A DNA stretch of 63,841 nucleotides, filler included, from Octopus bimaculoides (taxonomy: Eukaryota): NCBI RefSeq assembly GCF_001194135.2. It is 5 parts of 4 records of this genome, joined end to end, with 100 filler letters (N's around TTAATTAATTAA, not from the genome) between each part and the next. Parts side by side here need not be neighbours in the genome. Positions count along the whole stretch, not along the records: positions 9,263 to 40,086 come from NC_068984.1; 4 more parts are not named here. The stretch is one strand, 5' to 3'. Each line of letters opens with the position of its first letter. Position 1 is the first letter of the stretch. This document shows, in pieces, positions 1 through 63,841 of this stretch. A model generated the notes under the pieces. The model was not told the origin of the DNA. It worked only from the letters and a program-made list of their open reading frames with translations, and did no database searches. A program made the translations under genes and the position numbers.

Positions 1-32
1 AGTAACAAAGTCGTCCACAGAGACATTAAAAG
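1..32 (+). CDS. IRAK4: IRAK4-like kinase, partial exon (catalytic loop, SNKVVHRDIK-S); continues upstream of the window
   Basis: Frame 1 gives SNKVVHRDIK plus AG. GT donor at 33 is phase 2 and joins the exon at 384 to give HRDIKSANVLL. Confidence 0.9.
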
Positions 33-260
33 GTTTGTCTTCGTTACTTTTCGTTTGATTAATGTGCGGTGTATGTAGGTGTGTGTGTGTGATAATCAAA
101 GGTGCACACCAGGCATTTCATGTCGTTAACATTCTGAGTTCAAATTCCTCCAAAGTCAATTTTGCCTATCATCCTTTTGGGGTTGAGCACCGGGTTTGAT
201 GTTGTTGACTTATCCCCTCCCCTGAATTTGCTGGCCTTGTGCCAAAATTTGAAATCATCA

Positions 261-292
<32 letters not shown>

Positions 293-383
293 TAAGTATC
301 CACTGCTTTTCATGACATTAAATTTGTAAATCTTTGTAAATTAAAATAAAAAGATGATTTTATTGTGTTTTTTCTCATTTCAG

Positions 384-573
384 TGCAAATGTCCTTCTCG
401 ATAGAGACTTTATCCCTAAAGTTGGGGATTTTGCTACAGCCCGGCCTGGCCCTATGGGAAACAACACAACAACAGTATCAACAGCTATTGTTATGGGAAC
501 ATCAGCTTATCAAGCACCTGAAGCTCGTTTGCACGATATTTCTGCAAAATTAGATTCTTTTGGTTTCGGTGTG
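384..573 (+). CDS. IRAK4: IRAK4-like kinase exon (subdomains VIb-IX)
   Basis: TTTCAG acceptor and GTAAGT donor. Encodes ANVLLDRDFIPKVGDFATARPGPMGNNTTTVSTAIVMGTSAYQAPEARLHDISAKLDSFGFGV, collinear with IRAK4 ANILLD..KISDFGLAR..VGTTAYMAPEA..KSDIYSFGV. Confidence 0.93.
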
Positions 574-2492
574 GTAAGTAGTGATCTTTTGTCTTGTTTC
601 TTCATTGATCTCGGTGGAACTTGGAAACGTTCCAAGAACTCATCCTTAAGCTCAGGCATGGCCATGTGGTTAAGTTGTTTGTTTTCCAGCCACATGGCTC
701 TGAGTTCAATCCTACTGGCAATTATTTTGTACTATAAGCCCCTGGCTGACCAAAGCTTTATGAGTAGATTTGAAAGAAGGAAACTGAAAGAAACCCGTTG
801 TGTGTGTGTGTAAGATCATAAGATCGTGGTTTCAATTCCTGGACTGGGTGATGTGTTCTTGAGCAAAACACTTCACTTCACGTTGTTCCAGTCCACTCAG
901 CTGTAGAAATGAATTCAGCATGGAGAGGGACGGGCTCTGTTAGGCTTTCTCACTTTAGATATACTGCATGACTGCAGCACCCCAATGATCCCCAAGGGGT
1001 TAAGGGACTTGTGAATATATACAGTAGAAAACACTAGCCCATCCATGTACCATGTAGTGAGACTGAACTCAAAACCAATTGATTGGCAAGCAAACTTCTT
1101 ATTCACACAGCCTCGTCTGTGTCTATTGTAATAGCAGCTAAATATATTCTTTATTGACCCTGAACAGATAAAAGGCACAGTTGGGATTTGAACTCAAATG
1201 TAAAGAAAATCAACTAAACAATCCCTGTGAAACGTTTTCTTCAATAGTTCATAGAATCTATTTACAATTTCTTAAGTGATTCTAAATTGTATAATGTTAT
1301 AATTCGGAATTACCTCCCCTTAGATATGTCTGTTGGTGGTTTCTTTTTCTTTCTCTACCCCCTCCCGCCGCCTCCAATAGTTGTTACCTCTAAGTCTTAA
1401 TTTAATTCCCTTCTCTTATTTCTGACGAAAAAAATTGAATGAAAGTAATTCTCAGTCGTTGATTCTACCAAGAGAAAGAAATGGTAGAGCCTGTACCAGC
1501 AAAAATAATCTTGCAGTCACGTCTTTTTGTTTTCTTTATGTTCCAAGTTAAAGTTGACATTCACTTTCCTGGGTTAATAAAATGAATTTCTTTTAAGTAA
1601 TGGTACGATATAATCCCTTATGCCATCTCCGAAAACTTGTACTTTTATTCTTGTAGAGGGTTTTGTTGTTTTTTTTTACTCTTACTGTTTCTGTCTCTAT
1701 GCCTTCACCACCAACTGCATACACACATTCTATGTAAGCTGCCTTCGTAATGTCTCCATTTGGCACCCATGGCAAATAAATGCCACCACCACCATCATCT
1801 TCGGCAGTGGATTAACAGATTCGTTACTGTCTCAGACAAAATGTTTTACCGTACTTGCTTTGGCTCTCTACATTCTGAGTTCAAATCCTGCTGAGGTCAA
1901 CTTTACCTTTCATTTTCATGGTGTCAGTAAAATGAAGTATCAGACAATGTCATCTTTTAGCATCATCTCTTAACAAAATGCTCAGCCACGGCTAAATCAG
2001 AAACCATTATTATTAGTAGTAGTATTAGTATTCTATCAAGGTCGGTCAACTTTGCCTTTCGTCCTTTTGGGGTCGATTAAATAAGTGTCAGTTGGGTACT
2101 GGGGTCAGTGAAATCGACAAACTTGCTCCCATAAAATTTCAGGCCTTGTGTCTATAGTAGAAAGGATTATTATTATTATTATTATTATGGCAGTGAATTG
2201 ATAGGATTATGCAAGTGTCAGATAAAATGAATTATGGTATAATAATAATAATGGTTTCAAATTTTGCCTCAAGGACAGCAATTTTGGGAGAGGGGACTAG
2301 TCGATTACATCGATCCCAGTATTTTACTGGTACTTAATTCATCGGCCCTCAAAAGGATGAAAGGCAAACATTTCACCCAACATGCTAACGAATCGCCCCG
2401 CTTGCTGCCTTAATAACAATAATAATATTATTGTAAAAATAATAATTATTATTATTATGGCAGTGAACTGGCAGACTTGTTAGCATGCCACC

Positions 2493-2535
<43 letters not shown>

Positions 2536-2620
2536 TAATAATAATTTTTCCTGTCTTTTAGAATGTGTGGAATCGTTATTTATTTTCTTTCTTTTTAAAA
2601 TATTTTTCTATTATTTGTAG

Positions 2621-2683
2621 ATTCTTCTAGAATTATTGACCAGTTTGCCTGCCTTTGACATGAACCGAGAAGATCGAGATTTG
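2621..2683 (+). CDS. IRAK4: IRAK4-like kinase exon, 63 nt (ILLELLTSLPAFDMNREDRDL)
   Basis: TTTGTAG acceptor, GTAATT donor, phase 0/0. Matches IRAK4 [21 protein letters not shown]. Confidence 0.92.
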
Positions 2684-3301
2684 GTAATTAATATAATTTA
2701 TTTACATTTCTTGAGACCCAGTCTCTGTGACTGACAGAGAAATCTTCTCCAATCCCATCAACTCCATTTGATAGGTTGTTGCTGGTTTGCAGTAGAATAA
2801 CACTCCCAGAACATCCAGTAGTTGTTCTGTCAAAGCTAATCCATTTCTTTGAATCTGAACATCTCATTATACCCTTAAACTTTTTGATACCAAGCTGCCT
2901 AAGTCTGCCTCTAGTTTTATGATGCAAATTCCCTATTTTAAAAGGATCTAAATTAAAACCTCCCATTAAAATTTCATACTAATTTGTTTCAAATATCACT
3001 TTAACAAGGACAAAATTATCTTGCTAAATTATTTGTTTGTCTTAAGAATAGGGGGTGGTAGGAGACTACTAAGTAGCATTGATCTGTTTAACCTGTTGGA
3101 TGCCATCATTTAGCATCCATTTGTCCATGCTGGCATGGGTTGGACGGTTTGACTAGGCTGGTGAGCTGAAGGGCTGCACCAAACTCCAGCATGGTTTCTA
3201 CGGCTGGCTGCCCTTCCTAATGCCAACCACTGAAACTTTATTTCAACAGAAATATGAAAACCAAAGGTTTAAAGTAATTTAAGTTAAAACCTTCTTTAAA
3301 A

Positions 3302-3561
3302 TTACGGAGATGTACTTGCATAGCAAGTGACCTGATCTGAGATCATGTGCTAAAACAAAAACAATTGCATTGTGGAAGGTGTTTATAAGACATTTAAAAC
3401 CACACAAAAACCGTTAGATTCATTTCAACATTGAAATTTAATTTGCCAAAATATTTTCAAAAATATTTTGGCAAATTAGATTTCAATGTTGAAGTGAATC
3501 TAACGGTTTTTGTGTGTTTTTAAATGGCTTATAAACACATTCCACGCTGCAATTGTTGTTG
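3302..3561 (-). mobile_element. Palindrome-plus-tail insertion (family A, probable PLE terminal-repeat derivative) in an IRAK4 intron
   Basis: Inverted arms 3360-3457 and 3460-3557, unpaired tail 3302-3359, flanking direct repeats CCTTCTTTAAAA (3290-3301) and CCTTCTATAAAA (3562-3573). A non-palindromic copy of the same family is at ~48915-49115. Confidence 0.7.
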
Positions 3562-3914
3562 CCTTCTATAAAACTTTTATATTAATTCATGTTTCAAACA
3601 CCAGCGTAATAGTGACAGACTTATTGTACTACATTCTTTGTTATTTTCAAAATTAAATTATGCAAAGACAGTGTATGGGAACACATTGGTTAGAATGCTG
3701 TAAAATAAAATCTTCACTCAAAATTTCATGTTTATGTTCTAAACACCAAATTAATAATGACAAAATTACTTTACTGAATTCATTATTTTCGAAATTAATT
3801 GAAAGAAGGCTGAGTATCTCAACAAAAATAAGATAGAAACTTACTTTCTTACTTCAACTCTGTGTGTGTGTCTGTTCTTTTTTTGTCTGCATGTCTTGAC
3901 ATCATTGTAAAATG

Positions 3915-4115
3915 GTTGTTGCTGTCATACAGGCAGTATCAATCACACACACACACACACACACACATGATTGGCTTCATTCAGTTTCCATCAACCAAAT
4001 CCACTTGCAAGGCTTTGGTCGGCCTGGAGCCTTAAAGAAGACACTTGCTCAAGGTGCCACATAGTGGGACTGAACCCAGAACCATGCGGTTGAGATGCAA
4101 GCTTCTTACTCCACA
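3915..4115 (-). mobile_element. tRNA-headed SINE with CORE-like CCTTG(A/G)GCAAGTGTCTT segment
   Basis: Reverse complement of the SINE at 48220-48590 and 59345-59600, with an internal (CA)n tract. Confidence 0.7.
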
Positions 4116-4320
4116 ACAACATCCAAATCTCCTGGAAATAAACAACATCCCTAATCCATTCCTCTTACCTTAACCCACTCCTTATACTCTGTTCCACTCC
4201 ACTTTAATCCACTCCACTTTAATCCACTTCTCTTACAATGATCCTTCATCTGAAATTTATTCTCTCTCACTGTAATCTTCCATATTGACTTTCTGTTTGT
4301 CTTCAACACTTTTTTCCCAG

Positions 4321-4476
4321 AAATCTCATATATTAGAGAACTTTGAAGAGACAGATTTCAATGGTTGTGTTGACCAGGAAGCTGGCCGATGGTCACTTGC
4401 CTTGGTGTCCAGTATTTACCAAATAGCAATGGAATGCCTACAGGAAAGAAAGAAAAAACGAGTTACTGTTGGAGAG
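4321..4476 (+). CDS. IRAK4: IRAK4-like kinase exon (subdomains X-XI)
   Basis: TTTTTCCCAG acceptor, GTAATG donor, phase 0/0. Encodes KSHILENFEETDFNGCVDQEAGRWSLALVSSIYQIAMECLQERKKKRVTVGE, similar to IRAK4 IEDYIDKKM..MYSVASQCLHEKKNKRP. Confidence 0.92.
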
Positions 4477-4597
4477 GTAATGTCATTCAATAATGTTTAA
4501 TCTCACACACACACACACACACACACACACATCCATCAATCTATCTCTGTTTCTCTCTCTTGGTCAGTTCACATTACTCTGTAAGAAGCATAGGTCA

Positions 4598-4839
4598 AGT
4601 GTCCTGGTTTCTCTGACATATTATATACATTCCTCCCTGGATGGGATGCCAGTCTGTTGCAGGATTATTCACTTTTACCAGATGAGTGCACTGAAGCAGC
4701 ATGAGATGAAGTGATTTGCTCAAGAACACGATGCATCGCCTAGTTCAGGAATTGAAACCACAATCTTACAATCATGAATCCAACACCTTAACCACTAAGC
4801 CATGTGCCTCCACGTTTACACACACACACACGTTCTTAT

Positions 4840-4875
<36 letters not shown>

Positions 4876-5220
4876 CACACATACAACACTCATCTGCACT
4901 GCATCTACACACACACACACACTCTTACACTTAACCTCACCACACGCACACACACATATCTATGAATCTATTTCTCTCTTGTTTCGTCCACATTACCCTG
5001 TAAAGAGCATAGGGCTGGTTTCCTGGTGTATAAATGTTCCTCCTGGGACAGGATGCCAGTCTGTCATAGAATTACTCACTTTTGCCAGCTGAGTGAACTG
5101 GAGCAACATGAAATGAAGTGTTTTGCTCAAGAACACAATGCATTGCCTGGACCAGGAATTGAAACCACAATCTTACGATCATGAGTCTAACACCGTAACC
5201 ACTAGGCCATGTGCCTCCAC
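4598..5220 (-). mobile_element. Two tandem tRNA-derived SINE copies (~4598-4812 and ~5015-5220)
   Basis: Both are reverse complements of the SINE at 62777-63035 (A-box-like TGGCTTAGTGG, B-box-like GGTTTC(G/A)ATTCC, then GTGTTCTTGAGCAAA..CACTTCAT). They are separated by (CA)n/(TA)n tracts. Confidence 0.75.
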
Positions 5221-5761
5221 ATTTATACACATGCATGCACATACACACACATCTATGAATATCTCTCTTTTTCTCTTGTTTAGTCTACATGATTCTGTAA
5301 GGAGCATAGAACTGGTTTCATGGCTTCTCTGGTGTATATATATGCCTCCTTGGACGGAACATATATACACCAGCCCTAGACGGAACATATATACACCAGC
5401 CCTGGATGGAACATATACAGTAGAGGGAAATAAATATTTGTACATGTCAAAATTCTTTATTTATTTAATTTCTAAGGAACATAAATGGGATATACCAATA
5501 CTATATTTGCATACACATGCATAAACTAAGAATATGCAAAAGAAACTAATAAATTATAGTAACTAATGAATTTATATACAATTATAAATATTTAGGGGTG
5601 AAAAAAGTATTCGTACAGAATAAATTTATGAGTTTCTATGCCACAAAATACTGTTAAAATAATTTTTTTTTCTACTAGAACTTTCTCGTTTGTTCCAATA
5701 ATCTTATCAGATCCACTCACAAGGGTTTTTTTTATATTAAGTTTTATTTTATTCTTTTCAG

Positions 5762-5797
5762 ATTTTACCACGTCTTGAGAAATTGGAAAACTGCTGA
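5762..5797 (+). CDS. IRAK4: IRAK4-like kinase terminal coding exon (ILPRLEKLENC*)
   Basis: Long pyrimidine tract with TTTTCAG acceptor, phase 0, TGA at 5795-5797. Equivalent to IRAK4 VQQLLQEMTAS*. Confidence 0.8.
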   Translation: MLPRLEKLENC

Positions 5798-5798
5798 C

Positions 5799-5832
5799 AA
5801 TAAATTAACTGTGGAATTGAGGATTAAATAAA
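5799..5832 (+). promoter_or_regulatory. Candidate polyadenylation signals for the IRAK4-like gene
   Basis: AATAAA at 5799-5804 and 5827-5832, directly after the stop codon. AT-rich context makes chance occurrence likely. Confidence 0.3.
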
Positions 5833-6076
5833 CCATGGAAACAACCTGCTGAATCTCTGCTCCCAACAACCCCACCCCTATTTCACCCATCCAATCCAAC
5901 CACGACCGCTGCCACCGATAATTACTTCTGCTGCTGTTGAAATGCGTACCATAATTTAAAAAAATATATATTTCTTNNNNNNNNNNNNNNNNNNNNNNNN
6001 NNNNNNNNNNNNNNNNNNNNNNNNNNNNNNNNNNNNNNNNNNNNNNNNNNNNNNNNNNNNNNNNNNNNNNNNNNNN

Positions 6077-9000
6077 TTCGCTCGTTCGTTCATTCATTCG
6101 TTAGTTCGTACGTACGTTCGTTCGTTCGTTCTTACGTACGTACGTACATTCATTCATTCTTTCGTTTGTTCGTTCGTACGTACGTTCTTACGTACGTACG
6201 TACATTCATTCATTCTTTCGTTCGTTCGTTTGCTCGTACGTACGTACGTTCGTTCAGTCGTACGTACGTTCGTTAGTTCGTACGTTCGTTCATTCATTCA
6301 TTCATACGTATATACATATGTAAATACGTACGTTCGATCCTTCGTTCGTTGGTTCTTTCGTTCTTTCATTTCGTTGGTAAGCTCGTACATACGTACGTGC
6401 GTTTGGTCATTCTTCCAATTGTTCATTCATACTTTCGTTCGTTCGTTCGTTCGTTCATTCATTCTTTCTTTCGTTTGTTCGTACGTACGTTCGTTCGCTC
6501 GTTTGTTCTTTCGTTCGTTCGTTCATTCTTCCGTTCGTTCGTTCGTACGTATGAAAGAACGTGCGTTCGGTTGTCCTTTCGTTTGTTCGTTAATTTCTTC
6601 GTTCGATCGGTCGTTAGTTTGTTCATTCGTTCGCTCTTTTGTCTGTAGGTATGTACGTACGAACATTAATTCATTCGTTCGTAGGTACGTGCCTACGTAC
6701 ATTTGTGCTTACGTACGTACTTGCGTTTGGTCATTCTTTCAATTGTTCATTCATACTTTCGTTCGTTCTTTCGTTCATTCATTCTTTCGTTCGTTTGTTA
6801 GTACGTACGTTCGTTCGTTTGCTCGTTTCTTCTTTCTTTCGTTCGTTCGTTCATTCATTCTTTCGTTCGTTTGTTCTTCAGTTCGTTCGGTCGATCGTTC
6901 GTTCGTTCGTTCATTTGTTTGTTTCGTTCGTTCGTTCGTTCCTTCGTTAGGTTCGTATTTTCGATCGTACGTACGTTCGTTCTTTTGTTCGAACGTTTGT
7001 TCTTTTGTTCGTTCTTTCGATCGTTCGTTCGTTCTTTCGTTTGTTCGTTCGCTCGGTCGTTCATTCATTCGTTAGTTCGTACGTACGTTCGTTCCTTTGT
7101 TCGTTCGTACGTACGTTCTTACGTAGGTACGTACATTCATTCATTCGTTCGTACGTACGTTCGTTAGTTCGTACGTTCGTTCATTCATTCATTCACACGA
7201 ATATTCATATGTAAATACGTACGTTCGATCGTTCGTTCGTTGGTTCTTTCGTTCGTTCATTTCGTTGGTAAGCTCGTACATACGTACGTGCGTTTGGTCA
7301 TTCTTTCAATTGTTCATTCATACTTTCGTTCGTTCGTTCGTTCATTCTTTCGTTCGTTTGTTCGTACGTACGTTCGTTCGTTTGCTCGTTTGTTCTTTCG
7401 TTCGTTCGTTCGTTCATTCATTCTTTCGTTCGCTTGTTCGTACGTACGTTCGTTCGTTCGTTCATTTGTTTGTTTTGTTCGTTCGTTCGTTCNNNNNNNN
7501 NNNNNNNNNNNNNNNNNNNNNNNNNNNNNNNNNNNNNNNNNNNNNNNNNNNNNNNNNNNNNNNNNNNNNNNNNNNNNNNNNNNNNNNNNNNNNNNNNNNN
7601 NNNNNNNNNNNNNNNNNNNNNNNNNNNNNNNNNNNNNNNNNNNNNNNNNNNNNNNNNNNNNNNNNNNNNNNNNNNNNNNNNNNNNNNNNNNNNNNNNNNN
7701 NNNNNNNNNNNNNNNNNNNNNNNNNNNNNNNNNNNNNNNNNNNNNNNNNNNNNNNNNNNNNNNNNNNNNNNNNNNNNNNNNNNNNNNNNNNNNNNNNNNN
7801 NNNNNNNNNNNNNNNNNNNNNNNNNNNNNNNNNNNNNNNNNNNNNNNNNNNNNNNNNNNNNNNNNNNNNNNNNNNNNNNNNNNNNNNNNNNNNNNNNNNN
7901 NNNTCATATGTAAATACGTACGTTCGATCGTTCGTTCGTTGGTTCTTTCGTTCGTTCATTTCGTTGGTAAGCTCGTACATACGTACGTGCGTTTGGTCAT
8001 TCTTTCAATTGTTCATTCATACTTTCGTTCGTTTGTTCCTTCGTTAGGTTCGTATGTTCGATCGTACGTACGTTCGTTCTTTTGTTCTTTTGTTCGTTCT
8101 TTCGATCGTTCGTTCATTCTTTCGTTTGTTCGTTCGCTCGTTCGTTCATTCATTCGTTAGTTCGTACGGACTTTCGTTCGTTTGTTCGTTCGTACGTACG
8201 TACTTACGTACGTACGTACATTCATTCATTCTTTCGTTCGTTCGTTTGCTCGTACGTACGTACGTTCGTTTGTTCGTAGTACGTTCGTTAGTTCGTACTT
8301 TCGTTCATTCATTCATTCATTCATACGTATATACTTATGTAAATACTTACGTTCGATCGTTCGTTCATTCATTCGTTAGTTCGTACGGACGTTCGTTCGT
8401 TTGTTCGTTCGTACGTACGTACTTACGTACGTACGTACATTCATTCATTCTTTCGTTCGTTCGTTTGCTCGTACGTACGTACGTTCGTTCGTTCGTACGT
8501 ACGTTCGTTAGTTCGTACTTTCGTTCATTCATTCATACGTATATACTTATGTAAATACGTACGTTCGATCGTTCGTTCGTTGGTTCTTTCGTTCGTTCAT
8601 TTCGTTGGTAAGCTCGTACATACGTACGTGCGTTTGGTCATACTTGCAATTGTTCATTCATACTTTCGTTCGTTCGTTCGTTCATTCATTCTTTCGTTCG
8701 TTTGTTCGTACGTACGTTCGTTCGTTTGCTCGTTTGTTCTTTCGTTCGTTCGTTCGTTCATTAATTCATTCGTTCGTTTGCTCGTTCGCTCGTTCGTTCA
8801 TTCGTTAGTTCGTACGTACGTTTGTTCGTTCGTACGTACGTTCTTACGTACGTACGTACATTCATTCATTCTTTCGTTCGTTCGTTTGCTCGTACGTACG
8901 TACGTACGTTCGTTCATTCGTTCGTACGTACGTTCGTTAGTTCGTACGTTCGTTCATTCATTCATTTATACGTATATACATATGTAAATACGTACGTTCG

Positions 9001-9162
9001 ATCGTTCGTTCGTTGGTTCTTTCGTTCGTTCATTTCGTTGGTAAGCTCGTACATACGTACGTGCGTTTGGTCATTCTTTCAATTGTTCATTCATACTTTC
9101 GTTCGTTCGTTCGTTCATTCATTCTTTCGTTCGTTTGTTCGTACGTTCGTTCGTTTGCTCGC
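6077..9162. repeat. CpG-rich tetranucleotide satellite (TTCG/TTCA/TACG/TTTG) with higher-order units
   Basis: Continuous 4-nt words with recurring marker blocks. GCGTTTGGTCAT occurs at ~6399, 6723, 7290, 7989, 8630 and 9063. (C/T)TATGTAAATAC/CATATGTAAATAC occurs at ~6315, 7206, 7905, 8335, 8546 and 8979. Interrupted by gaps. Confidence 0.95.
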
Positions 9163-9262
9163 NNNNNNNNNNNNNNNNNNNNNNNNNNNNNNNNNNNNNN
9201 NNNNNNTTAATTAATTAANNNNNNNNNNNNNNNNNNNNNNNNNNNNNNNNNNNNNNNNNNNN
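9163..9262. other. Artificial scaffold-join spacer (44 N + TTAATTAATTAA + 44 N)
   Basis: The identical 100-bp structure occurs four times. TTAATTAATTAA puts TAA in all six frames. Confidence 0.95.
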
Positions 9263-9435
9263 ACAGATGCTGGTGTGTTTACGTCCCCGTCACTTAGCGG
9301 TTCGGCAAATGAGACCGATAGAATAAGTACAAGGCTTACAAAGAATAAGTCCTGGGGTCGATTTGCTTGACCAAAGGCGGTGCTCCAGCATGGCCGCAGT
9401 CAAATGACTGAAACAAGTAAAAGAATAAAGAATAA
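9263..9435 (+). mobile_element. 3' half of the abundant SINE (GGTTCGGCAAA..GAGACCGATAGAATAAGTAC..CAGCATGGCCGCAGTC..GAAACAAGTAAAAGA)
   Basis: Near-identical to 48417-48590 and 55613-55770. Confidence 0.8.
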
Positions 9436-9449
9436 AAAGAACATGTTTT

Positions 9450-9782
9450 ATCTTTTACTTGTGTCGGTTATTAGACAGCGGCCATGCTCGGGCACCGCCA
9501 TGAAGAATTTTTAGTCGATGATATCGCACCCTCCCATCCAATACTTAATTTTATTACACCTGGTACTTATTCTATCGGTCTAGTTTCAGCCGAACTGCTA
9601 AGTTGCGGAGACGTGAAACACCAACACCGGTTGTCAAGCAACGTTTTCTTCTACTAAATCCACTCACAAGGCATTGATCGGCCCGAGGCTATAGAAGAGG
9701 ACATGGTGCCACGCAATGGGACTGAACTCAGAACCATGTGGTTGGGTGGCAAGCTTCTTACTACACTGCTATGCCTGCGCCT
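9450..9782 (-). mobile_element. Near full-length SINE of the same family, tail-to-tail with the copy at 9263-9435
   Basis: Reverse complement of both the head (GGCGCAGGCATAGCAGTGTAGTAAGAAGCTTG..) and the tail segments. Confidence 0.75.
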
Positions 9783-11704
9783 ACATTAATGTTTGTATTT
9801 ATTTCAAGTCATAATCCTTTTTACTATAGGCACAAAACCTGAAATTTTGAGAGGAGGAGCAAGTTGCATACATCGATCCTAGTACTCAACAGCTACTTAG
9901 TCCATCGTCCCTGAAAGGATGAAAGGCAAAGTCGACCTCAACGGAGTTTGTATTCAAGATATAAAGAGCCAAGCGTAAAGAGAGAAATGGCGCTTAGCAT
10001 TTTCACATTAGATTGAAAAACTACCCAATACATTTAGCACAGTATATGTCATGTTTATTAAAGTTTTACTCAAGAAGAGGAGTGACAACGTCTTTACTTG
10101 TAAAAGTATAATACATACACACATGCATACATATATAAATACATACATACATATATATGCATATATATATATGTATATATATGTATGTATGTATGCTTAT
10201 ATATGTATGTATGTATGTACGTATACTTGGGTTTTCTGTATGCGTGCACGCGCATGTGTGTGTGTATGTGCATTCATGTGTGTGATTTTGGGAAGACAAC
10301 CTCCTTTGGATCTATTTCCAGTGAAGCCTTATTTAGATCATTGAGAATGAACAGAGTAATCAAGATGGCAAAGAATATAACCCTATATAAAGATCTTTTG
10401 CTATAGTAAAATTGAAAATGAGAATGATAGGCTCAGACAGAATGCCCCTTGGTATTCGTTCCGACTCACTACGCTCTCAATTCAAATCCCGCCGGTATTA
10501 ATTTTGCTGTTCATCCTTTGGGAGACGATAAAAATCAAAAAAATCAAAATGTGCTAATCCAAGATGGCAGATTGATAAAACTGTAAAAATGTCGGATCGT
10601 CTGCCTTTGCGGTAGTTGTTCTGAATTCGAATCCCGGTATGTACTTTGGTTGCGGATTTAATCTTTTTTTTTTATTTTAAGTTTATTTAAATGTTATCAT
10701 TATTACTCTGTGAGCAGGCAGAATCGTTAGCACGCCTGACTAAATTCGGCTGAGGCCCCTTTTGCTCTTTATCCTTTCAACCCGTAAAATAAGTACCAAT
10801 GAAATACTGGAATCGATAAATTCCAGGCATTAGCATTATGAGTATAGTAGAAATAATTAATCAATAAATTGTGTATGATCCTTTATTTGATACAGTCTAT
10901 TATATTCTATATAATCTGTATACTACATTTAACCCTTGAATGTGATTAGCAGAGTCCACTTCGAGGCAAACATTCTAGTCAGTTCTCTTGTTTGAGGACA
11001 CCTTCTTCCCTCCCACCTCAATACCATTCTGTTAAGAGTTATGAGCTGTAATTTCTCTCCCGATTAAAGGAGTAAGATAAAACTGAAATATGACAACTAT
11101 AAAGCGGAGAATTCATTAAACCCGGATAAGGAATTTTTCCAGTAAGATGCATAGTACATAAAGTGTTTTTCTTTGGAAGAAACCTTCGCTACTGACGTCC
11201 AAGGAATAGAGAAATCGTAAGAGAAACAATATTCGCTATAGAACAAAATATGCACCATAATCACATCATCGACACTTAGACGTTACTATCTCGAGTCATA
11301 GGATCGGTTACGCGATTTCCATGGCTTATAAATGATCGAAATCATAACATCCCTCCTGATAGGACGCCCGTCTATCGCAGGGTTATTCACTGCTGAGTAG
11401 ACTGTTGCAAGGGAAAATGAAGTGTTTTGCTCAAGAGTACAACGCATTGCCCTGTCTGAGAATGGCAAACACGACATTGCAATCGTAAGTACATCATCCT
11501 AACCACTAGGCCACGCACCTTCAACATGGAATAAAAATAAGCATTCTAAATAATCTAGATGGATGCACTCTTAGACTATATCGTGTGCTTGACATGAGTT
11601 TACAATTCGAAATTATATTATCAATATTCCAACATTCTGTTAGATCTTAGATTTTGCTATTATGTAAGGATTAGAAATATTCAAGCATTGTGTGTGTGTG
11701 TGTG

Positions 11705-11761
<57 letters not shown>

Positions 11762-13339
11762 TGCATATTTATTCCTAATGCATTCCGGGAGATACAAACG
11801 TAACTATGCTAGTCGCTATTGCGTATAACACAGGAGAACATCTCCCTTTTACAATGACTGTATTTTTAACACACTCCGCTCATTGGTGCAAAGGATTTTG
11901 GGACACCTGTGTTTAAACATGCTGTGTCTCGCCAACCAAAATTACCCAGACCTTTGAACCTAAACAAGCCACTGGCTTTGTTGATAATTCTAGCAGACTG
12001 TTTGCTGCTCAGTACCGATGTATACTAAAATATCTGTATATTTTGACTAGGTATACCGAGAATATTTTTTATGTAGATAAAATAATTTCGAGTTATTTGG
12101 CGTACTGACGAAATGAAGATTAAAAAAAATATCAGGTAACAAGGGAAAAAGTGCAAAAAAGTGTCAATCACTTGATTGAAGAAGATACAACTTGCGGTAT
12201 AAGTTAAGTTATGCTATTAACAATGTATGCAAATGTGCATGTTGTGTGTGTGTGTGTGAGTAGGTGTTGGCGAAATGGCGAAAAATGGTGAAACTTCGAT
12301 GTTCATCACTCCTGGATGGGATTAGAGGTGAATTATCTTCCCAGTTCTTAACACTCGCTGCTTTGAGAGAATATTCTCCACCTAGCGGCAAATACGCAAT
12401 TCGTATACATGAAGTATATGCAGTTGATAATGGTTAGCGGTGCTTCTATATATATCTATATCTATATATATATATATATATATATATANNNNNNNNNNNN
12501 NNNNNNNNNNNNNNNNNNNNNNNNNNNNNNNNNNNNNNNNNNNNNNNNNNNNNNNNNNNNNNNNNNNNNNNNNNNNNNNNNNNNNNNNNNNNNNNNNNNN
12601 NNNNNNNNNNNNNNNNNNNNNNNNNNNNNNNNNNNNNNNNNNNNNNNNNNNNNNNNNNNNNNNNNNNNNNNNNNNNNNNNNNNNNNNNNNNNNNNNNNNN
12701 NNNNNNNNNNNNNNNNNNNNNNNNNNNNNNNNNNNNNNNNNNNNNNNNNNNNNNNNNNNNNNNNNNNNNNNNNNNNNNNNNNNNNNNNNNNNNNNNNNNN
12801 NNNNNNNNNNNNNNNNNNNNNNNNNNNNNNNNNNNNNNNNNNNNNNNNNNNNNNNNNNNNNNNNNNNNNNNNNNNNNNNNNNNNNNNNNNNNNNNNNNNN
12901 NNNNNAAAGAGAGGAAAATAGTGAACGCAGGGAAAAACATTTTTTTGAAAAGAGAAAAGATAGAAGAAAGAGAGAAAAAACGTTCTCTCGTTTAAACGTC
13001 CGTGTAGGAAAAGAAAGATGGACAATGGTCACGTGTGAGCAATGAAAGAGAGAGAAACAGAAGAGGGAGAGAGAGAGAGAGAAACAGATAGAAAACGGTG
13101 AAGTTTTTCTCAGCGTTCACTATTTTCCTCTCGTTCTGGTCTAAAAGTAAAATTTTCTTGTTCTGTACTTTATCAGATGTAATAAGTTGTCCTGTACTTT
13201 TCCAGCTTTATAATCTTAAGAATATTATTTCTCTTGCTCACATTCTTCCATATAATAAAACTATTGATAATAGTGTTTTAAAATGAGTGCAAATATACAA
13301 AGGGCAAATGGGTTAAAATCATATAAACAAATTATTTTT

Positions 13340-15190
13340 GGAAAAAAAATTAAACGTTGATAAATATTTATGTCTATAAAGAATTATGACATCCGAAATC
13401 TTATTAAGTAATTTTTTTTATCAGTGCAGAGTATATTGATTGATTCTCTCGTGCATAATTTACAATTCATGTATGTGTATTGTACGGTGAGGTTTCCGTT
13501 ATAATAGCCCAATACAGACTGAAGTCTTTATTACGCTTTTTTAATTTAGTAATGTGGGTTGAGTTCTTTGTTTCTTGATTAGTAAATGAATTTGCGTGCT
13601 CCCTATATCTAGTTTTAAAACCAGTCGTACTTCCTATGTATATCTTCTTTGATTCATTGAGTGTTGTAATATCAACTTTAGGCACGACATTTCTCCACAA
13701 ACAGAATCCATTCAAGGGACATAAAAGCCGGTTACGGCAATTACATGTTTTATTTTCGTACTTCGTCTTTATATTTTTGACGTCTGTATTCTTCTTATTA
13801 TTATTCATATTGAGGCCAGTTATATGGACATCTCTATCGATACCATTATTCCTAAGTTTTAATCTATCATTAGCCACAATTATAGATCCTAGATTCGATA
13901 TTGTTGAGTAAGATAATTTAAGACAGGATCTATTAAAAATGGGACGATATTTATGGCCTAATGGGAAATTCCTGTCAATAATCCTAAAAAATAATTTAGA
14001 GAGATTACTGATTTGAATGGAAGGGAGAGGAGGTAAACCAGATAATTTCCTGTTTCCTCGCCGAATTGTTCCTAATCGGCCCAATATAATAATCATTATA
14101 GTTAAATGAATTATAGTGTCTTCTATTATAGTGTGGACCTGATGCTCGTGAGGGTCATTCACGGAAGGAGTATCGATGTTTAATTTCGCAAGATTTGGAA
14201 AACGTTTACCTAATTTATTTTTAAATATTGTATTCTTAACATGATATATCTTCCTATCAAATCTGCTGTTTTTCAGTGCTGTATTATAAAAAGGTACAAA
14301 GTTATAAAAAATCTTTTCATTTGCAGATAAGTTTGAGATTCTTATCGACACCCCTTTGACCACCCCTTTAATAACACTTTGAGGATGATTTGACAAGGCG
14401 TGGATATAATTAATGGTTTTATTAGGCTTATGGTAAGGATGAAATAAGCCATTTTCTAAATTTAATGTGACGTTTAAAAAAATTAACACTTTTAATGATA
14501 TTTTCGAATAGAATATCTAAGTTATATATCTTTAAAAAATTTAATCAGTCTTTTCCTTATTCTATCACTGGATTGTAAAGAGGAGCCAGAAATAGCGAAT
14601 AACGCGTCATCTCTGTAGAAACCGCCTCTGATATTTGGGAGTTCCTCCTTAATTTTCGAAAGCAAGAATAGATCAACAGTATCAGTGACTTGGGTGGAGT
14701 CCGAGGATCCCACTGTAACAACAAAGTTGTCTTGAATGTCACATCGGGTCCCGGTCCTATTTCTTAAAAGTTTTATTGTTTTCCTTCGGTAAAAATAATA
14801 TCTTTCTCTAAGGTGTAATATCAGTAAGGGTCTCAGCAAAAGCATTTGCTTTACCAAAATAAGATTTCCTTTTATTGTTCAGTGAGCAAACCATGTTATG
14901 GAATCTCCCGGGGATTTACAGAGTGGTAGCTCTACATTTCTTTTAACGCAAGGGATGATTCTATCAATAATAGACTTACTAACTCTGTCCAAGTCTGATT
15001 TAGTTGGGCAGATTAGCCTAACAGCGGGTTTGCTCTCAAACTTTGCCTTGTAATCCTTAAAAGTAACATGTGGTACTTTAGGGGTATAAGGTTCCGTCCT
15101 ATCTAATAATTTTAGCTCCTTAATTAAGTCGAAGTGTTTCGTGTTAATTTCGTTCAATTTGTTATTGGTTACTATTTTGTATTTAGAGTC
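13340..15190 (-). mobile_element. Degenerate Penelope-like retroelement (RT + GIY-YIG endonuclease)
   Basis: RT pieces: PHVTFKDYKAKFESKPAVRLICPTKSDL; VTVGSSDSTQVTDTVDLFLL..GGFYRDDAL; GLFHPYHKPN..YIHALSNHP. Endonuclease: CNCRNRLLCPLNGFC..NVV..KIYIGST..FKTRYREH..F, followed by C-terminal CKLCTRE..LNK. Split by stops and frameshifts. Confidence 0.9.
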
Positions 15191-16189
15191 TTTTTTTTGT
15201 ATACATATATATTTATATATATACATCTATGTATATATGTATATATATNNNNNNNNNNNNNNNNNNNNNNNNNNNNNNNNNNNNNNNNNNNNNNNNNNNN
15301 NNNNNNNNNNNNNNNNNNNNNNNNNNNNNNNNNNNNNNNNNNNNNNNNNNNNNNNNNNNNNNNNNNNNNNNNNNNNNNNNNNNNNNNNNNNNNNNNNNNN
15401 NNNNNNNNNNNNNNNNNNNNNNNNNNNNNNNNNNNNNNNNNNNNNNNNNNNNNNNNNNNNNNNNNNNNNNNNNNNNNNNNNNNNNNNNNNNNNNNNNNNN
15501 NNNNNNNNNNNNNNNNNNNNNNNNNNNNNNNNNNNNNNNNNNNNNNNNNNATATTCCTGTGACAAGCTTACGAAAGTTTCTATAATAGGCACATAGGCTG
15601 AAATTTAGGGGTTGAGGACTACTCGATTACATCGAACCCAGTGCGTGACTGGTACTTATTTCATCGAATCTGAAAGGAGGAAAGGCAAAGTCGATCTCGG
15701 CGGAATTTGAACTCAAAATGCCTCTAAGAATTTCACTCGGTGCCTGAATAATGATGATGGTGGTAATAACAACAACAACAACAACAACAACAATACAAAT
15801 AATAATAGTGGCTGATGGTATGTACATCTCTGATCACGAGCAGAAATAGTGGAGGAGCATCATAGCCATGTGTTGAGAGGAATTCTTTGGGCTTTGGATA
15901 ATTCACCTTTGGAAACGTGGGTGTTTCGTTCAACATCCTCAAGCAACCCTTATTCAGGGACCTTTTGAGCGGGATGGGCTATTCGACCTGGCGAAAGTTC
16001 TAACTGGGCCCCACCTGCGAGGTCATGCGTTGTTTATCTTGATATGAGATGACCATGTCACGCACATATAGTTGTGATGCTTGTGCCTGGTATACCCTTA
16101 TCAGACGGGTAGTCATGATGGGTTCGTATTTTGGGCTTCGTATATTTTACCCCAATGTAACTTCGATGGCATGCACTGCTCTCTCACTC

Positions 16190-16234
<45 letters not shown>

Positions 16235-16239
<5 letters not shown>

Positions 16240-16535
16240 CGTTCTACTAAAGGCACAAGGCCTGAAATTTTGGGTGAGTAGCAAGTCGATTATATCGACT
16301 CAAGTGCTCAACTGGTACTTATTTTATCGATCCTGAAGGGATGAAAGACAAAAATATAGTTTCAAATTTTGATATAAGGCCAAGAAGTTCGATGGAGAAG
16401 GTAAGTCGACTACATCGACTCCGAAGGATAAAAGGCGAAGTCAACCTCGACGGAACTTGAAGTCAAATCATAAGGACGGACGAAATGATGCAAAGCATTT
16501 TTCCCGGCGTGCTCATGATTCCGCCAGCCCGATAT
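16235..16535 (+). mobile_element. Abundant ~300-bp interspersed repeat (CACAAGGCC..AAGTCGATTACATCGAC..GGTACTTATTTTATCGA..GGATGAAAGGCAAAGTCGACCTCGGCGGAATTTGAACTC), often next to (AAT)n
   Basis: Related copies at ~2250-2410, 9820-9960, 15580-15720, 19950-20150 and 26020-26130. Class (SINE or other) not resolved. Confidence 0.7.
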
Positions 16536-16773
16536 ATATCGTATTTAGTATATGTTAAATACACATATGTATGCACAAACATTCATCTGTCCCTCTCCTT
16601 CCTCTCCCGCTCTCCCTCTCTTTCTGTTGATATTTCATGTAGGAGACACGAAATATAAGACCAGGAGACACATTTCTCTACTACAGTGCAAGCCACTTAC
16701 ACAAATACACACACACACATACACATACACGCATATACATACGTGTGTGTGTATGTGTGTGTGTGTGTGTGTT

Positions 16774-16819
<46 letters not shown>

Positions 16820-18865
16820 TGTGTGTGTGTATGCGTGTGTGTGTATGTGTGACTTGCTCTGTAGCAGAGAACTGTGTCTCCTGGTATTATATTTCATGTC
16901 CCCTATTTCTCCCTCAAACTATTCTAACTTGCTGGATATAGAAATAACAATCTGTTATATAATACTTTGTGATTCATGGAAATATTTATCTTCTGATGAT
17001 AAAATACAAGGTTTTCTAGGAGAAATTTATAGACGTAGTGGTTGTTTTCTTCTCCTTTCAAAAATGCTTGAGGCACGTAGATAAGATTCAGATTCGAGAA
17101 CAAATCGTTGAAAATCTCCAATATCAATCGATACACATTAAGCAAAAAAAAAGTGAACCAACTCTCAATGACAAATCTATCCCAAAACGACACCACTTAT
17201 ACTACTCGTACATTCTGAAATATACAGCACAAATTACTACATATTCTTTGAATAGGGTCTATCGATGTAATATATTAAATTTTTGCATGTGGTTTGTTAC
17301 TTGGATGACTTCAGCAAACGTTTTGTTCCATCTAACAGGTAGGGATATAGCCTACGATTTCTAGGAAAAATGCTGTTTATGTTGCCTTGAAGGGCTTTAA
17401 ACTAATTTATATGTGAGTTCCGCTCACTATGGGATATCTTTTATATTTATTTGTGAATCTTAGCTGCTCTGCTAAAGGAGATTCGTTTCCATGCAATAAC
17501 ATGTTATCTTGATGCAACTAATCCGTTCCAAAATTATACCAAGGGAAGATATATTAAACTCAACATCGACCTTAAAGAAACATTTGTCAATTTTAAAGTA
17601 TTGTCGCTGAGCTATTGGAAAAATGTTCAGACATGTTTCAGTGTTATTATGTTCTCTTCAACGAAGCATAGACTACATCGTATATGCAAAAGTAGTAACG
17701 AAAACATCACTAAGTACATGTACAACACTAGACAGTGATTGATGCAGTAAAGTAGAACCGTTTATAGAGTAATAACTGGGAGACATCATCAATGTGGTAA
17801 ACGATAGTTATGTTAGTGTTAACATATCTAATGTAAGGAACATTAAAAGAAAACTATAAAAAAATATGCAGCGAAGAAATAAAATACAATATTAGGCAAT
17901 GACTTATATCATTATTTTTCTTCGGTAAGTACGGGAGACAACTCCAGGAATTTGCTAGTGACGTCGTCAGTGAAGTACAGACTTCAATAGTCTTGCCGAA
18001 ATAGCGATAAGAGAATTGCGAAGTAAAAGTAGAGTGTTGTGTGTTAAAATCAAACCAGATAAATGGAAAGAAAAGCCTATTTCATAAGTGTAAACTCGGT
18101 TACAGAAATAAACGAATAATAATTGTGATAGACGAATTCAACTTGTTTATTTAAGAAAATCGCTGATGACACGATGAGGGCAGCCAATTGGTTTTTCTCT
18201 GTTTAATCACAAAAACAATGAACTGAATTTAGTGCGATTACTGAAATGGTGACTAGTACTGTTTTAAGAAGGCGAAATGAATAGCCTACAGCAGATTATA
18301 TTATTAATAAACTACAAGCAATCTTATTACGAATTCCTGTCCGTTTTTAAACGAGAAAGGTGAAAGTTTTACTTGAGAATTACGCTTAGTCATTTCAATC
18401 TATTTTAAACTGATTTCTTTCGTGTTTTGGCAAATCTTATTTCTGTTGTGTCTGTCCATTAACTAAAGTCGTTCGGCAAACGTCGACCATTTTCCTTGTT
18501 GATAACTGAAGACTGAGAAAGCTATTATTTCTAGTATATTGTTTTACATTAGAGAAGTATGAAATAGTAAATAGAACTGTGTTAATTTCTATCCTTTTCT
18601 TTTTTCGTTTCAAGAATAATAGTGTTACAGAATATTTTATAATCTTATTTTCTGATTTAATTTTAGGAAATTACGTTTCTCTTGCCTGAAAGAATTATTG
18701 TCTTGAAACATTAGGCAAAACTACCATTTGAGGGAAGACAATTTAACTGTAATAATGTGTAGTTGTTTACTATTTAAGATGTTTCTAATCCTTCCAGATG
18801 CATACATCCAAATATATATGCACGTTCATGTATACATCATACTTGCGTATATACACATGCATATG

Positions 18866-19006
<141 letters not shown>

Positions 19007-21399
19007 CTCTGTGAATGGAGTATCCGAACTACAAATTTACCCTTATTCCAAGCCATTATTAGAGTAAGAAACCATTTACGAAACTCTAGCAAGGAAAATG
19101 CTAATTATAAAACAACAAAAATATGTGACGCAACATGCACAAACAAAAATTCAATAAATAAAAGAAAACAACAACCATATACAAACGTACATACATACAT
19201 ACATACATACATTTATACGTGCATCCATTCTTACATACATGCACACTCATGCATAATTTTATATACACATACCCTGGGTTTGCCAAGAAAAGCAAAGCAA
19301 ACTGACCCATATCCTTCAAATCCAGTCGATTGTACAGTGAAAATTTGCACAATCACATTTATCTTGCACAATCACATACATCTTGTAAAAACAATCACAG
19401 GCATACTCATGAACACTTATTGCATGAGCGCCATTACATCCTCATATACCTCTACGTATAAGCACACTTTAGCTCACATTCACAAATATCCTGGAATTGT
19501 CTTGACACGAACGAAGAAGCTGACTTGAATCTGCTATAGAGAACTTACATTAATGTCAAAGATAAACATACAGACGGCTTTGAATATGTCAGCTTTGTTA
19601 GTATAAGATTTTATCCACCTCTGACGAATATTTTCACTACAGATTAGTGTTTGTGAAACGTCTAGTGAAGTAACTTACATTTAGATGAAAGAAAAGAACG
19701 TTTGTTGTTGCTACTGCTCTCTCAAACCTGTCTGTAAAATTTATTCTGCATACGGATACACAACGAAATTGAAATAATCAGGGTGTAGTAATAGAGCTAG
19801 AACAATACCAATGGGTGGATTGCATCATATTAAAAAATAAAGCATGAACAAAAGCATAAAAGTCATATTAAGGTTTAACACTTCACACATGAGACAATAT
19901 GTAGGTATAGTAAATAATTTACAAAAAAAGGCAAGAAAAGTATTAATTTATTAGTTTCAAATTTTGGCTCAAGGCCATCAATTTCGGGAGAGGAGTAAGT
20001 CGATTACATTGACCTCAGTACTTCAGTGGTACTTATTTTATCGATGCCGAAAGGGTGAAATACTGCCTCGGAAGTATTTGAACTCAGAACTTAAAGACGG
20101 ACGAAATGCCGCTTAGCGTCTTTCCTGGTGTACTAACGAGTCTGGTAGCTCGATGTTTTACAAATATTATTAATTTATTAACACATTTAAGTTGGCGAGC
20201 ACCACTTGATTACTGATGTCGATAAAATCGACTTAGCCCTTTCCCTGGAATTACTGGCTTTGTGCCAAAATCCGAGACCAATTTATTAACATTTTTGCAC
20301 AACATATATTCCAGAGCTAAACAGTAGAATGCTTTTGTTGATAGAACTTCTCGATCGGGATTGATCGTAGATTAAGCAATAACAATGCTGTGATTTTCCT
20401 GCATCACCAAGTCCCACGGAAGCCAACCAGTGATGGTCTTCGTCAGCCACGAGTAAACAGCCATCATTACACACACACACATACACACACACATACATAT
20501 ATACATATATATANNNNNNNNNNNNNNNNNNNNNNNNNNNNNNNNNNNNNNNNNNNNNNNNNNNNNNNNNNNNNNNNNNNNNNNNNNNNNNNNNNNNNNN
20601 NNNNNNNNNNNNNNNNNNNNNNNNNNNNNNNNNNNNNNNNNNNNNNNNNNNNNNNNNNNNNNNNNNNNNNNNNNNNNNNNNNNNNNNNNNNNNNNNNNNN
20701 NNNNNNNNNNNNNNNNNNNNNNNNNNNNNNNNNNNNNNNNNNNNNNNNNNNNNNNNNNNNNNNNNNNNNNNNNNNNNNNNNNNNNNNNNNNNNNNNNNNN
20801 NNNNNNNNNNNNNNNNNNNNNNNNNNNNNNNTATATATATATATATATATATGTTAAAAGCTGACATGCATTTGCTTTCCTAGGAGCCGTGGGAAGGTCT
20901 ACTATTCTTGGCCTCTCATATGTAACATTGATAATTGAAAATCTGCAGATACATTAGGTCATTTACTATTCAAAAACGAATTGTCATAGAATTGTTTTTT
21001 AAAGCCACCAGGTGAAAACAGTAAACACGTTTCTGTCATATTAGACGTTTTCAGCAAGGCATATTCTAATCAGTTGGTAACACTAAGAGTAGAGATAGAT
21101 GTTGGCAAATGTAAACTAAATGATTATAAATATTCTTTTTATTGAGTTTGATTGTCTTAGGAGTGAATGTGCATTCTGTAACCTTTTTACAGAGTCAATC
21201 AATTACATTAAGTGTTGACACTTGATTTTAATACATTGTTATTGTAGTTACTTGTTGATGTTTATCCCCCGTGTCAAACCTGATCCTGAAAAAACATGAC
21301 TAAAAGAGTTCCGGCCATAACCATCCAGTCTTTTTAGGCACAATGTCAACAAAACTACACTACTCAATGTGTTAGTGAAAACGTTAGGCTGTGATTTTT

Positions 21400-21660
21400 A
21401 CAACAGTTGGGTATGATTTTCGACAGAATAGAGGGATTTAAGTCAGTAGGATGTCACGTCTATCAGTTCAGGTGCCTATAGAGAGGCTCTCTCGATGGCT
21501 TGTAATTTGCAGTTGTTCTTTGAAGGTTCATAATTATTTCTTCTTGGTGACCAAACCGGATGCCCCAACTATCATTGAACCATTCCTGATATTCTTTTCC
21601 ATTTTCTGAGATCTGTTATTTAAATTCTATATCGACACAATGTTCGTGGAACATTTCCTA
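21400..21660 (-). mobile_element. Highly decayed C-terminal fragment of a REL-endonuclease non-LTR element (R4/Dong-like)
   Basis: Minus strand gives MIVGASGLVTK followed by a frameshifted LQAIERASL(L)GT-like segment, resembling the IVGALG..IQKAALLGT terminus. Confidence 0.35.
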
Positions 21661-23083
21661 GGCAATGTTATTTTAGCAGAACAGTAATATTTATTATAAA
21701 ACATTCGTGAATTTATTGTCAGCAATACTCTTTAGAACGATCTGTTCAGATGTTGAACTTTCATATATTTAATCCTTTAGTTTCCTGAACTTTTCAGCTT
21801 CAATATAGGTAATACATCATTGCACAAACTTTAAATCCATACTTTCTGTACAATGACCAGTACAGATTACAATAATGTTTACAAGCATTTTTAGCTTGAA
21901 TTTCGAAACAACTAATTTGTGTCATATTTTCAGTTTTCCACATATCTTTTTAAACAATGTATTGAGTGCTTAATCGTAAGTAGCAACGAGAAAACACATA
22001 GTTGCTTCATTATATCTCCACCTATGTGAATGTAAAATACTCTCGTGCTATTGTATTTTTAAAAAATATTTTTCCAAATAGCCATGGAGTGACATATCAG
22101 AAACAAAAATTAGTGGATTTAATCGGTAACGATATTAAGTCGTATGCTCAGTGTTATTATGTAAAAGAGCAACAAATACTATATATTGATGTAGAAAGAC
22201 CTCATTATTTGCAAAAGAAAAATCTGATACCTTTATTAATGACTACTAATATCTTAGTTCTTATTATATCACAATCTCCAGATCTTCTGACTAAACACAC
22301 ACGCACACACACGCGCACACACACGCACACACGCAAACACACGCACACACACACATACACACGCACACACTCCCACACACTCCCACACAAACACACGCAC
22401 TTACACACACAGACACATACATACACAGAAACACACATACACGCACTTACACACACAAGCTCACACACAGACACACACACACATACACACAGAGGCACTT
22501 ACACACACAAACACACACACACATACACAGACACACACATATGTATATATTTATGTCTCGATTGATCGTAATAAATATTATATTTTATCACAGTTGTTCA
22601 TCATTNNNNNNNNNNNNNNNNNNNNNNNNNNNNNNNNNNNNNNNNNNNNNNNNNNNNNNNNNNNNNNNNNNNNNNNNNNNNNNNNNNNNNNNNNNNNNNN
22701 NNNNNNNNNNNNNNNNNNNNNNNNNNNNNNNNNNNNNNNNNNNNNNNNNNNNNNNNNNNNNNNNNNNNNNNNNNNNNNNNNNNNNNNNNNNNNNNNNNNN
22801 NNNNNNNNNNNNNNNNNNNNNNNNNNNNNNNNNNNNNNNNNNNNNNNNNNNNNNNNNNNNNNNNNNNNNNNNNNNNNNNNNNNNNNNNNNNNNNNNNNNN
22901 NNNNNNNNNNNNNNNNNNNNNNNNNNNNNNNNNNNNNNNNNNNNNNNNNNNNNNNNNNNNNNNNNNNNNNNNNNNNNNNNNNNNNNNNNNNNNNNNNNNN
23001 NNNNNNNNNNNNNNNNNNNNNNNNNNNNNNNNNNNNNNNNNNNNNNNNNNNNNNNNNNNNNNNNNNNNNNNNNNNNNNNNNNN

Positions 23084-23122
<39 letters not shown>

Positions 23123-23539
23123 GATACAATACATATATATATACATACATGTACGTACGTATGTATGTGTGTCTGTGTATCTGTGCGTGTATTTTATTAA
23201 AAACACGACTGTGTTTCAATTCTAGCCGTGTTATTACAGAGTGTTCATAATGATGTCCTTTAATTCAGCTTCCCAATTTAAAGAATTGATATTTTGCGTT
23301 GTTTCTTATATACTGGTGAAATTTTGATAGACTTCTCCGACATAGGTTTGTTGACCAATGGGGTTTGCCCGTCAGCAGTCACGTGATAATTTGCTGTGCA
23401 AAATATTTTTGACTGTTAGGTTTTCACGTCAGTAGTCAGGTGTAAATTTGTTGTATGTGATTGTTGTCAAAGAACTCTGAGACCTAAAGAAAGAGTTAGA
23501 GAAGAAGTGCGTACTAAAAATTTACATTCAGAAAATACA

Positions 23540-24340
23540 AATTAGATCCCGTTTTTAGACATAAACATACATTACGCCGGTATACACAAAAAAATCAAAC
23601 AAATGCATATACCTAGACGGAGACAGGGAATATCCACACGACTATATGATGCAAGTGGTAAAAATCACTACTTAGAAAAGCATTTATATTCTCATCCATT
23701 AGCAATGTACTTGGGAAAGAAAATATTTTATAGCGGATAATTCAGCAAGCTAGCTGACCGAGCTATAGATGGATATATTCATAAATACTCTACATACATT
23801 AACGAGTACACCCAATAAAAATACACAAATCACAAATAAAATTTATTATATGAATCAAATGCACAGCAACTACTGAAAAGACGACTGCACAAGCAAAAAC
23901 CTCATAAAATGGAACAAAATGCATGACACACAGCCATTAAACGAAAGTTAACAATATTGTACAAAAAAACGCCAAAATCAAAAACTTCCCTGTCAATAAC
24001 ACACTACAAGTAGGTTACCCAAGAACAATGAGAAACGTAATCTACGAATTTATCTGCAAAATTGAAAGTTGTAAATTTTTGGACTCCAACTATTACATTG
24101 GACACACAAGTACAACACTTTTTTCTTGGCGCATCATGCACTTACTACAAAGAGCAATTCCAACACACCATACGAACGTCACAAATCAAAGTTAAATAGA
24201 AAAATAGTAGAAAACAAAATTTGCATAGTGTATAGAATTCCTTACAAAAATATAAAATTAATCATAGAAGCCGTTGTGATGTCGCAACACAATGCCATCC
24301 TCCGAAGAAATATACGCACACAAACAACATACACATAAAA
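23540..24340 (+). mobile_element. Degenerate Penelope-like element, second family (RT thumb + GIY-YIG)
   Basis: Frameshifted IPFLDI..YTKKSNKCIYLDGDREYPHDYMMQVVK; IDGYIHKY; RNVIYEFICKIESCKFLDSNYYIGHTSTTL..RIMHLLQ; LIIEAVVMSQHN. Confidence 0.8.
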
Positions 24341-24711
24341 ATTAGAAATAAAGAAATGAAAAAAAAAGCGCGGTTACTGATATCAAAACCTAACGATCGA
24401 AAATATTTGACGTTATCACATTAGCACGTGCTGATGTGGAAGCCTTACAGTCAAAAAAGCCTTTGACAAAAAAGTTTACGAAAATCTGGCCAGTATATAA
24501 GAGGCAATGCCGGTATCAAATCTCTATAAGTTCTTGAAAATGAGACTGTGAAAGTCGGGAATCTGCGAATATGGATTTAGTAATGTTATCGTTCCAAACT
24601 AGCAGCAAGAAATTGATACGAAAATATGAAAAAAGTCTGTAATAAAGTAAATTAAACTGGAACACAGTCATGTCTTTAAAGAACCATATATAAAAGAAAT
24701 GCTGCTCTCCA

Positions 24712-24798
<87 letters not shown>

Positions 24799-27720
24799 TT
24801 AGCTAGCTAGCTAGCTATATATAATGTACCAAACGCACATATATTAGAATTGTGTTGATTTAAAAGAAATATTGTGCAAGAAACCCCACAAAAGTAAAAT
24901 GAGACAAAAGCAGAACATTATTAGTGAAACAAGAATATATATTTTGTAATGCTGACAACTTTACAAGCGACGATAATGAAAGAAATCTTCTCGCAAAGGC
25001 ATGTCAAATATTTAGAAAGAGATAAAGGGAGACACACACAGTCGCACACCCATACACGTGTGTGTGTCTGTCGGTGGGGGTGGGGGGTTCATGAAAAGAA
25101 AAGAGCCGGATGGTTTGTGGCAAGCTCTGCTGAGAGTGAAGTGTATGCGATATAGATAATTCATTGGACAATTGAGAGCCTGGCAGATCTCCAGTTCCGA
25201 ACTATCATTTTATTTTCTTGTATTCATGGTTTTGTCATCCCTAATTATCTTTCTTGATTTTTTTTCCTCCTTACACTTCAAGAAGTTTAATGATCGAATT
25301 TATTCATCACAAGATGGCGCTTCAGGCGATTGAGCTGAATAGGCAATGTGAGTGATTATGTATCAGTCCTCTTTGGAATAGTTATGCTGAATATAGCTAA
25401 TTATGTTCTATATATTACAACAGAGGAAACAGAAGCTTTTGAGGAATTCATTTCATTGTTGATTTCCTGCTTTCACCCAGGTACAATATTTAATTCTAAG
25501 CTACGGAGGAATTGTGTTTTTGAAGATATATTTGTTCATATATATTTTTTGCAATTGGCTAGGCTTTCTTCAACGAGTAGTAATGACATACGGCCTTTCA
25601 TATGAGAGAAACATATAGTTTACTCGCTACTTGATTATTGGCAGTGTTTAGGCATATTTTTGCACGGAAACGCGAAAGAGAATAGATATAAATATACAAA
25701 ACTGAAAATTTTTAGGTGGGGTGTTGATGGTGGGAGATTGTCATAATAGGGTTTTCATCACAGAAATGAAGAACTGCTACGGCATCGGCTTGTATTTTTA
25801 GCCCTGTATTTTTAGTTCTTATAAAGTCACTGGAAAAATTTAAGTTACTAAAATACCCATGTTGCATATAACTAGGGATGGAGTGAGTTAAGCCCCTTTA
25901 AATGAAAGAAAGAAAGAGTGAGAGTGAGTGGGAGAATGAAAGTGAGTCTGGAAAAGAGCGTTGATGAATTGTGATGGTTTCTACAGTTTATAGATAATTT
26001 CTAATTTAGGCATAAGGCCACAGAAATATAGATAGATATTTAATGGTATTTATATTTATCGACCCCAAAGGGACGAAAGGCAAAGATGACTTCAGTGGGA
26101 TTTGAACTCTGAACATAAAGAGACGGAACATATTTTTTCTGAGTCCTTCGAACGATCATTTCGATGAAATGTAGAAAAGAATTAAGATACGACAATTATG
26201 TTTTCTAAACGTTGGAAGAAGAAATAAGACAGAACTATTCTGCATTGAACGTGAAACATACTTCAGTAACCAGTTGAATGGATTTTTTTACGTCACATAT
26301 TTCGTTGGCAGTAAGAGCTTTGGAATGACAGAATTGACATGTCTCTACTTTTTGAGTTCAAACACCACCGAAGTCGTACTGAAACCGATCTAATTGACTA
26401 TATCCCTACCTCACAAAAAAATCTGTAGCCGCGTCTCACAGTTAGAAATTAATATTTTGTTGCTGCCCTTAATGTTTAGACTTCGGTCAGCACATATTGA
26501 GCGGATCAATGATTAAAAAATTTATTTTATTCGTGACCATCTCTTCTTGTTTGTGCATTAGAGACAGCTATGTCCAATCTATCCTTTGTTTAAGGTGGTA
26601 GAATGTAATCAGTGGAAATTTAGTTGCTATTTATGACAGATCGAGCGAATATGCAAAGTTCTATCGTTGACTCATCTATATTTTATTGGAAGTGAGGGCG
26701 GTATAATAGCAGAATCAGCAGAGCGGCGAAGAAAATGTGTGTGGTACTTCAATACACCCTGCCAGGATCGTCTTCACTTTCACCTTTCTGGGATAAATAA
26801 AAATGAAGTATCTATCAATATAAATCGAACAAATTTCTATCTTTCAGCCTAATTTCAAACTCAATATTTCATTGCCACCTATTGATTAAATATGTAAAGG
26901 AGAAATTATAACCTTTCTCGATTCCAAACACCTTCCATTTGCTTGCGAGCTTGATTATTTTGGTAAATTCTGCACTGATTATACCGGGCCACGTGTATGA
27001 CGTTATATTTTCCCTTCATACTGTTTTGCTAACCATTATGAATGTTTATTATAGTACAAAATATGGGCCTTGTGCTCTCTCAATATATTTCGAGTTCTTT
27101 GTTTTTGGTACACTTTCCGGTGTAATTTTGAGAAAAACTGTTTCCAAGTTTTTGATTCATATTTAAAATAAATTTCATATTACTAAACAAACTTATTCAG
27201 CACGCCTGAATAGGTTCATGTTTTAATTTAATTTTCGCCTTTTGAAGGACTACTTACTTTTATTCAAAATTATATTTTCCTAGATTTTAACATTGTAAAT
27301 GTAGATGGTTGCCATTTTCTATCTAAAGGAATAAAAACAGGAATATTATGTTTCCGACAATTTTGAGCCGTCTATTTGTTTTCGCTTCTGTATAAAGAGG
27401 GTGGAGTTGGGGATGACTGACTCTATAGTGGCCGAACTCGCTTTTCTTCGATATAGGCTCAGTTATATAATATTTGTGTTTGTTTTTTGAAGAGCTTGGT
27501 TGCATTTAGCTATTATTATCTCATATTATTTGCTTATTTTCAGTGTGGGAAGGTGTTTTCTATTATTCTTTTCTGATTGCTTTAGTAGTAGTAATTTCTG
27601 CTATGTTTAAAACTGTTTCTGTTAGATTACCATTTGTGATTCCTATGTTTATTCTGTTGCGCTGTGTGTTATTCTGTTTGCTGGTAAGTTAGGGGAGAAA
27701 GAGCAAGTTATAAAAATGCA

Positions 27721-27786
<66 letters not shown>

Positions 27787-28005
27787 CAAATGATTGTTTG
27801 CGTGACCATTTTTGTTTTTGGTCTTTCGTAGTTTTCCATCTACATATCTTTGTTTTCGATTTCTCGTGAGAAATTCTTAGTTTATGTGCAAGATGTCCTT
27901 TATTCTGCTTTCAATGTGCAGTTAGGGCTCACAGATTTTGTGTATTGCTAAGTCTGTTGTAATATACAAACGTATATTTGGTTGTGCATCATTAGTTGTT
28001 TTATT

Positions 28006-28405
28006 ATAAATAGAAATAATACATTTCTAAATCTCTCAGAGAGATTTATGCCGTAGTGATACGATAAAGTAGTTGTATGCTGTCAACTTAATGTGACAGT
28101 CTCATGAAGGGAATAATACTGCTGCTATTTAGCCCTAGGAAGCTGCACCGCTTCTTGTCGGCCTTGACACATTTCCTGTGTCCTTATGTTTACAAGGGGG
28201 AGACAAGCACCTCCACCCAGCTAAGCCTGCAGTACGACTTCGGTGGTGTTTAGCTGGGTGGAGGTGCTTATCCCCCCTTGTAAACATAAGGACACAAGAA
28301 ATGCGTCAAGGCCGACAGGAAGCGGTGCAGCTTCCTAGGGCTAAATAGCAGTAGTATTATTCCCTTCATGGGACTGTCACATTAAGTTGACAGCATACAA
28401 CTACT
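28006..28405 (-). mobile_element. Palindrome-plus-tail insertion (family B, long copy)
   Basis: ~157-bp inverted arms (28068-~28224 and ~28250-28405). 62-nt tail 28006-28067 containing the hairpin TAAATCTCTC-A-GAGAGATTTA. Perfect 14-bp TSD TTAGTTGTTTTATT at 27992-28005 and 28406-28419. Confidence 0.85.
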
Positions 28406-29216
28406 TTAGTTGTTTTATTGTATTTTCAGAATGTATGTATTGCTATGTTCTTTACTTCCTACGATTTTTAAAAGTATTCCACCATGTACTTTTATAATTT
28501 TTTAAAAATGTAGTACCTCTTCGCACATTTCTTTGGATACAGGAGTTTTCTTCCATCTTTTTCTTCTTTTCTATCGTTTTTTTTTTCTTTAAAATTTACT
28601 TGAAATCATTAACATGTAAAAAATAATGAGTGTTGACGACTACAATGACGAAGAGAACATGAATATGGTAATGAACACGCCGATTATTCTGCCGATGAAG
28701 GTGGTGATCACGTGGTGCAACTAGTGCTACTGGTACTACTGCTGCTGATGACGAAGAGATTACGATGATGAGGAGGAGGGCAAATCGTTATAATGGTGGC
28801 GACGAAGAGGAAAATGAAAACGATATTTTTCTGTTTAAATATTGAATTATTCCATTTTTTGTCTAGTTACTTATTGATTCATTTGTTTATTTATTAATAT
28901 TTTAATATATAATTTAATAAATAACAACATTGGCAAATCGAACGACAGTTCTCAAAAGAAAACATAAATAATGCATAATCGTATGTGCATACCCACGCAT
29001 ATATTTCAAAATACACACACATACAGTTTTGTGAAAATATAGGTATGTAGATGTACCTTTCGCCCACTTGCTACATACATACATACATACATACATACAT
29101 ACATGCATGCATGCATACATACATACATATATTACATACATACATACATACATACATACACACACACACGCACACATATATATAGAAAGATAGATGGATA
29201 GATAGATAGAGATATA

Positions 29217-30010
29217 CAGCGTGTTCGGGCTAAATTCGTCAGTTTACATAAAAGGAAAAGAAAACAATATCCCGTTAAAAAAATAAAAGCATTTAAAAAA
29301 AATCACATAAATTATGGCTGAGAGATAACGGTATACTCGAAGTAGCCGTTCACAGCTTCCGACATGACTTCCAAATGGCTCCGAAACCTGGTGCATGTGT
29401 TTCTTTCTATACCACTGGGAAGATCCTCGAACGCATACTTGATCTTGGCCTCAAGCTCGGCCATGGTGTCGCAGGTAAAACGGTTGGTGTCTTTCTAAAC
29501 CGCACCCCACCCACATACAGTAATTCCTGGGATTACAATCGGGAGGATCAGCAGTCCAGAAATTAGGACTGGTGAAGTTGCGGATATTCTTCGACAGCCA
29601 CTTCTGACTCTTTCCGGAGGTTTGGTAAGGAACTTCAGTTCCTTACCCAACTTAGTTCCTTACCCACTGCAACACATATGGCCCTCCAGCAGCAACCATC
29701 ACCAACCTCAAATTGACCACAGTCTCCAGTAATTTCACATAGCCGTCTAAATTGAACCTAAGCCCCTATTCAAAGAATGAGGATGAATTCCAGCATGCAG
29801 ACTCAGTCAGAACACCAGCCATGTCCCTTCCTACTGGCCTTGGCTTTGTAGATTCCTTTTCAGCTGTCCGTGTCAGATCATACAAGTTTTAAAGCGTTCA
29901 CAGAACATTGGGCAACAGTCATAATGTTGGCGTTTTGGTGCCCTGAACGCATCATCATGATAGAGAGAACTAATTTTCAATATCCAGTCCTCCATGTCAG
30001 CTAACTGTTT
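29217..30010 (-). mobile_element. Degenerate Tc1/mariner-superfamily transposon (maT/rosa-like C-terminus)
   Basis: Minus strand gives GLRFNLDGYVKLLETVV..VAAGGPYVLQ and SQKWLSKNIRNFTSPNFWTADPPDCNPRNY..DTMAELEAKIKYAFEDLP. TA + CAGCGTGTTCGGGCTAAATTCG terminus at 29215-29238. Confidence 0.75.
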
Positions 30011-30508
30011 TTCAACTACAACTTATGCGATCAAACACCCTTGACTGTATACCAATGCATTATGTTGTTCCTGAAAAAAGGAGATATACATACATACATA
30101 CATACATGCATATATATATATATATATATANNNNNNNNNNNNNNNNNNNNNNNNNNNNNNNNNNNNNNNNNNNNNNNNNNNNNNNNNNNNNNNNNNNNNN
30201 NNNNNNNNNNNNNNNNNNNNNNNNNNNNNNNNNNNNNNNNNNNNNNNNNNNNNNNNNNNNNNNNNNNNNNNNNNNNNNNNNNNNNNNNNNNNNNNNNNNN
30301 NNNNNNNNNNNNNNNNNNNNNNNNNNNNNNNNNNNNNNNNNNNNNNNNNNNNNNNNNNNNNNNNNNNNNNNNNNNNNNNNNNNNNNNNNNNNNNNNNNNN
30401 NNNNNNNNNNNNNNNNNNNNNNNNNNNNNNNNNNNNNNNNNNNNNNNNNNNNNNNNNNNNNNNNNNNNNNNNNNNNNNNNNNNNNNNNNNNNNNNNNNNN
30501 NNNNNNNN

Positions 30509-30545
<37 letters not shown>

Positions 30546-30585
30546 CACACACAAACATACAAACACATACATGCACACACATATA

Positions 30586-31473
30586 TTGGGTCATCCCATA
30601 AATAATATGGTTTTTTCAACTGCATGAACTAAAAGTCGGAGGGTACAGGATAAACTACCAGCGTCAACTTGCTATAAAAGCAGGTAGCAATTTTACCTTG
30701 TCCTTATTCTTAGTGCAAGTTTTGAAGAGTGCTGTTCGATTTTAAGTTATTTTTTCAAACCTATAATGCAAGTGACCAAAAAGCATATTAGGCATATGTT
30801 GCTTTATGACTTCAATAAAGGCAACAACGTAACGGGAAGTGCGAGATATATCAATGCAGTATATGGGTATCGGACAATAAGCGTAAGCCAGTGTCAATGA
30901 TAGTTCCAGAGATTTGGAGCTGGAAACTACAGAGCTCGTCGAGGACGTCCTGTAAACACTGGTGGAACAAAATCCTATCGTAACTGTTGGAGAACTAGCA
31001 GAGAAGCTTGGATTTGGTCATTCAGCCAGTCATTCAAGTCAGCGTTAGAAGAAAAATGACTAACTTTGGTTTCAAGACGAAAGATGTTCTTCCATCAGGA
31101 TAATGCTCAGCCACACACGGTGGGGATACAATTCCAAAAGCTGGAGCAGTTTGAATGGGCAACAATTCTCCACCCACCATATTCGCTGGACATTGCCCCA
31201 TCTGATTATCATTTATTCTGCAGTCTTCAAAATCATTTGGACGGAAAATATATGAATGCTGTAGACATGGTCAGAACAGTACTGGAGGAATATTTTTCGT
31301 CATAGACAAGTGAACTTTGGAAAGGGGGACCTTGCAAGTCTACCAGATAGGTGGAAGAGCATTGTAGAAAATGAAAGAGAGTATATTTTAGATTAAAAAA
31401 GAACTTTGTTCATCTTAATTTCTGAAAAGTAAAAGAAGTATAAAAAAACCGCATTATTTATGGGATGACCCTG
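30586..31473 (+). mobile_element. Internally deleted mariner (DD34D) element
   Basis: TIRs TTGGGTCATCCCATAAATAAT / ATTATTTATGGGATGACCC. Retains FHQDNAQPH..HPPYSLDIAPSDYHLF. Lacks the WVPHEL and first catalytic D region present in the copy at 43601. Confidence 0.9.
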
Positions 31474-32879
31474 CTTATCAACCACATGGTTCTGGGTTCA
31501 GTCCCAATTCGTTGAACCTTGGGTAAGTGTCATCTACTATAGCATTAAATAAACAACGGTAGCTAAAAAACGTAGACGTAGGAAGACACAGAAGGCCTTC
31601 ATCATTTATCAACCGAATGGTAATACTTAGTTTCATGCTTTTAATGATAATACTGACAAATTTGCATATCGGTGACCATGTTGAGAAGTAGAAGTGTGAT
31701 CCACAGAGGACCAGCTTCATTTTGATGTATGATACATGTTCCTGTGTTGGTAATTATATCTGTCCTAAAAAAAACAGCATTCCCTTTTGGCTCACCCTCG
31801 TGTGTATATATATNNNNNNNNNNNNNNNNNNNNNNNNNNNNNNNNNNNNNNNNNNNNNNNNNNNNNNNNNNNNNNNNNNNNNNNNNNNNNNNNNNNNNNN
31901 NNNNNNNNNNNNNNNNNNNNNNNNNNNNNNNNNNNNNNNNNNNNNNNNNNNNNNNNNNNNNNNNNNNNNNNNNNNNNNNNNNNNNNNNNNNNNNNNNNNN
32001 NNNNNNNNNNNNNNNNNNNNNNNNNNNNNNNNNNNTATATATATATATATATATTGATATATGTATACATACATATGTATATACATACATACGTAAGTAC
32101 GTGTATGTGTGTGTATGTGCGTGCATGTAAGTTAGGGCAATTTATCATGTTAATGGCTGCGAATGAGACATTTATTAAACTTTCAATTATTTAGGAACAT
32201 TAAAATAGGAATTTAATACTTATTGCCAGAACTTTAGCCAACTATAAGTTGTAATATTCTTGTCATTGCGAGACACAAAGTTATAAAAAAGATAATCTGA
32301 ACAGCTCGGACTAATGCATCAATACTTGTTTGAAAGTAAATTTGAGCTTCTGCATATATAATAGACTACGTGTTTATGTTTCACTATATGTATACAGAAA
32401 TTATAAAATATGTATATAAAAATCATGTCCACACATGAATAGTGTAGGTAATAACATTTGTATACATGTGGTCGATGTTCATCTATGCATACTTCTCTAT
32501 ATGTATATACGAATGCATGTATATATATATATAATAAAGTTGATAAAAGAAAATGGAGAAGACAAAATATAATAGATACTTGGTTCATTTTATTTGTATC
32601 ACAATGGAAAAGTAATGCAAAGTGAAAGAGATATATCTATATGAAAAATTATAAAAGGAACCGGATCAACAAAACAACCAAAAAATATTGAGCAACTTTC
32701 TTTCAATATATTTTGAAAATTGAATCACCCCAGAGGTCATTCACTAAAAGAATTAAGGGGATGACTGATCTCGCTTATTGGGACCGCTTTAAGGCATTGA
32801 AACTCTATATATTTGATCAAGCTAGTTGGCATCTGGATTGTTATTAACAATCCCTTACGAGGAAATTGCATCATCAAAT

Positions 32880-34212
32880 TGTAGCCATGTCTAACTTAAT
32901 AGCACCATGTGATAGGATTAGCTAAATCCTTTTTTAAAGTCAAGTTTGGTGGTATCATGGTCCATTCGAGTAGGGAGTTCTTGTTGAGTGAGTTGTGTCC
33001 AGGTATAGGTGGTTTATCCGGTATTCCTTGAAGAAATTTGTCGAGATTCCGTTTAAAGGTGATAGGATCCTTTTCCATTTTGATCTGTTTCGGGACAATG
33101 TTAAAAAGGGTAGGGCCTGTTGAGGAAAAGAAATTGTATTGCAGTGTATTTATGTGTTGTGAACCTGAATTGGGTAGTGGACATATGACTCGAGATCCTA
33201 GCCTTGAATGAATTTTGAAGCCAATGTTGAGGTTGTTTGGGTAATGCTGGTGGTAACTTGAAAATGATGTATCGCTCATGGCGGCGCTGGAGAGAATAGA
33301 GTTTCAATGCTTTAAGGCGGTCCCAATAAGTGAGATCAGTCATGCCCCTAATTCTTTTAGTGAATGACCTTTGGGGTGACTCAATTTTCAAAAAGCTTTG
33401 TGTTGTATGGGGAGAATTCATGGTGCAGCAGTACTCGAGGTGTCGCTGTACAAAGGAGGAGAAAGGTTCAAAGGATCCAGGCGCTCATCCTACGAGCTAC
33501 ATTGACCTTATTGTTGATTTGGGCACTCCAGCTGAGATTGTTATCAACAATTACTCCTAGGTCTCTGATATTATTAGATGCTGTGAGTAGTTCCTCTGAA
33601 GGAAGAGAGTACGGCTGTTTTAGCATAGTCTTTCTTCCAAAATGCATCAGCTCAAATTTTCCCTCGTTTAGTTGCATTCTATTTTTGTCTACCCATTGAC
33701 TCACAGCATGTAGATCAAACTGGAGTTCAGTTCCGTCTTCTTCTTCATTGATAATTTTCTGGAGTTTAGTATCAACAGCGAATATTTTCACTTTGCTGTG
33801 TTTTATGACGTTGGACAGGTCGTTCATATAGGCTGTAAAGAGGAGTGGGCCCAAAACAGTACTCTGAGGGACACCACTTGTGACTTTTGCTGGGCTCGAG
33901 TAGATTCCACCGATCACAACACGCTGTGTTCTGAAGTAGTTGTATGCTGTCAACTTAATGTGACAGTGCCCTGAAGGGAATAATACTACTGTTGGTTAGA
34001 CCTAGGAAGCTGCACCGCTTCCTAGGTCTAACCAACAGTAGTATTATTCCCTTCAGGGGACTGTCACATTAAGTTGACGGCATACAACTACTTCATCGTA
34101 TCACTGCTGCATAAATCTCTCTGAGAGATTTAGAAATGTATTATTTCTAAATGTTGTGTTCTGTTTTCTAGGAAATACCCAATCCAGTGCAGTAGCTTTT
34201 CACGGACATACA
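32880..34212 (-). mobile_element. CR1/L2-clade LINE 3' fragment (RT C-terminus), interrupted by family B palindrome at 33934-34152
   Basis: KLLHWIGYFLENRTQ | RVVIGG..SGVPQSTVLGPLLFTAYMNDL..KIFAVDTKL (YADD-like motif mutated)..LYSLQRRHERY..DKFLQGIPDKP. Frameshifted. Confidence 0.9.
33934..34152 (+). mobile_element. Palindrome-plus-tail insertion (family B, short copy)
   Basis: 77-bp arms 33934-34010 and 34017-34093 with loop TGCACC. 59-nt tail carrying the same mini-hairpin as the long copy. TSD G(C/T)TGTGTTCTG at 33923-33933 and 34153-34163, duplicating LINE codons R-T-Q. Confidence 0.85.
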
Positions 34213-34652
34213 TACGTACACACACACACGAACACACACAGACACACACACACACACACATACATACTTATATTATATATATATATACACACACACACAC
34301 GTCCTACCACTTCAAATATTCACTCCACGTCTTTCAGCATATAGGCATGATAACTTTTGTGCCCTTAAGCATATATATATATATATATATATATATAAGA
34401 ATCAGAACAATTTTTAGCCACGGGGAAGCACTTATCTAATGACTGACAAGGGTGACAAGCTTCCTATACATATATATATATATACATGCATACGCCTAGC
34501 TATCTGTCTATCTATCTAGCTATCTATGTCTGTCTGTCTGCCTGTCTATCTGCCTGTCTGTCTGTCTATCTCTCTATAAATAAATAAATGTATATATATT
34601 TGAAAAACTATTTTGCTAAACCTTTGAAAAATCAGTATATACATATGTATGC

Positions 34653-34695
<43 letters not shown>

Positions 34696-35254
34696 CACAC
34701 AGTGTGAAGGGGAGTTGATAAAACGGAAGAGTAGCGCAGAAAAGACTTTAGTTAAAGAAACTAATCACCAATCAAAATCGTTATTTTCACAAATATTCAG
34801 ATTTAAATTTAAATCCATTTTTTAAAATCTATTTTTCTCTAACAATTTAAAACGTTTTTCATAAAGTTATATATGAAAATTCTGTTGGTTTGTTTAAACT
34901 ATTAGACACCTTGAAGGTCGCTTATTGTAATCACGAATAAAACCCTCAGCCGGTTATTGGAAAATAATTCAGGACATTATAACCAATGGGACACTATAAC
35001 TTAGGAGTACTTCCTAGGTATTGATTCCCGAATCTGGAAATGCCTAGTTTCTTGTCAGTTTGATGTTTTCAAGCCACTCACAAATTGTCTCACGTAATTT
35101 CCGATTGCATAATTTCTGATTTATTCTCATCGCTCAGTATTATAGATTCGGGTTGATCCAAAGCCATGTGTATAAAATTTTATTGGCGGGAAATAAAAAT
35201 GCATAGAAGCTCGTGGAATTCACAGGAGCAGGGGTTAGTGTAATCACAGAGTCA

Positions 35255-35560
35255 GAGTTGGTATGTGACCCAGGAATCTATACGAATTATGATGCATCAT
35301 TTCATGTGCATATTACTAAGACGGCAACACTATTCAGGCGAACAGCTGGTAGAATTCTGAGATCCTCCAGAGCAAGAAAGGGAATAGAATGCTCCCCTAT
35401 GGGGAACATTTGTTCTTCGTCGCCTAGATTATTACTCCCAGATGTGGTTGCCACAAAGCGTCAAACAGCTGAAGTCGTGGTAATCCAATGCCACTACACA
35501 CAGTTGCAACAGATGAGCTACTGGGAAAGGTAGAGAAAACCAGAGGTTCTTCTCCCTGAA
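35255..35560 (+). mobile_element. CR1-like LINE fragment
   Basis: DPGIYTNYDASFHVHITKT..GRILRS.., frameshifted RLDYYSQMW, and QMSYWER. Same region type as 33300-33600. Confidence 0.65.
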
Positions 35561-35740
35561 GAGAAGGTGCAATATGCAGTGATATATATATATGTATATA
35601 CATACATACATACATACATACATACACACACATACATACAAACAGCTGTAAGACTAACTTTCTCTTTATAAATGTCCTGAAAACTCTACACAGTCTTGGC
35701 TTTGTTGTCTCATTTTGTTTAACACACACACATATGTGTG

Positions 35741-35778
<38 letters not shown>

Positions 35779-36551
35779 CATGTGTGTGCGAGCAGGCATG
35801 CGTATGTATGTATGTATGTATGTATGTATGTATGTATGTATGTATGTATGTATATATANNNNNNNNNNNNNNNNNNNNNNNNNNNNNNNNNNNNNNNNNN
35901 NNNNNNNNNNNNNNNNNNNNNNNNNNNNNNNNNNNNNNNNNNNNNNNNNNNNNNNNNNNNNNNNNNNNNNNNNNNNNNNNNNNNATATATATATATATAT
36001 ATATACTTTCACACTCACAGGTACACACTCTAATACATACATACATACATATTTGTAGATGCATGGATATATATAAATCTCTGTGTGTGCGTAGGGTGTG
36101 TCTATGTGAGTGTGTATGTGTGTGCACGTGTCCGAGTTTGTGGTGTAAATATGCATTTATAACTTCTCTCATAATTGTTCATCTGAAATGTAAATACCAC
36201 AGAAGCTTATAGCAAATAATTTGTCATGGAAGTCACTAAATGCAAGAGACAATTGTTTTCCATTTCTAGTGTGTGGTGCCTTTGCACGATGTTCAAGTCC
36301 CACATTGGTATACTATCAAATCTTTAAACGTAGGTCGTTTCTAAAACGATGCCAGTAAGATAACATAGTCGTTTAGAGCCGTTTCATGACCGGTTAGAAA
36401 TAAAACGGATTTGTTGAATAAGAAGAGTAAACGATAATGTTTGGGGCAAAATAAAATGGAAGGTAAAGCGAAGACTGAGAAAAAGAGAAAGAAAATGTTT
36501 AACAAAAGGAACAATTATAAAGTATACAAGAAAGAAAACTGTAAAGACAGA

Positions 36552-36617
<66 letters not shown>

Positions 36618-37866
36618 TAACTGAACGAAGAAAAGACGGAAATAAAGAAGGAAGAAAGCAACTGAGGAAAACTGAGAAAAAGACAAAGAAAGACAGAAAG
36701 ATACAGAAAAAGGCAGACAAATAGTAGCATAGAGTCGAGAGAGAGAAAGAGAATGAGATAATAACAGTTATATTTATATATGGCCATTTTGTATTTTCGT
36801 GACAGAAACTTTACTACGTTCAAAGTACAGTCACGACTTTAAGTCTTGAGGAGTGCAATTAGATTTTTAATGCTTACACGACTGGCACTATTTGTTGTAA
36901 GCACGAATGGTTTCGACTCGATTACAATGGACTCTTACGCCATCATTGTTTGCATAGGTTTTGTCACCAAACTCGATACCAAGACATTCTTAGTTACTAT
37001 ATGAAGGAAAGACAACTTCCTCTATCTTTTTCCCTCTCTGTCTCTTTTTATCTTCGCCTCTCTCTGTCTGTTCCCCCTCTTTCTGTTTCTTTACTCTTTC
37101 TTCCAGTTTCACACATTTCGTAGTTTGTTTATATCTATTTCTCCTGACAACTCATAAAAACTTTCTCTTTTCTTTTCTTAAAATCTCACATTTATTCGCC
37201 TTTTATCTTACACCTACTCTCTCTCTCTCTTTAGCTATCACTGTCTGGAATATAAACCACTTCTCTCTCTCAGCATTCATTTCAATCTCACCTACTCTCC
37301 ACCACCACCACCATCCTACAAACAAAACTAATCTTCCCCATTTTCTAATCTCGCGCTCTGCCACCTCCTGACGGTCCTTTTTAAAAAAAGAAGTTTTCAT
37401 CCTTTCGTGAAATGTCTTGAATATTTTCATCATTATTTTACATCCACCTTAATGTTGTATAATTAGAAGTGCTTGTTTATAGCTTCTGCTGATACACTAT
37501 TTTATATTTCATGTAAACAAATAGCTAAATTATTAAATATCTTTTAATTAACAAATCTGTATACACGTGGCAAGTAAATACATAGAAAAGTATTGGTATG
37601 CTGGGTTATTATATACACTTTAATTGATTTATATCATGCGTACATTTATACACACACAGACGCCCGTATACATATATAAACAGAAGTACAGATGCAGGTG
37701 TATTCACACATACACAAAGACATAGACATAAACACACACACACACACACGCACACACACACACATACACACACACACACGTGCATGTATGTATATACATA
37801 TATATATGCATGTTTGCGTATATATGTGTGAGTGTGTGCTTATGTATGTACATATATGTATGCATA

Positions 37867-37945
<79 letters not shown>

Positions 37946-38976
37946 ATCTATATATATATATATATCCATATACTGTATATATACCTATATATCGGGAGAT
38001 ATAGAGGAATTTCGCGATTGAAGCAAGTACGTGTATATATAGACTATCACTACTATATTCACGTGTTACATACATACATACAAACATACATGTACATACA
38101 CACACACACATATATGTATATATACATATACATATACATACGTGCGTAGAGGTGTGTATCTATATAAGTCTATGTCCGTTTTCTAAGAGCCTATATATCT
38201 AATCACAGACATATAGGTGCAAGAACACACATGCATAAATATACACACACATATCCACACACACACACATGCACATGCACATATATACAGACAGATGCCC
38301 ACACACACTTATATGCAAATACGTATGTAAATTAAAATGTTTGTTGCACGGAAGGAATTTTAAAAAATAACCTGCAGATAGATAAAAATGGTCGTCGCTT
38401 TTGTTAGTGCACAATGAAAATATTCACGAAACACTCCAACAATACTGAACAATTAAGATTAACTTGATGTTAATTTCTTTACAAGTCCAGCTTTTCAAAA
38501 CATCCTTTCAGTCGGTCATTATCTGGAGATCTTTCACCCTGAACTAGACATTCTAGATCTTCTTAAACACGCACGCATGACCTCTAGGTGGAAAATGTCA
38601 GTACAGTCTTTTTACTAGTCTGATTAGAAAGCCACCATTGTCTGCGGACAGCTGCATTTGTTGCAGCAATTAATTATAACCAGAGGGTAGATTCTATCGA
38701 GGATTTCTTTCCAAATTTATTTTTGTTGATTTATTTTTTTCTCTTTGGTTAGAAATGTAAACTGAGATAATTACCGCGATATATAAAACGGAAAACGTGA
38801 ATGCCTCTTTCCTGGTGAAGGTGCAACTTTAAGTTTAAAATCTAATAACTACATACTTGTTAATAAAATTAAACACATACGGTCTTGCTCTCAAAGTAAA
38901 TACGTGCAGCCTCATACACACACACACTCACACACACACACACACGCACACACACGCACACACATTCAAAATATAA

Positions 38977-39012
<36 letters not shown>

Positions 39013-39089
39013 ATAATGTATGTAATTACCCTCCACATACACACACGCACAGAGATATATATTTACTCTTAGGTCCTCCAATTTTGCCA

Positions 39090-39400
39090 GTACTACAGAT
39101 AACGAGCCTTCTCCAAATATCCCGATTATTCAGTTTCCTCTTAGCTCCACTAGGGGCCAACTCACACATCACTATCATGTTAACCCGAAACGCACTGCGC
39201 CACGTCTTTCTTGGTCTCTCGTTCAGCTTTGTCTCTCTTTCCGGCGTCCACTCCCTTACGATGATGTCTCTCCTGCTGTAGTCGAAGCACTTGACCAGTA
39301 AACCGTATCCGCTGCTTAGTCACTTTACGCTGCAAACTTCCTATGACTGCATTTCTCATCACCTCTTCGTTTCCAATGCAAATAGCAATATTAAAGGTAA
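39090..39400 (-). mobile_element. RTE-like LINE 3' fragment
   Basis: IGNEEVMRNAVIGSLQRKVTKQRIRFTGQVLRLQQER and frameshifted RGRPRKTWR. Confidence 0.65.
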
Positions 39401-39739
39401 AAATCAAAAACACACAACGGGAACCACATATATATCTTTTGCCGAGCGACTCTGTCTCACAGAAAACATTACAGTGTCTTTTCTTTCTTATTATATCTAA
39501 TGTGAAAGAGAACTTGAGAAGAAATGTTGAAGTTAAGCCCATTCTCATCAGTTGCTTAGCATTGTGCAGTGTCACGCATCTCCTACTAATAACACTGGAA
39601 AATTTCCTAGGTATCTCTTTTGCATTAGAAGCATGTAGTTAAAACCCGGTTGAAATACTATATGTAGTGGTACTTAGATAGATAGATTTCGGTCAGTAGT
39701 TGCCCTGGCCATGACTAACTTAATAGTGCCATCTGGAAA

Positions 39740-40086
39740 AAGGCATAATTATATTCCACGTTACTGACATACTTTGGACACCATAGCCCATTCAAGTAAT
39801 GAGTTATTGTTTTCAGAGATATATGCGCAAGTAAGTGGTTTATCTGGAACTGTTTGAATGCTATGGGATCTTTTTCTCCCCTTATTCCTCTTAACATGAT
39901 GTTAAACAAATCAGGGCCGGTTGTGGGTAAAATACCTCTGTCTTAAGATTGTGATGTGATGCAAGCCTGGTTGTTGTAGAGGATGGATGACACGTGGACT
40001 AAACTTTGAGGAAATATTAAAGTTGACATCAGCATCATTTGGACAATGCTGTTAGAATATTTTCCATATCTTACAAATCATTCAGC
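39740..40086 (-). mobile_element. CR1-like LINE 3' fragment
   Basis: Reverse-complement similarity to 43150-43400 and to 33000-33250 (ICKIW..CPND..TTGPDLFNIM). Confidence 0.55.
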
Positions 40087-40186
40087 NNNNNNNNNNNNNN
40101 NNNNNNNNNNNNNNNNNNNNNNNNNNNNNNTTAATTAATTAANNNNNNNNNNNNNNNNNNNNNNNNNNNNNNNNNNNNNNNNNNNN
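40087..40186. other. Artificial scaffold-join spacer
   Basis: 44 N + TTAATTAATTAA (40131-40142) + 44 N. Confidence 0.95.
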
Positions 40187-40428
40187 GAACCCTGCTGTAC
40201 TCTTTCACCGCAACTTTCTCTCACTCTTACTTCCTGTTTCTGTTGTGCCTGTAATTCAAAGGGTCAGCCTTGTCACACTGTGTCATGCTGAATATCCCCG
40301 AGAACTACGTTAAGGGTACACATGTCTGTGGAGTGCTCAGCCACTTGCACGTTAATTTCACGAGCAGGCTGTTCCATTGATCGGATCAACTGGAACCCTC
40401 GTCGTCGTAACTGACGGAGTGCCAACTA
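40187..40428 (+). mobile_element. SINE 3' part (same family as 43876-44261), truncated by the segment edge
   Basis: Near-identical to 44020-44260. Confidence 0.85.
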
Positions 40429-40439
40429 ATGTGGATCAA

Positions 40440-40700
40440 AACTTCCAGGCCATAACCTCACCAGTTGATCTCCTTCGACTTCTCTGCCTTTATTACATCC
40501 ATTTCCTCCTCGCAGTTGTAGATGATGGCTGCCACCAACCATGCTTCATCTATCTCTGGAGGCACTCTCCCTATCCTAACTTTTGTGGCACGTTTCTCAC
40601 AGTAGGTCGGTAAGAGTGCCCACTTTGTTGATCTCAAAGGCCTCATGGAGTGCCTTTTTGCCTCCTCTTCACTAACGATTTTATTTATTAGCTTCCATGG
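40440..40700 (-). mobile_element. Probable decayed LINE ORF1 (RRM-like) fragment
   Basis: SEEEAKRHSMRPLRSTKWALLPTYCEKRATKVRIGRVPPEIDEAWLVAAI with an internal stop and no splice support. The family call is a resemblance only. Confidence 0.3.
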
Positions 40701-41221
40701 CGCAGCTAAAGCAAGATGTTCTCTGTCTGTCTCCTTAACTTCTTGGAGATTTTATGTATAATTATACTAATGTGTCCATCTGTTCTAATTTAATTAAATT
40801 CTATGTCTTTGTGCAGCTAAGGATTGCTCTGCATTTTTAAATTGATGTAATGCTTGCATCGTTCAATTAAATGGAGTTGCATGAAACGATCATACTGCAT
40901 TACCTCTGGAATTCCTTGTTGCTTATTTTGATTTTAATCACTTTACTTTGGAATTGTATGGATAATACCATACTAAATTCTGATGCCTCAACTTAAGAAC
41001 CATATTCACCTGAATCTAAATTTTTGCTGAACTTATCTACTATATACATATATATATATATATATATAAGCAATAATGAAACATTGACGCAGCTTGCGGA
41101 TAGAACTGAATGTTACATATTATTTATATACATGCTTTTGTACTACAGCAAAAACAAGAACAACAATGAGAAAGAAAGAAATAAAAGTGAACACAGAATT
41201 CAAGAAGGTGAAAATACTTAC

Positions 41222-41488
41222 CTTGGATATATTAAAGGGTTGATTAATAATTCTTTTATTTATTTCCACCTCACTGATGCTTATGAATATTGGAACATTT
41301 GGAATATTGATAAANNNNNNNNNNNNNNNNNNNNNNNNNNNNNNNNNNNNNNNNNNNNNNNNNNNNNNNNNNNNNNNNNNNNNNNNNNNNNNNNNNNNNN
41401 NNNNNNNNNNNNNNNNNNNNNNNNNNNNNNNNNNNNNNNNNNNNNNNNNGTTTGAATCGATAGGTTAGTTCTATTTTCCATGTAGAAT
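41222..41488 (-). CDS. Candidate coding exon of an unidentified minus-strand gene; spans a sequence gap
   Basis: Strong acceptor TTATTTTCGTCTTTCTTCTTTAG and GTAAGT donor. Phase-1 start (D)STWKIELTYRFK..gap..FINIPNVPIFISISEVEINKRIINQPFNISK, phase-0 end. This is the only open frame on the donor side. Confidence 0.5.
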
Positions 41489-42199
41489 CTAAAGAAGAAA
41501 GACGAAAATAATTGAAGGAAAAAATAACAATAACAAACGTGATGTAGTGGCTGTAATTCATTGACAAAAATATGTCCAGCAATCAAAAGGTAAAAATGGT
41601 GAATTACATGACATTTTGAGATTTGAGTTATTTCTCAACAGTAAATGACTGGTTTTGTTAACATTAACCTTTGATCTTTTATCTTGTCTCAATCACTAGA
41701 CTGTGGCCATGCTGGGGCACCACCTTGAAGAATTTTTAGTTGAATGAGTTAACCCCAGTACTTATTTTGTTTTTTAAAGTGTCTTTTAAGTTACAGGGAT
41801 GTAAACACACCAACACCAGATTGCAAGCAGTGATGGAAGACAAACACATATGACAATCTTCATTCAGTTTCCATCAGGCAGATCCACTCACAAGACACTG
41901 GCCCAAGGTGCCACTCACTGGGTTTGAAAGCTTCTTGTCATACAGCCACACCTGCATCTAGCCATTCCTTTTGTTACCATATTTCTGTTGAAATCTGATT
42001 TGTTTCAATTAATTTTGAGAATAATGAAGAACTTAGTAAATAATTTAGCTCTTATTAATCTGGTGTTTGGAATATAAATTAACATGGAATTTCGATGAAA
42101 GGTTTTCATTAAGGTAACTTCAACCCTTTTCAGACCAACTCACCTGAGACCATGTCTGGTTCTACGACACAAACTTACTGCTTTCATCTTCATAAACTG

Positions 42200-42700
42200 G
42201 TCGAGATTGCTCGGAGACTTTTAACCTGTACTTGCCATCCCCCTCAGTCCTGCATTAGTTGAGAGAGGTCTTCAGGGAGGCATCCAGTGTCTCTGATGAG
42301 TCGATTTACATAGGTTGTGTTTGGATGACCAGCTTGAGTACAGCCATGCTTTCATGTCCATAGCAGTAGGTCACTTGCCACCTCTTCTATAGCTCTCCAG
42401 CAATGTCCTTCAAAGTGTGTCTTTCCTTTATAATATTGGAAGCAAGCAGCAGATCTCCATTCAGCTGTTTCTTGGTCAGATGAGCCCTCCAAGATATGTT
42501 TAAGACTGCTCTTAACATTTAGGTGTAAGTTCCATCTTGCCTGGATTCCAGTGTTTTGGCAAGTGTCCAGGCTGTTGCTCCATTTAAAAGAACTGACACT
42601 ACCATTGTATGGAAACAAATCCCTCTTAAGCTTGTCTATCAGGACTGATTTCCAACATCCAGGTTGTTTAGGGCCAACCATTCTTTGGCTGTCCAAGTTT
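42200..42700 (-). mobile_element. RTE-clade LINE 3' fragment
   Basis: FEGHCWR..EVASDLLLWT*KHG..AGHPNTTYVNRLIRDTG, typical of RTE C-termini. Confidence 0.65.
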
Positions 42701-43094
42701 TTACATCCTTGTCAGGTGACTCGCATTATCTTACTGTTTTAAAATGATCCAAACTATAATCTTCCATCAAAATTTTGTATTAATTTGTTCAAGACACCAG
42801 TTTTATAATGAGAATATTTTTTCATTAATTTCTTCATTATTTTTAAAATCAATTGAGACAAAGTCAATATATCCTTAACAGAATTACAATAAGAAAAGAG
42901 TTAAAAGCAACAAATTTGTGTGTTAGATCCAGGGGATATCTGGCAGGTTGATATCAAAATGGTTAAGAAAGAAATGAATGGAAGTTGTAATATTTGTAAT
43001 TATGTTATGTTTAATGGGTTGAATAATTAATTAAAGAAAGAATTATCATTAACAACGTTTCTTAATGACATTAAAACATTTTCAGTATATATAA

Positions 43095-43490
43095 GGTGTT
43101 GATTATTTGGATTGTCTTAAGCCCAAACTTTATTCCCTCCAATGCCACCATGAGAGCTGTATCATTTGTATGGTGTGGAAAATATCCCAACAGCATTGCC
43201 CAAATAATGTTGGCATCAGATTTAAAATTCACCCTTTACTTGGTCCCCATACCATCTGTCTTCTACAAAAATCATGCTTCTGTCCCATCACAACACTAAG
43301 ACAGAACTAAGTCACCTCAACTGGCCCTGCTCTCTTTAACAACATGCTAAGACAGATTAGAGAAGAAAAAGATCTCATAAGTTCCAAATGATTCCTGGAT
43401 GAAAATCCCCAACAAATTCCAAATAAACCACCTACACCAAGATATATTTCTACAAACAGCATCTCTTTACTCGAATGGCCTATGGTGTCC
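43095..43490 (+). mobile_element. CR1-like LINE 3' fragment
   Basis: LKPKLYSLQCHHESCIICMVWKISQQHCPNNVGIRFKIHPLLG..KPPTP..SLLEW. Confidence 0.7.
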
Positions 43491-43600
43491 AAAAAATGAC
43501 TGTAATATGAGACATCATTGAATGTCTTTTCTAGATGTTGCTATTAAGTTAGTCATGGCTTGGGCCAATTCTGGCCAAAACTTATCAAAGTGTCGAAGTA

Positions 43601-45268
43601 TTGAGTTGGCTCATAAATAAAGTGTTTTTTTCAATTGCATGAACTAAAAGTTGGAGGTGGGCAGGATAATCTACCTGCATCAACTTGTAGTAATTTTACC
43701 TGATGCTTACTCTCAGTGCAAGTTATGAAGACTGCAGTTTGATTTTAACTGTTATTTTCCAAAGTTATAATGGAAGTAACAAAGAAGTATATTTGGCATA
43801 TATTGCTTTATGAGTTTAATAAAGGCAACAAGACAATGGAAAGTGCGAGGAATATTAAGGCAGTATATGGGGATCAGGTGGAGGTGCAATGGCCCAGTGA
43901 TTAGGGCAGCGAACTCGCGGTCATAGAATCACAGTTTCGATTCCCAGACCGGGCGTTGTGAGTGTTTATTTAGCGAAAACACCTTAAGCTCCACGAGGCT
44001 CCAGCAGGGAATCGTGGCGAACCCTGCTGTACTCTTTCACCACAACTTTCTCTCACTCTTACTTCCTGTTTCTGTTGTGCCTGTAATTCAAAGGGTCAGC
44101 TTTCTCACACTGTGTCACGCTGAATATCGCCTAGAATTACGTTAAGGGTACACGTGTCTGTGGAGTGCTCAGCCACTTGCACGTTAATTTCACGAGCAGG
44201 CTGTTCCGTTGATCGGATCAACTGGAACCCTCGATGTCGTAAGCGACGGAGTGCCAACAACATATGGGGATCGGACAATAAGCATAAGCCAGTGTCAACA
44301 GTGCTTCCAGAAATTCCAAGCCGGAAACTACAGCCTAGATGACGAGCTTCATCCTGGAAGATCTATAGAGTTCGATGAGGATATCCTGCAAGTTCTGGTG
44401 GAACAAAATCTGTTGAGGAACTATCTCAAGGAATCTGTAACTGTTGAGGAACTACCAGATAAGTTTGGATTTGGTCATTCAACCATTCATTGACACCTGT
44501 GTGCTGTCAGAAAAGTCAGCAAATTGAGTCAATGGGTTCCTCACAAACTTTCAGAGTCTAATCGCATGCAGAGAATGAATGTGTGCCCTTCTTTGCTCTC
44601 ATGTCGCACAAATGAACCATGTTTGGACAGAATAGTGATGGGTGACAGGAAATGGGTTCTTCATGAATGTGTCAAGTACAAAAGAAAGTGGGTAGGGAGG
44701 GCGAAACACCGGCACCTCAGGCTAAAGAAGGTCTTCATCTGTTTGGTGGGATATGAAAAGTTTAGTCCACTTTGAACTTTTAAACCCAAACCAAATGAAA
44801 ACAAAAGAGACGTACTGTGAGTAGCTTGAGCAGCCTAAGCCAGTGCTGGAAGGAAAACGACCATCTTTGCTTCCAAGATGAAAGGTGTTCTTCCATAAAG
44901 ATAATGCTCAGCCACATACAGCGAGCATAACATTCCAAAGGCTGGAGAAGTTTGAATGGAAAACGGTGTTCCACCCACCCTATTTGCTGGACATTGCCCC
45001 ATCTGATTATCATTTATTCTGAAGTCTTCAAAATCATTTGATGGAAAGAATATGAATTCTGTAGACGATGTCAGAACAGTACTGGAAGAGTATTTTTCAT
45101 CACAGACAAGTGAGATTTGGAAGAGGGGCCTTGCAAGTCTACCACTTGGATGGAAGAGCAATATAGAAAATGAAGAAGAGAATTTTGTAGGTTAAAAAGG
45201 AACTTTGTTTATTTTAATTGCGAAAAATAAAAAGTATTAAAAAATGCATTATATATGGGATGACCCAA
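43601..45268 (+). mobile_element. Near full-length decayed mariner (DD34D) transposon with a nested SINE
   Basis: TA-flanked TIRs (TTGAGTTGGCTCATAAATAA / TATATGGGATGACCCAA). Motifs SQWVPHKL, IVMGDRKW, HKDNAQP and LDIAPSDYHLF. About 1.27 kb after removing the SINE and one TSD copy. Same family as 30586-31473. Confidence 0.9.
43876..44261 (+). mobile_element. Full-length tRNA-derived SINE inserted in the mariner
   Basis: tRNA-like head (TGGCCCAGTGATTAG..GTTTCGATTCC), CAACAAC tail, 11-bp TSD ATATGGGGATC at 43865-43875 and 44262-44272. Confidence 0.9.
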
Positions 45269-45684
45269 TATGATGTAAAATTTGTTATATGTAAGTTCTG
45301 TATGCGAATCAAGAAATAATGAAATTGTCAAAAGATGACTGCAGGAATATCTCGTGGAAATTAAAACATGGTTGCCAGGTAGAATAAGAATAATCTCTTG
45401 GAGAGAAAACTGAGGGATGAAAATTATCTTTAATAAGATAATTTTCATTGAGAATCTGAAGAAACGTCTCTGGAGAGAGCTGAATTCCAGGGAGTTTATG
45501 AACCCACTAAAGCATTTTAGAATGTTTCATGATGCCTTTAAAGGAGCAAACCTTAAGCATTTCTTTTCATCTGTCTCTGCCTTTAACAAACTAATGTCAA
45601 AGATGATTGGCTGGGAAAATATTGGTAGACATTATAACAGAGTTTAGGAATCAAGCCAAAATAGCTCTGGTCAATATTACCAAA

Positions 45685-45686
<2 letters not shown>

Positions 45687-45721
<35 letters not shown>

Positions 45722-46950
45722 GTCGTCGTCGTTTAACGTCCGCTTTCCATGCTAGCATGGGTTGGACGATTTGACTGAGGACTGGTGAAACCAGATGGCT
45801 ACACCAGGCTCCAATCTGATTTGGCAGAGTTTCTACAGCNNNNNNNNNNNNNNNNNNNNNNNNNNNNNNNNNNNNNNNNNNNNNNNNNNNNNNNNNNNNN
45901 NNNNNNNNNNNNNNNNNNNNNNNNNNNNNNNNNNNNNNNNNNNNNNNNNNNNNNNNNNNNNNNNNNNNNNNNNNNNNNNNNNNNNNNNNNNNNNNNNNNN
46001 NNNNNNNNNNNNNNNNNNNNNNNNNNNNNNNNNNNNNNNNNNNNNNNNNNNNNNNNNNNNNNNNNNNNNNNNNNNNNNNNNNNNNNNNNNNNNNNNNNNN
46101 NNNNNNNNNNNNNNNNNNNNNNNNNNNNNNNNNNNNNNNNNNNNNNNNNNNNNNNNNNNNNNNNNNNNNNNNNNNNNNNNNNNNNNNNNNNNNNNNNNNN
46201 NNNNNNNNNNNNNNNNNNNNNNNNNNNNNNNNNNNNNNNNNNNNNNNNNNNNNNNNNNNNNNNNNNNNNNNNNNNNNNNNNNNNNNNNNNNNNNNNNNNN
46301 NNNNNNNNNNNNNNNNNNNNNNNNNNNNNNNNNNNNNNNNNNNNNNNNNNNNNNNNNNNNNNNNNNNNNNNNNNNNNNNNNNNNNNNNNNNNNNNNNNNN
46401 NNNNNNNNNNNNNNNNNNNNNNNNNNNNNNNNNNNNNNNNNNNNNNNNNNNNNNNNNNNNNNNNNNNNNNNNNNNNNNNNNNNNNNNNNNNNNNNNNNNN
46501 NNNNNNNNNNNNNNNNNNNNNNNNNNNNNNNNNNNNNNNNNNNNNNNNNNNNNNNNNNNNNNNNNNNNNNNNNNNNNNNNNNNNNNNNNNNNNNNNNNNN
46601 NNNNNNNNNNNNNNNNNNNNNNNCCTCCACTGCTAGGGTGTGGCACTTTTTCACACAGCTATCCTCATCCATTCTCGCTACATGACCATACCAGCGCAAT
46701 CGTCTTTCTTGCACACCACAACTGATGCTTCATAAGTTCAACTTTTCTCTCAAAGTATTAACACTCTGTCTAGTATGCACACTGACATTACACTTCCATC
46801 GGAGCATACTGGCTTCATTCCTTGCGAGCTTACGCATATCCTCAGCAGTCACAGCCCCATGTTTCACTGCCATGAAGCATGGCTGTTCGTACACATGCGT
46901 CATACAGTCTGCCTTTTACTCTGAGAGAGTATTATTTATTCACCACTGGC
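45687..46950 (-). mobile_element. RTE-clade LINE 3' end with (GAT)n tail; middle part in a gap
   Basis: MQERRLRWYGHVARMDEDSCVKKC. The 3' UTR matches 50985-51113 and 57088-57170. (CAT)n run at 45687-45720. Confidence 0.85.
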
Positions 46951-47342
46951 TGTGAGTTTTGAACATAAGCATTCCAAGTTCAAATTTGAGGAAGGTTAAC
47001 TGCATGGCACTTTGGGTAAGTGTCTTTTAGTATAGCCCCTGGCTGAGCCAAGCTTTGTGAGTGGATTTGATAGACTGCAACTGGAAGCAACCTGTCATAG
47101 GCATACACATATATATATGTGTGTATATGAATATATGAGTGTGTGTTTGTGTATGAATGTGTGTGTATGTGCGTGTATGAGTTAGCGTGTGTGTCTGAGT
47201 GTGTATGAGTTTGTGTGTGGGTGTGTGCTTGTGTGTATGTGTATGAGATTAAATGCTTCCAGCCATAGTAAATCTGCCTCAATGGTTTCTTCTGATCCAT
47301 GCTACACAGAAATGAGATAAGAAATTACATTTATCAACTTAC

Positions 47343-47442
47343 CATCTGTCAAGTAACATCCATGCAAAGGAGGCGTATAGACTAGATGGTTAAAAAACAT
47401 ACAGGAATATATTAGGGAAGCTTGCGTATCCTTCATTTTTAC
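47343..47442 (-). CDS. Candidate first coding exon of the same unidentified gene (MKDTQASLIYSCMFFNHLVYTPPLHGCYLTD)
   Basis: ~30-nt pure pyrimidine tract + TAG acceptor, G|GTAAGT donor, single open frame, AAAATG start context. The phase-1 end matches the phase-1 start of exon 41488. Confidence 0.5.
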
Positions 47443-47556
47443 CTAAAAGTAAAAGAAAAAAAGGGAAAGAGAGATAATTATGTCTCCAGGAAACACATGG
47501 GTTTTGAACAGGGGTCACTTTGTTCTGGATCCAGTAATTATACAGATGAGAAATAC

Positions 47557-47597
47557 CTAACTTATTCTTCCACTCAGCAATTTTATCTCTACTTCAA
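47557..47597 (-). other. Possible 5'-UTR exon of the candidate gene
   Basis: CATTTCAG acceptor and AG|GTATTT donor. Ends in an in-frame TAG upstream of the proposed ATG; 114-nt intron. Confidence 0.25.
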
Positions 47598-48219
47598 CTG
47601 AAATGTTCTTTCAAATATTGATAGCTTTATAAATAGTCATACAACACCATGTTTAGAGGAGCTCAGCTGTTCAAATACAAGGTGCATTGCAGAACTTTTG
47701 AGACTTTTTCAGGAGAGACATTTCTTAATTTTAAAGAAGTACAAAACTCTAATCTCCTTCAAAGCAGGGTCCTTGGACTTCAATGCGCTTCTTGTAGTGT
47801 TCCAGCTAATTAATGAAGGCCCCATGGAAGTGCTTTAAAGAGAAGATANNNNNNNNNNNNNNNNNNNNNNNNNNNNNNNNNNNNNNNNNNNNNNNNNNNN
47901 NNNNNNNNNNNNNNNNNNNNNNNNNNNNNNNNNNNNNNNNNNNNNNNNNNNNNNNNNNNNNNNNNNNNNNNNNNNNNNNNNNNNNNNNNNNNNNNNNNNN
48001 NNNNNNNNNNNNNNNNNNNNNNNNNNNNNNNNNNNNNNNNNNNNNNNNNNNNNNNNNNNNNNNNNNNNNNNNNNNNNNNNNNNNNNNNNNNNNNNNNNNN
48101 NNNNNNNNNNNNNNNNNNNNNNNNNNNNNNNNNNNNNNNNNNNNNNNNNNNNNNNNNNNNNNNNNNNNNNNNNNNNNNNNNNNNNNNNNNNNNNNNNNNN
48201 NNNNNNNNNNNNNNNNNNN

Positions 48220-48328
48220 GTTCAGTCCCATTGCGTGGCACCTTGGGCAAGTGTTTTCTACTATAGCCTCGGGCCAACCAAAGCCCTGTGAGTAGATTTG
48301 GTAGATGGAAACTGAAAGAAGCCCGTCG

Positions 48329-48375
<47 letters not shown>

Positions 48376-48590
48376 TTGTATGTCTGTGTTTGTCCCCCCA
48401 ACATTGCTTGACAACCAATGCTGGTGTGTTTAGGTCCCCGTAACTTAGCGGTTCGGCAAAAGAGACCGATAGAATAAGTACTAGGCTTACAAAGAATAAG
48501 TCCTAGGTTCGATTTGCTCGACTAAAGGCAGTGCTCCAGCATGGCCGCAGTCAAATGATTGAAACAAGTAAAAGAGTAAAAGAGAGAGTA
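48220..48590 (+). mobile_element. SINE with CORE-like segment and internal (TA)n(TG)n tract
   Basis: CACCTTGGGCAAGTGTTTTCTACTATAGCC..GGAAACTGAAAGAAGCCCGTCG, a microsatellite, then the 3' half shared with 9263-9435. Related copies at ~46990-47230, 55560-55770 and 59345-59600. Confidence 0.8.
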
Positions 48591-48914
48591 AGTGTATTTT
48601 AGATATAAATATTTAAAAAGTTAAAATTTTAAAAAATATAAGGCATATAAAAATATAAAATATACAGTGAGATATATAAATATATAAAAAGATAAAAATA
48701 TATAAAAATTATAAAAAAGGTTATTAATGAAAATTAAAATAAATAAAAATAAGGCTAAAAACAAAAATAAAGGCTTTTTATATTACACACGATAGAAATA
48801 AAAGAATAAAGGGCCTTGAATGTTATACGTTGTACTTAGGGGAGAGCAAGACCTGATGTTATTAATAATAACAACTGCTAAATAAAGGTTTAGTAAAAAA
48901 TAAACATAATTTTG

Positions 48915-49115
48915 GAGATGTACTTGCATAGCAGGTGACCTGATCTGAGATCGTGTGCTGGAACGAAAACAGTTGCAGCGTGGAAGGTGTTTATAAGCCA
49001 TTTAAAATAACACACAAAAACCGTTTGATTCACTTCAACATTTAAATTTAATTTGTCAAAATATTTTCGTCAGTTTGAGACTACGACCTGTTCACTGAAA
49101 AAATTCCGTGCTGCA
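48915..49115 (-). mobile_element. Family A element (non-palindromic copy) containing a hammerhead-like motif
   Basis: Strong similarity to 3306-3457, extending ~55 nt further. Confidence 0.75.
49052..49102 (-). ncRNA. Type I hammerhead-ribozyme-like variant (G3-C8 core)
   Basis: Minus strand: TTTTTCA-GTGAACA-GGTCGTAGTCTCAAACTGAC-GAAA-ATATTT-TGACAAA. Stem I pairs 6/7, stem II GTC/GAC + AG/CT, palindromic AAAATATTTT at stem III. Confidence 0.45.
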
Positions 49116-49938
49116 TCTGAGAAAGTAACAGTTAGTTCATGATATATATGTATGTATGTATGGGTGTATGTATGTATGCATGTATGTATGTATGTATGTG
49201 TGTGTACATGTGTGTGCGTATGCATCTGTGTACATGCGTGTGCATNNNNNNNNNNNNNNNNNNNNNNNNNNNNNNNNNNNNNNNNNNNNNNNNNNNNNNN
49301 NNNNNNNNNNNNNNNNNNNNNNNNNNNNNNNNNNNNNNNNNNNNNNNNNNNNNNNNNNNNNNNNNNNNNNNNNNNNNNNNNNNNNNNNNNNNNNNNNNNN
49401 NNNNNNNNNNNNNNNNNNNNNNNNNNNNNNNNNNNNNNNNNNNNNNNNNNNNNNNNNNNNNNNNNNNNNNNNNNNNNNNNNNNNNNNNNNNNNNNNNNNN
49501 NNNNNNNNNNNNNNNNNNNNNNNNNNNNNNNNNNNNNNNNNNNNNNNNNNNNNNNNNNNNNNNNNNNNNNNNNNNNNNNNNNNNNNNNNNNNNNNNNNNN
49601 NNNNNNNNNNNNNNNNNNNNNNNNNNNNNNNNNNNNNNNNNNNNNNNNNNNNNNNNNNNNNNNNNNNNNNNNNNNNNNNNNNNNNNNNNNNNNNNNNNNN
49701 NNNNNNNNNNNNNNNNNNNNNNNNNNNNNNNNNNNNNNNNNNNNNNNNNNNNNNNNNNNNNNNNNNNNNNNNNNNNNNNNNNNNNNNNNNNNNNNNNNNN
49801 NNNNNNNNNNNNNNNNNNNNNNNNNNNNNNNNNNNNNNNNNNNNNNNNNNNNNNNNNNNNNNNNNNNNNNNNNNNNNNNNNNNNNNNNNNNNNNNNNNNN
49901 NNNNNNNNNNNNNNNNNNNNNNNNNNNNNNNNNNNNNC

Positions 49939-50150
49939 TTCAAATTCATTTCAGTTGTCCATTACCATGTCGTCAAATTCATTTCAGTTGTCCATTACCA
50001 TGTCGTCAAATTCATTTCAGTTGTCCATTACCATGTCTTCAAATTCATTTCAGTTGTCCATTACCATGTCGTCAAATTCATTTCAGTTGTCCATTACCAT
50101 GTCGTCAAATTCATTTCAGTTGTTCATTACCATGTCATCAAATTCACTCA
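49939..50150. repeat. 33-bp tandem minisatellite, ~6 visible copies (TCGTCAAATTCATTTCAGTTGTCCATTACCATG)
   Basis: Read directly. It abuts a gap that may hide more copies. Confidence 0.95.
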
Positions 50151-50379
50151 GTTACTCAAGTTATTCAAGTTTATCACACAGTCACTTATTTCTATAATTC
50201 TGTCTTAGATTAGCTGAAAGAAAACTCTTAGATTTTTCAATTCTATATTACTATCATCAACATTTGCTGTCTCGTTAAACTATGCTACACAAATCCCAAA
50301 AGAATCTATCTCTCTCTCTCTCTCTCCTTCGTGTTCTGGCCACTAACCTTAACCCGCTCTGCCTTACTCTGTCTCTCTC

Positions 50380-50417
<38 letters not shown>

Positions 50418-50735
50418 TCTCTCCCTCGTGTTCTGGCCACTAACCCTAACCCTCTCTGCCTTACTCTGTCTCTCTCTCGATCTCACTCTCTCTCTTTCCT
50501 TCTCCCTCTTTCGATTACCTCTCGCTTCGCCAGGACTATGATCTAACGCATGTACCCCAATTCCCCCACTCGATCTTAATAGCTTTGCATCACTATGCTC
50601 ATAGTCACCTGCCCTCCTGCCCCCTCCACCTGTACCGGAAATTCCTCTCCTCTCCGATCCCTGGGTTGTCTCCCATGAATATTTCTAAAGGCTTCACGCC
50701 ACCCTCACCCCTACTTAGGGTTTATCTCCTCCTGC

Positions 50736-51113
50736 CAGTGCCCCTGGACTGGTTCTTGTGCGGTTGGCACATGAGATGCACCATTTTGAGCGTGGCCGTT
50801 GCCAGTACCGCCTGACTGGCTCCTGTAGGATTTTCGAGCGAGATCGTTGCCAGTGCCCCTGGACTGGCTTGTGCGGGTGGCACATAAAAGACACCATTTC
50901 GAGCGTGGCCGTTTTCGTGCGGGTGACACGTAAAAGCACCCACTACACTCTCTGAGTGGTTGGCGTTAGGAAGGGCATCCAGCTGTAGAAACTCTGCCAA
51001 ATCAGACTGGAGCCTGGTGTTGCCATCCGGTTTCACCAGTCCTCAGTCAAATCGTCCAACCCATGCTAGCATGGAAAGCGGACGTTAAACGATGATGATG
51101 ATGATGATGATGA
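50736..51113 (+). mobile_element. RTE-clade LINE 3' UTR with internal sub-repeats and (GAT)n tail
   Basis: Repeated GCCAGTGCCCCTGGACTGG..GTGCGG(G/T)TGGCAC units. The 3' end is nearly identical to the RTE tail at 45717-45839 (reverse) and 57088-57170. Confidence 0.8.
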
Positions 51114-51259
51114 TATGTAAGGTAGTGATCATATAGAGCAAAAATATGATAGTATGCAGGTTGAAATGAAGGCTACTGCTTGTTTATGAATTTTGCAAAA
51201 TGCGAGCTCTCTTTTTAGGCATATGATGCTGCTGTTCCCCGCCCCAGGGTCTCACGGGC

Positions 51260-52908
51260 CCATACCTCCCACACCCTCAGGGTTGGCACTCTCAACATCG
51301 ATACACTGAAAGGTAGGTCTGGTGAGATTGTTGAGATGCTTGAACGGAGATGTGTCGATATCTACTGACTCCAAGAAGTAAGGTGGAGAGGAGGTTCCAC
51401 TAGGTTCCTCACAGGCAAAGAACACACGTACAAGATTTTCTGGGCAGGGGACACAGACAGTCGGGGGCGTGGGTATACTTCTTGCGGAGAAATGGGTGGA
51501 TAAGGTAATCGAGGTAGTCAGAGTATGCAATAGAATACTTAAGATTAGATTAGTCCTTCATCATGGGTTAGCAACCATTATCTTGGCCTATGCCCCTCAG
51601 CCGGGGCTACCGGATGGACAGAAAGACCGATTTTATGACACCCGCTTGCAGACTACCTCATTGACAAATGACAGGGACCTTCTCTTTGTGGCTGGTAACT
51701 TCAATGACCTTATGGTTTGAAATACTAACTTCAGGAAACCTGCCAGTCACCTAGTCACCTACCGTTCTGGCAGACACACTAGTCAAATTGACTACATCCT
51801 CGCCAGGAAAAGGGAAAGATGGCTGCTTATAAATGCCAAAACCTTCCCAGGCGAAGAATGTACACCACAACATAGACTAGTAGTTAGTGACTTCTGGATC
51901 AGGGCTAAGTGGTTGCCCAGAAGACGACCAGCATGGAGGAGAAGGGTCTGGAAGCTTAAAGATCCTGTGAATGGAAACAGATTTAGAGACTTATTACTCG
52001 AAGCGTTTGACGAAAAAGAGGGGGATATAGCTTCACAAGATATAGAAGGCAACTGGAGGTTTCTATGGGACAATCTGCTGAGGGCCACTGACCAGATCTG
52101 TGGATAGTGCAAAGTCTCCTCTTGACCCAAAATAACGTGGTGGTGGAACAATGTTGTAGACAGGGCTATTAGACAAAAGAAACAGGCTTGGAAGGACTGG
52201 AAGAACAGTGGTAGCAGGGAATTGAATCAGACTGCCAGAAGGGAAGTTAGGAGACAGGTTTATTTAGCCAGAGGGGGAGCAGATAAGAAAAAACTTGCCA
52301 ATGTTCTGCGCTGTGAGGACCAAAGACTTGAGGTATTTTGTGTTGCAAAACAGTGTGTGAGAGAGAATCGTGATGTCATAGGAGAGAAATGTATCTGCAT
52401 GATGGCTCACATACACTAAACGTGGCTGCAAAGCGAGAGGTTTGGAGACGCCACTATGAAAGGCTGCTCAATAAAGAGAACGAATAGGAGAAAGAGAGTC
52501 AACCCAACAGAGGGACCAGCTATCCAAGTTGGCAGTACCATGGTAGATAAAGCAATTAAGAGTGTGAAGTCAGGGAAAGCCCCCGGTCCATCAGGAATCA
52601 GTGCAGAGATGCTCAAAATATCTGGCAGTATTGGCTATAACTTAGTCGCCCGTATTGTTAACCAGGTGATACACGAAGGAGTCATACCCAATGACTGGTG
52701 TAGCAGCACCATAGTCAACTGCTACAATGGTAAAGGTGACACTTTAAATACAAATAATTACAGAGGTATCAAGTTGTTGGATCAGGTAATGAAAGTCACA
52801 GAGAGGGTCATAGCCCAACTAATTAGGGAGAGAGTTAGTTTAGACTAGATGCAGTTTGGGTTTGTGCCAGGGAAAAAGCACCACTGATGCAATATTCCTG
52901 GTAAGACA
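51260..52908 (+). mobile_element. RTE-clade LINE fragment (APE endonuclease to start of RT), decayed
   Basis: HTLRVGTLNIDTLKGRSGEIVEMLERR..LQEVRW; GVGILL..VISAYAPQ-like segment; FVAGNFN; KSGKAPGPSGISAEMLK..IPNDWCSSTIVNCYNGKGD..NNYRGIKLL. Contains stops and frameshifts. Confidence 0.92.
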
Positions 52909-53175
52909 GTGCCTTACTATGGCCCAAGTTATGTTATACATGGCAGAACTATTATTTTAACATGTTATGTCTATTTATCACCCAAAGAGACACATCTGCA
53001 CTGTTGGATGCTCCTGAACCAGTTAAGTATCCCACTCGTGAGAGATCGATAGTGATTAATTAGAACATTCATATTTTCCATCTTCCGTCTCTCATTTGCC
53101 ATACACATAACGAACACTATTAAAGAGGCCATGCTTTACCAGTAAGCTACCAGGTATAAACCATTCATTTTATTA

Positions 53176-53210
<35 letters not shown>

Positions 53211-53789
53211 NNNNNNNNNNNNNNNNNNNNNNNNNNNNNNNNNNNNNNNNNNNNNNNNNNNNNNNNNNNNNNNNNNNNNNNNNNNNNNNNNNNNNNNNNN
53301 NNNNNNNNNNNNNNNNNNNNNNNNNNNNNNNNNNNNNNNNNNNNNNNNNNNNNNNNNNNNNNNNNNNNNNNNNNNNNNNNNNNNNNNNNNNNNNNNNNNN
53401 NNNNNNNNNNNNNNNNATATATCTATACACGTATATATGTATATATATATATATGTGTGTGTATATATATATATATATATATACACACGTATATATATAT
53501 ATATATATATGTATGTATACTAGCAGAGACACCTGGCGTTGCTTGGGATTAAAATGCCAAAGTTTGTATATAATATATAATATACTACAGTTATGGTGAA
53601 ACAGGTGATATGGGAAAGATACAGGATTGGCAACAAAATACTTGTGGAGTAAATGATGGGCTAATTCAACTAAGCAACATGCTATGCGTCCATTTGGAGT
53701 ATTTCAGGTCCTAACCTGTGGGGGCTATGTAATTTTGGAACGTACCGTGAAACTGTCATTAGATATACTCTCTTTTGTAGCAGTCGGCG

Positions 53790-54480
53790 CTGTGTCGAAG
53801 ACGTCCCATCATCTGAAATGTTGTCACCTCCTTCGGGTTCGTTGTCCAACATCACTCATAAAGTAAATTTGGAGGAACTGTGGTTGTTCATTTGCAGGTA
53901 ACAGGGAACCAATGGGGTGATAGACTTGCCCTTGAACTTTGACGTTGTCATATATTCATGTTCATCTATCTTCTTAGATGCAACAAACGATGTCATTTGC
54001 AGTGTTGTATTGTCTGATATTGTTCAGAAAATCCTTTGACTGGATAGAAATGCCTTGTAGAAGATCCATAAGAGGTTGAGAAGGAGCTGGTAGTGCTGAC
54101 AATGTTACTTGACCGCCTGAGCAGCACATACCATTTGTTTCTTTTGAAAATTTTAAAGTGCTACAGAAAAATTAATTTGTGTTTAGCACACCGATTTGGA
54201 CAGTGTTATTATTTTTATAAGAATGGGATGGATCATATCTAAAAACAGCTTCAGAAGTTGTGAAGAACGAATTTGTACGTAGTCTGTTTCTGAGAGCTAT
54301 TCTCTTGGAACTCTGTCTAATCATTAAAACATTGATTTAATGATCCGGCATTAAGTGCTGCAACATGCATTTGCTGATGTTGAGAAAATCTCATCTAGCT
54401 TCTCTCTTCAGACTCTCCTACAATCCTCCTTGCTTTATACTTGTTTCTGGAGAGATTACGTTTATTCTTTGGTGGCATAT
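53790..54480 (-). mobile_element. Helitron RepHel N-terminal fragment, decayed
   Basis: AVFRYDPSHSY..QIG..FCSTLKFSKETNGMCCSGGQVTL..KDFLNNIRQYN../QMTSF../KVQGQVYHPIGSLLPANEQPQFLQIYFMSD with two frameshifts. Confidence 0.85.
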
Positions 54481-55319
54481 TTTCCCCAATATTGTAAACA
54501 AAAGATTATGAACATAGAAAGAAATTATACATTAATCCCTAATTTTGTAAGCAGTTGTATCCGTAAAAATTTTATTTGAAGAAAGCAGGAATTGAAAGAA
54601 CAGAAAGCAAAAAGAACAGAAAAAAAAAGTGAAAGATGTCTATATGAAATGGACGTGTGGGTGTGCATGTGTGTGTGCTTGAGCATGTGTATGTGAGAGA
54701 GAAAGAGGGTGAGAAAGAGAGATAAAATAAGTGAGTGAAGGTGTGTGTTGTGATGAGTGATGTCTTTTAAGGTACACACACATATAGAAAATGTGACATC
54801 ATTGTATAAAATTTTTACGATAGTTGATTTATGGAAACGATTATTTGAAATGCAAATTATATGAATGGAAATTAAGTTTAATTTGTAGCCAAAATCTTTT
54901 GATACCCCATACGTCAAAATCTGTAACTCGGTTTTGGAAAGCATAAGGAATATATAATATAAAGGATAGTATGTCACATAACAATACAGACGTAAGACCT
55001 GGTAGAAATAGCAGCCAAATCTCCCTCAAACACCCTACCGTCTTAATCCAACAATTCTGTCTATTATGTAGTTCGAATGAGAAATTGTAACTAAAGATTA
55101 CGATTATTAACCCCACAGAGAGAAGAAAGAAGAGAGACAGCATAGCGACGGTTTTGGCTGACTGTCATCCTGTACTCCCCTTGTTGCTAGTGAAATGGTA
55201 TATGCCGGCTGTCTGAGAAACTGGTTGTTTTAATGGCGGAACAAACAGGACATTAAAGATTACCAAAATAGCGATTCTCACTTTGAAACTAACAACTTTG
55301 AAAATCTTTTTAGATTATG

Positions 55320-55415
55320 GAATGCCCAGCTCTCTCATGTATCCATGTTTAAAATTTCAGCGCGATCGGATGAACAATACTCGAGTTCTAAGTGCACAAA
55401 CAGACAGATAGAATG
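55320..55415 (+). mobile_element. Possible non-autonomous Helitron-type 3' end
   Basis: AAAATTTCAGCGCGATCGG..ACAAACAGACAGA..TTTTATATATA resembles common animal Helitron/HINE termini. Resemblance only. Confidence 0.3.
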
Positions 55416-56359
55416 AATTTTATATATATATGTGTGTCTGTGTGTATGTATGTGTGTGTGTGTGTATGTATGTGTGTGTGTGTGTGCATATATATTTATA
55501 TGTATGTATATATATGTGTGTGTGTGTATTTATGTTTGATTGTTTGTGCATGTGTGTGTACCTGTGATTGTATCCACACTACCATTGGACAATCTGTGGA
55601 GATGTTTTTACTTCCCTGGCACTTAGTGGTTCACCAAAAGAGACTGATAGAATAAGTACCAGCCTTTAAAGCAAAAATACAGGGGTCAATTTGTTCAACT
55701 AAAATCCTTCAAGTCAGTGCCCCAGCATGGTCGCTGTCTAATGACTGAAACAAGTAAACGGAAAAAGATAACTGTAGAAGCCCTGGAAACATGTAAAGAG
55801 ATGAAGCTGAGTGAAGAAGGGAAACTTCTTTCGAAATGGAAACAAACAAAATAAAGGTTTTACTCACTGTTTTATCCAACCAAAATTTTCCTTCAGCGCT
55901 AAAAAGTAAATATGGCCTCAGAATCAATGATATAGGAAGAAAGAATGATGCATTTGACTTTCTTGAATTTCTTCCAAACGTGATATTGACCAACTCATCA
56001 TACCAAATATTTAAAGAACCTGTAAAATCATCATGTATGTGACTACGTGTAACTTCAACGGTCCAGTATGCCACTAGAAATGAGAGGGAGAAAATTGGAC
56101 ATCAGTGACAACAAAGTTCCAAAATGAATAAACTTAAAATGTCAATTACTTTTATAAGGAGGGCGATTTCAAAGGAAATTATAAGAAGATGATTGGAAAA
56201 TATTGTCTCTGCTCTTCTACCATAGTTTATTACAGTTTTTACATTTAGGTGGGACTGTGTAGGAGGAAATTTGCTTCCCAGCCACATGGTTCTGGGCAAG
56301 TGTCTTGTACAACAGCTTTGGGTCAACTAAAATCTTGTGGGTGGATTTAGGGAATGGAA

Positions 56360-57170
56360 ACCTAAGGGAACCCATCATGTTATGGCACCTGTGCCCAGCG
56401 TCGCTTTCCTGGCACTTGTGCTGGTGGCACATGTAAAGACATTCGAGTGAGATCATTGCCAGTGCCACTGGACTGGCTTCTGTGCAGGTGGCACGTAAAN
56501 NNNNNNNNNNNNNNNNNNNNNNNNNNNNNNNNNNNNNNNNNNNNNNNNNNNNNNNNNNNNNNNNNNNNNNNNNNNNNNNNNNNNNNNNNNNNNNNNNNNN
56601 NNNNNNNNNNNNNNNNNNNNNNNNNNNNNNNNNNNNNNNNNNNNNNNNNNNNNNNNNNNNNNNNNNNNNNNNNNNNNNNNNNNNNNNNNNNNNNNNNNNN
56701 NNNNNNNNNNNNNNNNNNNNNNNNNNNNNNNNNNNNNNNNNNNNNNNNNNNNNNNNNNNNNNNNNNNNNNNNNNNNNNNNNNNNNNNNNNNNNNNNNNNN
56801 NNNNNNNNNNNNNNNNNNNNNNNNNNNNNNNNNNNNNNNNNNNNNNNNNNNNNNNNNNNNNNNNNNNNNNNNNNNNNNNNNNNNNNNNNNNNNNNNNNNN
56901 NNNNNNNNNNNNNNNNNNNNNNNNNNNNNNNNNNNNNNNNNNNNNNNNNNNNNNNNNNNNNNNNNNNNNNNNNNNNNNNNNNNNNNNNNNNNNNNNNNNN
57001 NNNNNNNNNNNNNNNNNNNNNNNNNNNNNNNNNNNNNNNNNNNNNNNNNNNNNNNNNNNNNNNNNNNNNNNNNNNNNNNNNNNNNNGTGTAGCCATCCGG
57101 TTCGCCAGTCCTCAGTCAAATCGTCCAACCCATGCTAGCATGGAAAGCGGACGTTAAACAATGATGATGA
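56360..57170 (+). mobile_element. RTE-clade 3' UTR copy spanning a gap
   Basis: Shares GCCAGTGCC(A/C)CTGGACTGG units and the terminal CAGTCCTCAGTCAAATCGTCCAACCCATGCTAGCATGGAAAGCGGACGTTAAAC. Confidence 0.75.
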
Positions 57171-57515
57171 TGATATATATATATATATATATAATGGCAT
57201 TTTTTTTATATAAGCTTAAAGCTTATGACGATCATCGTGCAATGACTAAGGAAAATAAAGGGGCATATAAGCTCTCAACAGAAAAAAGAAGTCTTTCCTA
57301 TCTGTGTGGGAGACGAACCCACTTCCCTTTGTTAACATGACTAAGTGAGTTACCTTTACCCCAGCGAATCAGCCTCTCTTTTCCTGTCAAATTTAAGAAC
57401 TATAATAGTTTGTATTTGCTTTTCTATATGCAAACAAACTTTCTATATGCTTTTGGTGTGAATGGTTTTTTATACAATGCCGTTTTTGTAAAAATGTATA
57501 ATGTATGTATGTATG

Positions 57516-57549
<34 letters not shown>

Positions 57550-58046
57550 TGTATGTATGTATAAAATTATTATGAACAGCTAGGTGCAATACAATACCGT
57601 AAAGGAAAAAAATTTATAAAGACTAATTGTGACTGAGTGTGCCAATACAAGAATATTGCAAGAAATAAGAGCTAACACACCACTTAATGTAAGAGCTCAT
57701 CATCATCATTTAACATCTGCTCTCCATGGGTCAGACGGTTTGGCTGGATCTGATGCGCTAGAGATCTGCACTAGGTAATTGTCAGATCTGGTATGATTTC
57801 TACAGCTGGATGCCCTTCCTAATGCCAACCACTCCAGGAGTGTAATGAGTGCTTTTACCTACCTTTGGGATGGGTGCAATGACGATGACTATAATTCATG
57901 AGTGGGGGCCATTTTCATGGCACCAACAAGGACTAGGAATACAATTCATAACTGCCATTTGCATGGCACTGGCAATGACCATAACATATGGGCACTGCCA
58001 ACCTCCATGATTCCAGGTTGCCAGTTTGCATGGCACCATCCATGAC

Positions 58047-58146
58047 NNNNNNNNNNNNNNNNNNNNNNNNNNNNNNNNNNNNNNNNNNNNTTAATTAATT
58101 AANNNNNNNNNNNNNNNNNNNNNNNNNNNNNNNNNNNNNNNNNNNN
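58047..58146. other. Artificial scaffold-join spacer
   Basis: 44 N + TTAATTAATTAA (58091-58102) + 44 N. Confidence 0.95.
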
Positions 58147-58186
<40 letters not shown>

Positions 58187-58413
58187 ATGTATATAATACT
58201 ACATTTTCCTTCATACAAATTAAACACGCAGAGCTAAAGTGACTGGTTACGATAATATTTGTTCGTCGCCACATAATTGTTTCTAGTTAACATATTTAAT
58301 GGGAATTGAATTAAATATGTTAACACAGATTTTCAGCTGTGGCAGAACACATTTAGCCAAAGAGCTTGAACACCATGTCTGACAGAATGTTCTAAGCGTC
58401 TCATTGCTTACTA

Positions 58414-58447
<34 letters not shown>

Positions 58448-59218
58448 ACACACATGCCGAACAAAACAGCCACAGCAAAGTACAAATGTGTTTTTCTTTC
58501 TAAATAAAANNNNNNNNNNNNNNNNNNNNNNNNNNNNNNNNNNNNNNNNNNNNNNNNNNNNNNNNNNNNNNNNNNNNNNNNNNNNNNNNNNNNNNNNNNN
58601 NNNNNNNNNNNNNNNNNNNNNNNNNNNNNNNNNNNNNNNNNNNNNNNNNNNNNNNNNNNNNNNNNNNNNNNNNNNNNNNNNNNNNNNNNNNNNNNNNNNN
58701 NNNNNNNNNNNNNNNNNNNNNNNNNNNNNNNNNNNNNNNNNNNNNNNNNNNNNNNNNNNNNNNNNNNNNNNNNNNNNNNNNNNNNNNNNNNNNNNNNNNN
58801 NNNNNNNNNNNNNNNNNNNNNNNNNNNNNNNNNNNNNNNNNNNNNNNNNNNNNNNNNNNNNNNNNNNNNNNNNNNNNNNNNNNNNNNNNNNNNNNNNNNN
58901 NNNNNNNNNNNNNNNNNNNNNNNNNNNNNNNNNNNNNNNNNNNNNNNNNNNNNNNNNNNNNNNNNNNNNNNNNNNNNNNNNNNNNNNNNNNNNNNNNNNN
59001 NNNNNNNNNNNNNNNNNNNNNNNNNNNNNNNNNNNNNNNNNNNNNNNNNNNNNNNNNNNNNNNNNNNNNNNNNNNNNNNNNNNNNNNNNNNNNNNNNNNN
59101 NNNNNNNNNNNNNNNNNNNNNNNNNNNNNNNNNNNNNNNNNNNNNNNNNNNNNNNNNNNNNNNNNNNNNNNNNNNNNNNNNNNNNNNNNNNNNNNNNNNN
59201 NNNNNNNNNNNNNNNNNN

Positions 59219-59271
<53 letters not shown>

Positions 59272-61211
59272 TGTGTGTGTGTTCATATATATATATACGC
59301 ATATAAATATGTGTGTGTGTGTGTATAAACATGCATATGCACATACATAAATGCCTACAGCTGTGGTGGCAAAAAGCTTGCTTCTCTACCACATGGTTCA
59401 AGGTTCAGTTCCACTGCGTGGTACTTTCTACTATAGCCTCGGGCCAACCAGAACCCTGTGAGTGGATTTGGTTGATGGAAACTGAAAGAAGCCTATCGTA
59501 TATATATAAGTATGTATGTATAGGTATACGTACATATACATACATACATATATATATATACATGCATATATGTATGTATATGTACGCATAATTATACATA
59601 CACATACACACACGCAGATGTCAATTCAACGAATATATATATATACAGTTAGAATTTACAAAAAAAAAAAAAGACGAAGACTGGTGTGTAAACAACAAAC
59701 AGATGTATTAGCTTAACGCAAATGGCTGTTAAGTGGTAGGGACTAGTTTCTTCATGTGCAAAATATTCATTGTTTAAAAGGAAGTAAAAAAGAATCTGAA
59801 AATCGGCTAGAATAATGTAGCCTTCCAGTCTCATTGCTTTGAAGGTATGACGTTGTGGAGAAAAGAATTCGAGAAAAATGTTACAGAAATTTAAAAATCG
59901 AAAAACTGGTTATTTTTAGCCAATAGCGAGTCAGAAATTTTCTGCGTTTAGCGGAGCGGTGTCAACTTTAAGTTTGTACCCTGTGAAATTTATAGTTTAG
60001 CGTCTGACTTGTTCATTGTAGGTTTCTCAATAAACAGAAGCAACTAATTTCATTGTAGGTTTCTAAATAAACAGAAATGCTTAATAAAATCAACATGTAT
60101 CATCTTACAGTTTCTTTTGTCTCTTCATTGATTGAATGGTTTTATCATTTTTTAAAATTGGTTATATTAATATATTTGTCTGCATGTGTTTACTTTATAC
60201 ATATTTCAGTATCATGTATACCTGCCATGTATTTATGTACATTATTAATATATAAGTGCATGTGTGTGGGAAAAGGGAACGTCTGTCTCCAAAACTCCAA
60301 AGTTGTGTAACGTTTTTATGCTTGAATTTGTAAACTACGATAAGAATAACACTGGTCAACAAAGAATTTGTCCCAAGGAAAAGAATACCTTTATCTTATA
60401 CGTTTTAGCATGCATAATTCAAAAATAATGGCAAATTATTTGTATCACCCACAGTTTCTCTGTTCCACGATATCTCTCTCAGTTCCTGTTACGTGGACTA
60501 AATTTCAGTTAAGGTATTGAAATGTGAAGCGAACGGTTTAAGAAATACCCCTAATATGTTTATGAGTAGAATTAACCTAGTGAAATCATAAATCCAGCTA
60601 TCTGTGTCAATGTGTCCCAAAAACATTTGAAATGAAAATTATGTGAAAATATTGGCAAAGAGAAAAAGCACAGAAAATTATGTAATATATTAGCACCCAG
60701 AAAAATTAAAACAAGACATGCAGGCGAAAAGTATCTCGTGGCGGAAACGAAAGAACGAACAGTGGAATGAACGAATAAGGGTGAAGGGGCTGATAGACAG
60801 AAATAGAGTCATACAAGATTTAGAATAATGTGTAATTACATATAAGAGACAAAGTATGTATGTATGTATGTATGTATGTATGTATGTATATATATATATA
60901 TTCAACGTGCTAGAAATAGATCACATCTTGTGTCTACTAAAACCTAAATTGTTCTGAGATTGCAGATATTGTTTCTGAATCTCTTTGATTCTTTAAATGT
61001 GCTAGCTTCCTGGTAATTAATCGATATTAATTAATATATGATTTTTTACCCTATGTTTTAATTTATTAACCATAACCAAGTTCTCAAACTGGATATATGC
61101 GACGCAGTAAATATTTTCTGCAGACATATTCCTGGAATTAGCGCGCCAAAATGAAGACTTGTGAATTTTACCATTAAGCTGTAATTAACAGAACCACATA
61201 CACGTGCACCT

Positions 61212-61311
61212 NNNNNNNNNNNNNNNNNNNNNNNNNNNNNNNNNNNNNNNNNNNNTTAATTAATTAANNNNNNNNNNNNNNNNNNNNNNNNNNNNNNNNN
61301 NNNNNNNNNNN
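61212..61311. other. Artificial scaffold-join spacer
   Basis: 44 N + TTAATTAATTAA (61256-61267) + 44 N. Confidence 0.95.
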
Positions 61312-61322
61312 TATATATATCA

Positions 61323-61385
61323 TCTCAATGTACATGCAACGTATATATAGCTATATATATATATATACGTTGCATGTACATTGAG
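61323..61385. repeat. Short perfect hairpin around a (TA)n core
   Basis: CTCAATGTACATGCAACGTATATA ... TATATACGTTGCATGTACATTGAG. Confidence 0.85.
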
Positions 61386-61904
61386 GTAAATTTCCTGCTA
61401 TTACAGGGAAACCGAGCGAATCAAATGGAAGCAGTTGGTTTAACTCGCTGGAATTGTTGACCTTACTATTGAAAATGGTGCCCACGATGCTGGCGATGGT
61501 GGTTTTAGCGATTGTGGTGTTGGGGGCGATGGTGGTGATGATGGTGATGTTACGGCTGTTGTTAGTGTTGCTGTTGGTGGCGGTGGCGGTGGCAGATCCT
61601 TGGTGCGGTCCGCGCTGCTGAATACATCTTTGTGTAATTGTAATTGTAATTGCATTCGCTGTTGAAGCTTTTGAAATTAATTTCGACGTTTGTTTGTTGA
61701 TGTTGTTGTTATTGTTGCTGTTCCGGTATTTTTACTTCTTGAAAATTCAATCATTTAAATAAACTGAATATTAAGGATTATCTAGGGCAAGAATTGGAAG
61801 GGGCTTTTAAATCGATTGCTTCTGGATCAATTCCTTAGGGCTTCAAATCCTGTTTGTTTGACCTCATTGCTGGTGTTACTCTTCTGATGCTTTTAGCCGC
61901 AGTA

Positions 61905-62038
61905 ATAGTAGTAGCCGTAGTAGTAGTAGTAGTAGTAGTATTAGGAGCAGCAGCAGTACAGTAGAAAGTAGTAGCAGTAGAAGTAGATGAAATAGTAGAT
62001 GAAATAGTAGTAGTAGTAGTAGTAGCAGCAGCAGAAGA

Positions 62039-62097
<59 letters not shown>

Positions 62098-62195
62098 CAG
62101 CAGCAGCAGCAGCAGCAGCAGCTGTAGAAAAAGAAGAAGAAGAAGAAGAAGAAGAAGAAGAAGAGGGGAAGAAGTTGTAGTAGTAGTAGTAGTAG
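61905..62195. repeat. Compound trinucleotide array (TAG)n-(CAG)n-(GAA)n
   Basis: Read directly. Confidence 0.9.
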
Positions 62196-62348
62196 CTTAT
62201 AAGTCGTATGGTATAGATCTGGTAGTTTGCCGGTAAAGTAGGTTCACTGGCTCACCGGTTCGTTGGGTGTGCTATGCTAGATGAGTCGCAATAAATGTAA
62301 CGATAAAAAAAGATTCTCGTATCTTCCATCTTCCGTCTCTCTCATTAA

Positions 62349-62400
<52 letters not shown>

Positions 62401-62776
62401 TTACGTATACATCTTTTAGTTTTTCCAGCCAATTCTTACTGATGTGATGCCGTTAGTATAAGCAAAGGAATCAGATACGTTATCTTACCACGTAATAATG
62501 ACCTCTCTTAAAGACAAACCAAAGAACCTGTCTTGAACTGGACATCAGAGGTAGTCTAATACTAACGAGCTGTACCATTCTCTATGCAAGGTTTTCCCCA
62601 TAGTTCCTTGTATTAGGTAACTGATGAGGAGTTGGAAGACTTGAAAGTATCGCAAAGTCATCCATTCCGATGTGTGATACAGGGGAGTGAAAACCAGACT
62701 TCTGAAATATGCAGCAATATTGCAGATACCCAGATGGGGATGATGTATATATTTAGCTGTAAATATACTAAAATTT

Positions 62777-63035
62777 GGAGGCGCATGGCTTAGTGGTACG
62801 CGTGTCAGCATCATAATCGTAAGATTGTGGTTTCGATTCCTGGACCGGGCGACGCGTTGTGTTCTTGAGCAAAGCACTTCATTTCACGTTGCTCTAGTCC
62901 ACTCAGCTGGCAAAAAAGAGTAACGCTTCGATGGACTGGCGTCCTATCCAGCTGGGGAACACATACGCCATTGAAAGCGAGAAACCGGGCCTATGAGCCT
63001 GGCTAGCTTTAAAAGGGTACATTTATTTATTTTAT
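62777..63035 (+). mobile_element. Full-length tRNA-derived SINE
   Basis: GGAGGCGCATGGCTTAGTGG (A box), GGTTTCGATTCC (B box), central GTGTTCTTGAGCAAAGCACTTCATTTCACG, (ATTT)n tail. Family also at ~812-915, 4598-5220 and ~11330-11520. Confidence 0.85.
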
Positions 63036-63841
63036 TATTTATATATACTAACATACACAAAAATAATCAGAGATATATCACGTTAGTCAGATATTATACA
63101 TATGTGCGTGTGTGTGTGCACATACATACATACATACATACATAATGGAACTCAACTGACGAAAGAAAATTCCGAATGACCCGCCCTTTTTTTCTTGTCC
63201 CTTTTTCTATCATCTAACTGTCTGGATGTCTTCTTGTCGCCTGTTGCGTTCTTGTACCATTTTTTGTATTCGTTTATATATACACACATACATGCATACA
63301 TACACGCATTCACTCAGACACAACAGACACGTGCATGTATGTATATATATGTATGTATATCCAAAACTCTTTTGAAAACTTTATTCCAGCTATTCTGTCT
63401 GGGTTTGAGTGTGAGAATTTGCTTGTGTACCCGCGAGTATGCACACCTACACAAACAAATATACCACTACATACATGATATATACATATATACATACATG
63501 CATACATACATATATACATGCGTACATATTTATCTATCTATATATATATGTATATATATATACATTTATATATACAACAAACACGAAAGCTAACGATGTC
63601 CTAAAGACCTAATAATAGTTATGTATGTGTTTTTTCGTGTTTTGTTCGAAAGGTAACCACTCCTGAAGAAGTGCCAAACGTCTAAATCCAATGGACCAGT
63701 CACTGGATAAGTTTAGCATAGAAATGTTAACATAGAGTGGTGAATAAATCGATATATCGAATTTGAAGTCTCTGTCTCTTTTGAATATGAAAATTTAAAA
63801 GTTTAAAAATCTTATGATATATATATATATATATATATATA

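What the first reader, a model, noticed from the sequence alone, without database searches (positions are those of the whole stretch)
27992..28419. Giant fold-back palindrome with a one-sided tail and a perfect 14-bp TSD: a retroposon disguised as a MITE
Seen: ~157-bp inverted arms (six transition mismatches and one small indel) around a ~25-nt loop. A 62-nt tail lies on one side only; it contains a 21-nt mini-hairpin and ends in a TATT-like simple run. The whole unit is bracketed by TTAGTTGTTTTATT on both sides. Established: long variable TSDs indicate target-primed reverse transcription, and Penelope-like elements are known to form inverted terminal repeats in which one copy has a short extra tail. 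Inference: this is a non-autonomous PLE 3'-end insertion whose second arm was copied from the first during integration, not a DNA-transposon MITE. Any transcript through it would form ~150 bp of dsRNA.
Basis: partly seen in the sequence, partly recalled or inferred. Interest (0 to 1): 0.72.

Follow-up and report, generated by a model that had tools for sequence, protein, structure and literature searches.

The report
Hairpin-shaped retroposon with one-sided tail
This is a real insertion of a short non-coding mobile element, a near-perfect 157-base hairpin with a 61-base tail on one side; a second copy 5.5 kb away shows the hairpin is rebuilt at each insertion, as Penelope-like retroelements do, so it is a tidy but fairly ordinary transposon case.

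Summary
Copy 1 has 158/157-nt inverted arms (six transitions, one 1-nt indel), a 25-nt loop, a 61-nt one-sided tail and a 13-14-bp target-site duplication (TSD).

A second copy of the same family lies at 33934-34154 in the opposite orientation. It has the same outer termini and the same 61-nt tail. Its arms are only 77 nt, turning at a small internal palindrome, and its TSD is 9 bp. It interrupts a LINE reverse-transcriptase frame that becomes continuous once the insert and one TSD copy are removed.

All five differences between the two copies' sources appear in both arms of each copy, and three are double transversions. So both arms are made from one template at each transposition. Variable TSD length, no terminal inverted repeats at the true ends, and 2-nt microhomology at the tail-less junction argue against a cut-and-paste MITE.

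The layout matches published Penelope-like element (PLE) insertions, and a PLE GIY-YIG ORF remnant lies 13 kb away. No sequence link to any PLE was found, there is no hammerhead ribozyme, and the host genome could not be searched.

Verdict: a retroposon whose second arm is copied is likely. PLE mobilisation is plausible but unproven.

The parts
27992..28005 (.). Copy 1, target-site duplication, left copy (TTAGTTGTTTTATT)
   Evidence: exact 14-nt direct repeat, only two occurrences in the window.
28006..28066 (-). Copy 1, 61-nt one-sided tail. Read on the minus strand it follows the arm: TATCGTATCAC...TTTCTATTTAT.
   Evidence: 55/61 identical to the tail of copy 2, including a 41-nt identical core; two small hairpins.
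28067..28224 (-). Copy 1, tail-bearing arm (158 nt)
28225..28249 (.). Copy 1, 25-nt centre (loop). Positions 28230-28251 are a 22-nt exact match to 26360-26381.
   Evidence: blastn, E = 6e-6; coordinates.
28250..28406 (+). Copy 1, tail-less arm (157 nt)
   Evidence: six transitions and one 1-nt indel against the other arm.
28406..28419 (.). Copy 1, target-site duplication, right copy
33925..33933 (.). Copy 2, 9-bp target-site duplication, left copy (TGTGTTCTG)
33934..34010 (-). Copy 2, tail-less arm (77 nt)
   Evidence: (D18/D19).
34011..34016 (.). Copy 2, 6-nt loop TGCACC. It is the centre of the palindrome GGAAGC-TGCACC-GCTTCC, which also sits inside each arm of copy 1.
34017..34093 (+). Copy 2, tail-bearing arm (77 nt)
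   Evidence: (97% complementary).
34094..34154 (+). Copy 2, 61-nt tail (CATCGTATCAC...TTTCTAAATGT)
34155..34163 (.). Copy 2, 9-bp target-site duplication, right copy
33468..34190 (-). LINE-type reverse-transcriptase reading frame interrupted by copy 2. It serves as an internal 'empty site'.
   Evidence: deleting 33934-34163 gives the continuous frame ..LHWIGYFLENRTQRVVIGGIYSSPAKVTSGVPQ.., and Pfam RVT_1 spans the junction (residues 9-141, profile positions 104-204).
26360..26381 (+). 22-nt stretch inside a diverged SINE-like copy, identical to the centre of copy 1

Best explanation
The finding is one of two insertions in this window of a family of short, non-coding retroposons. The mobile unit is a single-stranded template whose 3' part reads ...CTGTCACATTAAGTTGACAGCATACAACTACTT, optionally followed by a 61-nt extension.

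At each insertion the unit is copied twice in opposite orientation, with the 5' ends meeting in the middle and the 3' ends pointing outwards. The most likely route is this: the first cDNA strand, made by target-primed reverse transcription, folds back on a short self-complementary stretch near its 3' end and copies itself. That stretch is 6 bp (GGAAGC/GCTTCC) in copy 2 and 2-3 nt in copy 1. The far end then joins the other side of the staggered target break at 2-nt microhomology.

This gives a hairpin whose arm length depends on where reverse transcription stopped, a tail at one outer end only, and a target-site duplication of variable length.

This layout is the published hallmark of Penelope-like elements (PLEs), so a PLE RT/GIY-YIG enzyme supplied in trans is the most likely mobiliser.

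Shown: mobility, boundaries, variable TSD, variable arm length, and arms made from one template. Inferred: the RNA intermediate, the snap-back step, and PLE as the enzyme source.

My estimates: about 0.7 that it is a retroposon whose second arm is made at insertion, and about 0.45 that PLE machinery does it.
For: 1. A second copy has the same outer termini and tail but different arms, loop and TSD: 77 against 157 nt, 6 against 25 nt, 9 against 13-14 bp.
2. Copy 2 is a clean insertion. Removing the insert plus one TSD copy restores a continuous RT frame, and RVT_1 spans the junction.
3. In the four-arm alignment of 75 shared columns, 66 are invariant and 5 differences are copy-specific and present in both arms. 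Three of those five are double transversions with no wobble intermediate. Four are singletons. None is arm-specific and shared between copies. So the arms are re-synchronised at each transposition. They are not homogenised afterwards, since the arms have since diverged 3.8% and 2.5%.
4. The true ends carry no terminal inverted repeat.
5. In both copies the inverted repeat runs 2 nt into the target at the tail-less end, TA in copy 1 and TG in copy 2, matching the first tail bases TA and CA. This points to a junction made by a polymerase or by microhomology joining.
6. The turn in copy 2 sits exactly on a small palindrome native to the arm sequence.
7. The PLE literature describes an inverted 5'-truncated copy next to the element, a 30-40-bp tail at one end only, TSDs of 8, 9 and 10 bp, and palindromes at the inverted junction read as self-priming. 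It also describes trans-mobilisation of foreign sequence and non-autonomous derivatives (PMC8557442; PMC3846280).
8. A PLE ORF remnant with a GIY-YIG domain lies in the same window, and PLEs are abundant in octopus genomes (PMC13282606).
Against: - Only two copies could be examined.
- The element shares no sequence with the one PLE remnant in the window. The autonomous partner is unknown.
- No hammerhead ribozyme turned up, even at E <= 10. Canonical C-terminal-EN PLEs usually carry one in the pLTR, although Naiad and Chlamys PLEs do not.
- The tail is 61 nt, about twice the described 30-40 nt. Its two hairpins close to a precise 3' end also look like the 3' recognition module of a stringent LINE/SINE pair.
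- In both copies the two arms are almost equal in length. Snap-back explains this, but so would a palindromic master element.
- The short arms of copy 2 could also come from a central deletion between the direct repeats GCTTC(C) of a copy-1-like palindrome.
- The fixed outer end of the tail-less arm is not explained by simple snap-back.
Confidence: 0.5

Rival explanations
1. A hairpin-bodied SINE-like retroposon mobilised by a LINE. The master transcript already contains both arms plus a LINE-derived 3' tail with its two hairpins. It is copied end to end by LINE target-primed reverse transcription. Copy 2 belongs to a subfamily with a central deletion.
For: - Both outer ends are constant in the two copies, as expected for full-length copies.
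- The tail has a precise 61-nt length and two conserved hairpins next to the 3' end, like the recognition modules of stringent LINE/SINE pairs (that comparison is from my own knowledge).
- The TSDs vary in length.
- The centre of copy 1 carries a 22-nt match to the B-box region of a SINE-like repeat, in the orientation expected for head-body-tail.
- Copy 2's shorter form could come from deletion between GCTTC(C) direct repeats.
- LINEs are abundant in the window.
Against: - All five source-level differences are present in both arms, three of them as double transversions, and none is arm-specific. A palindromic master copied as a whole would not stay symmetric unless some step homogenised it.
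- No LINE 3' end in the window resembles the tail.
- LINE-mediated insertions are not known to produce equal-armed inverted duplications. Twin priming inverts a different, upstream segment (own knowledge).
Confidence: 0.27
2. A foldback or MITE-type non-autonomous DNA transposon moved by a DDE transposase, with long inverted repeats kept alike by gene conversion. The tail would be an asymmetric subterminal segment.
For: - Long, near-perfect inverted repeats and flanking direct repeats.
- Two copies within 6 kb of each other.
- Arm homogenisation is known for some transposons with long inverted repeats (own knowledge).
Against: - The true ends are not inverted repeats of each other, because the 61-nt tail lies between one arm and the TSD in both copies.
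- The TSDs are 13-14 bp and 9 bp, and no consistent choice of boundaries makes them equal.
- The arms have drifted 2.5-3.8% since insertion, so no homogenisation is still acting.
- No related transposase is nearby. The mariner-like ORF at 31066-31305 is unrelated, and mariner makes TA duplications.
Confidence: 0.06
3. Not a mobile element: a local palindromic duplication or an assembly artefact.
For: The assembly is gap-rich, with seven N-runs in 31 kb, and palindromes can arise as sequencing chimeras.
Against: - Two copies sit at unrelated sites, each with its own flanking duplication.
- One of them interrupts an ORF cleanly.
- The arms have diverged by point substitutions.
Confidence: 0.02

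Closest known systems
Penelope-like element insertions with an inverted pLTR and a 'tail' (for example Pen2a_Av of Adineta vaga, Penelope of Drosophila virilis, Naiad)
   Same: Head-to-head inverted 5'-truncated copies with the 3' ends outward. An extension at only one outer end. TSDs of variable length (8-10 bp reported; 9 and 13-14 bp here). A palindrome or overlap at the inverted junction. Possible mobilisation of non-coding or foreign sequence in trans.
   Different: There is no RT/GIY-YIG ORF or direct pLTR between the arms, so the whole insertion is only the inverted pair. The tail is 61 nt rather than 30-40 nt. No hammerhead ribozyme is present. No sequence similarity to a PLE has been shown.
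Non-autonomous PLE derivatives: Chlamys MRC1 in Chlamydomonas, animal non-LTR retrozymes
   Same: Short, non-coding, and presumed to borrow PLE enzymes. They resemble their partner only at the 3' end or pLTR.
   Different: Those form head-to-tail tandems or pLTRs, and retrozymes carry hammerhead ribozymes and circularise. This element is a single inverted pair with no ribozyme.
MITEs and foldback elements (DNA transposons)
   Same: Small size, long inverted repeats, a strong hairpin, and flanking direct repeats. Automated MITE finders would probably call the arms a MITE.
   Different: The termini are not inverted repeats once the tail is counted. TSD length is not fixed. The arms are re-copied from one template at each transposition.
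LINE 5' inversions by twin priming, and SINEs with LINE-derived 3' tails
   Same: Variable TSDs, microhomology at the last-joined junction, a 3' module with hairpins, and possibly a SINE-type head fragment at the centre of copy 1.
   Different: Twin priming inverts a different, upstream segment and does not duplicate the same segment in both orientations. No Pol III head is present in either copy apart from the 22-nt fragment. No LINE with this tail was found.

Membership tests
Penelope-like elements (as a non-autonomous derivative or trans-mobilised insertion) | Sequence continuity with, or 3'-end similarity to, an element encoding a PLE RT plus GIY-YIG endonuclease | tested here: not met
   The only PLE ORF remnant within reach (13467-15226, GIY-YIG E = 2.7e-4) shares no sequence with the element (blastn word 7). 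The host genome could not be searched, so this is a very weak negative. Across the genome it is effectively untested.
Penelope-like elements | Inverted 5'-truncated copy joined head-to-head, so the outer ends are constant and the inner ends vary | tested here: met
   The outer termini are identical in both copies. Arms are 158/157 nt and 77/77 nt. n = 2.
Penelope-like elements | [quoted passage not shown] | tested here: met
   A 61-nt tail on one side only in both copies, 55/61 identical. It is longer than the described range.
Penelope-like elements | Target-site duplication of variable length | tested here: met
   13-14 bp and 9 bp. n = 2.
Penelope-like elements | Palindrome or overlap at the inverted junction (a sign of self-priming) | tested here: met
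   Copy 2 turns at GGAAGC-TGCACC-GCTTCC, which is native to the arm sequence. Copy 1 has only 2-3 nt of overlap and a 25-nt loop.
Penelope-like elements (canonical Penelope/Poseidon/Neptune) | Hammerhead ribozyme motif in the pLTR | tested here: not met
   No hammerhead hit at E <= 10 in either copy. Naiad and Chlamys PLEs also lack it, so this does not exclude PLEs as a whole.
MITE / foldback DNA transposon | Terminal inverted repeats at the extreme ends, next to the TSD | tested here: not met
   One end is AAGTAGTTG... and the other is ...ATTATTTCTAWWTRT. The 61-nt tail separates one arm from its TSD in both copies.
MITE / foldback DNA transposon | TSD of fixed, superfamily-specific length | tested here: not met
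   9 bp against 13-14 bp. No consistent placement of the boundaries makes them equal. n = 2.
SINE (Pol III head plus LINE-derived tail) | tRNA-, 5S- or 7SL-derived head with internal promoter boxes | tested here: inconclusive
   There are no tRNA or Rfam hits. The sub-threshold SRP hits fall on both strands and are hairpin artefacts. Only a 22-nt match to the B-box region of a SINE-like repeat sits at the centre of copy 1.
SINE (Pol III head plus LINE-derived tail) | 3' tail shared with a partner LINE | not testable with these tools
   No LINE 3' end in the window matches, and the host genome is not available.
LINE twin-priming inversion | The inverted 5' segment comes from a different, upstream part of the template than the direct 3' segment | tested here: not met
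   The two arms are copies of the same segment at 96-97% identity.

The most novel reading that the evidence does not exclude
The parent is a SINE-type transcript, with a tRNA-like head whose B-box fragment survives at the centre of copy 1, followed by a body and a 61-nt tail. Penelope-like enzymes mobilise it, and it is converted into a MITE-like perfect hairpin at every insertion. On this reading a retroelement pathway would seed the host genome, probably a cephalopod, with long dsRNA-forming hairpins. Those would be ready substrates for ADAR editing or small-RNA pathways, and they would be systematically mis-annotated as DNA-transposon MITEs.
Probability: 0.15. Interest if true: 0.6.

Novelty: new member of a known kind. 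Interest (0 to 1): 0.4.

Why it matters
Three reasons, if the reading holds.

1. It is a clear small example of a retrotransposition pathway producing something that looks like a MITE. Repeat annotators that classify by inverted repeats plus TSD would file it, and perhaps many like it, under DNA transposons.

2. The pair of copies gives unusually direct evidence that the two arms are synthesised from one template at insertion. This bears on the still unresolved PLE integration mechanism: self-priming, and the origin of the tail.

3. Each copy can form 77-157 bp of near-perfect dsRNA when transcribed. That is relevant to RNA editing and small-RNA biology if the family is abundant.

None of this is surprising in kind. 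PLE inverted structures, tails and non-autonomous derivatives are all already described.

Tried and rejected
- Rfam at gathering thresholds over the whole piece gave no hit.
- Rfam at E <= 10 over both copies gave only sub-threshold SRP and miRNA matches, on both strands. These are artefacts of a long hairpin. There was no hammerhead.
- Rfam over the PLE remnant gave nothing. Over the SINE-like copy at 26250-26480 it gave nothing meaningful.
- ARAGORN found no tRNA-like gene.
- Sensitive blastn of both copies against the piece found no third copy and no solitary tail. The weak hit at 18506-18533 is AT-rich chance.
- The protein route to the host genome failed. The PLE ORF's best database relative is only 53% identical, on a 1.7-kb Logan contig that carries no trace of the element.
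- The window's own ORFs are not on record, so the host assembly is outside these collections.
- The octopus repeat-annotation paper holds no consensus library as text.
- I tested whether the arm mismatches are all G:U wobbles on one strand, which would be a sign of a selected or edited hairpin RNA. They split 3:3, so there is no strand signal (by hand).
- I checked whether the weak 22-nt flank similarity, 27932-27953 against 28427-28448 (D2), extends the TSD. It is out of register and was rejected.

Full report
**Observation**

- The arms 28067-28224 and 28250-28406 are 158 and 157 nt. They differ by six transitions and one 1-nt indel.
- The centre is 25 nt, 28225-28249.
- Between the left arm and the flanking repeat lies a 61-nt segment, 28006-28066, with no counterpart on the right.
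- TTAGTTGTTTTATT flanks the whole unit at 27992-28005 and 28406-28419. It occurs nowhere else in the window, where 0.10 hits at up to one mismatch are expected by chance.
- One T is shared between the arm end and the repeat, so the duplication is 13 or 14 bp.
- As RNA the unit folds at -309.7 kcal/mol, z = -34.

**A second copy**

A repeat search of the piece found a second member of the family 5.5 kb away in the opposite orientation, at 33934-34154 (families D18/D19).
- It has the same outer termini (AAGTAGTTGTATGC...).
- It has the same 61-nt tail, 55/61 identical with a 41-nt identical core. Here the tail is on the right.
- Its arms are only 77 nt and its loop is 6 nt.
- The turn lies on the palindrome GGAAGC-TGCACC-GCTTCC, which is also present inside each arm of copy 1.
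- It is flanked by a 9-bp duplication, TGTGTTCTG.
- It interrupts a minus-strand LINE-type reverse-transcriptase frame. Deleting 33934-34163 in a script restores ..LHWIGYFLENRTQRVVIGGIYSSPAKVTSGVPQ.., and Pfam RVT_1 then runs across the junction.

So the element is mobile. Its boundaries include the tail, and the duplication is made at insertion.

**What the two copies say about mechanism**

(a) TSD length differs, 13-14 bp against 9 bp. No consistent placement of the boundaries makes them equal.

(b) The true ends are not inverted repeats of each other, because the tail sits between one arm and its TSD in both copies.

(c) In the alignment of the four arms over 75 shared columns, 66 are invariant and 4 are singletons. 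Five differ between the copies and are identical in both arms of each copy. None is arm-specific and shared between copies. Three of the five are double transversions (A:U to C:G, U:A to G:C, C:G to A:U), which have no wobble intermediate. Independent compensatory change is therefore implausible. The arms have also drifted 3.8% and 2.5% since insertion, so nothing keeps them alike in place. It follows that both arms are made from one template at each round of transposition.

(d) In both copies the inverted repeat runs 2 nt into the target on the tail-less side, TA in copy 1 and TG in copy 2. The first tail base differs to match, T against C. This is a microhomology or templated junction of the kind polymerases leave. 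With n = 2 it is only suggestive.

(e) The minus-sense strand of each copy reads as a cDNA whose 3' end pairs with a complement a few bases upstream and is then extended along itself. The pairing is 6 bp in copy 2 and 2-3 nt in copy 1. This is an inference.

**Comparison with known systems**

PLE papers describe this layout: strong 5' truncation, an adjacent inverted 5'-truncated copy giving inverted repeats, and a 30-40-bp tail at only one end that is ascribed to endonuclease-mediated resolution (PMC8557442). They also describe TSDs of 8, 9 and 10 bp, a 31-bp tail at the 3' end of one inverted pLTR, palindromes at the inverted junction read as self-priming, and trans-mobilisation of foreign sequence by pLTRs alone (PMC3846280). 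Non-autonomous PLE derivatives are known too: Chlamys MRC1 and animal retrozymes.

PLEs are present in this genome. Three consecutive minus-strand ORFs at 13467-15226 encode a PLE-like RT C-terminus and a GIY-YIG domain, with homologues carrying PF26215. I judge the host to be a cephalopod, probably an octopus. That rests on my recollection of its abundant SINE and on the microsatellite-rich, 33% G+C sequence, and it was not verified. Octopus genomes are rich in PLEs (PMC13282606; PMC8967140).

**What is missing for PLE membership**

- The element shares no sequence with the PLE remnant in the window.
- Neither copy has a hammerhead ribozyme, even at E <= 10.
- The tail is twice the described length.
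- The host genome was out of reach of every collection, so neither a census of copies nor a search for the autonomous partner could be done.

**Main rival**

The main rival is a hairpin-bodied, SINE-like retroposon mobilised by a LINE.
- In favour: the precise 61-nt tail with two conserved hairpins, the constant outer ends, and the 22-nt exact match (E = 6e-6) between the centre of copy 1 (28230-28251) and the B-box region of a diverged SINE-like copy at 26360-26381. That match lies in the orientation expected for head-body-tail.
- The match could equally be a template-switch filler, or filler copied from DNA 1.7 kb away.
- Against: the symmetric arm differences, unless the 5' arm is regenerated by snap-back in each cycle. 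In that case the two models differ only in which reverse transcriptase is used.

A DDE-transposase MITE is disfavoured by points (a) to (d). An artefact is excluded by copy 2.

**Verdict**

'PLE' is the best-fitting known architecture but is not demonstrated.

I put about 0.7 on a retroposon whose inverted arm is made at insertion, about 0.45 on PLE machinery, about 0.27 on a LINE-mobilised hairpin retroposon, and under 0.1 on a DNA transposon.

In kind this is a new member of a known class. The interest is moderate: it is a clean illustration of retrotransposition that mimics a MITE, and a possible source of long dsRNA.

Noticed in passing
window 13467-15226 (minus strand): Three consecutive ORFs (340, 111 and 115 aa) form a decayed Penelope-like element. 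They cover the RT C-terminal part, a CX2C...C zinc-knuckle-like motif and a GIY-YIG domain (Pfam E = 2.7e-4, just under the cutoff). The best database relative is 53% identical, and others carry PF26215. The 5' part is lost in the N-run 15249-15550. No hammerhead was found at 12906-15250.
   Followed up: partly
window 32711-32808 and 33296-33393: A 98-nt inverted repeat, 93% complementary. A segment of the LINE ORF that hosts copy 2 is repeated in inverted orientation just beyond that LINE's 3' UTR. It is either a second, convergent LINE fragment or an inverted duplication at the LINE's 3' end.
   Followed up: no
window 26300-26440, with 26100-26165 on the minus strand: A diverged copy of the SINE-like family, and an inverted head fragment 150 nt upstream of it. 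The copy contains the 22-mer AAACACCACCGAAGTCGTACTG that is identical to the centre of foldback copy 1.
   Followed up: partly
window 9830-9927, 15589-15686, 16252-16533, 19966-20154: At least four copies of an abundant SINE-like repeat (families D16 and D20). From memory it resembles the major octopus SINE, which is the basis for guessing a cephalopod host. Not verified.
   Followed up: no
window 9263-9660: Two diverged copies of another SINE-like repeat lie tail-to-tail, with inverted arms at 9376-9429 and 9446-9499 (83% complementary, 16 nt apart) and A-rich 3' ends meeting at the centre. This is the opposite arrangement to the finding, and it looks like one copy inserted into the A-rich tail of the other.
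   Followed up: no
window 31066-31305 (+): A 79-aa ORF (..HQDNAQPHT..LHPPYSLDIAPSDYHLF..) looks by eye like the C-terminal part of a mariner-type transposase. Pfam gave no hit at E <= 0.01.
   Followed up: partly
window 12489-12905, 15249-15550, 20514-20831, 22606-23083, 30131-30508, 31814-32035, 35859-35984: Seven N-runs (assembly gaps) in 31 kb. Nearly all are bordered by (TA)n, (TATC)n, (ACAT)n or (AC)n microsatellites. The large 'repeats' that involve these spans are N against N, not sequence.
   Followed up: yes
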